Source of the DNA: Candidatus Binatia bacterium
Lineage (GTDB): Bacteria > Desulfobacterota > Binatia > UBA9968 > JAJDTQ01
Length of the DNA: 64,000 nucleotides
NCBI GenBank assembly: GCA_963666515.2
Contig: OY762897.2
Coordinates: 1,760,001 to 1,824,000 of the forward strand
Direction of reading: 5' to 3'
How positions within the stretch are numbered: the first letter of the stretch is position 1; each line of letters begins with the position of its first letter. Made by a program: the position numbers and the translations under genes. The notes below the pieces were generated by a model. It was not told where the DNA came from, made no database searches, and was given only the letters and a program-made list of their open reading frames with translations. Shown here piece by piece: positions 1 to 64,000 of the stretch.

Positions 1-1048
1 CCACCACCGCGCCCATCTTGACCAGATCCGTGACCCGCGTCACCGGGAGCCCATCCTTCTCCAGCCGCGACCACAGACCGGTCATGGAGCGCATGGGCAG
101 CGAGAAGGCATAGGACTCGCGGTACGGCTTGAACGGCGGCGCGCCGAACAGGATGGGGTCGTTGCGGTAGTAAAGAGCCGTCACGCGGATCACCGGCTCC
201 GGCACCGAGGTGATCATGTAGTACCCGGTCCACTCGCCGAAGGGTCCCTCCTGACGGGATTCCACGTCGGGAGGCGGCACCTCGCCCTCGAAGGCAATCT
301 CCGAACCGGCGGAGATGGGGAGGCCGGTCATGCGCCCCTTGATGACGTCCACGGGCTCGCCGCAGAGGAAGCCGACGTACTCGTACTCGGGCACGCCGGG
401 CGGACAGCCGGTGGAGCCCGAGGCGGTGAGGAAAACCACCGGCTCCGGTGCCACCGACACCGCCACCGGGCACGCCTCGCCCTTGTCCCAGTACTTGCGC
501 AGGATCGAGCTGCCGTCGTTGGCGGGCTCGCAGAAGAGCCCGGTGGTCTTGCCGTCGTGTACCTGGAGGCGGTAGCTGCCGAGGTTCACGAAGCCTGTGT
601 CCGGGTCTTTGAGGATCACGGCGACGCCGGAGCCGATGTAGGGGCCTCCGTCCAACTCGTGCCAGACCGGCACCGGAATGCGGCCGAGGTCCGCGTCGTC
701 TCCGGTCAGCACGTTCTCCAGCAGCGGGCTCGTGTCCACCACCCGCGGGGCGATGCCCCTGTAATCCGCCCACTTCGCCTTCCACGCACGCATGGCGTCG
801 GCCTCGGGTGTGTCGGGGTGGGTGCCGATGGCCATCAGCGAGCGCTGCCGCGTGCTGGCCACGTTGGAGGCCACGCGGAACCCGGCGGGGTAGCCGGGGA
901 TGTCGTCGAACAGGAGCGCCGGGCCGCGGTGGTGGAAGGCCATCTCGGCGATGCAGCCGATCTCGTACTCCAGGCTTGCGCCGTTCACCCGCTTGAGGTC
1001 GCCGCGGCGGTCCAGCTCTTCCAGGAACATTCTCAGGTCGGTGATCAT
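1..1048 (-). CDS. UbiD family (prFMN-dependent) decarboxylase, 3' end runs off the window
   Basis: Manual translation from ATG 1048: MITDLRMFLEELDRRGDLKRV...ALLFDDIPGYP...NLGSYR...EGPFGEWTGYY (UbiD E-R-E motif). Absent from the ORF track because it is truncated. Confidence 0.9.
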   Translation of the reverse strand, partial: MITDLRMFLEELDRRGDLKRVNGASLEYEIGCIAEMAFHHRGPALLFDDIPGYPAGFRVASNVASTRQRSLMAIGTHPDTPEADAMRAWKAKWADYRGIAPRVVDTSPLLENVLTGDDADLGRIPVPVWHELDGGPYIGSGVAVILKDPDTGFVNLGSYRLQVHDGKTTGLFCEPANDGSSILRKYWDKGEACPVAVSVAPEPVVFLTASGSTGCPPGVPEYEYVGFLCGEPVDVIKGRMTGLPISAGSEIAFEGEVPPPDVESRQEGPFGEWTGYYMITSVPEPVIRVTALYYRNDPILFGAPPFKPYRESYAFSLPMRSMTGLWSRLEKDGLPVTRVTDLVKMGAVV

Positions 1049-1067
1049 GGCGCCGTCCCGCTCCGCG

Positions 1068-2192
1068 TCATCCGTTGAACCGGGGCATATCGACCTTCAC
1101 GCCGTGCCTGGCGGTCTCGGCATCGAAGATGCGGCGGATCTCTGGGTCCTCGTCTTCATACTCGATCTGTGTGCCGCCCTCGTAGATGGAAGTCGAGACG
1201 CCGCCCCGGGTGGCCGCCTTGCGCACGCCGAAGGGGTGCTTGGCGCTGCCGTTGCGAAGCGCCATCTGCAACGCCGGAATCCCCGTCACGTTGAAGTGCT
1301 GGTGGAACCAGTTGGTGGGCGGGCTGAACACGCTGCCCTCCTTCCAGTCCACCCGCACCACCTTGTCGCCCTTGCCGTCGGCGAAGGGCCTGGGACCCAG
1401 GTCGTTGGGCCACATGAGGCTGTAGCCCTCCGAGCTGAGGATGGTCAGGATCGCGCCGCCGCCGTGGTAGTGGGCCTTGGTGTAGCGGCCAGTGGGGAAG
1501 TTGGTGAAGTGACCGATGAGGCTGTTCTCACAGATCTCGAACTGGATATTGAGGTAGCCCGACCCCCGCCGTTCGTTCACCGGAAGCTCCACGGCCCGTG
1601 CGTCCGGTATGAAGTTGGTCTCCCATATCCAGCCGGGCCGGAACACGTCCTTGGAGCGCTTGTCCAGATCGAAGTAGTCCTTGCGTCCGTCGTAGCGGTC
1701 GTCGAACACCTTGTCGGTGTCGTAGATGAAGTCCTCGCGGTAGTAGAGGTCGAAGGCCAGCGGCGCCGTGTTGGTGGCCACAAGGAACGCCGGCTCCTTG
1801 CCCTTGTTGACGATGCGGTGGGTGGTGTTGAGCGGAATCGCGAACAGGCTCCCCTCCTTCCAGTTGACGGCGTTGGTGGCCTCGCCGGGACCCATGTACT
1901 CGGTCTCCCCCTCTCCCTTCATCACGTACACCACCTTCTCGTAGAGGTGCTTGTCCACGGTAGTGGAACCGCCCGGCGGAATCTCCATCACGTACATGCC
2001 GGTGATCCCCTCCATGCCCTTCATGTGCACGAATGAAGTGGGCACGCCCGTGCGGCTCCAGGTCTTGAGCGGATGCTCATGGAGGTTGGTGACGCCGTAG
2101 CCCTCGATGATCGGGATGTCCTGCGAGCGCATCCAGGTCACGTAGGGAGTCTCGCGCGTGCTCATCTGTCCCTTGGCCTTCTCCTCGCTCAT
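1068..2192 (-). CDS. Bicupin domain protein (gentisate-dioxygenase-like fold)
   Basis: Two cupin motifs: EIPPGGSTTVDKHLYEKVVYVMKGEG and AHYHGGG...WFHQHFN. SD-like GGAG precedes MSEEK. Confidence 0.75.
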   Translation of the reverse strand: MSEEKAKGQMSTRETPYVTWMRSQDIPIIEGYGVTNLHEHPLKTWSRTGVPTSFVHMKGMEGITGMYVMEIPPGGSTTVDKHLYEKVVYVMKGEGETEYMGPGEATNAVNWKEGSLFAIPLNTTHRIVNKGKEPAFLVATNTAPLAFDLYYREDFIYDTDKVFDDRYDGRKDYFDLDKRSKDVFRPGWIWETNFIPDARAVELPVNERRGSGYLNIQFEICENSLIGHFTNFPTGRYTKAHYHGGGAILTILSSEGYSLMWPNDLGPRPFADGKGDKVVRVDWKEGSVFSPPTNWFHQHFNVTGIPALQMALRNGSAKHPFGVRKAATRGGVSTSIYEGGTQIEYEDEDPEIRRIFDAETARHGVKVDMPRFNG

Positions 2193-2216
2193 GGTCTCTC
2201 CTTGTTTACTCGCGCG

Positions 2217-2283
2217 GTAGGGGCCGCGTGAAACGGGCGGCAACGCCAATGCTTGCACGGGCCGGTTTGAAACCCGCCCCTAC
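2217..2283. repeat. GTAG-type REP-like palindromic element
   Basis: GTAGGGGC at 2217 and its inverse GCCCCTAC ending 2283; internal GGGCCGGTTTGAAACCCGCCC imperfect palindrome; intergenic. Confidence 0.55.
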
Positions 2284-2291
2284 CGCGTGAC

Positions 2292-3515
2292 TCATTCCCA
2301 TGACCGCACCTGATGCGACAGCTCGATCTCGCACCGTTCTTCCGCCGATTGGATCATGGCGAGGCACACTTCCAAAGTGGCCTCGCCCCAGCGCCCGTCG
2401 TGGGAGACGGGCCGCTCGTGGACCACGGCCTCGTACAGCTCCTGCACCTCGGCCTGACGGCCGGCCATGGCGTTCTCGATGGCCACCTCCCGCCTGCCTT
2501 CCGCTCCGTATACCAGAATGCCGTCCGCCGATTGCCGCAAATCGCCCTTCTCGCAACTGGCGACCGTGAGCCCGAAGAACTTCTGGTGCTTGCGGTCGGT
2601 GGCTGCGTGGCCCCTGCCCCAGATGTTCCAGATCTCGGGGTAGTTCTCGGACTGCTTGGCGCCGTAGCGCATCTGGTCCTTCTGCTCCTCCAGCGCCGCC
2701 TCGTCGCCCGAGACGCTGCGCAGGTTGGCGCGCATCTTGCGGTTGGTCTCCGGGTCGCGGTAGTAGCCGCCCTCGCCCACCCAGTCGTAAAGCTCGGCGG
2801 TGTCGAAGAAGCCGTAGCCGTTGTACACCAGCGTCGCCGGCACGCCGTCGTCGAACTCGAGGTAGCACACGTAGGCGCCTTCGCCCGGACGCAGGTCGTC
2901 CCATACTCCGGTCATGGCGCGTACGCTCCGCACCAGGCCGCCGCCCAGCAGGCGCACGATGTCCACCTGATGCGGCGCTTGGTTGAACAGGATGCCGCGG
3001 CTGGTAACAAGCTCATGGCGCGGCCAGGGCCGGTACATGAACTCGTTGAAGTTCCAGGTATTCACCATGCGCAAGGCGCCCAACTCCCCGCTCCGGATGA
3101 TCTCCCGCATCTTGCGGATGGGCGGATCGAAACTGTGGGTGTGGCCCGCCAGCAGCTTGAGTCCGCGCCGCTCCGCGGCCTCGTTCATGCGCTCGCAGTC
3201 TTCGATGGTGAGTGCGATGGGCTTCTCCACGATGGCGTGCTTGCCGTGCTCCATGGCCAGCAGCGCGTGCTCGGCGTGCATCTCCGGCGGCGTTGCCACG
3301 TAGACCGCGTCGACGTTGGGGCTCTTCACCAAGTCCCTGACGTCATTGTAGCCCTCCGCGCCGAATTCCTCCTGGAATTGCTCCAGCGCATCGTCCCGGG
3401 GATCGGCGGCCGCGGTCAGCTTGATGTGCGGCAGGTCGGTGATGCCGGGACGCTCGGTGAAGATCCGCGTCACCGCCATTCCCAGCCCGATGAATCCCAG
3501 CCTCAACGCCTCCAT
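2292..3515 (-). CDS. Gfo/Idh/MocA oxidoreductase, phthalate cis-4,5-dihydrodiol dehydrogenase-like
   Basis: LRLGFIGLG Rossmann motif, VEKP, GHTHSFD. ATG overlaps the Rieske stop (TGATG). Confidence 0.85.
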   Translation of the reverse strand: MEALRLGFIGLGMAVTRIFTERPGITDLPHIKLTAAADPRDDALEQFQEEFGAEGYNDVRDLVKSPNVDAVYVATPPEMHAEHALLAMEHGKHAIVEKPIALTIEDCERMNEAAERRGLKLLAGHTHSFDPPIRKMREIIRSGELGALRMVNTWNFNEFMYRPWPRHELVTSRGILFNQAPHQVDIVRLLGGGLVRSVRAMTGVWDDLRPGEGAYVCYLEFDDGVPATLVYNGYGFFDTAELYDWVGEGGYYRDPETNRKMRANLRSVSGDEAALEEQKDQMRYGAKQSENYPEIWNIWGRGHAATDRKHQKFFGLTVASCEKGDLRQSADGILVYGAEGRREVAIENAMAGRQAEVQELYEAVVHERPVSHDGRWGEATLEVCLAMIQSAEERCEIELSHQVRSWE

Positions 3516-4789
3516 CAACGTGCGTCCCGCGACTCCCCTTCCAGCCCCCGGTGGTATTCCTTCCAGTTCATCCCGTCCGGCAGGAAGCCGTAGGTGGAGA
3601 GGATGGTGAAGCGGTTGGCTTCCGGCTCCCGCACAACGTTGGCAGGGTCGCGCCCCTGCTCCACGTCGACCATGCCCTTGAGCAGCACCTTGCGCGAGGC
3701 CACGATGGGGGCGTCCGACGCCACCAAGTGCTCTTGAGTGCGGTCCTGGATGGCGGCGCTCTCGGTGACGCACAGGTCCTGGGCCTGAAAGACGTGGCCG
3801 ATACCGCTGTAGCTTTCCGTGTTCATGGAGTCACGGTCCTGGAGATAGCGGTTGGCCTTGTTGCGCAGCGACTTGTAGCTCGGATCGGTAGCCTGCCGCT
3901 CCCGCAGCACCGCTTCCTTGTCCAGGGCGCGCTCGCGGTTGAAGATCAACACGTACTTCCAGTGGTTCTCGTCGTCGATGGGGACGTGCCAGTTCACGGT
4001 GTAGCCGCGCCCGCCCTCCTGGCGCGCGGGCACCGCGCACAGGTTGGGCATGATGAAGGTGCAGGAGCGGATGTAGGTGCGGTCCGGCGGCACCTTGCGG
4101 AGCTTGCAGACCCTCAGGCCCACGTCCACCAACTCCGCGTCCGTGGTCTCGGCGCCCGGCGCCCCGCCTCTGGAACTGAGGCCATTGGCGCCGCCGTGAA
4201 CCGTGTTGGCCTGCACGTCCCGGTCGGTGTAGTGCAGGATCGACACGTGCAGCAGGTCGATGTTGCCTTCGTTCCCCTGCAGGTAGTTACACTCGCTGTA
4301 GAGCTTGGTGCAGAAGACCTGCTCCTCCGGCAGGGTGAGGAACTCGTAGTTGGGCAACAGCGGCGGCTCCCCCGGCCCCATGTAGGCGAAGATCAGCCCC
4401 ACCCGTTCGACGCACGGGTAGGCCGGCTGGCGGATCTCGCTTCGGTGCGGGCCGCCGCCGGGCTCGCCGGGCTGGTCCAGGCAGTTGCCGTGGATGTCGT
4501 AGAGCCAGCCATGGTAGATGCACCGGAGCCCGCCGTCCTCCACCCGGCCGTAGCTCAGGTCCGCGCCCCGGTGGCAGCAGTGGATGCCCAGCAGTCCGGG
4601 GCGCCCCTGGTCGTCCCGGAACAGCACCATGTCCTCACCAAGGAGCCGAACCGGCACGGGCGCGCCGCCGGGCGGCAACTCCTCCGACAACGCCACCGGC
4701 TGCCAGTAGCGCCGCATCAACTCGCCGCACGGGGTTCCCGGCCCCACCCGTGTCAATCGGTCATTCTCTTCCTGCAACATGATCGTCAC
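3515..4789 (-). CDS. Rieske non-heme iron oxygenase (phthalate 4,5-dioxygenase-like alpha3 type)
   Basis: CCHRG...CIYHGW Rieske ligands; EGNIDLLHVSILH mononuclear Fe motif; AQD. Start may be 4780. Confidence 0.9.
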   Translation of the reverse strand: MTIMLQEENDRLTRVGPGTPCGELMRRYWQPVALSEELPPGGAPVPVRLLGEDMVLFRDDQGRPGLLGIHCCHRGADLSYGRVEDGGLRCIYHGWLYDIHGNCLDQPGEPGGGPHRSEIRQPAYPCVERVGLIFAYMGPGEPPLLPNYEFLTLPEEQVFCTKLYSECNYLQGNEGNIDLLHVSILHYTDRDVQANTVHGGANGLSSRGGAPGAETTDAELVDVGLRVCKLRKVPPDRTYIRSCTFIMPNLCAVPARQEGGRGYTVNWHVPIDDENHWKYVLIFNRERALDKEAVLRERQATDPSYKSLRNKANRYLQDRDSMNTESYSGIGHVFQAQDLCVTESAAIQDRTQEHLVASDAPIVASRKVLLKGMVDVEQGRDPANVVREPEANRFTILSTYGFLPDGMNWKEYHRGLEGESRDAR

Positions 4790-4841
4790 TCGCTACCAAC
4801 GGCCGTTGGGTCCCGCGGGCTCCGCCTCACCGCCACGGCCC

Positions 4842-5810
4842 TCAGGCGTCCGCTCCCTCCGGCTCCCAGTAGCCCGCTCCCATACCCATGACGGCGCTGT
4901 AGAAGGGCTGATAGTGGAGGAACGTCGGTCGCACCTTGCCCACGGCCCCCAGAAGCGTGATCCAACTGCGCATCTCGATGCCGCCGTTGTCAAGCAGATC
5001 CCGCGAGGTCAACTGCTCAAGCCTGTCGCCTTCCCCTTCCCTCATCGACTCCAACGCCTTCCGGTCGAACTCCTCGCTGATGGATCCGACGCCATGGGGC
5101 CCCGAGTAGTGCTTCCACGGATAGCCCGCGGTGAAGTGGGACAGGCCGCCCGACGCGTAGACGGCTACCCGCTCGTCTCCCGGCCGGCTCTCGATGATCT
5201 CGCGCATGGCCGCGCCCAGACGGTAGCAGCGCCTGGGGCTCGGCGCCGGCACGTGGATGGCGTTCACGAACACCGGCACCACGGGAATGTCCGCGTCCGG
5301 AAGGACCCGGCGCATGATCGGGCCGTGGGCATGAGAAAGCAACTCGTCCTTGGGAAAGGCGCTGCAGGAGGCCACGTCGAACTCGCGGTCCACCAGGCCG
5401 TTGAGGAGGTCCTGAGCCAGGTCCGCGTGGCACGGGTACTTCGGTCCGCGCAGCCGCGAGCCGTCGCCCGCCCGCTCGGTGGTATGGATCTCCGCGCCCG
5501 TGTAGACGGCGATCTGCGGCAGGTTGTCCTCCGTGAAGTTCTCGTCCTGGTCGTCGCCCACGATGATAACGGCGTCCGGCCGCTGCTCCCGCATCTGCCG
5601 CTCGAAGAACGCCAGCGACTCGCGGATGTGCCGGTAGCCCCTCTCCCGCACCTCCGGAGTCTCGTCCACGATGTTGGGATGAAGCTCCGGCTCCACGCCG
5701 TAACGCGCCTTGTACCGCGCCCGCGTCCGCCCCCGCATCACGTCCCACCCCGTCGGCTCCACCAATGCGTAGGCGTGGGAGGACGCCATCGCGGCAATGA
5801 TCCTGCCCAT
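4842..5810 (-). CDS. LigB/MhpB-type (class III) extradiol ring-cleavage dioxygenase
   Basis: MASSHA N-terminus, PDAVIIVGDDQDENF, SHAH, ASGGLSHF motifs. Confidence 0.85.
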   Translation of the reverse strand: MGRIIAAMASSHAYALVEPTGWDVMRGRTRARYKARYGVEPELHPNIVDETPEVRERGYRHIRESLAFFERQMREQRPDAVIIVGDDQDENFTEDNLPQIAVYTGAEIHTTERAGDGSRLRGPKYPCHADLAQDLLNGLVDREFDVASCSAFPKDELLSHAHGPIMRRVLPDADIPVVPVFVNAIHVPAPSPRRCYRLGAAMREIIESRPGDERVAVYASGGLSHFTAGYPWKHYSGPHGVGSISEEFDRKALESMREGEGDRLEQLTSRDLLDNGGIEMRSWITLLGAVGKVRPTFLHYQPFYSAVMGMGAGYWEPEGADA

Positions 5811-5943
5811 CTATGGCCTCCCGTCTCCTGCTTGCTCCCGCGGAAATCCTCGGACAGGCTTCTACCGTTCGTACGGCGCCGTGCCGCCCAACGCCAAAGC
5901 CGTGAGAACTGCCAGCACTGCCGGCAGAACGGTTCGCTGCGCT

Positions 5944-7577
5944 TCAATCCGCATCGGCGTCTCCGGTAAGGTTGCGGCTCTTGCGCAAGAGCCGTTCGGC
6001 CGCCTCGTCCATGCGTCCCGCCTCGGACAGCGCCACCAGCTCGGCCTCACCTTCCGGCCAGTGGCCCAGGGAGACGCCGTGCCACGGCGCCTTGGGTCTG
6101 AGGGGCGGCAATTCCAGCTCTTCCCAAAGCTCCCGGGCGCGTTCCATGTAGTCCCGGCGCGGCAGCGAGATGGGCGGATTGGCCCACTTGCGGGTGGCGT
6201 CCATGAGCATGGCGGAGGCCCCCTGGGGGCCCGTCAGGGAGGTCGGGTAGCCGCGCGGATGCCGCCGGGAGCGTCCCGCGGCCCCACCGACTCGTCCAGC
6301 CCGGCGCTCCTGCCCTGGATGACCTTCAGGTCCCGGTGCGGCTGGTACCGGTTGGTGACGGCCCAGAAGACCGATTCCAGGTCCCAGGGATCGATGTCGT
6401 CGTCCACCCCGATGACGATCTTGGGCCAAGCGGCGTCCGCGGACATGACCGTGAACAACGCGTGCCACACCTTGCTGTTGGGCGTGCGCACCCCGGCTAC
6501 GTCGTGGAAGCGCACGACGCACAGGTTCTTGGCGCTGCCGCAGTCGTGGAACGCCACGTCCTTGACCTGGGAGATGCCGTGGGCGCGCAGCAGCGCCGTG
6601 ACGTGTCCCTCGCTGTTGACGCAGCGCATCACGCTGGATTCGCTCGGCGGGAGCTGGCAGATCACGTCGTGCCAGATGGGGTCACGGCGGTGGGTGATGC
6701 AGGTCACCTCGAAGGCGTGGACCCAGTGGCCCGGCATCACGTGGCCGCGGTTCTCGCCGCTGGGGCCGTCGAGGTCCATGATGTCGATGGGGATGGCGCC
6801 TTCGATGACCACCTCCGCGGTGGCGGGCACCAGGAGGTCCGAGGTCTCGCACTCCACCACCGGGATGGCTTCGCCGATGAGCCCCCCGGCAGCGTCGAAC
6901 TCGGACACGCTCTGGGGCACGTTGGTGGCGGCCACCAGCGACAGCACCGGCGGCACCCCCACGGCGATGGCGGCCGGCAGCGGCTCACCCCTGGCCCGGC
7001 ACTTCTCCCAGTGCCGGCGCAAATGGCGCGCGGTGCGCACGTTGGCCCGGCCGGCGCCCAGCACGATGCTGTTGTACATGCCGGCGTTGAGATGACCCGA
7101 GTCGGGATCACGGGTGATGCAGGAGGCCGCGGTGACCCGCGGGAACGCCTCCCAGCCGTTGGTAGCGAACGGTATGCCGAACTCGTGCAGCCCGCCGTGC
7201 TCCAGAAGCCCGTCGCCCTTGTGGACCTCTTCCTTCACCGGCCCGGTGGCGACGCGCTCGGGCGGGATAAGCCGGTCCAACGCGTGGGACCAGCGCTCGT
7301 GCAACTCGTCTACGGAACACCCCATCGCCAGCGCGTACATCGCGCGGTTGGCGGCGATCACCGACGACGCGACACGGCCGTTACAGGGCCGTCCGTCGCG
7401 GTCGGTGACGTTCTCGAACAGGAAGCCGAACCGCTCATCCTCGGCAAGGCCCCGGTACTGCCATTTGACCAGCGGATGCAGTTCCCGGTCCTTGTCCACG
7501 GCGCGTCCGATGCGGCGCAGCCAGCCCTTGGCTTCGAGCGCGTCCAGGTACTCGCGGAAGTCTGCGTAGTAGCCCAT
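5944..7577 (-). pseudogene. UbiD family decarboxylase with a frameshift near 6252-6257
   Basis: MGYYADFREYLDALE... frame stops at 6234. The UbiD-like C-terminus (SAMLMDATRKW...RARELWEELEL) continues in another frame to 5944. Removing one GC from CGCGCG joins them. Confidence 0.75.
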
Positions 7578-7602
7578 GGTAGACAATGGGTTCAGGCCGG
7601 CG

Positions 7603-8406
7603 TCATTCGGCTCCCCCATCCCCTCGGCCCCTCGCCAGCAATGCCTCAAGCTCCGCAACCCGAGCTTGCGCCGCCTCCGCCGCCCGCTGCGCCTCCTGCC
7701 GTGCCTGTTTCTCGCGGTCTCGTTCCTGTTCAACCCGATTCCGCTCCTGCTCGACCAATTGGCGCACCCGTCTTTCGTGCTGCCAACCCTGCTCGGTGCG
7801 CCTTCGCGTCTCGTTCGATTCCGCAAGGTTCAGCAGGTACTCCCCCGTGGCCACATCGTGGAACCGCAACCCCCCGCTCCCCAACCGCAACTCCAGCCCC
7901 AGCACCCGGCTCCACATCACCGACCCGCCGTCCGCCAACTCTCTCCCTGCCAATCTACTGTACTCCCCCGACACCAACTCCTCGCCCTGCAGCCGGGGCG
8001 CCAGATAGTCTCCCGTGGGATCGTATTGCCAGTACTCCGTCACTCCAAGCTCCCGATACAGATCCCGCTTCCTTCCCTGGTCTTCCCGCCGCGTGCTCCG
8101 CGACGTCACCTCCAGCACCCAGTCCGGCCCCTTCGGCTCCCGCCACAACAGGTACGAAGACCGGTCATGGGCCGGCGCCCCGAACACTACGAACACATCC
8201 GGCGCCACCCGCGCCTTCACGTTCCCCTCTTCGTAGTAGATCAGCAGGTTGCCGGCCACGTACACGTCGGATCGGTGGCGGTAATAGTCACGCAGGGCGT
8301 TGCGCGCGTAGGCGAGCGGATCGAACTGAAAATCGCTCTCCGCCAACGGCATGCCGTCGGAACTTGGATAGCCGATTTCGACCGGAACGGGCGCATGTTT
8401 TACCAT
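7603..8406 (-). CDS. Uma2 (DUF820) family PD-(D/E)XK endonuclease, copy 1
   Basis: YPSSDGMPLAES, VAPDVFVV, PDWVLEVTS, LGVTEYWQYDP; C-terminal coiled coil. Confidence 0.9.
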   Translation of the reverse strand: MVKHAPVPVEIGYPSSDGMPLAESDFQFDPLAYARNALRDYYRHRSDVYVAGNLLIYYEEGNVKARVAPDVFVVFGAPAHDRSSYLLWREPKGPDWVLEVTSRSTRREDQGRKRDLYRELGVTEYWQYDPTGDYLAPRLQGEELVSGEYSRLAGRELADGGSVMWSRVLGLELRLGSGGLRFHDVATGEYLLNLAESNETRRRTEQGWQHERRVRQLVEQERNRVEQERDREKQARQEAQRAAEAAQARVAELEALLARGRGDGGAE

Positions 8407-8481
8407 GGCTCAGCCTCCATGAAGACCCCTAACACATCGGCGCATCCTGGGCAAAAAGACGTTCCCGCATCGAGTCCAGCG

Positions 8482-9306
8482 TCATTCGGCTCCGCCGTTG
8501 TCCCGGCCTTTCGCCAGCAGAGCCTCGAGTGCCGCAACGCGAGCTTGCGCCGCCCCCGCCGCCCGCTCTGCATCCGCTGTTGCCCGCTCCGCCTCCGCTA
8601 CTGCCCGCTCCGCCTCCTGCCGCGCCTGTTTCTCGCGATCTCGTTCCTGTTCAGCCCACCGGCGCGCCCGTCTTTCATCTCGCCACCCCTGTTCGTTGCG
8701 CCGACGCGTCTCGTTCGATTCCACAAGGTTCAGCAGGTATTCTCCCGTAGCCGCATCGCGGAACCGCAACCCCCCGCTCCCCAGCCGCAACTCCAGCCCC
8801 AGCACCCGGCTCCACATCGCCGAGCCGCCGTCCGCCAGCTCCGTCTCCGCCAATCTCCGGTACTGCCCCGACACCAACTCCTCGCCCTGCAGCCGGGGCG
8901 ACAGATAGTCCCCCGTGGGATCGTATTGCCAGTACTCCGTCACTCCAAGCTCCCGATACAGATCCCGCTTCCTCCCCTGGTCTTCCCGCCGCGTGCTCCG
9001 CGACGTCACCTCCAGCACCCAGTCCGGCCCCTTCGGCTCCCGCCACAACAGGTACGAAGACCGGTCATGGGCCGGCGCCCCGAACACCACGAACACGTCC
9101 GGCGCCACCCGCGCCTTCACGTTCCCCTCCTCGTAGTAGATCAGCATGTTGCCGGCCACGTACACGTCGGAGCGGTGACGGTAATGGTCACGCAGGGCGT
9201 TGCGCGCGTAGGTGAGCGGATCGAACTGAAAATCGCTCTCCGCCAACGGCATGCCGTCGGAGCTGGGATAGTCGATTTCAACCGGAACGGGTGCATCTCT
9301 CTCCAT
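8482..9306 (-). CDS. Uma2 (DUF820) family endonuclease, copy 2 (tandem paralog)
   Basis: Same motifs; near-identical DNA to 7603-8406 over most of its length. Confidence 0.9.
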   Translation of the reverse strand: MERDAPVPVEIDYPSSDGMPLAESDFQFDPLTYARNALRDHYRHRSDVYVAGNMLIYYEEGNVKARVAPDVFVVFGAPAHDRSSYLLWREPKGPDWVLEVTSRSTRREDQGRKRDLYRELGVTEYWQYDPTGDYLSPRLQGEELVSGQYRRLAETELADGGSAMWSRVLGLELRLGSGGLRFRDAATGEYLLNLVESNETRRRNEQGWRDERRARRWAEQERDREKQARQEAERAVAEAERATADAERAAGAAQARVAALEALLAKGRDNGGAE

Positions 9307-9385
9307 GGGTCACCTCCACGAAGAAGCCTACCAAATTTGTACCGTATGAACAAAAACGCGCGGCCACGCGCCCGTGCGAAATGTC

Positions 9386-10486
9386 CTAACCCCTGCTTCC
9401 CTGGTCCAGCGGCTCCAGCCGCACGGTGACGCCGTTCTTCTCCAACTCGCGGTTGTACTCCTCCCGGATGGAAGGGTCTTCCTTCTCGTAGCGGATCTTG
9501 AACGACTCGGCGAAGGGGTCGGTGTCCTGGGCGGTGCGGGCCGGATGGAAGCTCCGGCCGGAGCCGTAGCGCAACCCGGTGCCCCGGAACGCCAGCATCC
9601 GGTACCCGCCCTTGCCGCTGTTGAAGTGTTGGTGGAACTCGTTGGTGCGGGGCGCCACCACGGCGTAGGGAACGGTCGGGACCTTGCGGCGCTCCTTCTC
9701 CTGCCCCGGCATGAACATCAACTCGTAGCCTTCGCCGCCGATGACGATGACGTGGGCGCCGGCGCCGTGCCGGTGGGCCGTCACGTAAGTCCCCTCGGAC
9801 GCCTCCATGATGTGCATGCCGATGGAACAGCTCGCCATGGACAGGCGCATGATGGCCGTGCGGTTGCCGCGCTCGGGATAGGGGTCGAGTCTGAAGGTGC
9901 GGATGTCGGGGATGAAGTTGGTCTCGAAGAGCCGCAGATTCCACTGCCGGCCCTCGTCGGTGAAGAAGTCCGGCATGGACATGGAGAAGCGATCCGTGAA
10001 CGAATATGGGTTATTAAAGACGAAATCGAGATTATGATAGAGGTTTATGACGTGCGCCGCATTGGTGCCGAACAGCAGCCGGCAGGGCTCGTCCCCGGAG
10101 CTGTTGAACTCCTGGTGCCAGGCATTCAGCGGGATGGACAGCAGCGACCCCTCCTCCCATTCCACGGTGTGCTTCTTCTCACCCTCCTGCCAGATGACGG
10201 AGGCGCCGCGTCCCTGCATCACGTACATGATCGCGTCATAGATGTGGTGCTCAGGCTTCAACTCACCCTTGGGCGGGATCTCGACAATCTGGAGGCTGTT
10301 GGTCTCCTGCTCCCCGAGGCGTGTGTAGGCGGCCTTGCCGCCGCGCCGCTCCCACTCGCCCAACTCCAGGGTGTTGAGATTCTCCAACGCGCTGCCCTCG
10401 TAGAGCGGCACACCCTCCTGCTTCACGAATGCCTGGTAGGAGCTCTTGACGTACCACTGATCGAAACCGGGACGCGCATCCGACAT
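9386..10486 (-). CDS. Bicupin domain protein
   Basis: EIPPKGELKPEHHIYDAIMYVMQGRG and AHRHGAG...EFHQHFN; paralog of 1068-2192. Confidence 0.75.
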   Translation of the reverse strand: MSDARPGFDQWYVKSSYQAFVKQEGVPLYEGSALENLNTLELGEWERRGGKAAYTRLGEQETNSLQIVEIPPKGELKPEHHIYDAIMYVMQGRGASVIWQEGEKKHTVEWEEGSLLSIPLNAWHQEFNSSGDEPCRLLFGTNAAHVINLYHNLDFVFNNPYSFTDRFSMSMPDFFTDEGRQWNLRLFETNFIPDIRTFRLDPYPERGNRTAIMRLSMASCSIGMHIMEASEGTYVTAHRHGAGAHVIVIGGEGYELMFMPGQEKERRKVPTVPYAVVAPRTNEFHQHFNSGKGGYRMLAFRGTGLRYGSGRSFHPARTAQDTDPFAESFKIRYEKEDPSIREEYNRELEKNGVTVRLEPLDQGSRG

Positions 10487-10544
10487 CGCCTTTGCCTCCG
10501 TCCAGTTGCCTGCCTTGCTGCCTGCCTCGCGAGTCCGCGCGCCG

Positions 10545-11339
10545 TCAGCCGCTGTCCCGCTTGGAACGCACCGGCTTGCCAGCACGCACGTCCTGGGTGA
10601 ACTGCTCCGCGGCCTCCAGGAGCGCCACCGCCACCGGGCCGTAGTTGGAGCGGCGCCGGTCCAGCTCGTCCGCTGCCAGGCCGATGGTGGGATGGGTCAC
10701 GCCGATCTGGCCGTCACAGTGGTCCCCGGCGCCGAAGCCGGCGATAGTGGGCACCCGCACCTCCGCGGTGATCCGCTGCGCCAGTTCCGCGCTGATACCA
10801 GTGAGCAGGAGCGAGAACGATCCCGCCTTCACCAGTTCCCGGGCGTCACGCCACACCTGCTCCTCGTCCACCGAGCTGGAACGGAAATCGCCCGCGCCGA
10901 TGTTGGCCATGGGCGTGCTGCCCATGTGCGCCAGCACCGGAATGCCCGCCTTGACGAGGGCCGCCACCGTGGAGGCGTACTCGGCTCCCACCTCCAGCTT
11001 CACCGCCTGGACCCCGGCCTCCTGGATGAGCCGGCCGGCATTGACGACGGCCTGCTCGTCGTTCACCTGGTAGCTCATGAACGGCATGTCCCCCACCACC
11101 AGGGCCCGGTCGGAGCCGCGGGCAGCGGCCCGCGCCATTATGACCATCTCGTCCACGGTGACCTCGTTGCTGTCGTCGTGGCCGAGGGCGTACCGCCCGC
11201 CGCTGTCCCCCACCAGGATCACGTCCACGCCCGCCCGGTCGACGATGCGCGCCACGGTGTAGTCGTAAGCGGTCATGACGACGATCTTCTGCTTCTCCGC
11301 CTTCATCCGCTGCAAATCCACGATCGATACTCTGCTCAT
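10545..11339 (-). CDS. Ketopantoate hydroxymethyltransferase (PanB)-like protein, atypical
   Basis: MTAYDY, ILVGDS, VVGDMPFMSY, VKLE, CDGQ motifs. The catalytic Glu position reads LLLTGI. Confidence 0.8.
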   Translation of the reverse strand: MSRVSIVDLQRMKAEKQKIVVMTAYDYTVARIVDRAGVDVILVGDSGGRYALGHDDSNEVTVDEMVIMARAAARGSDRALVVGDMPFMSYQVNDEQAVVNAGRLIQEAGVQAVKLEVGAEYASTVAALVKAGIPVLAHMGSTPMANIGAGDFRSSSVDEEQVWRDARELVKAGSFSLLLTGISAELAQRITAEVRVPTIAGFGAGDHCDGQIGVTHPTIGLAADELDRRRSNYGPVAVALLEAAEQFTQDVRAGKPVRSKRDSG

Positions 11340-11378
11340 GTTCACCTCTCTGAATCCATCATTTCTCCCGCCCTGATC

Positions 11379-11479
11379 CGTCATTCCGGCGGAAGCCGGA
11401 ATCCAGGGGTGGGGCGAGACAATAGGGGCGTGATTTCCCGCACCACCCCGTCTGGATTCCGGCTTTCGCCGGAATGACG
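11379..11479. repeat. Long intergenic inverted repeat (dRS3/RPE-like palindromic element)
   Basis: CGTCATTCCGGCGGAAGCCGGAATCCAG ... CTGGATTCCGGCTTTCGCCGGAATGACG: 28-nt arms, 1 mismatch, each arm itself an ATTCC-N-GGAAT hairpin. Confidence 0.8.
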
Positions 11480-11501
11480 TTTTTGCGGCCTCAGTACCAT
11501 T

Positions 11502-12707
11502 TCAACATCCCACTTGGTGCGACATGTACACCTCGCGCCGTTCCTTCGCCGATTCCAGCACGCCCAGACACACCTCCAGGGTCGCCTCTCCCCAACGGCC
11601 GTCGTGGAACGGCTGGCGGTCGTGGAGGATGGCGTCGTGGAACTCGCGCAGTTCCGCCTCCCGGCCGCGGGCACCCTGCTCCACCGGTATCTCGCGGCGG
11701 CCGTGGTCGTCATAGATGTAGAGGCCGTCTCGGGATTGGCGGATCTCGCCCTTCTCGCAGGTCACCACGGTGAGGCCGAAGAACGGTTGGTGGCGCGGTC
11801 CGGCTTCGGACTCGGTCCCCGGCCCGCCGCCGGCGGCGCCATAGCGCCACGCCTCCAGCTTTCGCTCCAGTCCGTCGCTGCGCTCGGCCCCCTCGCCGAG
11901 GCTACGGAAGAACGCCCTCGCCTTGGGGTGCCTGTCGGGGTCCTTGGGAAGGCCACCCTCGCCGAGCCCCCATACCAACTCGGCGGTGTCGAAATAGGCA
12001 TAGCCGCTGTACACCAGGCTCGCGGGCACGCCGTCTTCGAACTCCAGGTGACAGGCGTAGTGTCCCTCGCCTGGACGCGTGGGGTCGCCAATCCCCGCCG
12101 TGGCCCGGACGCTGCGCACGAGCCCGCCCCCGATCAGCCGCACGATGTCGAACTGATGCGGCCCCTGGTTCAGCACGACGCCGCGGCTCATGCGGATGTC
12201 GTGGTCGGAGAAAGGCCGGTACATGTGGTCCTTGTAGTAGGCGGTGGAGATCATCAACAGCTTCCCCAACTCGCCGCCGGCCACGACCTCCGCCATCTTC
12301 CGCACCGGCGGATCGAAGCTGTGGGTGTGGCCCGACATGAGCTTGACCCCGTGCCGGTCGGCCGCGGCGTTCATGGCCTCGGCCTCGTCCAGCGACAGCG
12401 CCATGGGCTTCTCGACGATCACGTGCTTGCCCCGCTCCATGGCGGCGATGGAGTGCTCGGCGTGGTACTCGTGGGGCGTGGCGACGTAGACGGCGTCCAC
12501 ATCCTCCCTGTCGCACAGTTTTTGCACCGAGTCGAACGTCCGCGCGCCGAACTCCCGTGCAAACCTGTCCAGGGCTTGCCTGCGAAGGTCGGCGGCGCCT
12601 GTGAGCCGCACGAAAGGCAACGGCGCTATCTCCGGCAGGATACGGGCCGCGGCCATGCCGAGGCCGGCGATTCCGAGCCGCAGCCTGGTGTCCGCGCCTT
12701 CGCTCAT
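11502..12707 (-). CDS. Gfo/Idh/MocA oxidoreductase, phthalate dihydrodiol dehydrogenase-like (paralog 2)
   Basis: LRLGIAGLG, VEKP, GHTHSFD, HQPFFG. Confidence 0.85.
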   Translation of the reverse strand: MSEGADTRLRLGIAGLGMAAARILPEIAPLPFVRLTGAADLRRQALDRFAREFGARTFDSVQKLCDREDVDAVYVATPHEYHAEHSIAAMERGKHVIVEKPMALSLDEAEAMNAAADRHGVKLMSGHTHSFDPPVRKMAEVVAGGELGKLLMISTAYYKDHMYRPFSDHDIRMSRGVVLNQGPHQFDIVRLIGGGLVRSVRATAGIGDPTRPGEGHYACHLEFEDGVPASLVYSGYAYFDTAELVWGLGEGGLPKDPDRHPKARAFFRSLGEGAERSDGLERKLEAWRYGAAGGGPGTESEAGPRHQPFFGLTVVTCEKGEIRQSRDGLYIYDDHGRREIPVEQGARGREAELREFHDAILHDRQPFHDGRWGEATLEVCLGVLESAKERREVYMSHQVGC

Positions 12708-14002
12708 GGAGTCGCCAGGGTCTGCCAGCCCCGCCCTTCGGCCACGAGGTGCTCCAGGTAGTCCTGCCATGGCGTGGCGCTCGGGATCACGCCGTAGGTC
12801 GCCACGATCTCGGGGAAGCGGTTGGCCTCGGGGTCCCGGACCACATGGGGCGGATCGTTGCCGTCCTCAACGTCCTTGATGGCCTTGATCAGCACCTTGC
12901 GCGACGCCACGATGGGGATGTCCGACTCCACCAAGTGCTCGTTGGTCCGATCCTGCACCAGCCCGGCCCCCTCCACCACGCACAGGTCCTGGATCGGGTT
13001 GGGGTAGTCGATGCCGCTGTAGACTCGGTCCTGCATGAGGCTCCGGTCCTGACCGTAGCGGTTGGCCTTGCTCGCCATCGGCCGGTAGTCCGGCGCCGGC
13101 GCCCACTGGCTGGCGCGCATGGTGGCGGCCTCCCTGTCCAGCGCCTTCTCGCGGCTGAAGGTGATGACGTACTTCCAGTGGTGGGTGTCGTCGATGGGCA
13201 CGTGCCAGTTGATGGCGCCGCCGGGAATGACCGTCATGCTCGGCAGCACGAAGGTGGCGGCGCGGATGTAGTTCCGTTCGTCATCCATGCGCCGCACCTT
13301 GCAGATGCGGATGCCCAGGTCCAGGAGCTGGGCGTGGGTCCGCTCCGTGCCGGGCGACGGCCCGCGCCCGTTGACCCGTTCCACGTCGCCGAACCGGTCC
13401 CGTATCTTCCGCACCTCCTCCTCGCTCATGGCGGAAAGGTCGCGCTTCACGAAGTGCAGATAGTTGTTGTGGAAGATGTCGATGTTGCCCTCGTTGCCCT
13501 GGAGGTAGTTGCACTCGCTGTAGAGCTTGGTGGGCGCCACCTGATCGTCCGGCACCGTCAGCCAGTCGTAGGCGGGCAACAGCGGCGGCTCGCCGGGGCC
13601 CGTGTACGCGAAGATGATCCCGCTCTTCTCGCGGCACGGGTAGGCGGGCTGGCGGATGGCATCGCGGTGCTCGCCGCCGTTGGGTTCTCCAGGCTGGTCC
13701 AGGCAGCGCCCTTCGATGTCGTAGAGCCAGCCGTGATAGATGCAGCGGAGGCCGCCGTCCTCCAGGCGGCCATAGCTCAGGTCCGCGCCACGGTGGGCGC
13801 AGTGGATGCCGAGCAATCCCGGCCTGCCCCGGTCATCCCGGAACATGACGAGGTCCTCGCCCAGGAGCCTCACGGGGAGCGGCGGGCCGCCGGGCGGAAG
13901 CTCCTCGGAGAGCGCCGCCGGCTGCCAGTAGCGGCGCATAAGCTCGCCGCAGGGTGTGCCGCGGTCGGTCCGGGTCAGTAGTTCATTCTCGCCGCTGTCC
14001 AT
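12704..14002 (-). CDS. Rieske non-heme iron oxygenase (paralog 2)
   Basis: CAHRG...CIYHGW; EGNIDIFHNNYLH; IQD. Start at MDSGENELLT. Confidence 0.9.
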   Translation of the reverse strand: MDSGENELLTRTDRGTPCGELMRRYWQPAALSEELPPGGPPLPVRLLGEDLVMFRDDRGRPGLLGIHCAHRGADLSYGRLEDGGLRCIYHGWLYDIEGRCLDQPGEPNGGEHRDAIRQPAYPCREKSGIIFAYTGPGEPPLLPAYDWLTVPDDQVAPTKLYSECNYLQGNEGNIDIFHNNYLHFVKRDLSAMSEEEVRKIRDRFGDVERVNGRGPSPGTERTHAQLLDLGIRICKVRRMDDERNYIRAATFVLPSMTVIPGGAINWHVPIDDTHHWKYVITFSREKALDREAATMRASQWAPAPDYRPMASKANRYGQDRSLMQDRVYSGIDYPNPIQDLCVVEGAGLVQDRTNEHLVESDIPIVASRKVLIKAIKDVEDGNDPPHVVRDPEANRFPEIVATYGVIPSATPWQDYLEHLVAEGRGWQTLATP

Positions 14003-14034
14003 AGCCTGCTCCTGCCGGTGGACGGTTCCCCGGT

Positions 14035-15504
14035 TCAACGCGATAGCAGATGGCCCCACTTGGCGCGGATCTTCTGCCGCAGCTCCGGGCCGTTGACGCA
14101 CACGGGCGGGAACGCATCGATCCAGTCGTAGGGACGGCACGCGTCGATGACGAGGTTGTGCGCCGTGTAGGAGGCGCGGCCGTGGGCCGCGTCGGGGTTC
14201 GAGCGCTCCTCCGGTGGTATGCGCGGGTCCAGTTGCCAGACCGCGGTGCCGGGAATGACCTGCACGCCCTCCTCGGGGCGGCACCGGCTGGCCACCGCCC
14301 ACAGCACCTCCTTCGCATCGGTGACGTCGATGTCATCGTCCACGATGATCCAGGTCTGGTGCCCGTTGTAGCGGTCGCCGCCAGGCACGAGCACCCTGAT
14401 CACGTCGCGGACGTGGTCTCGGTACATCTGCTCCACGGCGACGGCGTAGAGGTGCGGCCGCGCCAGGGCCACGATCCGGCCGATACCGGGTATGCCGGCC
14501 TTCTCCAGGCGCTGCTTCGCCTCGAGGTTGTCGCCCCCGAGACTGGCGAAGTAGTCGCACCCCACCGGCCGCGTGGGCGAGGCGCCGAAGATGATGGGGT
14601 CGTTACGGTGATAGACCGCATGCACCTCGATACGCGTCTCGGGCCGGCGGCCGTGGGCGTAGTAGCCGGTCCACTCGCCGAACGGCCCCTCGGGCAGGAG
14701 GCCTCCGTCGGCATCGTCCGGGGACGGGATGAAGCCCTCGATGACTATCTCCGCGGCGGCCGGCATGGGCAGCCCGGTAACGGCGCCCGGTATGACCGGA
14801 TAGGGGCTGCCGTGCAGGTAGCCGGCCACCTCGAACTCCGACACCCCCTCCGGGGTGCGGTAGACGCTCGACGAGCCCAGCGCGGTCAGCACCGGCTCCT
14901 GGCCCACGGAGATGAGCACCGGGCACTTCTCGCCCCGGTCCCAGTACTTGCGGCGGATCACGTCGCCGTGCTTCCCGTGCTCGGTGAAGATGGTGCATGT
15001 GGACTTGTCGTGGACCGCCACGCGGTAGGCGCCGGAGTTGACGAATCCGCTGTCAGGGTCTTTCTGGATGACGCAGACGCCGGTGCCGATGTAGCGGCCG
15101 CCGTCGTTCTCGTGCCACTTGGGCGTGGGGAACTTGAAGAGGTCCACCGCGTCCCCGGTCATCACGTTCTCGAGGACGGGTCCGCCGGAGACTTCCTCGG
15201 GCGGCGTCGCCCGAAAGTCCTTGAGCTTCCGGGCAAAACGCTCCGCCACTCCGTCGATGGAAGGCTCCAGCGCGATGCCCAAGGCAGTGGCCGTGCGCTT
15301 GGGGGTGTTGAACAGGTTGACCGCGACCCGGTAGCCCTTGGGGTAGTCCCGGATCTCGTCGAACAGGAGCGCCGGCCCCCGCTGCTCGGTGACCAGCTCG
15401 GCGATGCCGCCGATCTCCTCCTGCCAGTCGCACCCCAGCACCGTTTCCAATTCGCCCAGCTCATCCAGCCTGTGCAGGTACTCCCGAAGATCGTTCCAGA
15501 GCAT
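14035..15504 (-). CDS. UbiD family decarboxylase
   Basis: MLWNDLREYL, NSGAYR, EGPFGEWTGYY, IVDDDIDV. Confidence 0.9.
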   Translation of the reverse strand: MLWNDLREYLHRLDELGELETVLGCDWQEEIGGIAELVTEQRGPALLFDEIRDYPKGYRVAVNLFNTPKRTATALGIALEPSIDGVAERFARKLKDFRATPPEEVSGGPVLENVMTGDAVDLFKFPTPKWHENDGGRYIGTGVCVIQKDPDSGFVNSGAYRVAVHDKSTCTIFTEHGKHGDVIRRKYWDRGEKCPVLISVGQEPVLTALGSSSVYRTPEGVSEFEVAGYLHGSPYPVIPGAVTGLPMPAAAEIVIEGFIPSPDDADGGLLPEGPFGEWTGYYAHGRRPETRIEVHAVYHRNDPIIFGASPTRPVGCDYFASLGGDNLEAKQRLEKAGIPGIGRIVALARPHLYAVAVEQMYRDHVRDVIRVLVPGGDRYNGHQTWIIVDDDIDVTDAKEVLWAVASRCRPEEGVQVIPGTAVWQLDPRIPPEERSNPDAAHGRASYTAHNLVIDACRPYDWIDAFPPVCVNGPELRQKIRAKWGHLLSR

Positions 15505-15684
15505 GATCCGCCTTTCGCAGGCCCATTGAGGCAGCCCACGATTACTAAATGCCTTCCAAGGGTGTCAAGAACGGCCAACGGAGGGTTTGCCGGTCCTTGA
15601 CAGCGCCGAAACGACTGTGGTCTAAGGGGCTGCGTTTCGAGCGAAACATCTCGTGCAAACCAATTGAGTAGAGGGGAGGGTAAC

Positions 15685-16089
15685 GTGAAGAAGACGTTCT
15701 TATCGATACTTGCTGTTCTGTTTCTGTTCTCCCTGATGGCCGCCGGAAGCGCCGATGCCCAGGACAAGAAGAAAAAGGGCAAGAGCACCAAGGAGATGGA
15801 GCTGGTCATCAGCGGCGTAGGACCCGCGACCATCGAGTACCAGTACCAGCGCGGGGGCAAGGGCAGGATCCGGAAGGCCTACATCGGCGTCGGCGACGAC
15901 ACCAGGATCCAGAAGAAAAAGGGCGACGCTTGGCAGGATATCAGCGTGGCCGACCTGAAGAAGCGGGACAAGGTCACGGTGAAGGTCGAACGCGATCCCG
16001 AGGAGCCCGGCCTGCTGGCCCTTACCGTGCGCGTGACCGGCAAGGGCGAGCTGCTGTCCGACAAAAAGAAGAAGAAAAAGAAGAAGTAG
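15685..16089 (+). CDS. Small secreted Lys-rich hypothetical protein (possible OB-fold)
   Basis: GTG start after GGAGG; signal peptide ending ADA; DLKKRDKVTV motif; poly-Lys tail. Confidence 0.65.
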   Translation: MKKTFLSILAVLFLFSLMAAGSADAQDKKKKGKSTKEMELVISGVGPATIEYQYQRGGKGRIRKAYIGVGDDTRIQKKKGDAWQDISVADLKKRDKVTVKVERDPEEPGLLALTVRVTGKGELLSDKKKKKKKK

Positions 16090-16116
16090 ACGAGCCGGAC
16101 GACTCGAAGGAGGAAC

Positions 16117-17280
16117 ATGGTTATGAGCCCGAGAAATGGATTAGGCGGCCCGGCCGTCCGATACGTTCGTTCTGGCGTGCTCGCACTCTTTGGCGTCCTG
16201 GCTCTCGCCTCCTACGGCTTGGCGGCGGACGCCGGCGCGAAGTGGGAAAAGACCCTGGCGGCGGCGCAGGCCGAAGGACAGGTGAACATCTACGGCGGCG
16301 ACGAGATCACCCATCACGAGATCCTCGGCGCCTTTCAGAAGCGCTATCCCAAGATCAAGGTGGTCAGCGTGTCTGGCCACTCCGAGCTGATTCAGCGCAT
16401 GATCGCGGAGCGCAGGGCGAAGAAGTACCTGGTGGACCTCTTCTCCTACGGCCCCAACGCGGCGCGGACGGCATACATCCTGGACTACCTGGCGCCCGTC
16501 AAGCCCCTGCTCATGCTCCCCGAGGTGACCGACCAGTCCAAATGGTACAAGGGACAGCACTTCTACCGCGACCCGGACGGCAAGTACATCTTCCTCTACG
16601 AGGGCACCCCGGGCACCGCCAGCATGGCGTACAACAGCAAGCTCCTGACGAGCCTCAAGGGGATCGACTCCTTCTGGGACATCCTCGACCCCAAGTGGAA
16701 GGGCAAGCTCGGCTTCTACAGCTACGGCCGCGGGGGCTCGGTGCCCACGCCCATGCTACAGCTCTACTACAACCCCGACGTGGGTCCCAAGTTCCTGGAA
16801 CGGCTGTTCACCAAGATGGACCTCACCATCTCCCGCGACCGCCGGCAGGCCACCAACTGGCTCGCCCGCGGCAAGTATCCCCTGTGCTTCATGTGCCGCG
16901 ACGTCGAGAAGGCGCAGAAACAGGGGCTTCCGGTCAAGACCTACCCGGCCGAGAACATCAAGGAAGCCGGCGCCATGGGCAGCGGCAACAGCAGCGTGCT
17001 GGCGCACCTGAAGGGCGCGCCCCACCCCAACGCGGCCGCGGTCTTCGCCAACTGGTTCCTGTCCCGGGAAGGCCAGTCCACCTGGCAACGGGTGATGAAC
17101 CAGGTGGTGGTGGAGCCCTCCAACTCCATGCGCACGGACATCTCCAAGGACGACGTGCTCACCGACGGCAAGCGCGTGGAGGGGAAGAAGTACCCGATGC
17201 TGGGGTTCCTGGACCCCCGGCCGGTGAGCAAGTTCTACTGGAAGCTGGTCAAGGAGGCGACCAAGAGACAGAAGAAGTAA
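16117..17280 (+). CDS. ABC transporter substrate-binding protein (Fe3+/thiamine/SBP_bac_6-like)
   Basis: Signal peptide, AAQAEGQVNIY, DILDPKWKGK, APHPNAAAVFANWFLSREGQ. Confidence 0.85.
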   Translation: MVMSPRNGLGGPAVRYVRSGVLALFGVLALASYGLAADAGAKWEKTLAAAQAEGQVNIYGGDEITHHEILGAFQKRYPKIKVVSVSGHSELIQRMIAERRAKKYLVDLFSYGPNAARTAYILDYLAPVKPLLMLPEVTDQSKWYKGQHFYRDPDGKYIFLYEGTPGTASMAYNSKLLTSLKGIDSFWDILDPKWKGKLGFYSYGRGGSVPTPMLQLYYNPDVGPKFLERLFTKMDLTISRDRRQATNWLARGKYPLCFMCRDVEKAQKQGLPVKTYPAENIKEAGAMGSGNSSVLAHLKGAPHPNAAAVFANWFLSREGQSTWQRVMNQVVVEPSNSMRTDISKDDVLTDGKRVEGKKYPMLGFLDPRPVSKFYWKLVKEATKRQKK

Positions 17281-17339
17281 CAGCCGGGGACAACCTGCGC
17301 ATATACCGACGCCCTTGAACCCGCGAGCCCGAGCGCGCC

Positions 17340-19067
17340 ATGCCCCAGCCCGATAGCCCGGCTGCGCCTGCGGCGCCGCGCGCCCGCATCACGGCGCTCA
17401 ACTGGGGCCTCTACCTGATGATCGTGCTCATCGGGTTCATGGGCTTCTACATCCTCTACCCGCTCGCCCTCATCCTCATCAACAGCTTCAACGTCGCCAC
17501 CATCGGCGAGCCCACCCGGTGGGGCTTCGGCGCCTGGACCGAGGCATTCACCGAATACGGCGCCGGCGAGGCGCTGTGGAACACCATCCACCTGACCGTG
17601 GTGCGCCAAGCCATCGTCTTCCCGCTGGGCGTCTTCCTGGCGTGGGTCCTGTCCCGCACCAACATCCCCTTCGCCCGCGGCTTCGAGTTCCTCTTCTGGA
17701 TCTCCTTCATGCTGCCCAGCGTGGCCTCGACTTACGGCTGGATGCTGCTGCTGGATCCGGACTACGGGCTGGTCAACACCTGGTTCGATAATCTCCTGGG
17801 GGTGATGCCCTTCGACATCTATTCTTTCTGGGGCATCGTGTGGGTCCATACCGTCGCCGGCCTCGACACCAAGGTCATGCTCCTGACTCCGGCCTTCCGC
17901 AGGATGGACGCCGCAATGGAGGAGGCGAGCCTTTTGTGCGGCGCCGGCACGCTGCGGACCATGTTCCGGGTGACCCTCCCGGTGATGACGCCGATCCTGG
18001 TGGTGGTGCTGCTGCTGAGCTTGGTGCGGCTGTTCGAGTCCTTCGAGACCGAGTTGCTGCTGGGGACCCCCTGGGGCTTCTTCGTCTACTCCACCATGAT
18101 CGTGGACCTGGCCCGGCAGGACCCGCCCCTCACCAACCAGGCCGCGGCCTTGGGGAGCATCATCCTGGTGTTCCTGGCGGTGTTCATCCCGCTGCAGCGC
18201 AAGCTCATCGGCGCGCGCCAGTTCACCACCGTCACGAGCCACTTCAAAGCGAAGCTCATCGACATGGGTCCCTGGAAGTACCTGGCGGCCGCGGGCATAG
18301 GCGCGATCTGCTTCCTGGCGGTAGGTGTCCCCATCCTGAGCGCCCTGGGCGGCAGCCTGATGGTCCGCTTCGGGTTCTTCGACCTGCCCCAGACCTGGAC
18401 CCTGGAGTACTGGCGCGTCGCCCTGAACGACCCGCGGCTCATGCTGGCGCTCCAGAACACCCTGATCATCGCCGTGGTCTCGGCGGTAGTCGGGCCGATC
18501 CTCTTTTCCCTCATCGCCTACATCATCGTCCGCACGCGACTGCCGGGAAGGAGTGTCCTGGACTCCATCTGCTGGCTTCCCTCGGCGGTGCCCGGGGTCC
18601 TCGCCGGATTGGGACTGTTGTGGATGTTCCTGGGCACGCCGTTCTTCCGCCCGCTCTACGGCACCCTGTTCCTGCTCATCATCGCCTCCATGATGGGAGG
18701 CATCACCCTGGCCACCCAGGTCCTCAAAGCCAACTTCATCCAGCTCGGCAAGGAGCTGGAGGAGGCGTCCCTCACCTCAGGCGCCGGCTTCTGGGGCACC
18801 TACTTCCGCATCGTGCTGCCGCTCATGGGACAGACCATGGCCCTCATTGCCGTGCTCAAGTTCCTCTTCGCCGCCCGCACCGCCTCCAGCGTCATCCTGC
18901 TGGCCACCTCCGAAACTCGCACCCTCGCCCTCCTGGCCCTGGACCAGATCGCCGGCGGCTACCGTGAGCCCGCCAGCATCACGGTGCTGTTCATCGTGCT
19001 GCTCACCACGGGCGTGGCGCTGGTGGCGCGGTCGTTCGGACTCAAGGTGGGGATTCAGGGGGCGTGA
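17340..19067 (+). CDS. FbpB-like ABC transporter permease (two BPD_transp_1 modules)
   Basis: Multiple TM helices; two EAA loops (MEEASLLCGA, LEEASLTSGA). Confidence 0.9.
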   Translation: MPQPDSPAAPAAPRARITALNWGLYLMIVLIGFMGFYILYPLALILINSFNVATIGEPTRWGFGAWTEAFTEYGAGEALWNTIHLTVVRQAIVFPLGVFLAWVLSRTNIPFARGFEFLFWISFMLPSVASTYGWMLLLDPDYGLVNTWFDNLLGVMPFDIYSFWGIVWVHTVAGLDTKVMLLTPAFRRMDAAMEEASLLCGAGTLRTMFRVTLPVMTPILVVVLLLSLVRLFESFETELLLGTPWGFFVYSTMIVDLARQDPPLTNQAAALGSIILVFLAVFIPLQRKLIGARQFTTVTSHFKAKLIDMGPWKYLAAAGIGAICFLAVGVPILSALGGSLMVRFGFFDLPQTWTLEYWRVALNDPRLMLALQNTLIIAVVSAVVGPILFSLIAYIIVRTRLPGRSVLDSICWLPSAVPGVLAGLGLLWMFLGTPFFRPLYGTLFLLIIASMMGGITLATQVLKANFIQLGKELEEASLTSGAGFWGTYFRIVLPLMGQTMALIAVLKFLFAARTASSVILLATSETRTLALLALDQIAGGYREPASITVLFIVLLTTGVALVARSFGLKVGIQGA

Positions 19068-19139
19068 AGCTGAGCCCACCAGCTTGACTCATGACTCGTC
19101 CCTATTCTGGCCGACACTTTGACGGGCCTTCGACGTTGA

Positions 19140-19152
19140 TCCCAATATGGGA
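19140..19152. promoter_or_regulatory. Palindrome TCCCA-ATA-TGGGA, candidate HigA-type operator
   Basis: Inverted repeat just upstream of the higA remnant. Confidence 0.4.
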
Positions 19153-19175
19153 CCTTGCTATGGGAGGATGGAGCC

Positions 19176-19364
19176 ATGGATATCGAACCGATCAGGAACC
19201 AGCGAGACTATCACAGGACACTGAAGGAGATAGAGGGTCTGATGACGGCGAAGCCTCACACGCCGGAAGGAGATCGCCTCGACGTACTCGTCACACTTGT
19301 CGAGGCCTGGGAAGCCAACCACTATGTGATCGATACGAATGTGAACCGCCTCGGGGCGCCATAG
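19176..19364 (+). pseudogene. Truncated HigA-type antitoxin (N-terminal part only; HTH and toxin missing)
   Basis: MDIEPIRNQRDYHRTLKEIEGLM...GDRLDVLVTLVEAWE matches the HigA N-terminus; it stops at 62 aa. Confidence 0.7.
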
Positions 19365-19409
19365 AAAGACACGTTCTTCGAACAGTTTCGCGGGCGACAG
19401 ACCGAGGTC

Positions 19410-20438
19410 TTACCCCGTCCCCTGCTCTTTCTCCTTCGCCAAGCCCATGGCGATCTCCACCAGGATATCTTCCTGGCCGCCCACCGCTTGGCGCTTGCCC
19501 ACCTCCACGAGGACATCGCGCGGGTCGACACCGAACTGGGCGGCGGCCTTGTCGGCGTGGAGCAGGAAGCTCGAGTAGACGCCGGCGTAGCCCATGGTCA
19601 GGCTGGTCTTGCCGATCCGCACGGGCTTCTGCATCAGCGGCTTCACTATCTCCTCGGCCACGTCCATGATCTTCCAGAGGTCGATGCCGGTCTCGTACTT
19701 CCCGAGCTTGTCGAGCACGGCCACCAGCACCTCGGTGGGAGTGTTGCCGGAGCCGGCGCCCAGGCCGCATGTGCAGGCGTCGAGCCAGCGGGCGCCCTCC
19801 TCGATGGCCACCAGGCTGTTGGCCATGGCCATGGACAGGTTGTTGTGGCCGTGGAATCCCACGCCGATGTCGATGGCGTCGCGTAGCGCCCTCACCCGCT
19901 CGCGCACGGTGGGAGGCAGCAGCGCACCCGCGGAATCGGTCACCAGCACCACGTCGGCGCCGTAGCTCTCCATGAGCTTCCCCTGCTCGGCGATCTTCTC
20001 GGGAGAGCCCATGTGGGAGAGCATCAGCATGCCGATGACCTCCATGTCCATCTTCTTGGCCAGCTCGATGTGCTGCTCGGAGACGTCGGCCTCGGTGACG
20101 TGGGTAGCGATCTGCGCCACCTGCGCGCCCATGTCCCTGGCCCGGGCCAAGTCGTCCTTGGTGCCGATGCCCGGCAGCAGCAACACCGCCAGCTTGCCCC
20201 GGTCCACCACGCCCGCGGCAGCGTCCAGCAACTCGAACTCGGACTGTTTTGAGAAGCCGTAGGTGATGGTGGAGCCGCCGAGCCCGTCGCCGTGGGACAC
20301 CTCGATGATCTCGACGCCGGCGTCGTTCAGCCCCTGGGCCACCCGGGCCACCTGGACCGCGGTGAGCTGGTGGCTCAGGGCGTGGCTGCCGTCCCGTAGC
20401 GTGCTGTCGAGGATGTGGATGTGGTTGTCGTCGCTCAT
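19410..20438 (-). CDS. mhpE: 4-hydroxy-2-oxovalerate aldolase
   Basis: DSTLRDGSH, HGDGL, GFHGHNNL, AGVYSSFL, VGGQED. Confidence 0.93.
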   Translation of the reverse strand: MSDDNHIHILDSTLRDGSHALSHQLTAVQVARVAQGLNDAGVEIIEVSHGDGLGGSTITYGFSKQSEFELLDAAAGVVDRGKLAVLLLPGIGTKDDLARARDMGAQVAQIATHVTEADVSEQHIELAKKMDMEVIGMLMLSHMGSPEKIAEQGKLMESYGADVVLVTDSAGALLPPTVRERVRALRDAIDIGVGFHGHNNLSMAMANSLVAIEEGARWLDACTCGLGAGSGNTPTEVLVAVLDKLGKYETGIDLWKIMDVAEEIVKPLMQKPVRIGKTSLTMGYAGVYSSFLLHADKAAAQFGVDPRDVLVEVGKRQAVGGQEDILVEIAMGLAKEKEQGTG

Positions 20439-20449
20439 GGCGGTCTCCC

Positions 20450-21349
20450 TCAGCGCTTGCGCCAAGTCCCGGCCCGGAGATGCCTGCCGATCTCCTCGCC
20501 TACCCGCACTGCGGCCGCGGTCATGATGTCGAGGTTGCCGGCGTAGGGCGGCAGGTAGTCGGCGGCGCCTTCCACTTCCACGTAGACGGTGACCTTCTGC
20601 TTGCCTTCGGGCATGTCCTCCACCAACGGCTCGGCCCGGAGCCGGTAGCCGGACACGTACTCCTGAATGCGCCGCACCATGTCCGCAAGGGCCTGACGGA
20701 TGCGTTCCGGGTCCGCCGGCTCGAGCATCCCGTACACGGTGTTGCGCATGAGGATCGGCGGCTCGGCCGGGTTGAGCACGATCACCGCCTTGCCCCTGGC
20801 CGCCTTGCCGATTTTCTCCAACCCGCGGGCGGTGGTGTCGGTGAACTCGTCGATGTTCTGCCGGGTACCGGGTCCGGCGCTCCTGCTGGCGATGGTGGCG
20901 ACGATCTCGGCGTACTCCACCGGCGCGCACGCGCCCATGGCGCTCACCAGCGGCACGGTGGCCTGCCCGCCGCAGCTCACCAGGTTCACGTTGGGCTCGC
21001 CCACGTGGGCGTCGAGGTTGACCAGGGGAATGACGTAGGGTCCTACCGCCGCGGGAGTCAGATCGACGGCGACCTTGCCGGCCTTCTTGAGGAGCGGCGC
21101 GTGCGCGGCGTGGGCCCTTGCGGTGGTGGCGTCGAACACGATCTCGAAATCGCCGGCGTGCTCCAGGAGGCCGTCGATGCCCTCGTAGGTCGTCGTCAGC
21201 CCTTCCCGGCGCGCCCGCGCGAGGCCGTCCGACTCGGGAATGATGCCGGCCATCACCGTGGGCTGGACGGTGTCGCTGCGCAGGAGCTTGTACATGAGGT
21301 CCGTGCCGATGTTGCCGGAACCCAGAATAGCTGCGCCGGTCTTCTCCAT
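20450..21349 (-). CDS. mhpF: Acetaldehyde dehydrogenase (acylating)
   Basis: [41 protein letters not shown]. Confidence 0.95.
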
Positions 21350-21363
21350 GCCCGTGTCCTCCC

Positions 21364-22155
21364 CTACACGAACCGGGCTGATACCGTCCCCAAGCCGTCG
21401 AACGACACCCGGATGTGATCGCCCCGGACCACATCCACCGCTGCCGAGACCGCGCCCGGCATGATCACCTCGCCGGCCTCCAGGGCCACGCCGTACGCGC
21501 CGACCGCATTGGCCAGCCACGCCACCGCGTTGGCCGGATGTCCCAGCGCGGCGGCGCCCGCGCCGGTCTGCGCCACCTCGCCGTTCTTCTCCAGCACCAT
21601 GCCCACCAGCCGGAGGTCCACCTGGTGGACCTGCCTGGGCGTGTTGCCGAGCACGATGCGCGCCGACGAGGCATTGTCGGCGATGGTGTCCGGTAGCTTG
21701 ATCTTCCAGTCACGGACGCGGCTGTCGATGATCTCGATGGCGGGCACCACGAAACGCGTGGCCGCCAGCACCTGCATCGCGGTGACGCCCGGCCCCTTGA
21801 GGGAGCGTTCCATCACGAACGCGATCTCCGGCTCCACCTTGGGCTGGATCAGCTCGCCGGTGTCCATGCGGACCTCGTCCTCCAGCACCATGGTGTCGAA
21901 GATGTGGCCGTAATCGGGCTGGTCCACGCCCAGCATCCGCTGCATGGCCAGGCTGGTGAGGCCGATCTTCTTGCCGACGATCTTCTCGCCCGCCGCCTTA
22001 CGGAGATCCACCAGCGCGAGCTGCACGCGGTAGGCGGCGGCCACGTCGAGCCCCTCGTGGGTGACCGTCAAGGGATCGAGCACGCGGCGCTCGCGTTCAG
22101 CGTCGTAAAGGCCCTTCGCGATCTTTCGGACCGCGGCCTGGGTAAGCCGTGCCAA
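21364..22155 (-). CDS. mhpD: 2-keto-4-pentenoate hydratase (FAH family)
   Basis: [49 protein letters not shown]. Confidence 0.9.
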
Positions 22156-22228
22156 GTTCGCCTCCTTCCCTGTCGCGGCATGACCGGGACAAGGAACGCT
22201 GTCCTTCGACTTCGCTACGCTGACGCCC

Positions 22229-22954
22229 CTACACCATCTCCTCCAGCAGCCGCCCGTAGCCCATCACCGACTCGTTGACGTGGAGCCGTTTCTGTATCGC
22301 CCACACCCGGGCCGGCACCGGGTGCACCACGGGCACCTGCAGGTCCTGCTCCAGCAGCTCGATGATGTCCAGGGTGCGCCAGCCGGAGCCCAGCATGTAG
22401 ATGGCGTCGGCGCCCTTGTGCTTGAGGAACAGGTTGCGCGTGTGCGCGTAGACTTCCTGTCCGGCGAGCTTCCCCACGTCCTCGAAGTCCACCGGGATGC
22501 CCTCCATCGCCAGCACGTCGAATCCCGCCTCGACGAAGTACTTGGCGAAGGTCTGGTTGATCTGGCCGGTGAAGTAGGTGACGCCGAGGATCTTCTTTGC
22601 CTTGAGCGCCTTCAGGGCCTCGATCTGGGTCTGGCCGGCGGTGACCATGGGGACCTTGTACTTGCGCTCCCAGGCCCGGATGGTGCGGCGCTCACCCTTG
22701 ACGCCCTGGAACATGAAGGGCGGCGCGCCTTCGGGATGGATCAGGTCCACGCCGTAGCCGGCGAGCTGGGCCACCCGCTCCTCGTACGCCTTCATGGCCT
22801 GCTGGAACTCGTCCGCGGTACCGCGCTGAAAGCCGATGAAGAGCGGTATGATGCCGATGCCCTCCGGCATCATGCGGATGAACTCCTCCAGGGACCCTGG
22901 CCGCATGGTGGGCTTGACCACGCCGACGGTGCCGCGCCAACTCGTGTACGCCAT
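22229..22954 (-). CDS. Maleate isomerase/arylmalonate decarboxylase (Asp/Glu racemase fold) family protein, Cys-free
   Basis: Family pattern (ALKAKKILGVTYF...ADAIYM...LEQDLQVPVV...GYGRLL); no Cys in the protein. Confidence 0.75.
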   Translation of the reverse strand: MAYTSWRGTVGVVKPTMRPGSLEEFIRMMPEGIGIIPLFIGFQRGTADEFQQAMKAYEERVAQLAGYGVDLIHPEGAPPFMFQGVKGERRTIRAWERKYKVPMVTAGQTQIEALKALKAKKILGVTYFTGQINQTFAKYFVEAGFDVLAMEGIPVDFEDVGKLAGQEVYAHTRNLFLKHKGADAIYMLGSGWRTLDIIELLEQDLQVPVVHPVPARVWAIQKRLHVNESVMGYGRLLEEMV

Positions 22955-23212
22955 TCAAGACTCCTTCTGCATTGGGGAAATCGGATTTCCCGGACGCTAA
23001 CCGAAGCTCCGGGGTTTTTCAACTCCGCCGCCCAATCCCGGCCAGGGCGGGGTTGAAACGCGCGCATGCGGTCGAGATGCCGGTTGCGGGCGCGTTTGAA
23101 CCGCGACTCCGCAACCGCGGCGCCTTGCCCGCGGCCGGAATTCCTGCGCATATTCGTCAACGTATTCATGGAACGCATCACGCTTACCCGCCCGGGCAAT
23201 CCGGCCTGACCC

Positions 23213-24085
23213 GTGGACAATCTGTACATCCCGCTGCTGGCTCTGGGCGCCGCCCTGTGCTTCTCCTCGGGCCAGATATGCTCCCGCCTGGGCCTCAACT
23301 ACGGCACCCCCACCAGCGCCATTTCGGTCTCGCTCTTCACCTCCACCGTCATCCTGCTGGTGGTGCTGGGGCCGCTGGCCTCCTGGGAAAACGCGCCGGC
23401 GGCGGGGCTGCTGCTGTTCACCGGGGCCGGCGTGCTGTCGCCCTTCTGCACGCAGATCCTGTTGTTCATCTCCGCCAACAAGGTCGGCATTTCCCGGGCC
23501 TCGCCGCTACGCAACACGACGCCGCTCTTCGCCGGCGTGGTGGCTGTGTTGTGGCTGGGGGAGACCGTCACCGTGGCCATTGCCAGCGGCACGCTGCTCA
23601 TCATCTTCGGCGCGAGCCTGCTGGGCATGAGGGATTCCGAGCAGGCCATCCCCTACCAACCCATCTACCTGTTGCTGCCGGTGCTGGCGGCGTTCCTGGG
23701 CGGGTTCTCGAGCCCCATGCGCAAGCTCGGCTACTCCATGATCGATTCGGTGCCGCTGGCGGTCTGCGTGGTGCAGGGAGGGGCGTTCGTGGCGTTGGTG
23801 CTCTACCTTCTGGCGACCGGGAAGTATCGGGAATTGGTCCTACGGCGGGAGACGCTGTGGTGGTTCGGCCTGTCGGGGCTGCTCAACAGCGTTGCCGTGA
23901 CCATGAACATGACCGCGCTGGAAATGGGGGACGTGGTGGTGGTCTCGCCGCTCATCTCCACCACCCCGCTCTTCACCGTGATCCTGAGCACCGTCTTCCT
24001 GCGCTCGTTCGAGCGGGTGACGCTCAAGGTGCTCGTGGGGGCGGCGGCCATCTGTCTCGGCGGGATCGTGCTCACCACGCTCTGA
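23213..24085 (+). CDS. EamA/DMT family transporter
   Basis: About 10 TM helices in two repeats; WLGETVT and ERVT motifs. Confidence 0.85.
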   Translation: MDNLYIPLLALGAALCFSSGQICSRLGLNYGTPTSAISVSLFTSTVILLVVLGPLASWENAPAAGLLLFTGAGVLSPFCTQILLFISANKVGISRASPLRNTTPLFAGVVAVLWLGETVTVAIASGTLLIIFGASLLGMRDSEQAIPYQPIYLLLPVLAAFLGGFSSPMRKLGYSMIDSVPLAVCVVQGGAFVALVLYLLATGKYRELVLRRETLWWFGLSGLLNSVAVTMNMTALEMGDVVVVSPLISTTPLFTVILSTVFLRSFERVTLKVLVGAAAICLGGIVLTTL

Positions 24086-24115
24086 AGCGCGCGGCTAGCC
24101 GTATGGCGGCGCGGC

Positions 24116-24817
24116 CTACGCGAGCAGCTTTCCGTATCCGGGCAGGGACGGCTTCATGCCCAGCCCTGCCAGCGCCTCCCAGATCCACGCCTGGGTGTTG
24201 GTGATGACCGGCTTGCCCAGGTCCGCCTCCAACCGCTCGATCACGGACGAAACGCGCCACTTGTTGCAGGGCATGTAGATGCCGTCCACGTTGGGACACT
24301 CCTCCAGCACCGCGGCGGCCAGGTCGTAGCCGGTCTCGGCCGGCAGCTCCCATATCTCCTGGGTGTTGTCGTAGCCCAGGCCGCGGTTGGCGGCCACCTC
24401 GATGTTGTAGTGGTCCAGGAACCGGATGAGGTTCTCGTCCTGGTCGTGGGGAAACGGCGAGGCCATGACCACGCGGTACATGTCCATGGACTTGAGCGCC
24501 CGCACCACCGCGGTCAGCACGGTCGATGCCTTCACCGGCGTGATCTCCCGCACGGAGTCCAGCACCAGCCGGTCCGAGCCCGGACCGCGATAGGAAAGGA
24601 ACAGCTCGCCCGTGATCATGAGGAAGTCCAGGGAGTCCCGGGTGAGGTCGCGGACGACGTCGGCGAAGGCCTCTTCCACCCTGGCGAAGGTCTCGTCCGT
24701 GAAACTGCTGACGTGGAGGGGCCGGCCCTTGATTTCGACGCCCTCCGGCAGAATGCTGTAATACTCCTGAATGGTCGGATCATCCAGATTGGGTGAGATC
24801 AGACCCAAAGTCTTCAT
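24116..24817 (-). CDS. Maleate isomerase/arylmalonate decarboxylase family protein
   Basis: GLISP, VDGIYMPCNKW, LEADLGKPVIT, GYGKLL. Confidence 0.75.
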   Translation of the reverse strand: MKTLGLISPNLDDPTIQEYYSILPEGVEIKGRPLHVSSFTDETFARVEEAFADVVRDLTRDSLDFLMITGELFLSYRGPGSDRLVLDSVREITPVKASTVLTAVVRALKSMDMYRVVMASPFPHDQDENLIRFLDHYNIEVAANRGLGYDNTQEIWELPAETGYDLAAAVLEECPNVDGIYMPCNKWRVSSVIERLEADLGKPVITNTQAWIWEALAGLGMKPSLPGYGKLLA

Positions 24818-25090
24818 CAAGTCCTCCAAACAAAAAAACCAGCCCGTCCCCTCGGCCCGGTGTCTGCGACACCCTCGCCAAGCGGCGGCTGGTTCGTTCC
24901 GGATATGGTTTAGCCAATCATCTCGCTTGCGTTGCGGGACCCGGTGAAACACGGCTCACCGCGTTGCCCGTTCGGCTGTAGGACGCCTACCAGAGCCGAC
25001 TTTCGGTGTCAAGAACCCTTTTCCTCGCTTGACTTTACCCGGCAGACCCGGAACCACTGGAAGGAAATCCGACCGCGGAGAGGTGAACCC

Positions 25091-27313
25091 ATGGCCGAGA
25101 ACAGGATCGTAGGGGCTCCGGCGACGCGCGGCGAGGGCGAGGACAAGGTGTCGGGCCGGGCGCGGTACACCGCGGACATGGCGGTGCCGGACATGCTCTG
25201 GTGCAAGGCGCTCAGGAGCCCCATCGCCCACGGCCGCATCAAGCGCATCGACGCCGGCAAGGCGCTGGCGGTTCCCGGCGTCCGGGCGGTGGTGACCGGG
25301 GCCGACGTCTCGGGCGCGCGCATCGGCAAGAAGATCGTCGACATGCCGCTCCTGGCGGACGGCGTGGTGCGCTACATCGGCGAGAAGGTGGCGGCGGTGG
25401 CCGCGGACACCGAAGCCGCGGCCGAGGCCGCGGCATCCCTCATCGAGGTGGAGTACCAGGAGATGGAGGCGGTGACGGACCCGGTGGAAGCCGCCAGGCC
25501 GTCCGCCCCGCTGATCCACCCGGACGTGGCCACCTACCCGGGCCTGCTCCACGAGATGGACGCCCCCAGCAACGTCTTCGTCCACCTCGAATGGCGCAAG
25601 GGCGACGTCGAGGCCGCGTTCGGGGAGGCCGACCTGGTGGTGGAGAACACCTTTGCGACGCCGCTGCAGCACCACGGCTACATCGAGCCCCACTGCTGCA
25701 TCGTGAAGGCCGCGGGAGACGGCGCCGAGATCTGGGCGTCCACCAAGAGCCTGTTCGCCTTGCGCGACCACATGGCCGGGGCGCTGGGCATTCCCGCCCA
25801 CAAGGTCGTCGCCCATCCCGGCTACATCGGCGGCGACTTCGGCGGCAAGGGCGACGCCAACGACATCGCGGTCTGCTACGTGCTCTCCCGGAAGACCGGG
25901 CGCCCGGTCAAGTACCTGATGGAGTACACCGAAGAGTTGATCTCGGGGAACCCGCGACACGCCTCGGTCACCACCATCAGGACCGGCGTCCGCAGGAACG
26001 GCCTCATCGTCGCCCAGCACATGCGACTGCTGTTCGACAGCGGCGCCTACGGCTCGTTCCGGCCCCAAGGCTACCTGGTAGGCGCCCACACCTCCGGCGG
26101 ACCCTACAAGATCGCCCATTTCCTGCTGGAGGAGAGCTACGTCTACACCAACAAGGTGCCGTGCGGCTACATGCGCGCGCCGGGTCACCCCCAGGGTTTC
26201 TTCGCCAACGAGAGCCAGCTCGACATGGTGGCGCGCGAGCTGGGCATGGACCCCGCGGAGCTGCGGCGCGTCAACTTCATGCACGACGGCGACCTGGACC
26301 CCACCGGCGCGCCGGTGGGACACATCCAGCCGGACGAGACCCTGGACAGCGCCATCCGGACGTCGGGCTTCCACGGACCGAGGGAGAAGAACGTCGGCCG
26401 CGGCATCGCCCTGGGCCACTGGATGTCCAAGGGCGGCGAGTCGTACATCGAACTTCGGGTGGACGCCGACGGCACGGCGACCCTGGGAGCCTCACTGGTG
26501 GACGTGGGCCCGGGCGCCTACACCATGATGCAGCAGGTGGTGGCCCAGGAGCTGGACCTGCCGCTGGACGGCGTGCGCTTCGAGCGCGTGGACACGACCC
26601 GGGTAGCCAGGGACACCGGCGTGCGCGGCAGCACCAGCACCCGGGTCCACGGCAGCGCGGCCTTCGACGCCGCGGACAAGGCCCGCGCCGCGCTGCTGGG
26701 CATCGCCGCCGAACGCATGGAGGTCCCGCCGGGCGAGCTGGGCGTCGTCAACGGCGGCGTCACCCACCTGCGGTCCGAGCGGCGCATGACCTTCGCCGAG
26801 CTGGTGGAAGCCGCGGGCGGGCCGGTGGCGGTCACCGGCCACTACGCCAACATGTCCGACGGTCCCGAGACCTCCGTGGTGGCACAGGTGGCCGAGGTGG
26901 AGGTGGACCCGGAAACCGGCCAGTTCGCCGTGCGCCGCCTCACCACCGCCCACGCCACCGGCACCGTGCTGAATCCCCTCGGCCACCAGGGACAGATCGA
27001 CGGCGCGGTGGTCATGGGGCTCGGGTTCGCGCGCTGCGAGGACATCGTCACCGACGGCGGTAAGGTCATGACCGCCAACCTCGGGGACTACAAGCTGCCC
27101 AACATCAAGGACATTCCGCCGCTCCGCACCGAGGTGGCCGAGGTTCCGGTGGGGAGCGGCCCCTACGGCAGCATGAGCATCGGCGAGACCGCGGTGATTC
27201 CCACGGCCGCGGCCGTGGCCAACGCGGTGCACGACGCCGTGGGGGTCCGGGTCACCACGCTGCCCGTCACCGCGGAGAAGGTCTTCGAGGCCCTCCAGGC
27301 CAAGCGCGGGTAG
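25091..27313 (+). CDS. Xanthine dehydrogenase family molybdopterin-binding large subunit
   Basis: DKVSGRARYTAD, IGGDFGGK, YMRAPG, GQIDGAVVMGLG, IGET. Confidence 0.9.
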   Translation: MAENRIVGAPATRGEGEDKVSGRARYTADMAVPDMLWCKALRSPIAHGRIKRIDAGKALAVPGVRAVVTGADVSGARIGKKIVDMPLLADGVVRYIGEKVAAVAADTEAAAEAAASLIEVEYQEMEAVTDPVEAARPSAPLIHPDVATYPGLLHEMDAPSNVFVHLEWRKGDVEAAFGEADLVVENTFATPLQHHGYIEPHCCIVKAAGDGAEIWASTKSLFALRDHMAGALGIPAHKVVAHPGYIGGDFGGKGDANDIAVCYVLSRKTGRPVKYLMEYTEELISGNPRHASVTTIRTGVRRNGLIVAQHMRLLFDSGAYGSFRPQGYLVGAHTSGGPYKIAHFLLEESYVYTNKVPCGYMRAPGHPQGFFANESQLDMVARELGMDPAELRRVNFMHDGDLDPTGAPVGHIQPDETLDSAIRTSGFHGPREKNVGRGIALGHWMSKGGESYIELRVDADGTATLGASLVDVGPGAYTMMQQVVAQELDLPLDGVRFERVDTTRVARDTGVRGSTSTRVHGSAAFDAADKARAALLGIAAERMEVPPGELGVVNGGVTHLRSERRMTFAELVEAAGGPVAVTGHYANMSDGPETSVVAQVAEVEVDPETGQFAVRRLTTAHATGTVLNPLGHQGQIDGAVVMGLGFARCEDIVTDGGKVMTANLGDYKLPNIKDIPPLRTEVAEVPVGSGPYGSMSIGETAVIPTAAAVANAVHDAVGVRVTTLPVTAEKVFEALQAKRG

Positions 27314-27372
27314 CGCAATGTGACAACTTGGGAGGTTTGTGTTAGGTCGTATTCCAGGAGGGGTTTGAGTCC

Positions 27373-28218
27373 ATGGCCACCATGATAACCGAAGAGTGCA
27401 TCAACTGCGGCGCTTGCGAACCGGAATGTCCCAACGAAGCCATCACCCAGAACGATGATATCTACGTCATCGATCCAGTCCTGTGCACCGAATGTGTCGG
27501 CTTCCACGACTACGAAGCGTGCGCCGCGGTGTGTCCCGTGGACTGCTGCGTGACCGACCCCAACAACGTGGAAACCGAGGAGGTGCTCATCGGCCGGGCG
27601 CGTGAGATCCACGCCGACACCGACTTCGGCGACAGCTTCGAATCGCGGTTCCGCCCGGGCGAGGGCGGCGCCGCCCCGGCCGCGCCCGCCGAGGGGGCTG
27701 CCGACGCGCCTCCGCAGCCCGCCGCTGCCGCCCCGGCTGCCGCTGCCGCGCCCCAGCCCGCGGGAGCCCCGGCCGCGGTATTCGCCGACAACTCCCAGCC
27801 TTCGGTCACGATTCCGGCCCCGGACCAGTGGCTCGTGTCGCTCCACTGCTTCGCATGCGACAGGGTCTACGAGGTCGAGACCGGGCGCCTGACCATCGGC
27901 AACGTCCTGTTCTGCCCACACTGCTTCAAGTCGACGGTGGTCAAGGACGACCTCAACTACCTCGTCCGCACCACCGTGCAGCGGTTTCACGACGAGTGGA
28001 ACGACGACCTGTCGGAGTTCCTGGAGCGCCGGCAGCGGGAGCTGGAGCAGTTTCAGGAACGGCGCCAGAAAGAGTTGCGGGCCTTCGAGAAGGACCAGAA
28101 GAAGCGCCTGGACGAGTTCGGCAAGCAAATGGCCAAGCTCACCGAGGACTACCAGGCTCCCGGCAAGCGCATCCCGAAGCGGGCGCTGCTGAGCTGGCGC
28201 TCCAGGGCCGCCGGCTGA
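27373..28218 (+). CDS. YfhL-like 2x[4Fe-4S] ferredoxin with Pro/Ala linker, Zn-ribbon and coiled-coil extension
   Basis: CINCGACEPECP and CTECVG...CAAVCP; later CFAC...CPHC; E/R/Q-rich helix. Confidence 0.8.
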   Translation: MATMITEECINCGACEPECPNEAITQNDDIYVIDPVLCTECVGFHDYEACAAVCPVDCCVTDPNNVETEEVLIGRAREIHADTDFGDSFESRFRPGEGGAAPAAPAEGAADAPPQPAAAAPAAAAAPQPAGAPAAVFADNSQPSVTIPAPDQWLVSLHCFACDRVYEVETGRLTIGNVLFCPHCFKSTVVKDDLNYLVRTTVQRFHDEWNDDLSEFLERRQRELEQFQERRQKELRAFEKDQKKRLDEFGKQMAKLTEDYQAPGKRIPKRALLSWRSRAAG

Positions 28219-28220
28219 CG

Positions 28221-28685
28221 TTGGCCGCCGACTTCCACATAATCTCGCTGACCCTTCACATCGGACTCGTAGTCGCCCTGTGGCTCATCCTGCTGCCTGC
28301 GCTCAAGCGGGAGTCCATGCGGGCGAGCCGGACCGAGCTGCTGGTCCGCGTGCTCCGAATCTACAACCCGGTGCAGATCGGGCTGCTGGGCATCCTCACC
28401 CTCACCGGAGCCTCCCGGATCACGGATCTCAAGGCGCTGCACGGCACGGCCTACACCCAGGAGTTCGGCGCGGCCCTGGCGGTCAAGCTGCTGCTGGCTT
28501 TCTTCGTCATCATGCTCGGCACCTGGCAGTGCATGGGCATCGCCCACCGTTTCGTCCGGCTTTCCGAATCCCCCGAGGGCGTGACCGCCGAGGGCACCGA
28601 CGCGGTCCTGCGCAAGCTGGACCGGTCCTCGGTCGTCATGCTGGTGTTCCTGGCGGCCACGGTCTGGGCCGGCCTTTCCATGTAG
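28221..28685 (+). CDS. Membrane protein, about 4 TM (CopD/DUF4149-like)
   Basis: Hydrophobic helices, ALAVKLLLAF motif; TTG start inferred. Confidence 0.6.
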   Translation: MAADFHIISLTLHIGLVVALWLILLPALKRESMRASRTELLVRVLRIYNPVQIGLLGILTLTGASRITDLKALHGTAYTQEFGAALAVKLLLAFFVIMLGTWQCMGIAHRFVRLSESPEGVTAEGTDAVLRKLDRSSVVMLVFLAATVWAGLSM

Positions 28686-28805
28686 GAGGCGGCAGCGGGC
28701 GGCGGGGGCGTCCGACGTGCTTGCAACCCGCCCCTGCATGCCTGTCCGCAAGCCGTCTGTTTGACAACCGCGGGGCTACCGGCTATTGCTCATGGGCACC
28801 GAGGC

Positions 28806-29177
28806 ATGACTTCCGTCAAAGAAAACAAGGACAGACCTGCCGCCAAGCCCAGGAAGGGCGTCAGCAGCACCCGGACCAAGGCATCATCCAGGAGCGCGGT
28901 CAACGATCCCGGCACGGATGAGGTCGAAGAGCAGGACCTGCCGGGCGACGCCGCCGGCCGGTTGAAGATCAAGAGACAGTACGAGGAGCTGCTGGGAATC
29001 CGCGTCGAGAAGCTCAAGGGGCGCGTGCTCAACCGGGAAAAGATCAACAAGACCATCGAGGGCATCTACTACATCTGCCTCGATTGCAAGAAAATCTGCC
29101 ACAACCTCGACGAGGGCCTGATCCAGGACCCCGAGACCCACATCTGCTACTGCGAGAGCTGCCGCAAGAAGAAGTGA
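28806..29177 (+). CDS. Hypothetical protein with Cys-rich C-terminus
   Basis: GAGG before ATG; CLDCKKIC...HICYCESC. Confidence 0.6.
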   Translation: MTSVKENKDRPAAKPRKGVSSTRTKASSRSAVNDPGTDEVEEQDLPGDAAGRLKIKRQYEELLGIRVEKLKGRVLNREKINKTIEGIYYICLDCKKICHNLDEGLIQDPETHICYCESCRKKK

Positions 29178-30188
29178 CTGCGGCCAGCGCTCAGGCCAGG
29201 GATGTGCCCGGTGCTCTGGGCGAATATGGCCGCGCCGCCGGACGCGAGCGGTTCGAGTTCGAGCAACAGTCCGCCTTGGCTGGGCGTCCACACCTTCTCA
29301 AGCCCGGCGCCATACCCCGGCCCAGCGGCGTAGACGGTCATCGGAAGATGCGTCGTGTACAGGTCCAGCACCGCCTCGCCTGCCCCGTCGGTGGTCGCCC
29401 GCACCCACGTCTTGTTCGGAAAGAGCGCGAGAACCTCGATGCCGGGCAGGGGCTCGCCTCCGGAATGCACCGTGACCGTCGCATCGGCGGGAACAAGCTC
29501 CAGTTTCGCGGCGGGGATGCGAAGCACCAAGCTGGACTCGTCGACCACCTCGTATTCCGGCAACACACCGGTGGCTTCCCGGGTTTCCTCACGGATGATC
29601 GACACGCCATCGCCACGGCGTTCCATCAGATACCTTCGATGGCCCGATCCCGCCACGTTGCCCACGGGAATGTGGCCGAAAACGGAAGCAATCACCTCGT
29701 TGCGGGTTGCCTGACTGGCGTCCATGCCTTCGATGGTCATGCCGTTCGGAAGCGGCCCGGGCGAATCGATCTTCGTCTCGGCGCAGGCGGCGCTTGGTCG
29801 CGCCTACCCGGACAAACGCCCGCCCGCTCCGCTCATGCAGGGCCTCGCCGCGCGGCACCCCCACAAGCACGAATGCCTTGCCGTCGAGTTCCCTGTGATG
29901 GACCTCGATGCGTAGCGGCGGCTCGACGGAGTGGGTGCTCACCTCCACCAGCAGGTGGTCCAGAGCCGCCATCTGTTCCCGCGACATGCCCTGGATCGTT
30001 CCGTCGTCAGCTACCCCGCACAGCATTACGCCGCCGTCCGCGTTGGCGAAAGCCCCGAGCTCGTCCGCGAAATCGTCTCGTCGCGGGCTGGTTGGAGTGT
30101 CGCCGTTGAACTCGATCTGCTTGAATTCCCAGCGACTGTCCTCGCCCAATTGCAGTTGGCGGCGGATGTCGTCGTCGCGGATCGTCAT
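29147..30188 (-). pseudogene. AlbA_2 (Schlafen-like)/RecG-C ATP-binding protein with internal deletion and frameshift
   Basis: GEDSRWEFK...ELGAFANADGGVMLCGVADDG runs to KRRL, then switches frame near 29780 into IDSPGPLPNGMTIE...RNEVIA...ERRGDGV. The middle of the protein is missing and the 3' end runs into the convergent gene. Confidence 0.7.
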
Positions 30189-30290
30189 GTGACCTGCCAG
30201 CGCTTGGCGTAGGGATACACTCTCAGTATGGGCATCTTGCCACTTGCTCAAGGGATTTGCCACGACCTCCCGAACAACCTGCCCTGCCCT

Positions 30291-31118
30291 CTATATCCCG
30301 GATTCCTTCTCGACCCGCCGCGCGGTGGTGACGAAGCCGGTATGGGCGACCATCCGGTGCTGGGGCCGGACGCTCATCTCCTTGACGTGCCAGTAGCGGA
30401 CCAGCGTTTCCATGGTGTCGATGCAGGCGAACCCGCCGTGCTCATTGAGCGAGTCGACGAACCCCTTCACCTGCAGCACCGTCGGAACGTAGCCCAGGAA
30501 CACCCCGCCCGGCCGTAGCGCCCGCCACGCGAGGTCGGTCTGCCTCCACGGCTCCGGGAGATCGAGAAAGACCCGGTCGACGCTGAGGTCCCGGAGGCCG
30601 TCGGAGACGTCGCCCACCGTCAGGGTCCACTGGGGCGCCTCGCCGTAGTAGCGGGCCACGTTCCGTTCCGCGGCCCGGGCGTGCTCCTCTCTCGTCTCGA
30701 AGGAGATGACCCGCCCTCCGGGTCCCACCGCCCGCAGAAGCGCCAGCGTGAGCGCCCCCGGGCCGACGCCCGCCTCCACCACCGTGGCCCCCGGATAGAC
30801 GTCGCCCCACATGAGGATGAGCCCCAGGTCCTTGGGATAGATCACCTGGGCCTTGCGCGGCAGGTTCGGGATCAGCCGTTCGAGGGTGGGACGCAGCACC
30901 ACGAAGCGCTCCCGGATCGAGGATCGGACGCTGACGCCGTCCGGCTTGCCCAGAAGGTCGTCCACCGCGATGGCCCCGCCCCGGATGGAGATGGTCTCGC
31001 CGGCGCGGAGGGTCTTCAGGTACTCCCGGTCCTTCCGGTCGAAGAAAATGACCGAGTCGCCGTCGCGGAGCGGCTCGCCGGTGGTGCGAAGGCCGTGGAA
31101 AGTGCTTGAATCGGGAAT
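30291..31118 (-). CDS. trmI: tRNA (adenine-58-N1)-methyltransferase
   Basis: AQVIYPKD, VEAGVGPGALT, FLDLPEPW, VRPQHRMVAHTGF. Start placed at ATT 6 nt after AAGGAG (uncertain). Confidence 0.88.
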   Translation of the reverse strand: MPDSSTFHGLRTTGEPLRDGDSVIFFDRKDREYLKTLRAGETISIRGGAIAVDDLLGKPDGVSVRSSIRERFVVLRPTLERLIPNLPRKAQVIYPKDLGLILMWGDVYPGATVVEAGVGPGALTLALLRAVGPGGRVISFETREEHARAAERNVARYYGEAPQWTLTVGDVSDGLRDLSVDRVFLDLPEPWRQTDLAWRALRPGGVFLGYVPTVLQVKGFVDSLNEHGGFACIDTMETLVRYWHVKEMSVRPQHRMVAHTGFVTTARRVEKESGI

Positions 31119-31429
31119 GGTTTGCTCCTTACAACCGATTGGTCCGTGGGTGGTCGCACCACACAGTGTCAGTGTCTGGGTATCAGATCGAGGGTCGCAG
31201 GGCGAGACAGGGACCGGGGAACCCGCAACGGCAACCCAACTTGCGACATTCAGCAAATTGCCGTAAATCGAAGCAAAATTCACCCTGGTGATCAACGCTG
31301 ACTTGGCGCGACGCGCCAGCTGCATTCGTGAGCCAAGTAACGCAGGCATGGAACAGCAAGACAAACCGCAAGGGGAGGGAGTTGGCCAGCGGGCCGTGAC
31401 GAATCATAGTCGTCAGCACACGCGTACAG

Positions 31430-31572
31430 CCATTGTCAAACACGAGCGGACCGTCCTTTCAGCCGATGATCGCGACGCAATCCTTGCCGCACTCTATCGG
31501 CCGGCCGACCCCACCGATGAACTGCGGCGAGCCTTTGCTCTACACCGCGCGCGAGTCGCCCGTGACGGTTGA
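31430..31572 (+). pseudogene. DUF1778 (TacA-like antitoxin) C-terminal remnant
   Basis: ERTVLSADDRDAILAALYRPADPTDELRRAF resembles the DUF1778 C-terminus; no N-terminal RHH and no GNAT partner seen. Confidence 0.5.
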
Positions 31573-31825
31573 CGGTGATTTCGGCTACAACACCACGGCT
31601 CCGGTCCTTGAGGACGCCACCGACCCCGCACCGGCAATTGGGTAAACCCGCTCTATCGTCCGACCAATCTACTCCATCACTCGATGTACACAGCACTACC
31701 CAATTGGACGCGACCGTCATGGCGCGGAAGAATAGGATGACACCCACCGCTTGGCACGATCCGCCTTCTTTCCAGCATCGAAACAATGTGAATGTGCCGT
31801 TCACGCGCGAAGCAGGAGGACAGAC

Positions 31826-33877
31826 ATGGAGGCAACCAGCCGGAGGCCTCTGAGTCCGGCCTTCCGCATGGCCCTCCTTGCGGGGACAATCGCGTCGGTC
31901 CGCTTGCACCTGCGCTCAGGCGGAGATGTCAATGCAGCCGACGAGAGGGGCCGTTCGCCACTGATTCTGGCAGCTTCCAAGGGGCGTATCGATCTTTGCC
32001 AACTCCTGCTGGACGAAGGCGCTGATCCGGATCTCCGTGATCACGCGGGCAACGATGCACTAGCCGTGGCCCAAGCACAAGGCCAGACCGAGATCGCTTC
32101 TCTCCTGGTTCCTGCGGCAACGACAACAGCGAGACTGCAAGCCGTAAACGTTAGTGGACAGACCCCAACTTCGCCGGATGACCCCGTTGTAGACCTGTTT
32201 GACTGGCAGGAAGACATCGAGGAGCCGCCTCCGCCGGATAATCCGTCCTGTGTCAATGACGCGGTGGTTCTCCAAGATTTCATCTCCCAGCACGTCCCCC
32301 TCGACAAGGATCCCGGTTGGGGCGACATAGAAATCGACCTGCCGGAGCCACAGGAACTTGTCCCCGGGCGCACACCCTTCACAGACGACCAGGAGGACTC
32401 GTTGCGCCTGCTGTTTGTGGAGGCGTTAAGGGACGGGCGTGTTCACGAGGATCGTATCGCTGAAGTCCTTGGCGGCACCGCAGATGAAGACGATCCACGG
32501 GAGTCAATACTGATTACCAGTCTACGCCATATCCTTGCCGACCTTGGGACCGAGATCGACGACGGTGCCCAAGCCCTGGACGTCGTGCGCGACGCAGACG
32601 AGGGCGACCAGGAAAGATACGGCGACGCCGCGGCCGAGGCTCTATCCTTTCTCCGGCTCTGCCAATCCAGCGATACCGATCCTTTCTACCGCTACGCCAA
32701 GGACTTGCCCACGGATCGCCTGACCCGCGATGATGAAGTAGCGCTTGGGGAGACAATCGAGCAAGGCATGATGGAGGTACTTGCCACGTTGAGTGCGAGC
32801 CCCGCCGTCGTCGCACGGCTTCGCGCAGATTCCAAGGCAATTCTTCGCGGCGATATTCAGTTGCGAATGATGCTCGAATCTCCTGTTGGGGAAGGAGGAC
32901 TCGGCGAAAACGATCCCGCTGACGCACTCGGGGACGACGTCCAGACCGATGAGTCATCCGATGTCGCGACTTCCACTCCCCAGATGGCTGCTGGGAGTAT
33001 CGACCATCTGAACTCGATCATCGCGGCTTGCCGACGCGGTATTGAGGGGCAAGCGGAACTCGTAAAGTGCCTTCTCCTTGCCGGCATTGCCCCTTCTTAT
33101 CTGGCCGACCTTCAGGAGATTGCCTTGGAGCATGACCTTGACGGGAACCTCCGGAAACGCATCCACGCGGGCCGTGCAAAAGCGGAGGCGGCCCGGAGAC
33201 GTTTGGTCGAAACGAATCTCCGACTGGTGATCTGGGTCGCCAAGAAGCATGGCGGACTCACGCTCATGGACAGGATCCAGGCAGGGAATATTGGTCTCAT
33301 GCGCGCTACTGAAAGCTTCAACCATCGACAAGGCACTAGATTCTCTACCTACGCCGTTTTCTGGATCAGGCAAGCGATCAACCGCACGGTGGCGGACACC
33401 GGAAGAATCATCCGTCTCCCAGTCCATGTCCACGAGACAATAAACAGGATAAATAAGGCCCGGAAAACGGCAAGGGCCGCAACCGGCCAAGAACCCGATG
33501 TCGACAAGTTGGCAGAGATTGTGGAACTCTCACCAGAGCGAATCAGAGATATTCTCACGGCCTCCGAGGAAGTGGTTCCGTTGGAGGATGTGTGGCAAAC
33601 GGTCGCAGAATTTCCCGATCAGACCGTGCAGACACCGGAGATTCACCTATCCGTCAACGAGATGAGACACCTGACTCGAAACTGTCTGGCTACCCTGGCT
33701 CCAAGGGAAGAGGCCGTGATCCGCCGCCGGTTCGGCATCGGCTGTGACGAACAGACGCTGGAGGTAATCGGCCAGTCCTATGGTCTCACGCGGGAACGCA
33801 TTCGGCAGATCGAGGCAAAGGCAATGCAGAAGCTCATGCGCGCCAGACGTCTCAGACTCTTACAAGGTGTCGGCTGA
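31826..33877 (+). CDS. mzaA: Ankyrin-repeat / sigma-70 fusion protein of the Mza defence system
   Basis: AGGAGG SD; ankyrin GGDVNAADERGRSPLILAA; sigma regions LVETNLRLVIWVAKK, FSTYAVFWIRQAI, IRLPVH, TLEVIGQSYGLTRERIRQIE. Confidence 0.88.
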   Translation: MEATSRRPLSPAFRMALLAGTIASVRLHLRSGGDVNAADERGRSPLILAASKGRIDLCQLLLDEGADPDLRDHAGNDALAVAQAQGQTEIASLLVPAATTTARLQAVNVSGQTPTSPDDPVVDLFDWQEDIEEPPPPDNPSCVNDAVVLQDFISQHVPLDKDPGWGDIEIDLPEPQELVPGRTPFTDDQEDSLRLLFVEALRDGRVHEDRIAEVLGGTADEDDPRESILITSLRHILADLGTEIDDGAQALDVVRDADEGDQERYGDAAAEALSFLRLCQSSDTDPFYRYAKDLPTDRLTRDDEVALGETIEQGMMEVLATLSASPAVVARLRADSKAILRGDIQLRMMLESPVGEGGLGENDPADALGDDVQTDESSDVATSTPQMAAGSIDHLNSIIAACRRGIEGQAELVKCLLLAGIAPSYLADLQEIALEHDLDGNLRKRIHAGRAKAEAARRRLVETNLRLVIWVAKKHGGLTLMDRIQAGNIGLMRATESFNHRQGTRFSTYAVFWIRQAINRTVADTGRIIRLPVHVHETINRINKARKTARAATGQEPDVDKLAEIVELSPERIRDILTASEEVVPLEDVWQTVAEFPDQTVQTPEIHLSVNEMRHLTRNCLATLAPREEAVIRRRFGIGCDEQTLEVIGQSYGLTRERIRQIEAKAMQKLMRARRLRLLQGVG

Positions 33878-35421
33878 TGGTGGCCAATTTCTCCGAGACA
33901 CGACTACCCGGTTCGCGTCTTGCCCCTCCCCGCCCCTCCGCCATGATTGAGGCTCTGCGCGGGCTCGGCTACTCCGCAGCGACCGCAGTTGCGGACATCA
34001 TCGACAACAGTATCTCTGCCAGTGCCAAGGCGGTAACACTGGAATTCGCATGGGCCGGCGAGACCAGCCATGTGTCGATCTTGGATGACGGGCGAGGCAT
34101 GGACGGGCAGGAGATGGACGCGGCGATGCGACTCGGCGAGCGGAGCCCACTTGACGCACGCGCGGCGAGCGACCTCGGGCGTTTTGGTCTCGGGCTCAAG
34201 ACGGCTTCCTTCTCGCAGTGCCGGCGGTTGACCGTTGCAAGTATCCGGGGCGAGCGTATGAACTGCCTGCGCTGGGACCTCGATGTGCTCTCAGCGTGTG
34301 CGGATGACGGGTGGTATCTCCTTGAAGGCCCGGCGGCGGGGTCGGAGCATTTGCTGCAGCCGCTGCTTTCAGCCGGTCGTGGAACGCTGGTCGTCTGGGA
34401 GCGTCTTGACCGGATCGTTACACCCGGTTCCGACGAGCAAGACTTCCTTGACCTTATTGATGGCGTGGAGCGACATCTCGCCATGGTGTTCCACCGCTAT
34501 CTCGATGGCGAGTGTGCGGGTTTGCAACTGGCTATCAATGGGCGTCCGTTGAAGGCCTGGGACCCGTTCCTTCGTAACCATCCGGCAACTTGGTCCTCCC
34601 CTGTCGAAAAGATCCGCTCTGAGGCCGGTACGGTGGAGGTGCAGTGTCACGTTCTGCCACATAAGGATCACCTCTCGGCTCAGCAGGAGTCGTCGGCGGC
34701 CGGCCCGCATGGGTGGACTGTACAGCAAGGATTTTATGTCTACCGCAACCTCAGGCTGCTCTTGGCGGGAAGCTGGCTTGGTCTTGGACAGGGTCGCTCC
34801 TGGACCAAGGAAGAGGCACATCGTCTGGCCCGGTTGCGGCTCGATATTCCCAATTCTGCTGATGCGGCGTGGAAGATCGACATCAGGAAATCAACTGCCA
34901 GTCCACCGCCAGCCCTCAAGGCGCATCTGACCAAGCTTTCAGAGGAGACACGGGCGCGAGCGCGCCGTGTGTTTGCCAACCGGGGACAACCGGTTGCCAT
35001 CGACCCTGGCCAGCCTGTGGTCCAGGCTTGGCGCGCCGAACATGCGACAGTTGGCATCCGATACAGAATCGACCGCGACCATCCCGCCGTGCGATCAGTT
35101 CTCGACGATGCAGGCAACATTGCCGCACCTGTTCAAGCTATGCTGCGGGTGATCGAGGAGACGGTGCCCATACAGCGCATCTGGCTCGACACCACCGAGG
35201 GACAAGAGACACCCCGGACAAATTTCGCCGGTGAGCCCTCTTCGGAAGTACGCAAGGTCCTTATGGTGATGTTCCGTAATCTGGTTCTGCGCAAGAACAT
35301 GTCGCCACATCTCGCACGGCAACGGCTTCTTCAAACAGAGCCGTTCAACAATTACCACGATCTCATCGCCTCACTGCCCGATGATCCACACCCAGGAGAA
35401 CCGGATGGCGTCCACGACTGA
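33877..35421 (+). CDS. mzaB: GHKL (MutL/MORC-like) ATPase of the Mza system
   Basis: ADIIDNSI, DDGRGM, DLGRFGLGLKTAS, GTLVVW; translationally coupled (TGATG). Confidence 0.88.
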   Translation: MVANFSETRLPGSRLAPPRPSAMIEALRGLGYSAATAVADIIDNSISASAKAVTLEFAWAGETSHVSILDDGRGMDGQEMDAAMRLGERSPLDARAASDLGRFGLGLKTASFSQCRRLTVASIRGERMNCLRWDLDVLSACADDGWYLLEGPAAGSEHLLQPLLSAGRGTLVVWERLDRIVTPGSDEQDFLDLIDGVERHLAMVFHRYLDGECAGLQLAINGRPLKAWDPFLRNHPATWSSPVEKIRSEAGTVEVQCHVLPHKDHLSAQQESSAAGPHGWTVQQGFYVYRNLRLLLAGSWLGLGQGRSWTKEEAHRLARLRLDIPNSADAAWKIDIRKSTASPPPALKAHLTKLSEETRARARRVFANRGQPVAIDPGQPVVQAWRAEHATVGIRYRIDRDHPAVRSVLDDAGNIAAPVQAMLRVIEETVPIQRIWLDTTEGQETPRTNFAGEPSSEVRKVLMVMFRNLVLRKNMSPHLARQRLLQTEPFNNYHDLIASLPDDPHPGEPDGVHD

Positions 35422-36399
35422 CCAACGGGTAATCAAGCTCGTTCAGGAACTCCTCCTCGATGAGGAAAACAGGGCAGCAGTTACACCTGCTGTAATCGGT
35501 GAGAAAATCGAGCTTGTACTCACCATGAACCCGAGATGGCGCGATGGGCTTGACAAACAGGCGATTACGGATGAACTCATCCGCCGGTTCAGCCTCTGGA
35601 TCGGCCAAGACACTACCCTCCAAAGCACCGCGGGCCACAAGGATTGGCTGACAACGGCCCGCAAGCAGGATTGGCGATACTGGCAGCGCTATCGCGAATG
35701 GCTGGAGCGAGACCTGTCCTTCAAGGTCGTCGAAGGACTTGACCGGTCCACGGATTCCGTTCTCGCCTTACTGGAGGACCCCAGACGCGAGGGAACGTGG
35801 GACCGTCGGGGGTTGGTGGTGGGGCACGTCCAATCCGGCAAGACAGGCCACTACAGCGGCCTCATCTGCAAGGCTGCCGATGCCGGCTACAAGATCGTCA
35901 TCGTGTTGGCGGGTTTACACAACAATCTGCGTTCACAGACACAAATGCGTCTCGATGAAGCATTCCTCGGCTACGAGACAAGCGCCTTCAATGACGAGGC
36001 TTTGGTACCCTTCGGCGTCGGGGAAATTGATGCGGACCCCGACATACGGCCAAACTATGCGACCAACCGCACGGAGAAAGGGGATTTCAACACGCGAGTC
36101 GCAAGGAATTTCGGCATCACCCCTGAAAAGCGCCCCTGGCTCTTTGTCGTGAAAAAGAACAAATCCGTCCTTACGCGGTTGCTTGACTGGCTACGCAATC
36201 ACGTCGCCAACTCCCAAGATCAAGAGACGGGTCGGCGAATAGTCACCAATCTGCCACTCCTCCTCATAGATGACGAGGCCGACCACGCTAGAATCCTTGA
36301 TCGACAGGATCTTGACTCAGGAAGACAAGATATTTGAACTGGACTTCGTTCGTACATGAATACTATCGTAGGCCATCGCGAGTTGTAACGCTCGGTAGT

Positions 36400-38007
36400 T
36401 TAAGCGACGAGCTTCGCCTCATCGCAAATGGCATCGAGGTTCCTGGTGATGGCGGCAAAGCGCCGATGGGTCTTGGTATTGCCGCTCACGGCGTCGGGCG
36501 CAAGATGGGCCAGGCCGGGGCGAAGGATGCGGTTGTAGACACGCGTGTAGAACATCGCCACCTTGAGGCCGTGTTCGGTCAAGTGGTAGCGGTAGGCGCC
36601 GGGGATGCGCTCGATCAGGCCGTGCAGGCGCAGGCGTCTCAGGTCGTAACTCATTCGGCCCGGGCGCATTGGACTGGGATCGAGGCCCAGGAGTGCACCG
36701 AGGTGCCCGCGCAGGTCGCGGTTGGAGAAGCCGCGGGCCGAAAGAGTGAACAAGAGCAGGGCCTGCATCAGAGCCTGCACGCGCTCATCGGCGAAGCGCA
36801 GGGCCGAGGCGCGTTGTCCGTGGAACTCCAGGCCGCGTTGATGGCGTTGGAGTTCGTCTTCACCCAGGGCACAGTCGTGGCTGATGGTTTCTATCTGCAA
36901 CAGACGACGGTTGGCTGTGAAGCCGACCTGGCACAACGCCGCCAGGTTAGACAGCCGCCGGCCCAGGGCGAAGTCATAGGTGTCGTTGACGGTGGTCTCG
37001 GTGCGCAGCGCCTGCCCTTCCTTGTGGTACTGCTTGATGCGCGAGTGCTTGTAGTCCACGTGCAAGGAAGGGGTGACGCCTGCGGTGATGACCCGGGTAC
37101 GGAACCGACCGGGGGTGCGCCGGGTGACCCGGCGCTGGAAGATCAACTGCACCTGGCTGGGGCGACCGAGATCGAGGTTCTCGCGGATCACGTCCTCGAA
37201 AAAGACGCGGCCCGAGGCCGGGCGGTCGAGCACCTGGGTCAGGCTGAACTCCGCTTGCAGGATGGAGATGTCGTAGCGCAGACCGGCGCGACGGTCCTGA
37301 GGCGTATACGGATGCGGCAGGCGATCGAACCACTTGCGCGCCAGTCTGTCGATGAAAGCGGCATCGAAGCCTTCGCAGATCTGTTGCAGCGCCTCGGGGT
37401 CTCCGCAGCAGCGCACGCCGTTGTCCAAAGCCTCGAACGGGATGCCGCGCTCGCGCAACTGGCACTTGGCGTACTCGTTGCCGTTGAGGCACAGCTTGCC
37501 GTTGTACGGGAAGTAGGTGCAGAACTTGATGAAGAACGGCCCCGCCTGTTTGTCCACGCAATAGAAATACACATGGTTGACCATCGCGGTAGACGAGACC
37601 ACCCACGGATAGGTGACCCCGGTGTCCGGGTTCCGGCGCCGCTCGGTGCGCATCACACGGGCCTTCTCCTGCGCTATCCCGATGTACAAAACCCCTTCGG
37701 TTCCCTTGAACCGCCCCAGGTACTCCTGCGTCACCTCGTCCTTGCGCTGGCCCTTCTTGAAGTGCACCACCTCGATCTGCTCCCGCTCCGCAAAGTCCTT
37801 CACCGCCTGCACGAACTCCCGACTCTTGGGCGCCAGCGCCACCGTCGACGCAAACCGCTGGCCATGGTGCTTGTGCAGATACCCCACTACCCCGCCCACG
37901 CTCTGCAACTGCGGCACATACAGGTTCAAGTACAGGCGATCCACCGACTCGTATTCCAGCGTCACGTGATCGCGCAATACTTCCGCTACGGTTTGTGGTA
38001 GGCTCAT
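36400..38007 (-). CDS. Putative transposase/Rep-like protein (535 aa) with C-terminal winged HTH
   Basis: Only credible ORF in the element; GGAG SD; RIKQYHK...LRTETT motif; YDLRRLRLHGLIERIPGAYRYHLT wHTH-like tail; no HUH motif or recognisable DDE motif. Confidence 0.75.
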   Translation of the reverse strand: MSLPQTVAEVLRDHVTLEYESVDRLYLNLYVPQLQSVGGVVGYLHKHHGQRFASTVALAPKSREFVQAVKDFAEREQIEVVHFKKGQRKDEVTQEYLGRFKGTEGVLYIGIAQEKARVMRTERRRNPDTGVTYPWVVSSTAMVNHVYFYCVDKQAGPFFIKFCTYFPYNGKLCLNGNEYAKCQLRERGIPFEALDNGVRCCGDPEALQQICEGFDAAFIDRLARKWFDRLPHPYTPQDRRAGLRYDISILQAEFSLTQVLDRPASGRVFFEDVIRENLDLGRPSQVQLIFQRRVTRRTPGRFRTRVITAGVTPSLHVDYKHSRIKQYHKEGQALRTETTVNDTYDFALGRRLSNLAALCQVGFTANRRLLQIETISHDCALGEDELQRHQRGLEFHGQRASALRFADERVQALMQALLLFTLSARGFSNRDLRGHLGALLGLDPSPMRPGRMSYDLRRLRLHGLIERIPGAYRYHLTEHGLKVAMFYTRVYNRILRPGLAHLAPDAVSGNTKTHRRFAAITRNLDAICDEAKLVA

Positions 38008-38011
38008 GTCC

Positions 38012-38153
38012 GGCTCCGGTTGCTTCGGGCTTTTATGCCCATTTGACCCTTTGAGGTCCGACCTTGCAAGGTCCCATGACCAGGGATTCAATCCCTGCTA
38101 CAAGCGACCGGAGCCAATCCCCTTACCCCCTCGTCGGTCTGAGGCGAAGCCTC
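38012..38153. other. Structured non-coding end of the element (cloverleaf plus terminal mini-hairpin)
   Basis: Outer stem 38012-38025/38102-38115 encloses four hairpins; GAGGC-GAA-GCCTC at 38141-38153. Confidence 0.75.
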
Positions 38154-40071
38154 GCTAGTGTTGATACGCGGGAAATCCTGGTGGACGAGAGTGGCAGGCC
38201 AGACGATGAGCATGAGCCTACAGCCATCAATCGGCTCGTCCGCCGAGTCCTGCACGTTTTCTCACGCGCAGCCTATGTCGGATATACGGCGACCCCCTTC
38301 GCAAACATCTTCATACACGAACAGGCATCCACTCGTAACGAGGGTGCCGACCTCTTCCCCGCCGCCTTTGTCATCAACCTTGCAGCCCCCTCCAACTACA
38401 TCGGTCCGTCAAAAGTGTTCGGCGCTCGCACGGAGTTGGATCGCAGCGACGCACTGCCGTTGGTACGACTCGTGGCGGATTTCGATGGATGGATGCCCAC
38501 CAAACACAAGAACGGCCATGTCCCACTATACGAAGGCAGAAGCGAGTTGCCCCCATCGCTGAACGAGGCCATCGACTCCTTCATCCTCGCCTGTGCCTTG
38601 CGGCGACTGCGTGGACAGGAAACGGCGCACTGCTCGATGCTCGTCCATGTTACCCGCTACACTTCCGTCCAGGCACTTGTTCATGCCCAGGTAGAAGAGC
38701 GTGTCCACCATATACACCAGAGACTGTATCGCAGAACGGGAGGACACGAGGCGATCCTTTCGTCCTTGCGGTCACTCTGGGAGCAGGATTTCGCCCCGAC
38801 CACGGCGGCCATGGCCAAGTTAATGCCTGATGAGTTGGCCCATGGCACAACGACCTGGGAGCATATCGAGCCACACTTGGTGGAGACAGTTGCCGACATC
38901 CAGGTACGTATGATCAATGGTACTGCCAAGGATGCACTGGACTACGCCGAGAATCAGGAGACCGGGCTGAAGGTCATCGCCATCGGCGGCGACAAGCTGG
39001 CACGCGGACTCACCCTGGAAGGGTTAACCGTAAGCTACTTCCTGCGCGCCACGAAGATGTACGACACACTGATGCAAATGGGACGTTGGTTCGGCTACCG
39101 GCCTGGTTATTTGGATCTTGGCCGCCTCTATACGACAGGCGAGCTGGTCGATTGGTTCGAGCACATCGCCGACGCTTCAGAAGAGTTGCGAGAGGAATTC
39201 GATTTCATGGCAGCGAGCGGTGCCACGCCACGCGAGTACGGTCTCAAGGTCCAGTCACATCCAGTACTGATGGTGACTTCCAGCATCAAGATGCGGACCG
39301 CCCGTGAGCTCGAATTGTCGTTCAGCGGCGGCCTTTCTGAAACCGTCAACTTCCACCGTGAGGCTTCAATTCTGCGCCAAAATCTTGACACGGCGCGGCG
39401 CTTCTTCTCAACGCTCAACACGCCGGAACGCAACCCCAGGCGTCGTCGCAACGGCGCGGAGCACGCATGGCGTGGGCTTCTATGGACAGATGTTCCCGTC
39501 GACAATGTGCTCAGTTTCTTGGAGGACTACCGCAGCCATCCAGAAGCCAGAAAGGCAAACGGCTTGCTGCTAGCCCAATTCATTCGTTCTCTTGTCGCAC
39601 GGAAGGAACTGACACGCTGGACCGTAGCTCTGATCGGCGGCGGCGAGGGCAAGACCATTTCGCTCGGTGAAGAAGTCTCCGTCGAGATGTTGCAGCGCGC
39701 TGCCCACGGACAGCACCTGGATCGCTACTCCATTCGGCGTCTCATGTCTCCGCGTGACGAAACGATCGACCTCGACGAGACGGCATGGTTGGCTGCGCTT
39801 GACGAAACGCGTCAGGCCTTTCACGCCGATCCCGCCCGCAACGGAACACGAGAGGAGCCAACCGTCCCTAATGGCCCGGCGATCCGGAAGATTCGCCCCA
39901 AGGAGCGGGGCGTTCTGTTCGTCTATGCCATCGATCCGGCTCTCGCCGGTCCTAATGCTGGTTTACCCGCAGATTCGCCGCCCGTCATCGGTTGGGCTGT
40001 CAGCTTCCCTGCAAGCAATTCTGGCGTGCGCGTGAAGTATCGCGTCAACAACATCTACTGGGACCAGGAAT

Positions 40072-41087
40072 ATGGCGGCGCGAACTGACATGGATGACCT
40101 GGACGCGGCATGGCGCGCCCTCCTCGGCAGTTCGGAGGGCGAAGGTGGAAAACTATTCCAATCACCAGCAGCGGGCCGTGCTCTTTGCTTGCCGGCCGGC
40201 ACTTCCCTGGCGACAAGGAAGCCCTGCTCGTCGGCTTCAGCGATATCCGGGCGATTCCGGAATCCCACCTGCCGCAAGGGAACGGCTTCGAGGTCGCTTG
40301 TCTCACCACCGACCCTACAGGAGGTGATCATTTATGGGTGGCGCTTGCCCGCAGGACAGACGGAAGCCGGGAAATCTTCGCGATGATGGCGAAGGACCTG
40401 CTTGCACTGCTTGATAAAGGGGCACCCAGCGAGCAGGGCATGCTTCGCGGGTTCCTGTCACGTGTCCGTGCTTGGCAGGAATTCATGGACCGACACAGGG
40501 AGGGGGTACTCTCTCCCGACGCAGAACTCGGCCTGTTTGGCGAACTGATCGTAATCGACCGCTTTATTGATGCAGGGATACCGGAGAAACACGTCATAGA
40601 CGCTTGGCAGGGACCGCTCGACGGACTGCAGGATTTTTCGCTGGGCGGTGGTGGTATCGAGGTAAAGAGCACGTTATCAGCGAGAGGATTCGTCGCGACC
40701 ATTTCCTCCCTCGAACAGCTCGACGACAGCCTGTGCCAGCCACTATTCCTCGCGGCGGTGCGAATCCGCCTCGACACGACAGGCCTTACCCTGCCTGCAA
40801 TGTCCAACGCGATCCGAGAAAGGCTGCGAGACAACGTGGCGACACTCGACCTTTTTGAGGCACGCCTTATGCAAGCAGGGTTCCTGCGTGCCGCAACGGA
40901 GCGCTACACGCGACAATTTCGTCACGTTTCCACTGCTTTCCTTGCCGTGGACGACAATTTTCCGCGCCTCACGCGAGCAAACGTCGATCCCGCGATTAGG
41001 CGGGCTCGCTATGAGGTCAATCTTGAGATGGCCGGAGCGCCCGATGTCGGTCTTGCACATGCGCTTGAAGCTTTGGGGATGATCTGA
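40072..41087 (+). pseudogene. mzaD: DUF4420 PD-(D/E)XK motif protein of the Mza system, 1-nt frameshift near 40146
   Basis: MAARTDMDDLDAAWRALLGSSEGEG continues as WKTIPIT in another frame (GAAGGTGG, one base short); ELGLFGEL, WQGP...QDF...IEVKST, ISSLEQLD. Confidence 0.8.
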
Positions 41088-42878
41088 ATGGAATTGAACG
41101 AATTTCTACTACAAACGCGGGCTGAGGTGAAAGAGGCCATTGCAGACCGCCTCCCTGTACCGAACAGCCCCTATCCTTACGAGGAAACAATCTTCACCGA
41201 GGTGGTCATGGAGCACATGTCCCAGATCGGCATGACCTTCGAACCGGAGCCGTGCCACTACTCGGCCACCGTTGGCAATGCACGGCTGCGCCTCAGCGGT
41301 TACGCGGTCTCCGAGGACGCCGATCAGCTTGACCTGTTCGTGAGTCTTTACGAGGGCGTCGAGAGTGTTACCTCGATCCCCGATTCGGAGACAAAAACTG
41401 CTGCCGCTCAGTGCCTGCGTTTCCTGAAGCGCTGCGCAGAGGGGCGGCTCGCCGGAACCATGGATCAATCCAACGACGCCTATCCCGTCGTGCACACCAT
41501 CCAGGATGTCTATCCGCAACTCGATCAGATCCGCATCTATGTACTGACCGACCGCCAAGCCAAAGCAAAAAACTTCAAGACCCGAGAGGTACACGACAAG
41601 ACCGTCAAGCTGGAGGTCATGGACATTGAGCGCCTCTGCCGGCACTGGTCAGAAGGAAAGCCACGAGACGAACTCATAATCAATTTTCAGGAAGTATCGG
41701 GCGGCGCACTTCCCTGCGTCTATGTGCCCGGCGAGACGGCTGACTACGACTACGCCCTGACCGCCATTCCCGGCGAGGCCCTGCGTTTCATCTACGAGAA
41801 GTACGGCGCACGATTGCTGGAGGCCAATGTCCGCTCCTTCCTCAGTGCCAGCGGGAAGGTGAATAAGGGTATCAGCGAGACACTGCGAAGGGCACCCGAC
41901 CGCTTCATGGCTTACAACAACGGCATCGTCCTCGTCGCGGACGAAATGCGCATGGGGTCGGCCGAAAACGGCGCACCAGGCATCCTCTGGCTCAAGGGCA
42001 TGAACATCGTCAATGGCGGCCAAACCACGGCGTCGCTCTATTTCACAAAAAAGAGGGTTCCAGATACGGACCTCCGCCGTGTCCGGGTTCCGGCCAAGAT
42101 CATCGTGTTGCACTCCGATGATCCTGCAGGAGAAGAGGGCCTGATCTCCGACATATCGAAATACGCCAACAGTCAAAACTCGGTGCGATTATCTGATCTG
42201 TCGGCAAACAGGCCCTTTCATATCGAAGTCGAGAAGCTTTCTCTCACCGTCTATTGTCCAGATGGCGTGGGACGATGGTTTTACGAACGGGCTGCTGGCA
42301 GCTACAAGACCATGTTAACGCGCGAGGGCACGACCCCGGCAAAGCTTCGCAAATTGAAAGCCGACCTTCCCTCATCTCGCAAGATCATCAAGACGGATTT
42401 GGCCAAATTTCTCAATGCCTGGGAACGCAAACCCCACTATGTCAGCCTGGGCGCACAGAAAAATTTTGAGCGCTTCATGGATGATTTCGCGGCTGGGGAT
42501 GCACAACAAGAGAGACCACTGCCAAGTGTTACCGACTGGAAGCACATGGTTGCCAAGGCGATCATCTTCAAGACAGCACACAAACTGATCCGCCCCATGT
42601 TCCCGGCCTTCCAGGCCAACGTTACCGCCTATACCGTATCCGTCCTGTCCGAGCGCATCGGTGACAAGCTGGACCTCGACAGGGTGTGGCAACGCCAAGC
42701 TATTTCAGAACGGCTCCAAGAACAAATCCAGGTGTGGGCGAGAGAAGTGAACGACACGCTTCACCGCAACGCCGAAGGGCGGATGATTTCCGAATGGGCC
42801 AAGAAGGCTGAATGCTGGCAGGCCGTGCGCACAAGCCTCCTTTCCAAACCGTTGGCCAGCATACCCGAACTGGCTTGA
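41088..42878 (+). CDS. mzaE: AIPR family protein of the Mza system
   Basis: LLEANVRSFL, FMAYNNGI, IVNGGQTTASL, ISKYANSQN. Confidence 0.9.
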   Translation: MELNEFLLQTRAEVKEAIADRLPVPNSPYPYEETIFTEVVMEHMSQIGMTFEPEPCHYSATVGNARLRLSGYAVSEDADQLDLFVSLYEGVESVTSIPDSETKTAAAQCLRFLKRCAEGRLAGTMDQSNDAYPVVHTIQDVYPQLDQIRIYVLTDRQAKAKNFKTREVHDKTVKLEVMDIERLCRHWSEGKPRDELIINFQEVSGGALPCVYVPGETADYDYALTAIPGEALRFIYEKYGARLLEANVRSFLSASGKVNKGISETLRRAPDRFMAYNNGIVLVADEMRMGSAENGAPGILWLKGMNIVNGGQTTASLYFTKKRVPDTDLRRVRVPAKIIVLHSDDPAGEEGLISDISKYANSQNSVRLSDLSANRPFHIEVEKLSLTVYCPDGVGRWFYERAAGSYKTMLTREGTTPAKLRKLKADLPSSRKIIKTDLAKFLNAWERKPHYVSLGAQKNFERFMDDFAAGDAQQERPLPSVTDWKHMVAKAIIFKTAHKLIRPMFPAFQANVTAYTVSVLSERIGDKLDLDRVWQRQAISERLQEQIQVWAREVNDTLHRNAEGRMISEWAKKAECWQAVRTSLLSKPLASIPELA

Positions 42879-42959
42879 GGTCGCTGGACTTGGCCAAGCC
42901 AAGGGAAAGATGCGTTTCTCCTATGAACCTTGGCCGTACATGACCGGAGAGGCGACGAC

Positions 42960-43394
42960 ATGACAGGCATCCCCTCCCGAGCACCGCGCAGGCACAAAGG
43001 CGATATCATGTCGCCCGAGAAGCGCAGCGCAGTCATGGCACGCATCAAGGGAAAGGATACCGGCCCTGAACGGAAACTGGCAGCCACCCTTGCGGACCTG
43101 GGGTTTTCATGGGAAAGCCATGTACAGGATCTCCCCGGAAGACCAGACTTCGTGTTCCGGCAAAAAAGAATCGCGGTCTTCGTGGACGGCGATTTCTGGC
43201 ACGGCTGGCGATTCCCGCAGTGGCGCCATAAACTCTCGGAGAAGTGGGCGGCGAAAATCGAAGCCAATCGCCACCGGGACAACAGGAATCATCGCCGTCT
43301 GCGACGTATGGGATGGAAGGTGATCCGTCTTTGGGAGCACCAGTTGGCAGCGGACATCAACGGCTGCACAGCCAAAGTGTCACGCCACCTCTGA
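42960..43394 (+). CDS. vsr: Very short patch repair endonuclease
   Basis: DIMSPEKRSAVMARIKGKDTGPE, LPGRPDF, FVDGDFWHG, GWKVIRLWEH. Confidence 0.92.
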   Translation: MTGIPSRAPRRHKGDIMSPEKRSAVMARIKGKDTGPERKLAATLADLGFSWESHVQDLPGRPDFVFRQKRIAVFVDGDFWHGWRFPQWRHKLSEKWAAKIEANRHRDNRNHRRLRRMGWKVIRLWEHQLAADINGCTAKVSRHL

Positions 43395-43455
43395 GAATGG
43401 CTGCGGTCTCGTTTACTGCTTGGCGACAGGACCATAACCCTGTTAAGGATCAGTT

Positions 43456-44439
43456 ATGGGGCCGAGAGTACTAGATCTTTTCTGCGGCGGCGGTGGGAGC
43501 AGCTGGGGTGCACAGAAAGCCGATGCCGAGATCGTCTGCGCCGTCGACGCTTGGCCCGTCGCCGCTGAAACATACAGGGCCAACTTCCCCCGAGCCCGGG
43601 TTATCAACGCCACTCTTGACGAGAGTTCCTGCTCCGCCCTTCTCGGGGATGTCGGCCCTATCGACATGATCCTGGCCTCCCCCGAGTGCACGAACCACAC
43701 CTGCGCCAAAGGCAGCCGCCCCCGCGACGAGGACAGCAAGCGGACTGCAACCTATGTGATCAGTTTCGCCAAGAAACTGAAGCCGCGTTGGATTGTTCTT
43801 GAGAACGTAGTGCAAATGCGCAACTGGCGCGGTTACACTCCCATGATCAGCAGCCTGGAGGGCCTGGGATACAACGTCCGTCCGCAAACCCTTGATGCCG
43901 TTGACTTCGGCGTTCCACAGACTCGTCGACGCCTTTTCCTCCTTTGCGACTCCGAGGCCATACCCGGTGGAGTAGACAGACCTGCCGGCGAATACCTCTC
44001 AAAGCGCAGGGCGGCGGACGTGATACAATTTGACGGCCCATGGCCATCTCGTCCCCTGTACTCCCGACGGCGTGCCTCGGCGACTCTGGCGAGAGCAGAA
44101 CGTGCGATGGAAGAGCTTGGCAGGGGAGAACCCTTTCTCATCGTCTATTATGGCTCCGATGGGAGCGGCGGTTGGCAGTCGCTCGAACGTCCGCTGAGAA
44201 CTCTTACCACCCTTGACCGCTTTGGCCTCGTGACGTGGAAGCATTGTACTCCGATGCTGCGCATGCTTCAGGTGCCAGAACTCAAGCGTGCCATGGGATT
44301 CGAGAGGGGTTACAGCCTGCCGCATGGATCGAGGCGTGACCGTGTCAAGATCTTGGGGAATGGCGTCTGCCCGCCAGTCATGGAAGCCGTTGTCCGCTCT
44401 CTCCTTTGGCCGCTCATGCGGCATCAACCCGCAACGTGA
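43456..44439 (+). CDS. DNA (cytosine-5)-methyltransferase
   Basis: LDLFCGGGG (motif I), SPEC (IV), LENV (VI), GVPQTRRR (VIII), LGNGV (X). Confidence 0.92.
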   Translation: MGPRVLDLFCGGGGSSWGAQKADAEIVCAVDAWPVAAETYRANFPRARVINATLDESSCSALLGDVGPIDMILASPECTNHTCAKGSRPRDEDSKRTATYVISFAKKLKPRWIVLENVVQMRNWRGYTPMISSLEGLGYNVRPQTLDAVDFGVPQTRRRLFLLCDSEAIPGGVDRPAGEYLSKRRAADVIQFDGPWPSRPLYSRRRASATLARAERAMEELGRGEPFLIVYYGSDGSGGWQSLERPLRTLTTLDRFGLVTWKHCTPMLRMLQVPELKRAMGFERGYSLPHGSRRDRVKILGNGVCPPVMEAVVRSLLWPLMRHQPAT

Positions 44440-44580
44440 CAGTCAATATCCTTCAGGACCGACCAGCGGGATCTTCCCCGGAATCCTGTATCATTTCGCG
44501 CGCAAGACCCGACTATTCCGGTAATGGCGCGACGCTTCACGTTCGACGAGTCAAACTCACAGCCGTCCCTGACGGTCCGG

Positions 44581-45765
44581 TCAAGCCTCGGCGGTTTTCG
44601 ACTTTGCGGCGGAATGCCAGAGCGTCACCAGGACGGCGAGGAGCAGCATCGGCATGGCGCCGATGTTCACCCAGTTCCAGCCCAGGAAATGGATGAACGC
44701 GCCGGACGACAGCGAACCGATGGCGACCACCGTGTAGATGATCTGGTTCATCATGCCCTGGGTCTTGTTGCGTTCGGCCGGGTTGTAGGCCGTGGTCATC
44801 AGGCTGGTGGCGGCGGTGTAGGTAAAGTTCCAGCCGAGCCCGAGCAACACCATCGCCAGCCAGAAATGGAAAACGTCGATGCTCAACAGGGCGACGCCGA
44901 TACAGGCGCCCTGAAGGCCCAGGCCGGTCATGATGATCGGTATCTCCCCGAACCGCTTGACCAGGGAACCGGTGATGAAGCCGGGCGCGAACATCGACAC
45001 CGAATGCGAGGAGATTACGGTGGCCACGGCGCCGAAAGCGTGGCCGCCGTGGGCGATCATGGCGACCGGCGTCGCCGTCATGAGAAAGTTCATCACGCTC
45101 TGAGCGACCGTCGCGGAGACCGCGGCGACGACGAACACCGGTTGCTTGACGATTTCGAGCAACGGCCTTTGCTCGCCTTCCAATTGCTCCCTGGTCAGGT
45201 TGGGGATGTTGAGGAACATCAGCACCAGCGCCGCCAGCAGCCCGGTTCCCACCATGAACAGGAACGCGCCGGCAAAGAGGTGGCCTGCCAGGAGTCCCTT
45301 TCCCCAGTTCGCCAGATTGGGACCCGCGAACCCGGCGAACACGCCGCCGGCGAGCACAAAGGAAATGGCCTTGGGGCGGAACTCCTTCGAGGCGGCGTCG
45401 GCCACCGCGAACCGGTAGAGCTGGGAAAAGCTGGAGAACAACCCGTACAGGAATCCGCCCAGCAGGAGGAACCAGAAATTCCCGAACAGGACGGCGGAGG
45501 TGCAGGATATGCCGCTGGCCGCGGCCAGGACGGTGCCGCAGAGGAAACCGATCTTCCGCCCGAACCGGCGCGTGAACAGCGAAGTGGGCATGGCGGCCAG
45601 GGCCGCGCCGACCACGATCAGCCCGGTGGGCAAGGTGACGAGCGCCGGATGCGGCGCGATCAGCAGCGCGACGGCCGGGGACGTCACCATGAAGAGGCCG
45701 CGCCCCGTGCCGGAGAGCATCTGACAGGTTCCGAGAACGAGGACGTTTCTATGGTCGGATTGCAT
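44581..45765 (-). CDS. MFS transporter
   Basis: About 12 TM helices; YRFAVADAA...KAISFVLAGG; GLGWNF. Confidence 0.88.
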   Translation of the reverse strand: MQSDHRNVLVLGTCQMLSGTGRGLFMVTSPAVALLIAPHPALVTLPTGLIVVGAALAAMPTSLFTRRFGRKIGFLCGTVLAAASGISCTSAVLFGNFWFLLLGGFLYGLFSSFSQLYRFAVADAASKEFRPKAISFVLAGGVFAGFAGPNLANWGKGLLAGHLFAGAFLFMVGTGLLAALVLMFLNIPNLTREQLEGEQRPLLEIVKQPVFVVAAVSATVAQSVMNFLMTATPVAMIAHGGHAFGAVATVISSHSVSMFAPGFITGSLVKRFGEIPIIMTGLGLQGACIGVALLSIDVFHFWLAMVLLGLGWNFTYTAATSLMTTAYNPAERNKTQGMMNQIIYTVVAIGSLSSGAFIHFLGWNWVNIGAMPMLLLAVLVTLWHSAAKSKTAEA

Positions 45766-45853
45766 GGCTCTCCCTGTCCCGAAAACGCCGTCGTCGTGGG
45801 CGGCGCGCAAGCCGAGGCCCGGCCTCAAATGTTCGTGATGTCAACAAGTCGGG

Positions 45854-45946
45854 TGGCGGAGAGGAGGGGATTCGAACCCCTGGTACCCTTTTGGGGTACA
45901 CACGATTTCCAGTCGTGCACCTTAAGCCAGACTCGGTCACCTCTCC
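45854..45946 (-). tRNA. tRNA-Ser(GGA)
   Basis: Reverse complement GGAGAGGTGACCGAG...CACGACT-GGA-AATCGTG...long variable arm...GGTTCGAATCCCCTCCTCTCCGCCA. Confidence 0.97.
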
Positions 45947-46046
45947 GGGGTGCGCTGGGGACGAGGCGTCCCGGCCGGGACGCGTTGCGCGAAAAACGAT
46001 CCTTCCCTTAGTTTCTAGCATTACGGGGCGAAATTGGCGAGGGCGA

Positions 46047-46069
46047 GGGCGACCGCGGGTCGCCCCTAC
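46047..46069. repeat. GTAG-type REP-like palindrome
   Basis: Minus strand GTAGGGGCGACCCGCGGTCGCCC; same GTAGGGGCG head as the 2217-2283 element. Confidence 0.55.
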
Positions 46070-46119
46070 CGGCGCGCACTGGGACGATACGGTCCCCGGC
46101 ACAGCAGCGGGCCGGCCCG

Positions 46120-47106
46120 TCAGGTCGCGATGTCCCTCGCCCAGTCGCGGTTGCGGCGATACCAGTCCACCAGGGCGGCCACGCCCGTGGTGAAGTCCGT
46201 CTCGGGCTGCCAGCCCAGCAGGCTCCGGGCCCTGGAGATGTCGGCCCAGGTAGCGTCCACGTCCGCGGGGTGCCGGGCTTCGTGCCGGACCGATGCCTTG
46301 CGGCCGACGAGGTCCTCTATCAGACGGATGGCGTCGTTCAGGACGATGGGCTTGTCCGAGCCGAGGTTGATGACCTGGTAGCCGGAGCCCGCCACAAGCG
46401 CGGCCACGACGCCGTTGGCGACGTCGTCGACATAGGTGAAGTCCCGCTGCTGGCTGCCGTCGCCGAAGACCACGACCTCCCGGCCTTCGCTGATCCACTG
46501 GACGAACCGGAACAGGCTCATGTCAGGGCGTCCAGCCGGTCCGTAGACGGTGAAGAAGCGGAACACGGTGACGTCGAAGCCGTGAAGCGCATGGTAGCCG
46601 TGGCTCATGGCCTCGGCGGCCTTCTTTGAGGCGGCGTACGGGGACAGCGGCGTGTCGGTGTCGGCATCCTCCCGGAACGGGCGCGGGTTGTGCCGGCCGT
46701 AAAGGCTGGAGGTGGAGGCCAGCACGAATCGGCCGATGCCCGACTCCCGGCAAAGCTCCAGCAGGTTCAGGTTCCCGGTCACGTTGGCGGCCACGTAGGC
46801 CCACGGGTCGGCCACCGAGCCGCGCACCCCGGCCCGGGCCGCCAGGTTGACCACCGCATCCACCCCGCCCTTCGCCGCCATGGACTGCCCGAAGGACCGC
46901 ACGGCCTCCCGGTCGCTGATGTCCAGCCGGGTGAACGTGAATCCGGACCGCTGCCGGAGCTGGGCCAGGCGCCACTCCTTGAGGCGCACGTCGTAGGCGT
47001 CGTTGAGGTCGTCCACGGCGATGACCGAATCGCCGCGGGCCAGGAGCGTCTCGCACACCTTCCAGCCGATGAAGCCGCAGGCTCCGGTAACGAGGATGGT
47101 TCTCAT
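46120..47106 (-). CDS. NAD-dependent sugar epimerase (UDP-glucuronate 4-epimerase-like)
   Basis: LVTGACGFIG, NLAARAGVR, YAASKK, RFFTVYGPAGRPDM, RDFTYVDD. Confidence 0.9.
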   Translation of the reverse strand: MRTILVTGACGFIGWKVCETLLARGDSVIAVDDLNDAYDVRLKEWRLAQLRQRSGFTFTRLDISDREAVRSFGQSMAAKGGVDAVVNLAARAGVRGSVADPWAYVAANVTGNLNLLELCRESGIGRFVLASTSSLYGRHNPRPFREDADTDTPLSPYAASKKAAEAMSHGYHALHGFDVTVFRFFTVYGPAGRPDMSLFRFVQWISEGREVVVFGDGSQQRDFTYVDDVANGVVAALVAGSGYQVINLGSDKPIVLNDAIRLIEDLVGRKASVRHEARHPADVDATWADISRARSLLGWQPETDFTTGVAALVDWYRRNRDWARDIAT

Positions 47107-47304
47107 GGAACGTGGTCCTGGAGCCGCCGCTGGAAGCGCGGCCGGCAACGCCGTTGCAGCCACCGGCGGCGACCGGGAGGGATGAAGCGCCCTTGAAGTT
47201 TCGCCACGGTATTGTTAGTCGGAACGAGTTTCGGAAGTCAACACCGGCGTCTCCCGGACCGGACGCCGGCCAGTGTCGTGTCCCTCTCCCGTGCCCGCAC
47301 CCGC

Positions 47305-47766
47305 ATGAGAATCCTGCTCCAGAGAGTCGAACGCGCCGAGGTGAGCGTCGATGGCGAAACGGTATCGTCCGTCGGGCCGGGCCTGTGCGTCTTTCTCGGC
47401 GTCGGCAAAGGAGACACCGAGCATGACGGGGCCTTCCTGGCGGACAAGCTCCTGAACCTCCGCATCTTTCCCGACGAGGCCGGCAGGTTCAGCCATTCCG
47501 TCATGGATACCGGGGGCGAGATCCTGGTGGTCTCCCAGTTCACCCTCTACGGCGACACCCGCAAGGGCCGGCGGCCGTCACTGACCGGCGCCGCGGACCC
47601 GGAGGAAGCGGAGAGGCTCTACCGGGACTTCGTGGACCGGCTGACCCGCCCGGGCGGTCCCAGGGTGTGCACGGGCGCCTTCCAGGCCCACATGAAGGTG
47701 TCCTTGGTGAACGACGGTCCGGTGACCTTCTTCATCGACAGCGCGGAACCGCGGAAGAAGCCATGA
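47305..47766 (+). CDS. dtd: D-aminoacyl-tRNA deacylase
   Basis: MRILLQRV, LRIF, VSQFTL, NDGPVT. Confidence 0.95.
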   Translation: MRILLQRVERAEVSVDGETVSSVGPGLCVFLGVGKGDTEHDGAFLADKLLNLRIFPDEAGRFSHSVMDTGGEILVVSQFTLYGDTRKGRRPSLTGAADPEEAERLYRDFVDRLTRPGGPRVCTGAFQAHMKVSLVNDGPVTFFIDSAEPRKKP

Positions 47767-47794
47767 GCCGCCAGTGCCCGGAAACGGTGCGTCC

Positions 47795-48280
47795 ATGAAC
47801 GTCGTGCTTTTCCAGCCGGAGATCCCGCCCAACACGGGCTCGGTGGCGCGGCTGTGCGCGGCCACCCGCACCCGGCTGCACCTGATCGAGCCGCTGGGCT
47901 TCGAGATCGACGACAGGCACCTCAAGCGGGCCGGCCTCGACTACTGGCCCCAAGTGGACCTCCGGGTGCACGGCTCGTGGGAGGAGTTCACCGGGCGCCA
48001 CGCCGGGGCGCGGCTGCTCTACTTCTCCAAGAAAGCGGCAAAACCTTACGTTTCCGCGGAGTTTCGCGACGACGATTTCCTGGTGTTCGGACCCGAGACC
48101 CGGGGCCTGCCGGAAAGCCTCCTCCACGCCAACGAGGCCGACTGTTACGTCATCCCGATGATGACCCCGGCGGTACGGAGCCTGAACCTCGCCAGCGCGG
48201 TCTCCATCGTGCTCTACGAAGGCCTTCGACAGCTCGGAAGGCTCCAAATGGCGCCTTCCGGTCCCGAAAGGTTGGACTGA
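47795..48280 (+). CDS. trmL: tRNA (cytidine/uridine-34-2'-O)-methyltransferase
   Basis: PEIPPNTG, KRAGLDYW, FGPETRGLP, RSLNLA. Confidence 0.93.
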   Translation: MNVVLFQPEIPPNTGSVARLCAATRTRLHLIEPLGFEIDDRHLKRAGLDYWPQVDLRVHGSWEEFTGRHAGARLLYFSKKAAKPYVSAEFRDDDFLVFGPETRGLPESLLHANEADCYVIPMMTPAVRSLNLASAVSIVLYEGLRQLGRLQMAPSGPERLD

Positions 48281-48341
48281 AGCGTTGGACGTGCTTAATT
48301 ATACGGAATCCAATCCTGACCACATTCGGAGGTTTTTGCTT

Positions 48342-49567
48342 ATGAGGATCCGAAGAGCTCATCTTGTCTGGCTGCTGCTCGCCGCGCTGCTGGCCTTCTG
48401 GCCGCTGTCGGGCACGTCGCACGAGACCTCGGAGACGGCTTCGTCGCAATCCGACATACCGGACGAGCAGAAGGAGCCGTTCGAGCTGGTGATGGCCTAC
48501 ACCAACGTCACGGTCGGCCCGGGCCAGGAATTCGAGATGGACGCCGAGGTCATCAACCCGAGGAAGGCGACGGTCCAGGTCAACGTGAAGGTCGACTCGC
48601 TGCCCGACGGCTGGACCGCGGGGTTCCATTCCAGGTATCCGAGCTTCCCCGTGGCCGGCATCATGGTCCAGGGGAACAAGAACACCACCCTCGAGTTCAA
48701 GGTCAAGCTCCCGGACGACGTGGAGCCGGGCGACTATGAGGTGGCGGTGACGGCCCAGGACGGCAAGGGAGAGAAGGTGGAGAAGACCACGCTTTCCCTC
48801 AGCGTCTCCGCCAAGAAGGTCGACACCGGCGGGCTCAAGATGGAGAGCCAGTATCCGGTCCTGAGCGGCACCAGCGACCAGACCTTCAAGTTCGGCATCG
48901 ACCTCAAGAACGAGACCGACAACCCGCTGACCACCGCCCTGGCCGCGCAGGCGCCGCCGGGCTGGGTGGTGCGGATCAAGCCCCAGTTCGAGGACACCCA
49001 GATCTCCTCCATCGCGCTCAAGAAGGACTCGTCCGAGACCCTGAGCGTGGAGATACAACCGCCGCAGCTCGGTGAGCCCGGCGACTTTCCCGTCATCGTC
49101 AGGGCGCGCTCGGGCAACTTCACCGCCCAGGCCGACCTCAAGATCACGCTTGCCGGCACCCGGGTCCTGAACATGGGCACCGCAACGGGCCGGCTCAACG
49201 CGGACGTGACCGCCGGCGAGCAGTCCCAGGTGGATTTCCTCATCGGCAACGCCGGGACCGCGCCGCTGAACAACCTCTCGTTCATCTCGTCCAAGCCCGA
49301 CCAGTGGGAGGTCAACTTCAAGCCCGACAAGGTGGACTCCCTCAACCCAGGCGAGGTGCGCGAGGTCAAGATGGAGGTCACCGCTCCGGACCGGGCGGTG
49401 GCCGGCGACTACATGCTCGCGGTAACCACCAAGAGCCCCGAATCCAGGGAGTCCATCGACTTCCGGGTCACCGTGTCGACGCCGACCATCTGGGGATGGA
49501 TCGGAGCCTTCATCGTGGCCGTGGTGGTGCTGGCGCTGGCCGCGGTGTTCATCCGGCTGGGACGGCG

Positions 49568-49571
<4 letters not shown>
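48342..49571 (+). CDS. NEW3-domain exported, membrane-anchored protein
   Basis: Signal peptide; three Ig-like repeats (LPDGW...PGDYEV; PPGW...PGDFPV; PDQW...AGDYM); C-terminal TM. Confidence 0.78.
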
Positions 49572-50500
<929 letters not shown>

Positions 50501-50502
50501 CC

Positions 50503-51432
50503 ATGCCCGTCGTGTATTGGAAAGAGCTGCAGGATCACTTCAGCAGCCTGCGGTTCATGATCCTGCTGACTCTCATCATGCTGCCCGGAGTGCTGGCGGT
50601 CTACCTGTCCGGACAGGCGATCCAGCAGGAAGTCCAGACCAACCCGACGCCGCTGGTTTTCCTGAGGCTGCTCACCACCGAGTCCTTCTTCTTCTCCCTG
50701 GCCACCTTCCTGGGCTTCTTCGGCCCGCTGGTGGGCATCACCCTGGGATTCGACAGCATCAGCGGCGAGTACGGGCGGGGGACCCTCAGCCGGGTGCTCT
50801 CGCAGCCCATCTACCGGGACAGCCTGATCAACGGCAAGTTCCTGGCCGGTCTGACCACCCTGGCGATCCTGTGGGTGTCGATCCTGCTGGTGGTCCTGGG
50901 GCTCGGCATCGCCCTCATCGGCTTTCTGCCCAACGCCGAAGAGCTGTGGCGGATGCTCTTCTTCGCCATCGTCGGCATCACCTACACGGGCTTCTGGCTG
51001 GCCCTGGCCATGCTGCTGTCCATGCTGCTCAGAAGGACCGTGACCGCGGCGTTGGCCTCCATCGCCATCTGGCTCTTCCTGGGCATCTTCATCGGCGTCC
51101 TGGCCGGTTTCCTGGCGGGGCTGATCGTGCCGAACCCACAGAACGCGGAGGACGTGACCCGGCTCGCGACCATCGAGACCGTGCTGGCGCGCATGTCGCC
51201 CAGCCTGCTCTACACCGAGTCGGTGCGGCTGCTGCTGAACCCGGTGGCGCGGAGCCTGATCCCGATCCTGCCGGAGCAGCTCGGCCAGCTACAAGGGCTT
51301 CTCATCACGCCGCTCAACCTGGGACAGAGCCTGCGGTTGATCCTGCCGATGTTCTTCACGCTGGTGGCGCTGGTGGCCGTGTGCTTCGGCATCGCGTACA
51401 TCAAGTTCATGCGGACGGAGATCCGCGGCTGA
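50503..51432 (+). CDS. ABC-2 type transporter permease
   Basis: GFDSISGEYGRGTL...LSQPIYR...GKFLAG; about 6 TM. Confidence 0.9.
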   Translation: MPVVYWKELQDHFSSLRFMILLTLIMLPGVLAVYLSGQAIQQEVQTNPTPLVFLRLLTTESFFFSLATFLGFFGPLVGITLGFDSISGEYGRGTLSRVLSQPIYRDSLINGKFLAGLTTLAILWVSILLVVLGLGIALIGFLPNAEELWRMLFFAIVGITYTGFWLALAMLLSMLLRRTVTAALASIAIWLFLGIFIGVLAGFLAGLIVPNPQNAEDVTRLATIETVLARMSPSLLYTESVRLLLNPVARSLIPILPEQLGQLQGLLITPLNLGQSLRLILPMFFTLVALVAVCFGIAYIKFMRTEIRG

Positions 51433-51464
51433 CCCTGGTAGAAGACGCGGACCGAACGCGGGGC

Positions 51465-51502
51465 AAAAAAAGGGCAGGTGTCATGTGACACCTGCCCTTT
51501 TT
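51465..51502. terminator. Bidirectional rho-independent terminator
   Basis: A7-GGGCAGGTGTCA-TG-TGACACCTGCCC-T5 between convergent genes. Confidence 0.85.
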
Positions 51503-51524
51503 ACGTTCCGGTTCGCCGGAGGGT

Positions 51525-52016
51525 TCAGGATGCCTCGCCGCCCTTCCCCACTCCCATGATGGACTCGACGATCTTCTTGTAGCCGGTGCAACGGCAGATG
51601 TTGCCATTCATGTACTCGATGACTTCTTCCTCGGTGGGTTCCGGGTTCTCGTCGAGCAGGGTCTTGGCGGTGAGGATCATCCCCGGCGTGCAGAAACCGC
51701 ACTGGAAGCCGCCGTACTCGATGAAGGCTTCCTGGATCGGGTGAAGCTTGCCGTCCTGGGCCATGCCCTCGATGGTGAGCACGTCCTTGTCCCTGGCCTC
51801 GAAGGCCGGCAGGGTGCACGAGCTTACGGGGCGGCCGTCGAGCAGCACCGTGCAGGCGCCGCACACCTGCACGTCGCAGGAGCGCTTGGCGCCGGTGAGG
51901 CCCAGGCGCTTGCGGATCACGTCCAGGAGCAGCTCGTGCGGCTCCACCTCGATGTCGTAGCGAGTCCCGTTCACGTTGAAGGATAACGGGAGGGTCTGCC
52001 GTCCTGTGTTCGCCAT
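51525..52016 (-). CDS. Mo-hydroxylase [2Fe-2S] small subunit (CoxS/CutS-like)
   Basis: SCDVQVCGACTV, QCGFCTPG, GNICRCTGY. Confidence 0.92.
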   Translation of the reverse strand: MANTGRQTLPLSFNVNGTRYDIEVEPHELLLDVIRKRLGLTGAKRSCDVQVCGACTVLLDGRPVSSCTLPAFEARDKDVLTIEGMAQDGKLHPIQEAFIEYGGFQCGFCTPGMILTAKTLLDENPEPTEEEVIEYMNGNICRCTGYKKIVESIMGVGKGGEAS

Positions 52017-52056
52017 AGCTGCTGGCCTCCGCTCGTTTCGTGGTGAGGCTGGCCGG

Positions 52057-52926
52057 CTATCCGGCCAGCTCGGCGCGGATGTCGTTGAAGGCCCGGGTCA
52101 ACAGGACCTTGACGATGTGTTCCTTGTATTCGGCCGAGCCGTGGAGGTCGCTGATGGCGTCCGCGGCGCGTCCGGCCATGTCGCCGGCCTCGGCCATGAG
52201 CTGCCCGGCCTCATCCAGGCTCTTTCCCCGCAGCACCGCTTCCGCCTCCTCCACCCGCATGGACTTGGGTCCCACGCAGCCCACCGCGATGCGCACGTCC
52301 TCCACCGACTTCCGCGCCTTGTCCGCCATGACGTGCAGCGCCACGCCCGCGCTGGGACGCTCCAGGTAGCCGAACTTGCGGTAGCGCACCGCGGCGTTGG
52401 CGCCAGGCAGCGGCACCACGATCTCGGTGAGGACCTCGTCCTCCTCGATGGCCGCCTCGTAGGCGTCCACGAAGAACTCGTTCATGGGGATGTCCCGGGA
52501 GCCGCCGGCCTTCTGGGCCACCACCGTGGCGTCCAGGGCCAGGAGCAGCGTGCCCGGATCGGCGTGGGGCTCGGCGAAGGTCAGGTTACCGCCGATGGTT
52601 CCCACCTCGCGCACCCGCAGGTTGGCCACGTTCCGCTCCATCTCCACCAGCACCGGGAGCTTGTCCTGCAGCGTCCCGGACTGTTCGAGCTGCCGGTGGG
52701 TGCTCAGCGCCCCCAGCCTCAGGCTGCCGTTGTCCTGCGTGATCCCGTCCAGGCCGGGTATCTTCTTGACGTTGACGAGGCACTCGAAGTGGACGAGCCC
52801 CTCCTTCATGGCCAGCAGAAGCTCGGTGCCGCCGGCGTAGACCTTGGCCGAGTCGCCATAGCGGGCGAGGGATTCGGACGCCTCCTTGACGCTCTCCGGC
52901 TCTTCCAGACGGAACGGACGCAGCAT
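52057..52926 (-). CDS. Mo-hydroxylase FAD-binding medium subunit (CoxM/CutM-like)
   Basis: AGGTEL, GTIGGNL...ADP, SDLHGSAEYK. Confidence 0.92.
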   Translation of the reverse strand: MLRPFRLEEPESVKEASESLARYGDSAKVYAGGTELLLAMKEGLVHFECLVNVKKIPGLDGITQDNGSLRLGALSTHRQLEQSGTLQDKLPVLVEMERNVANLRVREVGTIGGNLTFAEPHADPGTLLLALDATVVAQKAGGSRDIPMNEFFVDAYEAAIEEDEVLTEIVVPLPGANAAVRYRKFGYLERPSAGVALHVMADKARKSVEDVRIAVGCVGPKSMRVEEAEAVLRGKSLDEAGQLMAEAGDMAGRAADAISDLHGSAEYKEHIVKVLLTRAFNDIRAELAG

Positions 52927-52929
52927 GGG

Positions 52930-53382
52930 TCAGGCTCCTCCCTCGAGTTCCTGCTTGACCGCCTGGGCGAATTTCGCCATGTCGTTGTCGGCCTTGCGCT
53001 TGATGATGCTGTGGCCCAGGGTGGCGAGCTTGCCGAGGATGTCCACGGAGGCCACCAGCGAGACCTGCGTTGCCTCGCCCCGGTCCTCCAGCGAGACGTC
53101 GAGGTCCACCTTGAGGTGGCTCCCGATCTTGTTGTCGCTGCCGGAGGCGCGGGCCTTGATGCGGTCCTTGGGCTGGTTCTCCACCACCTCGATCTTGATG
53201 GGGAAAGTGACCTTGAAGGGACCCACCCGGGCCACCATCTTGGCAGTGTACTCCTCGCCGGCCTTGACCGTCGAGGCTTCCTCGCAGCCGGGAACGCAGG
53301 CGATCAGCCGGTCCACGTCCCACAGGAAGTCCCAGGCCTTGTCCCGCGGCACTCCGATCTCGATACTGTTCTCGAAATTCAT
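52930..53382 (-). CDS. CoxG/SRPBCC family protein
   Basis: WDFLWDVDRLIACVPG, ARVGP, GKLATLG. Confidence 0.85.
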   Translation of the reverse strand: MNFENSIEIGVPRDKAWDFLWDVDRLIACVPGCEEASTVKAGEEYTAKMVARVGPFKVTFPIKIEVVENQPKDRIKARASGSDNKIGSHLKVDLDVSLEDRGEATQVSLVASVDILGKLATLGHSIIKRKADNDMAKFAQAVKQELEGGA

Positions 53383-53415
53383 AACGGGGTTCTTAGCAGA
53401 ATCCCGCCCGCGACA

Positions 53416-54408
53416 TCAAGCACGCTCGTTGAAGCCTTCGAGCACCTCGAACTCCTGCGACAGGTAGGTCTTGAGCTTCTTCTTGACCCGGTTCTCGATC
53501 TGGCGGACCCGCTCCCGGCTGATGCCGTAGCGCTCGCCGATCTCGCGCAAGGTCAGCGGCTGCTCGGCCATCAGCCGCTCCCGGAAGACCACCAGCTCCT
53601 TGTCCTTGAGACCCTGCCCGAAGGTCTTGAGGCGGTCCTTGACCGCCTGGCGGTACTCGTCCTCGGCCAGACGCTCTTCCGGGGTGGGACTGTCGTCGGT
53701 AAGGGTGTTCAGGAGGGTCGCGGCCTCGCCCTCGCCCACGGGCGCATCGGTGGAGAGGTCCCGGCCCGAGAGCCGCTGGTCCATCTCGATCACCTCGGAC
53801 TCCTTCACGTCCAGCCGCTGGGCGATCAGCTTGGCGCCGGGCACGAAGCCCTCGGCTTCGAGCTTCTCCTTCTCCTTCTGGAGGTTGAAGAACAGCCGGC
53901 GCTGGGCCTGGGTGGTCCCCAGCTTGACCATGCGCCAGTTGTTCATGAGGTAGCGGATGATGTAGGCGCGTATCCACCAGACCGCGTAGGACGGGAATCG
54001 GACGCCGCGGTAGGGATCGAAGTTCTTGAGGCTCTCCATGAGCCCGATGTTGCCCTCCTGTATCAGGTCCAGGAGGTTGCGGAAGGCCCGCTCGTACTCC
54101 CGGGCGATCATCACCACCAGGCGCAGGTTCGCCCGCACCAGCTTGTAGGCGGCCTCGACGTCGCCGAACTGCTTGTACTGGACGGCCAGCTCGTGCTCTT
54201 CCTCGCGGGTGAGCACCGGGTAGCGGCGGATCTCGGAGAGATAGCGCTGCAGCGCATCGAAGGGGACCAGCGCGCCGGACGGCTCCTGCTCCTCGCCGGC
54301 GCCGTCCGCGACCTCGTCGATCTCGTCCGGCAGCAACGCTTCGGCGGCCGCGTCCTCGGCCGGAGCGTCGCTCTCCTCGACTACCTCGATGGGCGGGTAA
54401 GTGGCCAT
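53416..54408 (-). CDS. rpoH: RNA polymerase sigma-32 factor
   Basis: DLIQEGNIGLM; RpoH box VKLGTTQAQRRLFFNL; ISRERVRQIE. Confidence 0.88.
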   Translation of the reverse strand: MATYPPIEVVEESDAPAEDAAAEALLPDEIDEVADGAGEEQEPSGALVPFDALQRYLSEIRRYPVLTREEEHELAVQYKQFGDVEAAYKLVRANLRLVVMIAREYERAFRNLLDLIQEGNIGLMESLKNFDPYRGVRFPSYAVWWIRAYIIRYLMNNWRMVKLGTTQAQRRLFFNLQKEKEKLEAEGFVPGAKLIAQRLDVKESEVIEMDQRLSGRDLSTDAPVGEGEAATLLNTLTDDSPTPEERLAEDEYRQAVKDRLKTFGQGLKDKELVVFRERLMAEQPLTLREIGERYGISRERVRQIENRVKKKLKTYLSQEFEVLEGFNERA

Positions 54409-54501
54409 GTCGTCACGCTGAATGTACCGTTTTTACGGGGTTTTCTCAAGAACGCGGCGTCACCTTGACATGACGCACGGGGGACCCTATCCTAACCCAT
54501 C

Positions 54502-54981
54502 ATGGCACTTTCAGAGACCATCACAGGCTGGTTCGACCGCAACCGGGCCAAGCGGGAGGAACGCACCACACGCACCGTGCTGGCCGACGACTACCGGGAA
54601 CTGGCCCGCCTTGCCAACCAACTCAAGCTGCACGCGGAAAAGGCCCCCTACCCCTTCGTGGGCGAGCGGCTGAGGGAGATGGCCGCGGAAAAGGAAAAGA
54701 GCATCGGGCTCTTGTTCGAGAACATCGAGCAGCTCGGCGCCCGGGTCGCCAAGTTCGATTCGAGCATCCCGTCCGGCAGGAACCACTGGGAACGGATGCA
54801 CCAGGACGTGGAGGACCAGAAGCGGGTGGAGGCGAGGCTCACGGACGACGTCTCCTATCTGGCGCTGGAAGCGCCGGAGCACAGTCAACTGCTCCGGCAA
54901 CTGGTGGAGGTCGAGCGCCGTCACAAGGCGGAGCTGCTGGACCTGCTGGCCAAGGCCGACCCTCAGGCCGAACAAACGTAA
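54502..54981 (+). CDS. Ferritin-like four-helix-bundle hypothetical protein
   Basis: Helical, EVERRH (ExxH-like) motif, HAEKAPYP. Confidence 0.55.
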   Translation: MALSETITGWFDRNRAKREERTTRTVLADDYRELARLANQLKLHAEKAPYPFVGERLREMAAEKEKSIGLLFENIEQLGARVAKFDSSIPSGRNHWERMHQDVEDQKRVEARLTDDVSYLALEAPEHSQLLRQLVEVERRHKAELLDLLAKADPQAEQT

Positions 54982-55030
54982 AGTCTCACCTCAGATTCTC
55001 GCCGATAACCTCCCCCAAAGGAAGTGTCCA

Positions 55031-55432
55031 TCAGTCGATCACGGCGAGCCCGGACACCTCGACCATGCAGTCCGGGTTGTAGAGTCCCGATACCTGAACC
55101 AGGGTAATCGCGGGAAAGTGTTTCCCGAAGATCGCCCGGTAGGAAGCGCCGATCTCCTTGCGGTTGTCGTGGTAGGCCTTGACGTCGGTCACGTACATCG
55201 TCAGCGTCGCGTAGTCCTGGGGACGGCCGCCGGCCCCTTCGATGGCCGTCCGCAGGTTCTCCCACACCTGCCGGAACTGGGCCGCGAAATCGCCCTTGCC
55301 GACCACCTCTCCGTCCGCGTTGAACGGCGCCTGCCCCGCCACCTGCACCAGCCGGCCCGAAGAGACCCTGGCCAAGTGCGAGTATCCCACGGGATTCTCA
55401 AGCCCGCTCGGATTGATCAGATCGAATGCGAT
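55031..55432 (-). CDS. RidA/YjgF family protein
   Basis: INPSGL..PVGYSH, VAGQ, FPAITLVQVSGL, VEVSGLA. Start inferred at ATC 6 nt after AAGGAGG. Confidence 0.85.
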   Translation of the reverse strand: MAFDLINPSGLENPVGYSHLARVSSGRLVQVAGQAPFNADGEVVGKGDFAAQFRQVWENLRTAIEGAGGRPQDYATLTMYVTDVKAYHDNRKEIGASYRAIFGKHFPAITLVQVSGLYNPDCMVEVSGLAVID

Positions 55433-55551
55433 GACGCGCCTCCTTCGTTCGGCTCGAACCCGTTCCCCAGGTTCACGCCATTCCTTAAGAATCCCGTAGC
55501 GGGTAGTCAAGTACCCGAAAGCCGTGAAAGCCGTTTTTCTTCCGCCCGGCC

Positions 55552-56550
55552 TCACCGGCGCCCGAACGCGCGAATGAACTCCCCGATCTCCCCCACCACG
55601 TCGTCCGTGCACGGCACGTAGGGAAGGATCACCCGGGTGGCGCCGGCTTCGCCGTACGCCTTCACCTGCTCCAGGACCTCCGCCACCGACTCCCCCGCCA
55701 CCAGCGGCAGGCCGTCCAGCAGCCGGTCCGTGACCTGCCCGGTGGCGGCCTGGAAACCGGACGCCCGCCAGGCCTCCCGGATCGCCGCGACCTCGTCACC
55801 GAAGCCCATGCGCGCCAGCAGATCCCGGTAGTAGTCGGCCAGCGCGTAGTAGGTCAGGATGCGCCCCAGCGCCCGGCGCGCCGCTCCCCTGTCCCCGGCG
55901 ACACAGCACCGCACCTTGCAGATGATCTCCAGCGCCGCCGGGTCCTTGCCGGCCAGCCGCGCCCCTTCCCGGGCGTTCTCGACGATGCGGCGGATCTCCC
56001 CCGGGTTGGCCATGTTTATGAGCACGCCATCGCTCAACCGACCGGCCAGACGGCTCATCTGCGGCCCGAATGCCGCCACGTAGACCGGAATGCGCCGCTC
56101 CGAGGGCTTGAACGCCAGCTTGAAGGCGCGGGCCTGGTAGAACCGGCCCTGGTAGTCGAGCTTCTCGCCCCGGAGGGCCGCGCCGACGATCTCCAGGTAC
56201 TCCCGGATGCGCGCCAGCGGCCGGTCGAACTCCACCCCGTGCCAGTCGGCGATGGTCGGATTGGAGATGCCGAGGCCGAACAGGAACCGCCCGCCCGACA
56301 GCTCGTCGAGGCCGGCGGCATGGAGCGCCATGCTCACCGGGGTCCGGCCCAGCATGTGGTAGACCGCCGTGCCCAACTCCAGCCGGGCGGTCACCGCGGC
56401 CGCCGCCGCCAGCATCACCGTCGGGTCCTTGTTGTTGGCCTCGCCGCCCCAGGCGCAGCCGAACCCGCTGTCCTCCGCGGCCCGGGCCAGGGCGGGAATG
56501 GCGTCCATGGGAAGCTGGGCGCCGGAGTTGAATTCGATGTCGAGCTTCAT
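55552..56550 (-). CDS. LLM-class flavin/F420-dependent oxidoreductase
   Basis: AEDSGF, LGTAV, SGGRFLFGLG, PVYVAAFGPQM...DGV. Confidence 0.88.
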   Translation of the reverse strand: MKLDIEFNSGAQLPMDAIPALARAAEDSGFGCAWGGEANNKDPTVMLAAAAAVTARLELGTAVYHMLGRTPVSMALHAAGLDELSGGRFLFGLGISNPTIADWHGVEFDRPLARIREYLEIVGAALRGEKLDYQGRFYQARAFKLAFKPSERRIPVYVAAFGPQMSRLAGRLSDGVLINMANPGEIRRIVENAREGARLAGKDPAALEIICKVRCCVAGDRGAARRALGRILTYYALADYYRDLLARMGFGDEVAAIREAWRASGFQAATGQVTDRLLDGLPLVAGESVAEVLEQVKAYGEAGATRVILPYVPCTDDVVGEIGEFIRAFGRR

Positions 56551-56645
56551 GGGGTCTCCAGGAAATGATGCGGTTAGCACCGCCTCACCCCGCGGTCAAG
56601 CGTCACGTCTTGAAACTCGGGGATGTATCCATTAGTTACCGTGCC

Positions 56646-57563
56646 ATGATCATCGACGCTCACGCCCATCTGGTGCCGCAAGGCTGGTACCACCCCAAGT
56701 CGCCGCAGGCCATCTTCGACATCCCGCGTCTGCGGGACGAGCAGCAGCAGGCCGGGGTAGACCTGACGATCTTCGGCAACAACTGGATCCGCACGCCCGC
56801 GGGCAAGGACCCCTTCGACATCGTGACGGAGTTCAACGCGTTCGCGGCCGAGACCACCGCCAAGCATTCGGACTACCTGCTGGGGCTGGCCTGCTCGGTG
56901 CCCTTCGGCGGCGACAAGTTCCTCAAGGAGACCGAGCGGGCGGTGCGCGAATACGGGCTCAAGGGGATCATGATCAACTCGAGCGTCGACGGAGAGTACC
57001 TGGACTCGCCCAACGCCGTGCCGTTCTTCGAGTTGGTGACGGACCTCGACGTGCCGCTGTTCGTGCACCCGCCCCGGGTCACCATCGGCGCGGAGAAGAT
57101 GGAGATCTTCCGGTTGCCCGAGATGGTCGGGCGGCCCTTCGACACTACCCTCTCGCTGTCGCGCTTCATCCTAACCGGCGGCTTCGAGCGGTTTCCGGAC
57201 CTCGTCATGATCTGCTCCCACGTCGGCGGCGCCCTGCCGATGCTGCCCGGACGCCTGGACTTCGGCTACGAGCTGCGCAAGGACGACAGCTTCGGCCCCT
57301 GGGAGCCCGACGTGCTGCCGCGGGCGCCGAGCACCTACATCGAGCAGCTCTACTACGACACGGTGAGCCTCCACGCCCCGGCTGTCACCTGCGCGGTGGA
57401 GACCGCGGGCGCGGACCACGTCCTGTTCGGCAGCGACTTCCCGCCGGTGCCGATTCCCCTGGAGCGCTCGGTGGACGCCGTGCGGGACGTCCGCCTGCCC
57501 GACTCGGACAAGCAGAAGATCCTGGGCGGCAACACCGCGAGGCTGCTACGGCTGGGACAATAG
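56646..57563 (+). CDS. Amidohydrolase_2 family protein (ACMSD/LigW-like)
   Basis: IDAHAH, LFVHP, SHVGG, LYYDT, LFGSDFP, ILGGN. Confidence 0.88.
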   Translation: MIIDAHAHLVPQGWYHPKSPQAIFDIPRLRDEQQQAGVDLTIFGNNWIRTPAGKDPFDIVTEFNAFAAETTAKHSDYLLGLACSVPFGGDKFLKETERAVREYGLKGIMINSSVDGEYLDSPNAVPFFELVTDLDVPLFVHPPRVTIGAEKMEIFRLPEMVGRPFDTTLSLSRFILTGGFERFPDLVMICSHVGGALPMLPGRLDFGYELRKDDSFGPWEPDVLPRAPSTYIEQLYYDTVSLHAPAVTCAVETAGADHVLFGSDFPPVPIPLERSVDAVRDVRLPDSDKQKILGGNTARLLRLGQ

Positions 57564-57624
57564 CACGGGGCGGCCGATGGCCCGACCTCTCCTTTCGGGG
57601 CCGCCCGGCATGGACGCCCGGCCG

Positions 57625-58098
57625 TCAACCCAACACGAGGAACAGGCAGATGTGGGCCGTCAGGTTCGCGTAGACCCCGGCCGCGACGTCGTCCATCATG
57701 ACGTTCCAGGGTCCCGGACGGCGGTCGAAGAACGAGACCGGCGGGGGCTTCCACACGTCGAAGAGGCGGAACAGGACGAACGCGGCGAGCATGTATTCCC
57801 AGCGGCCCGCGTAACCGACGCTGACGAGCGCGATCCACTGTCCCGCCACCTCGTCGCACACGACATGGGACGGGTCCTTCGGTCCGCCGTCGGCGTGAAG
57901 CACGACCGCGGTGGCGACCCCGCCCAGGATGAACACGGCGACGGTGACTGGCACCAGGACCGGGCCCTGCTGGATTGGCACGACGAGTGCATAGACCATA
58001 ACCGCGAAGGCGCTGGCGGCCGTACCCGGGGCCACGGGAAAGAATCCCAGATAGCCGACGCTGGCCACGGCCGTGGCCCATGTTGAATTCCGCTCCAT
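57625..58098 (-). CDS. pgpA: Phosphatidylglycerophosphatase A
   Basis: APGTAAS, DPSHVVCDEVAG, FRLFDVWKP, VMMDDVAAG. Confidence 0.88.
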   Translation of the reverse strand: MERNSTWATAVASVGYLGFFPVAPGTAASAFAVMVYALVVPIQQGPVLVPVTVAVFILGGVATAVVLHADGGPKDPSHVVCDEVAGQWIALVSVGYAGRWEYMLAAFVLFRLFDVWKPPPVSFFDRRPGPWNVMMDDVAAGVYANLTAHICLFLVLG

Positions 58099-60517
58099 GA
58101 ATCTTCCGGCACTCCTGCTGACGCCGTTGCTGCGGCTGATGGCGCGCAGGAACCTCCCGAAACGCCAGGGCACGGTCCAGCTCCCGGGCCTCCACAAAGA
58201 CGTCCAGGTCCGCTGGGACCCCTTTGCGATACCCCATATTTCCGCCGAGAACGAGACCGACCTGTTCTTCGCCCAAGGGTACCTGCACGCCCAGGACCGC
58301 CTGTGGCAAATGGACCTCAACCGGCGCTTCTTCAGCGGCCGGCTGGCCGAGGTCTTCGGCGACAGGCCGCTGCTGCGGGGCGATTTCACGCGGCACCTGC
58401 GATCCAGCAACATGGCGGGTGTCGACCACTTCATCCGCCTGCTCGGTCTCAGGCATACGGCAACGCTCTCGCTGCCGCTGCTGTCGGAGCGATCGGCCTG
58501 GGCCGTCGAGGCCTACTGCGCCGGCGTCAACGCCTACATGGACCGGCCGCGGCGCCGCCTGCCCGTGGAGTACCGGCTGCTCCGCCACCAGCCCGCCCCG
58601 TGGGAACCGGCCGACTGCCTGGTGCTCGTCAAGGGCTTCGCGCTGATGCTCTCGTCGGCCCTCGTCACACGGCTCACCTTTCTAGCACTCCACGGCCGCC
58701 TGGAGAACGACCCCGACAAGCTGCGCTCCCTGATGCCGCGTTATCCGTCCTGGGGGCCCACCACGACCCGCGCCCTGGCGGACCACGGCGCCGCGCTGCT
58801 CCGCTTCGTCAACGACAGCTTCGCCGACAACCCCTTGACCCCCAGGGGCCAGGGCAGCAACGGCTGGGCCGTCGACGCCGCGCATTCGGGCGAGGACCAT
58901 GCGCTCCTGTGCAACGACATGCACCTGCGGATGACGCTGCCCGGCGTCTGGTATCTGAATCACCTGCGGACCGAATCCGAAGCCGCCGGGACTCAACCCT
59001 TCGAGGCGTCGGGCGTATCGCTGCCGGGATCACCTCTCGTCTGCGTCGGCCACAACCAGGACATTGCCTGGGGCTTCATCGCCGCCCTGTGCGATGACGG
59101 CGACCTCTACCGGGAGCGGATTCATCCCGAAGAGCCGGAGCTGTACCGCACGCCGGACGGCTGGGCCAAGTTCGAGCGCCGGCCCGAAACCATCACGGTC
59201 CGTGGCGGCCGCCCGGTGGAAGTCGTGATCCGGCACACCCGGCACGGCCCGGTGCTGTCGGACATCCTTCCGCCACAGACACACGATCCTGACGGTCCGG
59301 ACCGGGAGGTGCTGTCGTTCCAATGGATCGCACACACGCCGGGAAACGAGCTGGGGCTGCTGGACGGCGTCAACCGGGCACGCGACTGGAGCGAATTTCT
59401 GTCGGGCATGGCGCATCATGTCACGCCCTCGCTCAACTGCGTCTACGCCGACAACCGTGGCAACATCGGCTACACCCTGATCGGTCAAGTGCCGTTGCGT
59501 GCACGCCAGGAACCCTCGTGGCTGCCACTGGAAGGGTGGAACGCGGCCCATGACTGGACCAGCACCATCCCCTTCGAAGAGGTGCCGCGCCTCTACAACC
59601 CGCCCGGGGGCCTCGTCGCCAATGCCAACAACCGCGTCGCGGACACGGGCTACCCCTACTACCTGTCCGACCTGTTCGAGCCCCCGTACCGCATCGAGCG
59701 CATCCGCCATCTGCTCACGCGCCAGAAGCGCATGGACATGGAAACCATGGCCCGGATCCAGCTCGACACCCGGTCGGTCCAGGCCGAACGGCTCTTGAAC
59801 GCCCTGCGCCCCGAGCTGCGCGAGATCGCCCGCGAAGAGCCGTCCTTACGCCTCTGTGTGGAACTGCTGGAGGAATGGGACTACGACTGCCACGCCGAAT
59901 CCGCAGGCTCCGCCCTCTTCCACGTCCTCTACCACCGGCTCATGCGGAACATCTGGGAAAAGGACCTCGGCGAGGAGTTGTTCCAGAGCTACGCGGAGAT
60001 CCTGAACCAGGCGGTGGCGCCCTTCGACGACATCCTGGTGGACCCCGGGTCCGTGTGGTTCAAAGACACCTCCCGCAAGGAGGTGCTCGCGGCGAGCCTC
60101 CGGGAAGCCCAGGCCGAACTCGCGAAGCAGCAGGGTCCCGACCCTGCCAAATGGTCCTGGGGCCGTCTCCACACCCTCACGCTGGCCCACGCCCTGGGAA
60201 ACAACAAGTGGCTGGCCCCGTTCTTCTCGCTCGGCCCCTACCCCGTCAACGGCGACGGTGTCACCGTCAGCAACTCCTACTACCGCCACTCCCGCCCCTA
60301 CGATCAGGCCGTCGGCGCATCCATGCGGATGCTGGTGACACTGAGCGACCCGATCCGCTCAAGCTTCGTTATCGTACCGGGCCAAGCGGGTAATCCGGTA
60401 TCGCCGCACTACCGCGACCAAGTCGAGCCGTGGCGCACCGGCCGGACAATCCCTTTCACTGGGTTCGAGACGAAGATGAAAGACTGGCTCCTGCTGTTGC
60501 TACGGTCAGGGGCGTGA
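58097..60517 (+). CDS. Penicillin acylase family (Ntn-hydrolase) protein
   Basis: IPHISA, AQGYLHAQDRLWQMD, GSNGW (Ser nucleophile), NDMHL, TRHGPV, ANN, GQAG...HYRDQ. Confidence 0.92.
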   Translation: MNLPALLLTPLLRLMARRNLPKRQGTVQLPGLHKDVQVRWDPFAIPHISAENETDLFFAQGYLHAQDRLWQMDLNRRFFSGRLAEVFGDRPLLRGDFTRHLRSSNMAGVDHFIRLLGLRHTATLSLPLLSERSAWAVEAYCAGVNAYMDRPRRRLPVEYRLLRHQPAPWEPADCLVLVKGFALMLSSALVTRLTFLALHGRLENDPDKLRSLMPRYPSWGPTTTRALADHGAALLRFVNDSFADNPLTPRGQGSNGWAVDAAHSGEDHALLCNDMHLRMTLPGVWYLNHLRTESEAAGTQPFEASGVSLPGSPLVCVGHNQDIAWGFIAALCDDGDLYRERIHPEEPELYRTPDGWAKFERRPETITVRGGRPVEVVIRHTRHGPVLSDILPPQTHDPDGPDREVLSFQWIAHTPGNELGLLDGVNRARDWSEFLSGMAHHVTPSLNCVYADNRGNIGYTLIGQVPLRARQEPSWLPLEGWNAAHDWTSTIPFEEVPRLYNPPGGLVANANNRVADTGYPYYLSDLFEPPYRIERIRHLLTRQKRMDMETMARIQLDTRSVQAERLLNALRPELREIAREEPSLRLCVELLEEWDYDCHAESAGSALFHVLYHRLMRNIWEKDLGEELFQSYAEILNQAVAPFDDILVDPGSVWFKDTSRKEVLAASLREAQAELAKQQGPDPAKWSWGRLHTLTLAHALGNNKWLAPFFSLGPYPVNGDGVTVSNSYYRHSRPYDQAVGASMRMLVTLSDPIRSSFVIVPGQAGNPVSPHYRDQVEPWRTGRTIPFTGFETKMKDWLLLLLRSGA

Positions 60518-60620
60518 GATCGATTTATGGAACACAAATTTTCTAAATCGCTTGAAATCTGCTAGAATGATCTATAAATAAGGCATGGAGCCGCCTTGAA
60601 ATCTATTGATGGAACAAAAC

Positions 60621-60959
60621 ATGGCAAAGCCCACGCACAGAAGCTATTCCCGCTATGCCCGCGAAGCCGCCGAGCTTCTCGGGCTGATGATCCGTAACGC
60701 GCGCATCGAACGCGACATCACAGTCGCCGATGTCGCCGAACGCGCCGGGACTTCGCGCGGCCTCGTGCATCGTATCGAAAAAGGCGAAATGGGCTCCTCC
60801 ATCGGTGCGGCCTTCGAGATAGCCGCCATTGTCGGGCTGCGCCTGTTCGAAGCCGAACCGACAACGCTGACGCGCCATTTGTCGATGGAACGCGACAAGC
60901 TCACCATGCTGCCGCAATCCGTCCGCACGGGAACGACGAAGGTGAAAGATGACTTCTGA
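60621..60959 (+). CDS. XRE HTH antitoxin (HipB-like)
   Basis: VADVAERAGTSRGLVHRIEKG HTH; overlaps the start of the HipA-like gene. Confidence 0.85.
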   Translation: MAKPTHRSYSRYAREAAELLGLMIRNARIERDITVADVAERAGTSRGLVHRIEKGEMGSSIGAAFEIAAIVGLRLFEAEPTTLTRHLSMERDKLTMLPQSVRTGTTKVKDDF

Positions 60960-62226
60960 TCAGCGCGACACGAAAGCGCCGGAGGAAGCCTATGTTTGGA
61001 TATGGCTGCCCGGCACGACGGCACCGGTCGTCGCCGGTCGAATCGCGCGTGACGGGGAGCGGCTGATCTTCAACTACGGTCAGAGCTATCTGGACCGGAA
61101 TGACCGCATTCCGATCTACGAGCCGGAACTGCCGTTGCGCAGCGGAGCGATTGCGCCCAAAGTCGGGCTGAGCATGGCCGGATGCCTGCGCGACGCCGCG
61201 CCGGATGCGTGGGGCCGTCGCGTCATCCTGAACCGGACCTTCGGACGCAAGGGCAAGGATGTCGACACCGCTGAGCTCGACGAGCTGACCTATCTACTGG
61301 AGTCCGGCTCCGACCGAATCGGCGCTCTGGACTTCCAGCACTCTCCTTCCGAGTACGTGCCGCGGGCCGTTCAAGCCGCGACGCTCGAAGAGTTGCTGAG
61401 CGCCGCCGAGAAAGTCGAGAATGGCGTGCCGCTGACGCCCGATCTCGATCAGGCTCTGATCCACGGTACGTCGCTCGGGGGTGCGCGCCCGAAGGCGATG
61501 ATCCAGGATGGCAACACAAAGATGATCGCCAAGTTCTCGTCTTCGACTGACACCTACAACGCGGTGAAAGCGGAATATGTGGCCATGCGCCTTGCTGCCA
61601 AGGCGGGGCTTGACGTCGCCCCCGTGCGTCTTGCGGACGTCGCTGGCAAGGACGTGCTGCTGGTCGAGCGTTTCGACCGCCCAAAGACGACAGACGGCTG
61701 GACACGCAAGGCGATGGTCTCGGCGCTGACGCTGTTCGTTCTTGATGAGATGATGGCGCGTTACGCCAGTTATGAAGACCTTGCAGAAATCATCCGGCAC
61801 CGCTTCACCTCGCCGAAGGCGACGTTGCACGAGCTGTACGGACGGCTCGTGTTCAACATCCTGTGCGGCAATACCGACGACCACGCCCGCAACCATGCGG
61901 GCTTCTGGGACGGCGAACACCTGACCCTGACGCCTGCCTATGACATTTGCCCGCAAAGCCGTTCTGGCAATGTAGCCAGCCAAGCGATGCTGATCGTAGG
62001 AGATAATCGGTCGAGCACACTTGCGATCTGCCTGGAGGCCGCGCCCAATTTCCAGCTCAGCGACAAAGCGGCGAAGAACATCATCGACCGGCAGATCGGC
62101 ACAATCCGGGATGCATGGGACGACATCTGTAAAGAAGCCGCATTGACCGAAGTCGAACGCAACCTGTTCGGTCAGCGCATCTTTCTGAATGACTATATCT
62201 TCGAAGGCACGGAAGGCCTGTGGTAA
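60949..62226 (+). CDS. hipA: HipA family kinase toxin
   Basis: DAAPDAWGR, DRIGALDF, SLGGARPK, LLVERFDR, NTDDHARN, LTPAYD. Confidence 0.92.
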   Translation: MTSDQRDTKAPEEAYVWIWLPGTTAPVVAGRIARDGERLIFNYGQSYLDRNDRIPIYEPELPLRSGAIAPKVGLSMAGCLRDAAPDAWGRRVILNRTFGRKGKDVDTAELDELTYLLESGSDRIGALDFQHSPSEYVPRAVQAATLEELLSAAEKVENGVPLTPDLDQALIHGTSLGGARPKAMIQDGNTKMIAKFSSSTDTYNAVKAEYVAMRLAAKAGLDVAPVRLADVAGKDVLLVERFDRPKTTDGWTRKAMVSALTLFVLDEMMARYASYEDLAEIIRHRFTSPKATLHELYGRLVFNILCGNTDDHARNHAGFWDGEHLTLTPAYDICPQSRSGNVASQAMLIVGDNRSSTLAICLEAAPNFQLSDKAAKNIIDRQIGTIRDAWDDICKEAALTEVERNLFGQRIFLNDYIFEGTEGLW

Positions 62227-62283
62227 CCGGCTGGCCACCTTAAAACATGAGGTGCCTATCTCTTGCCAACGAGGCCTGGACGC

Positions 62284-64000
<1,717 letters not shown>

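Follow-up and report, generated by a model that had tools for sequence, protein, structure and literature searches.

An apparently undescribed CTAG-targeted insertion element in mzaC, with a proposed Rep_trans-like tyrosine nickase

An insertion element divides mzaC

The window, the whole 64,000-nucleotide stretch of DNA from a Candidatus Binatia bacterium that was analysed, contains an MzaABCDE defence locus with the MzaA-E genes in order. PADLOC models identified MzaA (E-value 5e-60), MzaB (7e-198), MzaD (1.7e-51) and MzaE (1e-240) around an mzaC gene that is cut exactly in two by an insertion, the N and C fragments of MzaC giving E-values of 1.5e-126 and 1.6e-237. The features of the locus are as follows, in window coordinates; the gene sense strand of the element is the window minus strand.

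35381-36291, plus strand: mzaC 5' part, MzaC profile positions 9-297
36288-36291: CTAG at the junction by the element 3' end (gene orientation)
36289-36300, on the window plus strand: conserved 3' terminal block, TCAAGGATT-CTA on the sense strand, at the 3' end
36292-38154, minus strand: the insertion element proper, 1,863 bp
36292-36399, minus strand: 3' non-coding end, 108 nt
about 36309-36331: hairpin within the 3' non-coding end
36400-38007, minus strand: single ORF (P0001), 535 aa plus stop, putative transposase, ATG at 38007
36997-37035, minus strand: motif K-Q-Y327-H-K...L-R335-T-E337 (codons K325-E337), a predicted beta-hairpin
37939-37941, minus strand: codon of D23, an invariant aspartate on the first beta-strand
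38008-38154, minus strand: structured 5' leader, 147 nt
38012-38025 and 38102-38115, minus strand: arms of the long-range leader stem
38141-38153, minus strand: 5'-terminal hairpin GAGGC-TTC-GCCTC (sense strand), starting 2 nt inside the 5' end
38155-38158: CTAG at the junction by the element 5' end (gene orientation)
38155-40088, plus strand: mzaC 3' part, MzaC profile positions 298-951, in frame with the 5' part after removal of 1,867 bp

The original prediction placed a 1,867-bp segment (36292-38158) inside mzaC, with the reading frame restored by its deletion, and these statements check out; the two ends of the element read AATCCTTGATCG... and ...GAGGCGAAGCCTCG. It also described a CGCTAG repeat, and this hexamer is present at both junctions (36286-36291 and 38153-38158), but only CTAG is truly repeated. 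The host genome harbors nine element copies, 100% identical, whose flanks are all different and which each have CTAG on both sides. The two bases preceding the left CTAG in these copies are CG, GA, AA, CA, GA, CC, CA, GA and GA, whereas CG precedes the right CTAG in all nine, and therefore the CG is element sequence on the right and chance on the left. Since the repeat is CTAG only, the element consists of positions 36292-38154 plus one extra CTAG. The original target is one of the two flanking CTAG copies, and a genome of the same genus (G158) has the uninterrupted site, ...GACCACGCTAGTGTCGAT..., with a single CTAG and flanks that are 97% identical.

The 4.66-Mb chromosome has only 1,197 CTAG sites, where base composition predicts 14,762 and a Markov estimate 5,148. 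Given this rarity, the presence of all nine insertions in a CTAG is far beyond chance and bears out the targeting that had been claimed. No terminal inverted repeats were found at the element ends, as had also been stated; the sole end-related inverted pair is 11 nt long (36411-36421 and 38140-38150), lies 120 nt inside one end, and is about what chance would give by our own rough estimate, which was not computed by a tool. Six of the nine copies are co-directional with replication; this absence of bias lends no support to a preference for single-stranded DNA of the lagging strand like that of IS200/IS605. In the contigs searched, neither a circle junction nor an excision joint turned up.

An insertion sequence is generally recognised by defined ends, several identical copies in different places, a relative with the empty site and a single gene, and all of these are found here. 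We therefore regard the element as a real, active insertion sequence of an apparently undescribed superfamily. Its 535-aa minus-strand ORF is the only long ORF that matters in it and presumably serves the movement of the element itself. The protein is encoded in only one of the 28 genomes of the host's family, all from one genus, which fits recent acquisition and a burst. In the window, the insertion has knocked out the MzaC component of the phage-defence locus.

A large family with a common junction rule

The encoded protein belongs to a family of 10,355 clusters at 50% identity, whose members are named "hypothetical" or ArsR/MarR regulator in databases. Homologous elements, with a median length of 1,816 bp, were located in records titled Proteobacteria, Acidobacteria, Actinobacteria, Verrucomicrobia, Myxococcota, Chloroflexi, Gemmatimonadetes, Armatimonadetes, Planctomycetes and Spirochaetes. 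Thousands of relatives stand alone on collapsed-repeat contigs of 1.6-2.0 kb.

The homologues have conserved ends, which together with the empty site agrees with the original prediction. With a slash marking the junction, the 5' end is CTA/ACGAGGCnnnGCCTCAGACCGNCGAG and the 3' end is CTTGACTCAA...GTCAAGGAAT-CTA/G, the latter forming a 3' end of about 45 nt (CTTGACTCAA-loop-GTCAAGGAAT-CTA) that is shorter than that in the window. A relaxed pattern of the 5' motif was present in 65 of 80 loci (57 CTA/A, 1 CTA/G, 6 CCA/G and 1 TTA/G), and among relatives with a clean 5' motif the junction was CTA/A, not CTA/G, in 57 of 58. Of the 65 loci with the 5' motif, 53 also have CTAG where the 3' end would be expected by distance. 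The flank preference is weak, with A at position -4 in 36 of 46 unique sites.

A second subfamily, with 22% protein identity and elements of about 1.6 kb, follows the same CTA rule with different hairpins. Its 55 unique 5' junctions are preceded by CTA (44), CCA (8), CGA (2) or CTG (1). At its 3' end, ...CTA/N, 39 loci gave 32 unique junctions in which N is A (28), T (2), C (1) or G (1), and two loci were without the motif. In both deep subfamilies CTA immediately precedes both junctions on the sense strand, and the letters common to junctions family-wide are CTA rather than CTAG. The fourth letter differs between junctions and is not duplicated in every case, so the family as a whole does not follow a rule of fixed 4-bp target duplication. 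A strong site preference combined with a target duplication of 3 bp (CTA) or 2 bp (TA) would produce the observed pattern equally well.

Structured ends and a leader likely to act in translation

The two ends are asymmetric, bear hairpins and are conserved in relatives from many phyla. The 5'-terminal hairpin is kept in all 25 aligned leaders, with an A-U pair replaced by G-C in two of them. The 147-nt leader has a predicted minimum free energy of -65.7 kcal/mol (z = -3.18), and none of 200 shuffles was equally stable. RNAalifold on the leaders gave 22 pairs, of which 12 show compensatory change in one or more sequences. In the long-range stem GGCUCCGGUCG pairs with CGACCGGAGCC, and the second arm holds a GGAG Shine-Dalgarno sequence 6 nt before the ATG. 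Most likely, the leader regulates translation by masking the ribosome-binding site.

IS110 elements encode a bridge RNA at the same position upstream of the gene, and a structured, conserved leader invites a comparison. Under IS110 logic, a double-stranded circle would undergo conservative site-specific recombination between the CTA core at its junction and the CTA(G) core of the target, with the leader helping as RNA. The lack of inverted repeats and the same short core on both sides are compatible with such a route. Against it, the target specificity amounts to 3-4 nt plus the weak flank preference, which leaves nothing for a guide RNA to read, and the best conserved leader stem pairs with the Shine-Dalgarno sequence, which fits translational control. 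Additionally, the protein has no DEDD, serine-recombinase or tyrosine-recombinase match, and Rfam returned no match near or above the gathering score of any family. On these grounds we consider IS110-like recombination quite improbable.

A three-part protein with an invariant KxYxK...RxE block

The 535-aa protein matched no named insertion sequence or transposase family, nor anything else, in Pfam, NCBIfam, PHROGs or PDB sequences, in agreement with the original prediction. AlphaFold gave confident predicted models for the full length (pLDDT 83.9, pTM 0.74) and for residues 1-380 (pLDDT 88.8, pTM 0.88). The putative catalytic region, residues about 1-380, is predicted to form a double TBP-like fold and is followed by a helical linker and, at about 405-500, a winged helix of MarR/ArsR type. 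The C-terminal winged helix had been predicted, and MarR/ArsR structural matches together with weak Pfam matches to winged helix-turn-helix families support it; HTH_5 scored above its cut-off in one distant relative.

Databases recognise no part of the protein other than the winged helix, and relatives, such as those in the second subfamily, are labelled ArsR or MarR regulators by some sources. The ORF might accordingly be read as a mere DNA-binding regulator on a segment moved by an enzyme encoded elsewhere. However, some 380 residues outside the winged helix are conserved and include invariant polar and acidic positions, and the solitary relatives on collapsed-repeat contigs also speak against a regulator. 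The element carries nothing else and has the same ends in unrelated phyla, making a shared trans-acting partner unlikely. We judge this explanation highly improbable.

The sequence RIKQYHK...LRTETT, noted in the original prediction, is present at residues 323-339 (about 36991-37041). It contains the most conserved block of the protein, KxYxK...RxE, which reads VKVYDK-x5-LRIE in the distant subfamily. Both models predict strands at 322-329, with Y327, and at 333-340, with R335 and E337. In 30 sequences from both subfamilies the invariant residues are D23, R24, E114, Y147, D152, N175, N196, Q251, E253, K325, Y327, K329, R335 and E337, among which Y327 is the candidate catalytic tyrosine.

Resemblance to Rep_trans initiators

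The original prediction proposed a Rep_trans-fold nickase. In its favor, a Foldseek search of PDB with the full-length model ranked the Rep_trans initiator 4CIJ first (E 4e-3, probability 0.98, TM 0.20/0.36), and the KxYxK...RxE block is present. The top BFVD match is A0A2N9QVX7 (E 4.4e-4, probability 0.99), followed by viral TATA-binding proteins (E 4e-4 to 1e-3, probability 0.99). The domain-only model matched TBP 1MP9 (E 8.7e-3, probability 0.92, TMt 0.48), but 4CIJ was not among its top 50 PDB matches. Every Foldseek E-value is marginal (4e-4 to 1e-2), TM-scores being low and rmsd high; the matches to a TBP-like fold are weak but repeated, and such folds occur in non-nuclease proteins too. 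At the sequence level no homology to Rep_trans emerged: no PF02486 or DUF match was obtained at E<=10 among the 26 members scanned (25 of the family and 1 distant), and hhalign against a 20-sequence Rep_trans alignment was not significant (probabilities 6.6%, 4.0% and 5.0%).

In the portions of PMC13107129 used here, a double TBP-like fold is given as the fold of Rep_trans, and A0A2N9QVX7 is the TBP-fold match reported for the Rep_trans-related Rep-Arvir proteins. The corresponding portions of PMC5714925 place the Rep_trans tyrosine on a beta-sheet, describe motif III YxK followed by motif IV W/LxRxE together with a D-D-E metal triad, and list the motifs as N' (D), I (RxD), II (T/SxY/ExG), III (YxKxxE) and IV (W/LxRxE). 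In our Rep_trans alignment the invariant residues are R222-x-Y224-x-K226...R238-x-E240 (RxYxK...WxRxE). The element protein offers candidates, all invariant, for N' (possibly D23), III (Y327-x-K329) and IV (L-R335-x-E337), and no counterpart of motifs I and II was located in it. The Tyr-to-Glu spacing is 10 residues, versus 16 in the alignment.

The same invariant residues can be read differently. In a new insertion sequence family whose enzyme is not a tyrosine nickase, D23, E114, D152, E253 and E337 would form a metal-dependent site that cuts and joins without a covalent protein-DNA link, and CTA (or TA) would be a short true target duplication. Five invariant acidic residues, the direct CTA repeat at both junctions in both subfamilies and the lack of sequence-level homology to Rep_trans favor this possibility, as does the taste of the DDE families IS630 and IS5 for CTAG/YTAR-like sites. 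Its weaknesses are the absence of terminal inverted repeats, with two ends that are quite different; the absence of an RNase-H-like or other transposase fold among the top 50 of three Foldseek searches; and the finding that the most conserved block is KxYxK...RxE with its invariant tyrosine on a beta-strand. We hold it to be rather unlikely.

A Rep_trans-like tyrosine nickase is the best, albeit unproven, reading of the enzyme. Overall, we lean towards an autonomous, recently active insertion sequence in a very large bacterial superfamily that public annotation does not recognise, and propose for it a Rep_trans-like tyrosine-nickase mechanism.

Proposed mechanism

In the proposed mechanism, recognition of the two ends, each with its own hairpin, would fall to the winged helix and the beta-sheet face, and D23, E114, D152 and E253 on neighbouring strands would hold a metal ion. 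Y327, flanked by K325, K329, R335 and E337, would nick a single strand just past 5'-CTA at three sites, namely the 5' junction (CTA/A or G-CGAGGC hairpin), the 3' end (hairpin-N4-5-CTA/) and the target CTA(G). Strand transfer via a 5'-phosphotyrosine intermediate, as in rolling-circle initiators, may then move the element. With such a rolling-circle or single-strand mechanism both junctions would be preceded by CTA, true inverted repeats would be absent, and an element that is lost would leave an intact CTAG behind.

Comparison with known systems

IS630/Tc1-mariner and IS5 family elements prefer CTAG-like targets and show a repeat of TA or CTA(G) at their junctions, as the present element does. 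Unlike the present element, these use DDE enzymes and have terminal inverted repeats. A DDE transposase found no support, with no DDE family match in Pfam or NCBIfam, no RNase-H-like structure in the top 50 of the three Foldseek searches and no terminal inverted repeats. An IS110/IS1111 (DEDD) assignment was likewise set aside, there being no DEDD_Tnp_IS110 or Transposase_20 match and no Rfam match, and a leader stem that pairs with the ribosome-binding site.

A fixed tetranucleotide adjoins the insertions of IS91, ISCR and Helitron elements, whose ori-like and ter-like ends differ from each other; in Helitrons the 3' end is a CTRR that follows a hairpin. The element resembles them in having no inverted repeats and, apparently, no ordinary target duplication, as described for IS91 in the portions of PMC5714925 consulted. 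It differs in that the tyrosine of its protein is on a predicted beta-strand rather than a helix and in having no helicase domain. The likeness to IS200/IS605, as in IS608, consists of subterminal hairpins at both ends, asymmetric ends without inverted repeats, and an insertion point immediately 3' of a short, fixed sequence, which afterwards borders one end of the element. The element protein is nevertheless unrelated and 3-4 times larger, with no TnpB partner and no replication-orientation bias in nine copies. An HUH transposase (IS91, IS200/IS605, ISCR, Helitron) was rejected: no Y1_Tnp, Y2_Tnp or Rep_1/Rep_2 match was obtained in Pfam/NCBIfam, and the invariant columns include no conserved His-hydrophobic-His.

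The Rep_trans/MOBT set comprises pT181 RepC, RepD, RepSTK1 (4CIJ), CTXphi RstA and Tn916 Orf20. With these the element protein shares a putative TBP-like fold weakly detected by Foldseek, an invariant tyrosine on a predicted beta-strand, KxYxK then RxE (compare motifs III and IV), several invariant acidic residues and DNA hairpins adjoining the presumed nick sites. It differs from them in lacking detectable sequence homology, in its much larger size of 535 aa, in its helical insertions and C-terminal winged helix, and in its home, a multicopy chromosomal element of 1.6-1.9 kb rather than a plasmid, phage or ICE. The roles given for Rep_trans in the portions of PMC5714925 and PMC13107129 used here are replication and conjugative transfer only.

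Finally, Rep-Arvir (DUF7845), as far as it is described in those portions of PMC13107129, is archaeal, replicates viruses and plasmids and carries the motif KHYYM, all of which sets it apart; no match to Pfam DUF7845 was obtained at E<=10 in the family members scanned. The two nevertheless share an architecture in which a TBP-like catalytic domain, putative in the element protein, stands at the N terminus with an invariant tyrosine and acidic residues, and a MarR-like winged helix comes after it. They also have the same top BFVD match, and the relation to Rep_trans, a candidate one for the element protein, is visible by structure only.

Limits, copies and target of the element

Reading 36100-38400 of the window bore out everything that had been stated about the sequence itself. 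CGCTAG stands at both junctions, and the 1,867-bp segment that the original prediction had placed inside mzaC was likewise found, starting AATCCTTGATCG and ending GAGGCGAAGCCTCG(CTAG). The single 535-aa ORF and the lack of inverted repeats at the ends also held, terminal inverted repeats not being found.

31751-42878, complete MzaABCDE anti-phage defence locus
36286-36291, left CGCTAG
36292-38158, inserted segment of 1,867 bp
36292-38154, element proper, 1,863 bp
36400-38007, minus strand, 535-aa ORF, ATG at 38007
38153-38158, right CGCTAG

The six-letter repeat stood in its CTAG part and fell in its CG part. CTAG directly flanks both sides of nine out of nine copies, with unrelated sequence further out in the flank alignment. 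The CG before the left CTAG is chance (GA, AA, CA or CC at other copies) and that before the right CTAG is the final two letters of the element, so the element proper is 36292-38154 plus one extra CTAG. The nine copies, 100% identical and each encoding the same 535-aa protein, are spread over a host genome of 4.67 Mb in two contigs, the second being small (5,333 bp, 64% G+C). CTAG is scarce in this genome: composition predicts 14,762 sites and a Markov estimate 5,148, but only 1,197 occur, and nine insertions out of nine at CTAG are therefore not chance. Since the element is antisense in mzaC and occupies nine unrelated sites, intron and homing-endonuclease readings were ruled out.

In a genome of the same genus (G158), mzaC is uninterrupted (...GACCACGCTAGTGTCGAT...), with flanks 97% identical and CTAG intact in the empty site. 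Among 28 genomes of the host's family, all of one genus, the protein was found at E<=1e-10 only in the window's own genome. This distribution and the identity of the copies point to recent acquisition followed by a burst of transposition. Six of the nine copies are co-directional with replication, which is no replication-strand bias and, with nine copies, uninformative. Elsewhere on the larger contig (G000:C1:2645461-2645643), two adjoining pieces of about 92 nt, 90-92% identical to the element interior (query 1275-1367 and 1694-1786), look like a deleted remnant of an older related copy.

PADLOC models identified MzaA, MzaB, MzaC, MzaD and MzaE around the element, the MzaA-like first gene also matching ankyrin-repeat models. 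MzaC is the only interrupted gene of the locus and is cleanly cut, its upstream fragment covering profile positions 9-297 and its downstream fragment 298-951. Because of this interruption, the MzaABCDE defence is probably inactive in this strain, in contrast to G158, where the system is intact.

Contigs from four sequencing runs with the element (X1-X4) were compared with window 35900-38550. Relative to the flanks, word depth across the element was about 10-17-fold, a ratio not to be taken as a copy number. Past the right CTAG, several loose ends proved to be flanks of copies already in the assembly. Two other tested flanks joined to the 5' end of the element are absent from the host assembly, and the element is therefore also present in DNA outside the assembly in those samples. 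No circle junction or empty-site contig was found in the contigs of these four runs, a search uninformative on rare forms.

Ends and leader

In gene orientation, the element consists of a 147-nt 5' leader, the single ORF of 535 aa and a 108-nt 3' end. The leader starts CTA/G-C-GAGGC-TTC-GCCTC (the slash marks the element junction here and below), placing a hairpin two letters inside the end, and the 3' end terminates TCAAGGATT-CTA/G. As RNA, the leader folds into a four-way structure of -65.7 kcal/mol (z = -3.18; none of 200 shuffles as stable), in which the closing stem pairs GGCUCCGGUCG with CGACCGGAGCC and its second arm holds, 6 nt upstream of the ATG, a GGAG ribosome-binding site. The terminal hairpin covaries in relatives, an A-U pair becoming G-C in two of 25 sequences. 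Of the 22 pairs in the consensus of the leader alignment, 12 show a compensatory change in one sequence or more. The anti-Shine-Dalgarno stem belongs to this consensus, and its G-U pairs are possible on the sense strand only. A sigma-70-like scan of 36200-38300 gave no promoter, and 36200-38250 matched no Rfam family, the three sub-threshold hits being at chance level. An 11-nt perfect complement between the last codons of the ORF (36411-36421) and the 5'-terminal hairpin (38140-38150) is, by a rough estimate, at about chance level for its length.

Relatives and the junction rule

In a 90%-clustered collection, relatives of the protein number at least 8,000. Among the matches listed, all are unnamed or "hypothetical" and lack a precomputed Pfam domain; their contigs, typically 1.8-2.0 kb long, bear the mark of collapsed repeats. 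A filter-free HMMER search with one subfamily (E<=1e-3) returned 10,355 clusters at 50% identity. In RefSeq and UniRef, members go under "hypothetical" or "uncharacterized" proteins, and the 28 plasmid records with a match (Burkholderia, Paraburkholderia, Caballeronia, Rhodococcus, Mycobacterium, Mycolicibacterium and Bradyrhizobium) carry hypothetical proteins at these positions, one ArsR regulator excepted. By tblastn, none of 50,697 phage records matched. On one of the plasmids, AP014580.1 of Burkholderia sp. RPE67 (hit H31), an IS3/IS911-family element interrupts the homologous element, which is intact at the same site in sister plasmids of strains YI23 and SFA1.

The ends of this first subfamily were analyzed at 80 loci from one-genome-per-species contigs, whose titles span about ten phyla. 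Both ends are strongly conserved, the 5' end reading flank-CTA/ACGAGGCnnnGCCTCAGACCGNCGAG... and the 3' end ...CTTGACTCAA-(about 20 nt)-GTCAAGGAAT-CTA/G-flank. A relaxed 5' pattern was found in 65 of the 80 loci, comprising 57 CTA/A, six CCA/G, one TTA/G and one CTA/G, the last resembling the window element. CTAG lay at the expected 3' distance in 53 of these 65, and in most of the other 12 the contig ends first; the median element length was 1,816 bp. Among 46 unique sites, the target preference extends to A at left flank position -4 in 36, T or A at position -1 in 35, and G as second base past the 3' CTAG in 25. A Paraburkholderia elongata locus (L027) carries CCAG, not CTAG, ahead of its 5' end, and each flank contains a similar short sequence, GTGCGGTG. 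At another locus (L133, G208:C1:1787560-1787900), a 110-nt relic joins the first 45 and last 64 nt of a related element; it is single-copy, with a degraded hairpin and a terminal CTAG mutated to TTAG, so a MITE-like amplified derivative was ruled out in favor of a deletion relic.

No clean empty site for a CTA/A relative was found among 61 genomes of one relative's genus, the flanks at the searched site being rearranged in one of them (G216), and megablast for a Burkholderia plasmid copy found filled sites only. For this reason, the target of the CTA/A relatives, CTAG or CTA followed by any base, is read indirectly.

A second, deeply separated subfamily (505-aa representative, 22-27% identity) has at least 7,653 hits on contigs of about 1.6 kb, and some sources name its members ArsR or MarR regulators. 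Its ends, taken from 80 metagenome loci, have different hairpins, the one at the 5' end being CCGG-N5-CCGG. The 5' junction is flank-CTA/A in 44 of 55 unique junctions (otherwise eight CCA, two CGA and one CTG). The 3' junction, ...CTA/N, was represented by 32 unique sequences from 39 loci, N being A in 28, T in two, C in one and G in one, and two of the 39 loci were without the 3' motif. In one metagenome contig (L173), three tandem copies of the 3' terminal block GGGACTAA lie at the junction.

The superfamily-wide rule is CTA directly before both breaks on the sense strand. On one side the fourth junction letter belongs to the element, being its first base (A, or G in the window element), and on the other it is a target base. 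A duplication fixed at the 4 bp of CTAG therefore does not hold in general. The sequences would fit an element that itself ends in CTA and inserts immediately 3' of a CTA in the target, and would fit equally a duplication of 2-3 bp where the site is strongly preferred. Some other chemistry, non-covalent and leaving a short true duplication, would correspond to the latter arrangement; we consider it rather unlikely.

Fold and conserved residues of the protein

The original placement of the protein outside the named transposase families was upheld, with no match in Pfam, NCBIfam, PHROGs or PDB sequences. Pfam gave only a sub-threshold AbiEi_4 winged helix (E 0.06), 25 aligned members searched against Pfam at E<=10 gave weak winged-helix families only, and a member of the distant subfamily matched HTH_5 above its cut-off. 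In the ESM Atlas, the nearest clusters are the protein's own family, without a common Pfam family, and residues 1-380 gave no usable named look-alike. It is very improbable that the protein is a mere regulator, with the element moved in trans.

AlphaFold2 modeled the full length with pLDDT 83.9 and pTM 0.74 (25-sequence alignment), and residues 1-380 alone with pLDDT 88.8 and pTM 0.88. The modeled N-terminal region forms two beta-rich repeats with helices packed on one side, followed by helices and then a winged helix.

Long strands of the N-terminal repeats in the model (residues)
First repeat: 15-30, 105-125, 132-152, 156-163, 170-175
Second repeat: 246-260, 314-319, 322-329, 333-340

With the full length, a Foldseek search of the PDB placed 4CIJ, an initiator of the Rep_trans (PF02486) rolling-circle family, at ranks 1-3 and 6 (best E 4.3e-3, probability 0.98, TM 0.20/0.36) and matched the C-terminus to MarR/ArsR proteins. 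The domain alone found archaeal and eukaryotic TATA-binding proteins (TBPs; 1MP9, E 8.7e-3, probability 0.92, TMt 0.48), and 4CIJ was not among the top 50 of that search. In BFVD, the hits were A0A2N9QVX7 (E 4.4e-4, probability 0.99) and viral TATA-binding proteins. According to PMC13107129, Rep_trans enzymes have a TBP-like fold, and the archaeal Rep-Arvir initiators, which themselves hit A0A2N9QVX7, are linked to Rep_trans by structure only. As described there, Rep-Arvir combines a TBP-like catalytic domain with a MarR-like winged helix, the same architecture as the element protein.

In 30 sequences from both subfamilies, D23, R24, E114, Y147, D152, G156, P167, N175, N196, Q251, E253, K325, Y327, K329, R335, E337 and three winged-helix residues are invariant. 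These residues recur at i, i+2 along each strand and therefore should face one side of the sheet. PMC5714925 gives as Rep_trans hallmarks a tyrosine within the beta-sheet and a D-D-E metal triad, with motifs N' (D), I (RxD), II (T/SxY/ExG), III (YxKxxE) and IV (W/LxRxE). An alignment of 20 Rep_trans proteins contained an invariant R-x-Y224-x-K...R238-x-E240, against K-x-Y327-x-K...L-R335-x-E337 in the element protein and VKVYDK...LRIE in the distant subfamily.

The Rep_trans-like character originally proposed was supported in part. Profile-profile comparison was not significant (6.6%, 4.0%, 5.0%) and repeatedly aligned only F-x-x-L-D-N-G of the element family with F-T-R-L-D of Rep_trans, and motifs I and II found no placement on the protein. 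The resemblance appears real in fold class, motif and architecture, short of demonstrated homology.

Proposed mechanism

The window element is a one-gene element with asymmetric hairpin ends, CTA before both junctions and strict CTAG targeting. We lean towards the reading that its protein is the transposase and Y327 the nucleophile, which would nick the sense strand after CTA at the 5' junction, the 3' end and the target. A single nick specificity would then serve initiation and termination, as in rolling-circle initiators. Recognition of the two hairpins would fall to the winged helix and the sheet, a second tyrosine may be provided by Y147/Y149 on the matching strand of the first repeat, and the leader would hide the ribosome-binding site. 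Caution is advised with the Y327 nickase, as the structural scores are marginal, there is no sequence homology, nine copies gave no replication-strand bias, and no intermediates were seen in a search of contigs only. We judge conservative recombination via a double-stranded circle a quite improbable alternative.

Whatever the chemistry, this is a very large, multicopy family that disrupts genes, here a phage-defence gene. As public sources name its members hypothetical proteins or regulators, IS annotation, the interpretation of assembly gaps and mobilome statistics miss it. With its compact ends and a cleavage context that is short and fixed (CTA), it could offer a tractable new system in which to study DNA strand transfer biochemically.

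Comparison with known systems

HUH enzymes act in plasmids, phages, relaxases and transposons. The element failed every membership test for the HUH, DDE and DEDD families. The protein looks most like Rep_trans and Rep-Arvir, yet fails the profile test. No description of such an element was found in the literature searched; individual members may be catalogued in ISfinder as unclassified IS. In the parts of PMC5714925 and PMC13107129 at hand, the only roles given to Rep_trans are conjugative transfer and the replication of plasmids and phages, and rolling-circle transposition is attributed to HUH enzymes only.

We tentatively suggest, as a possibility, that a TBP-fold, Rep_trans-like tyrosine nuclease drives these transposons, which would be the first of that kind and would form a new IS superfamily whose enzyme nicks one strand after CTA at both ends and at the target. 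If so, they would represent a transposase class distinct from DDE, DEDD, HUH, serine and tyrosine recombinases, present in at least 10 bacterial phyla and more than 10,000 protein clusters at 50% identity, and missed by current annotation pipelines or labeled ArsR/MarR regulators. In its working, the window element is likest to the HUH-based IS91, IS200/IS605 and Helitrons. The element would stand to Rep_trans as IS91, IS200 and Helitrons stand to HUH Rep proteins, and an obvious gap would be closed by a second, non-HUH class of rolling-circle nuclease also recruited to transposition.
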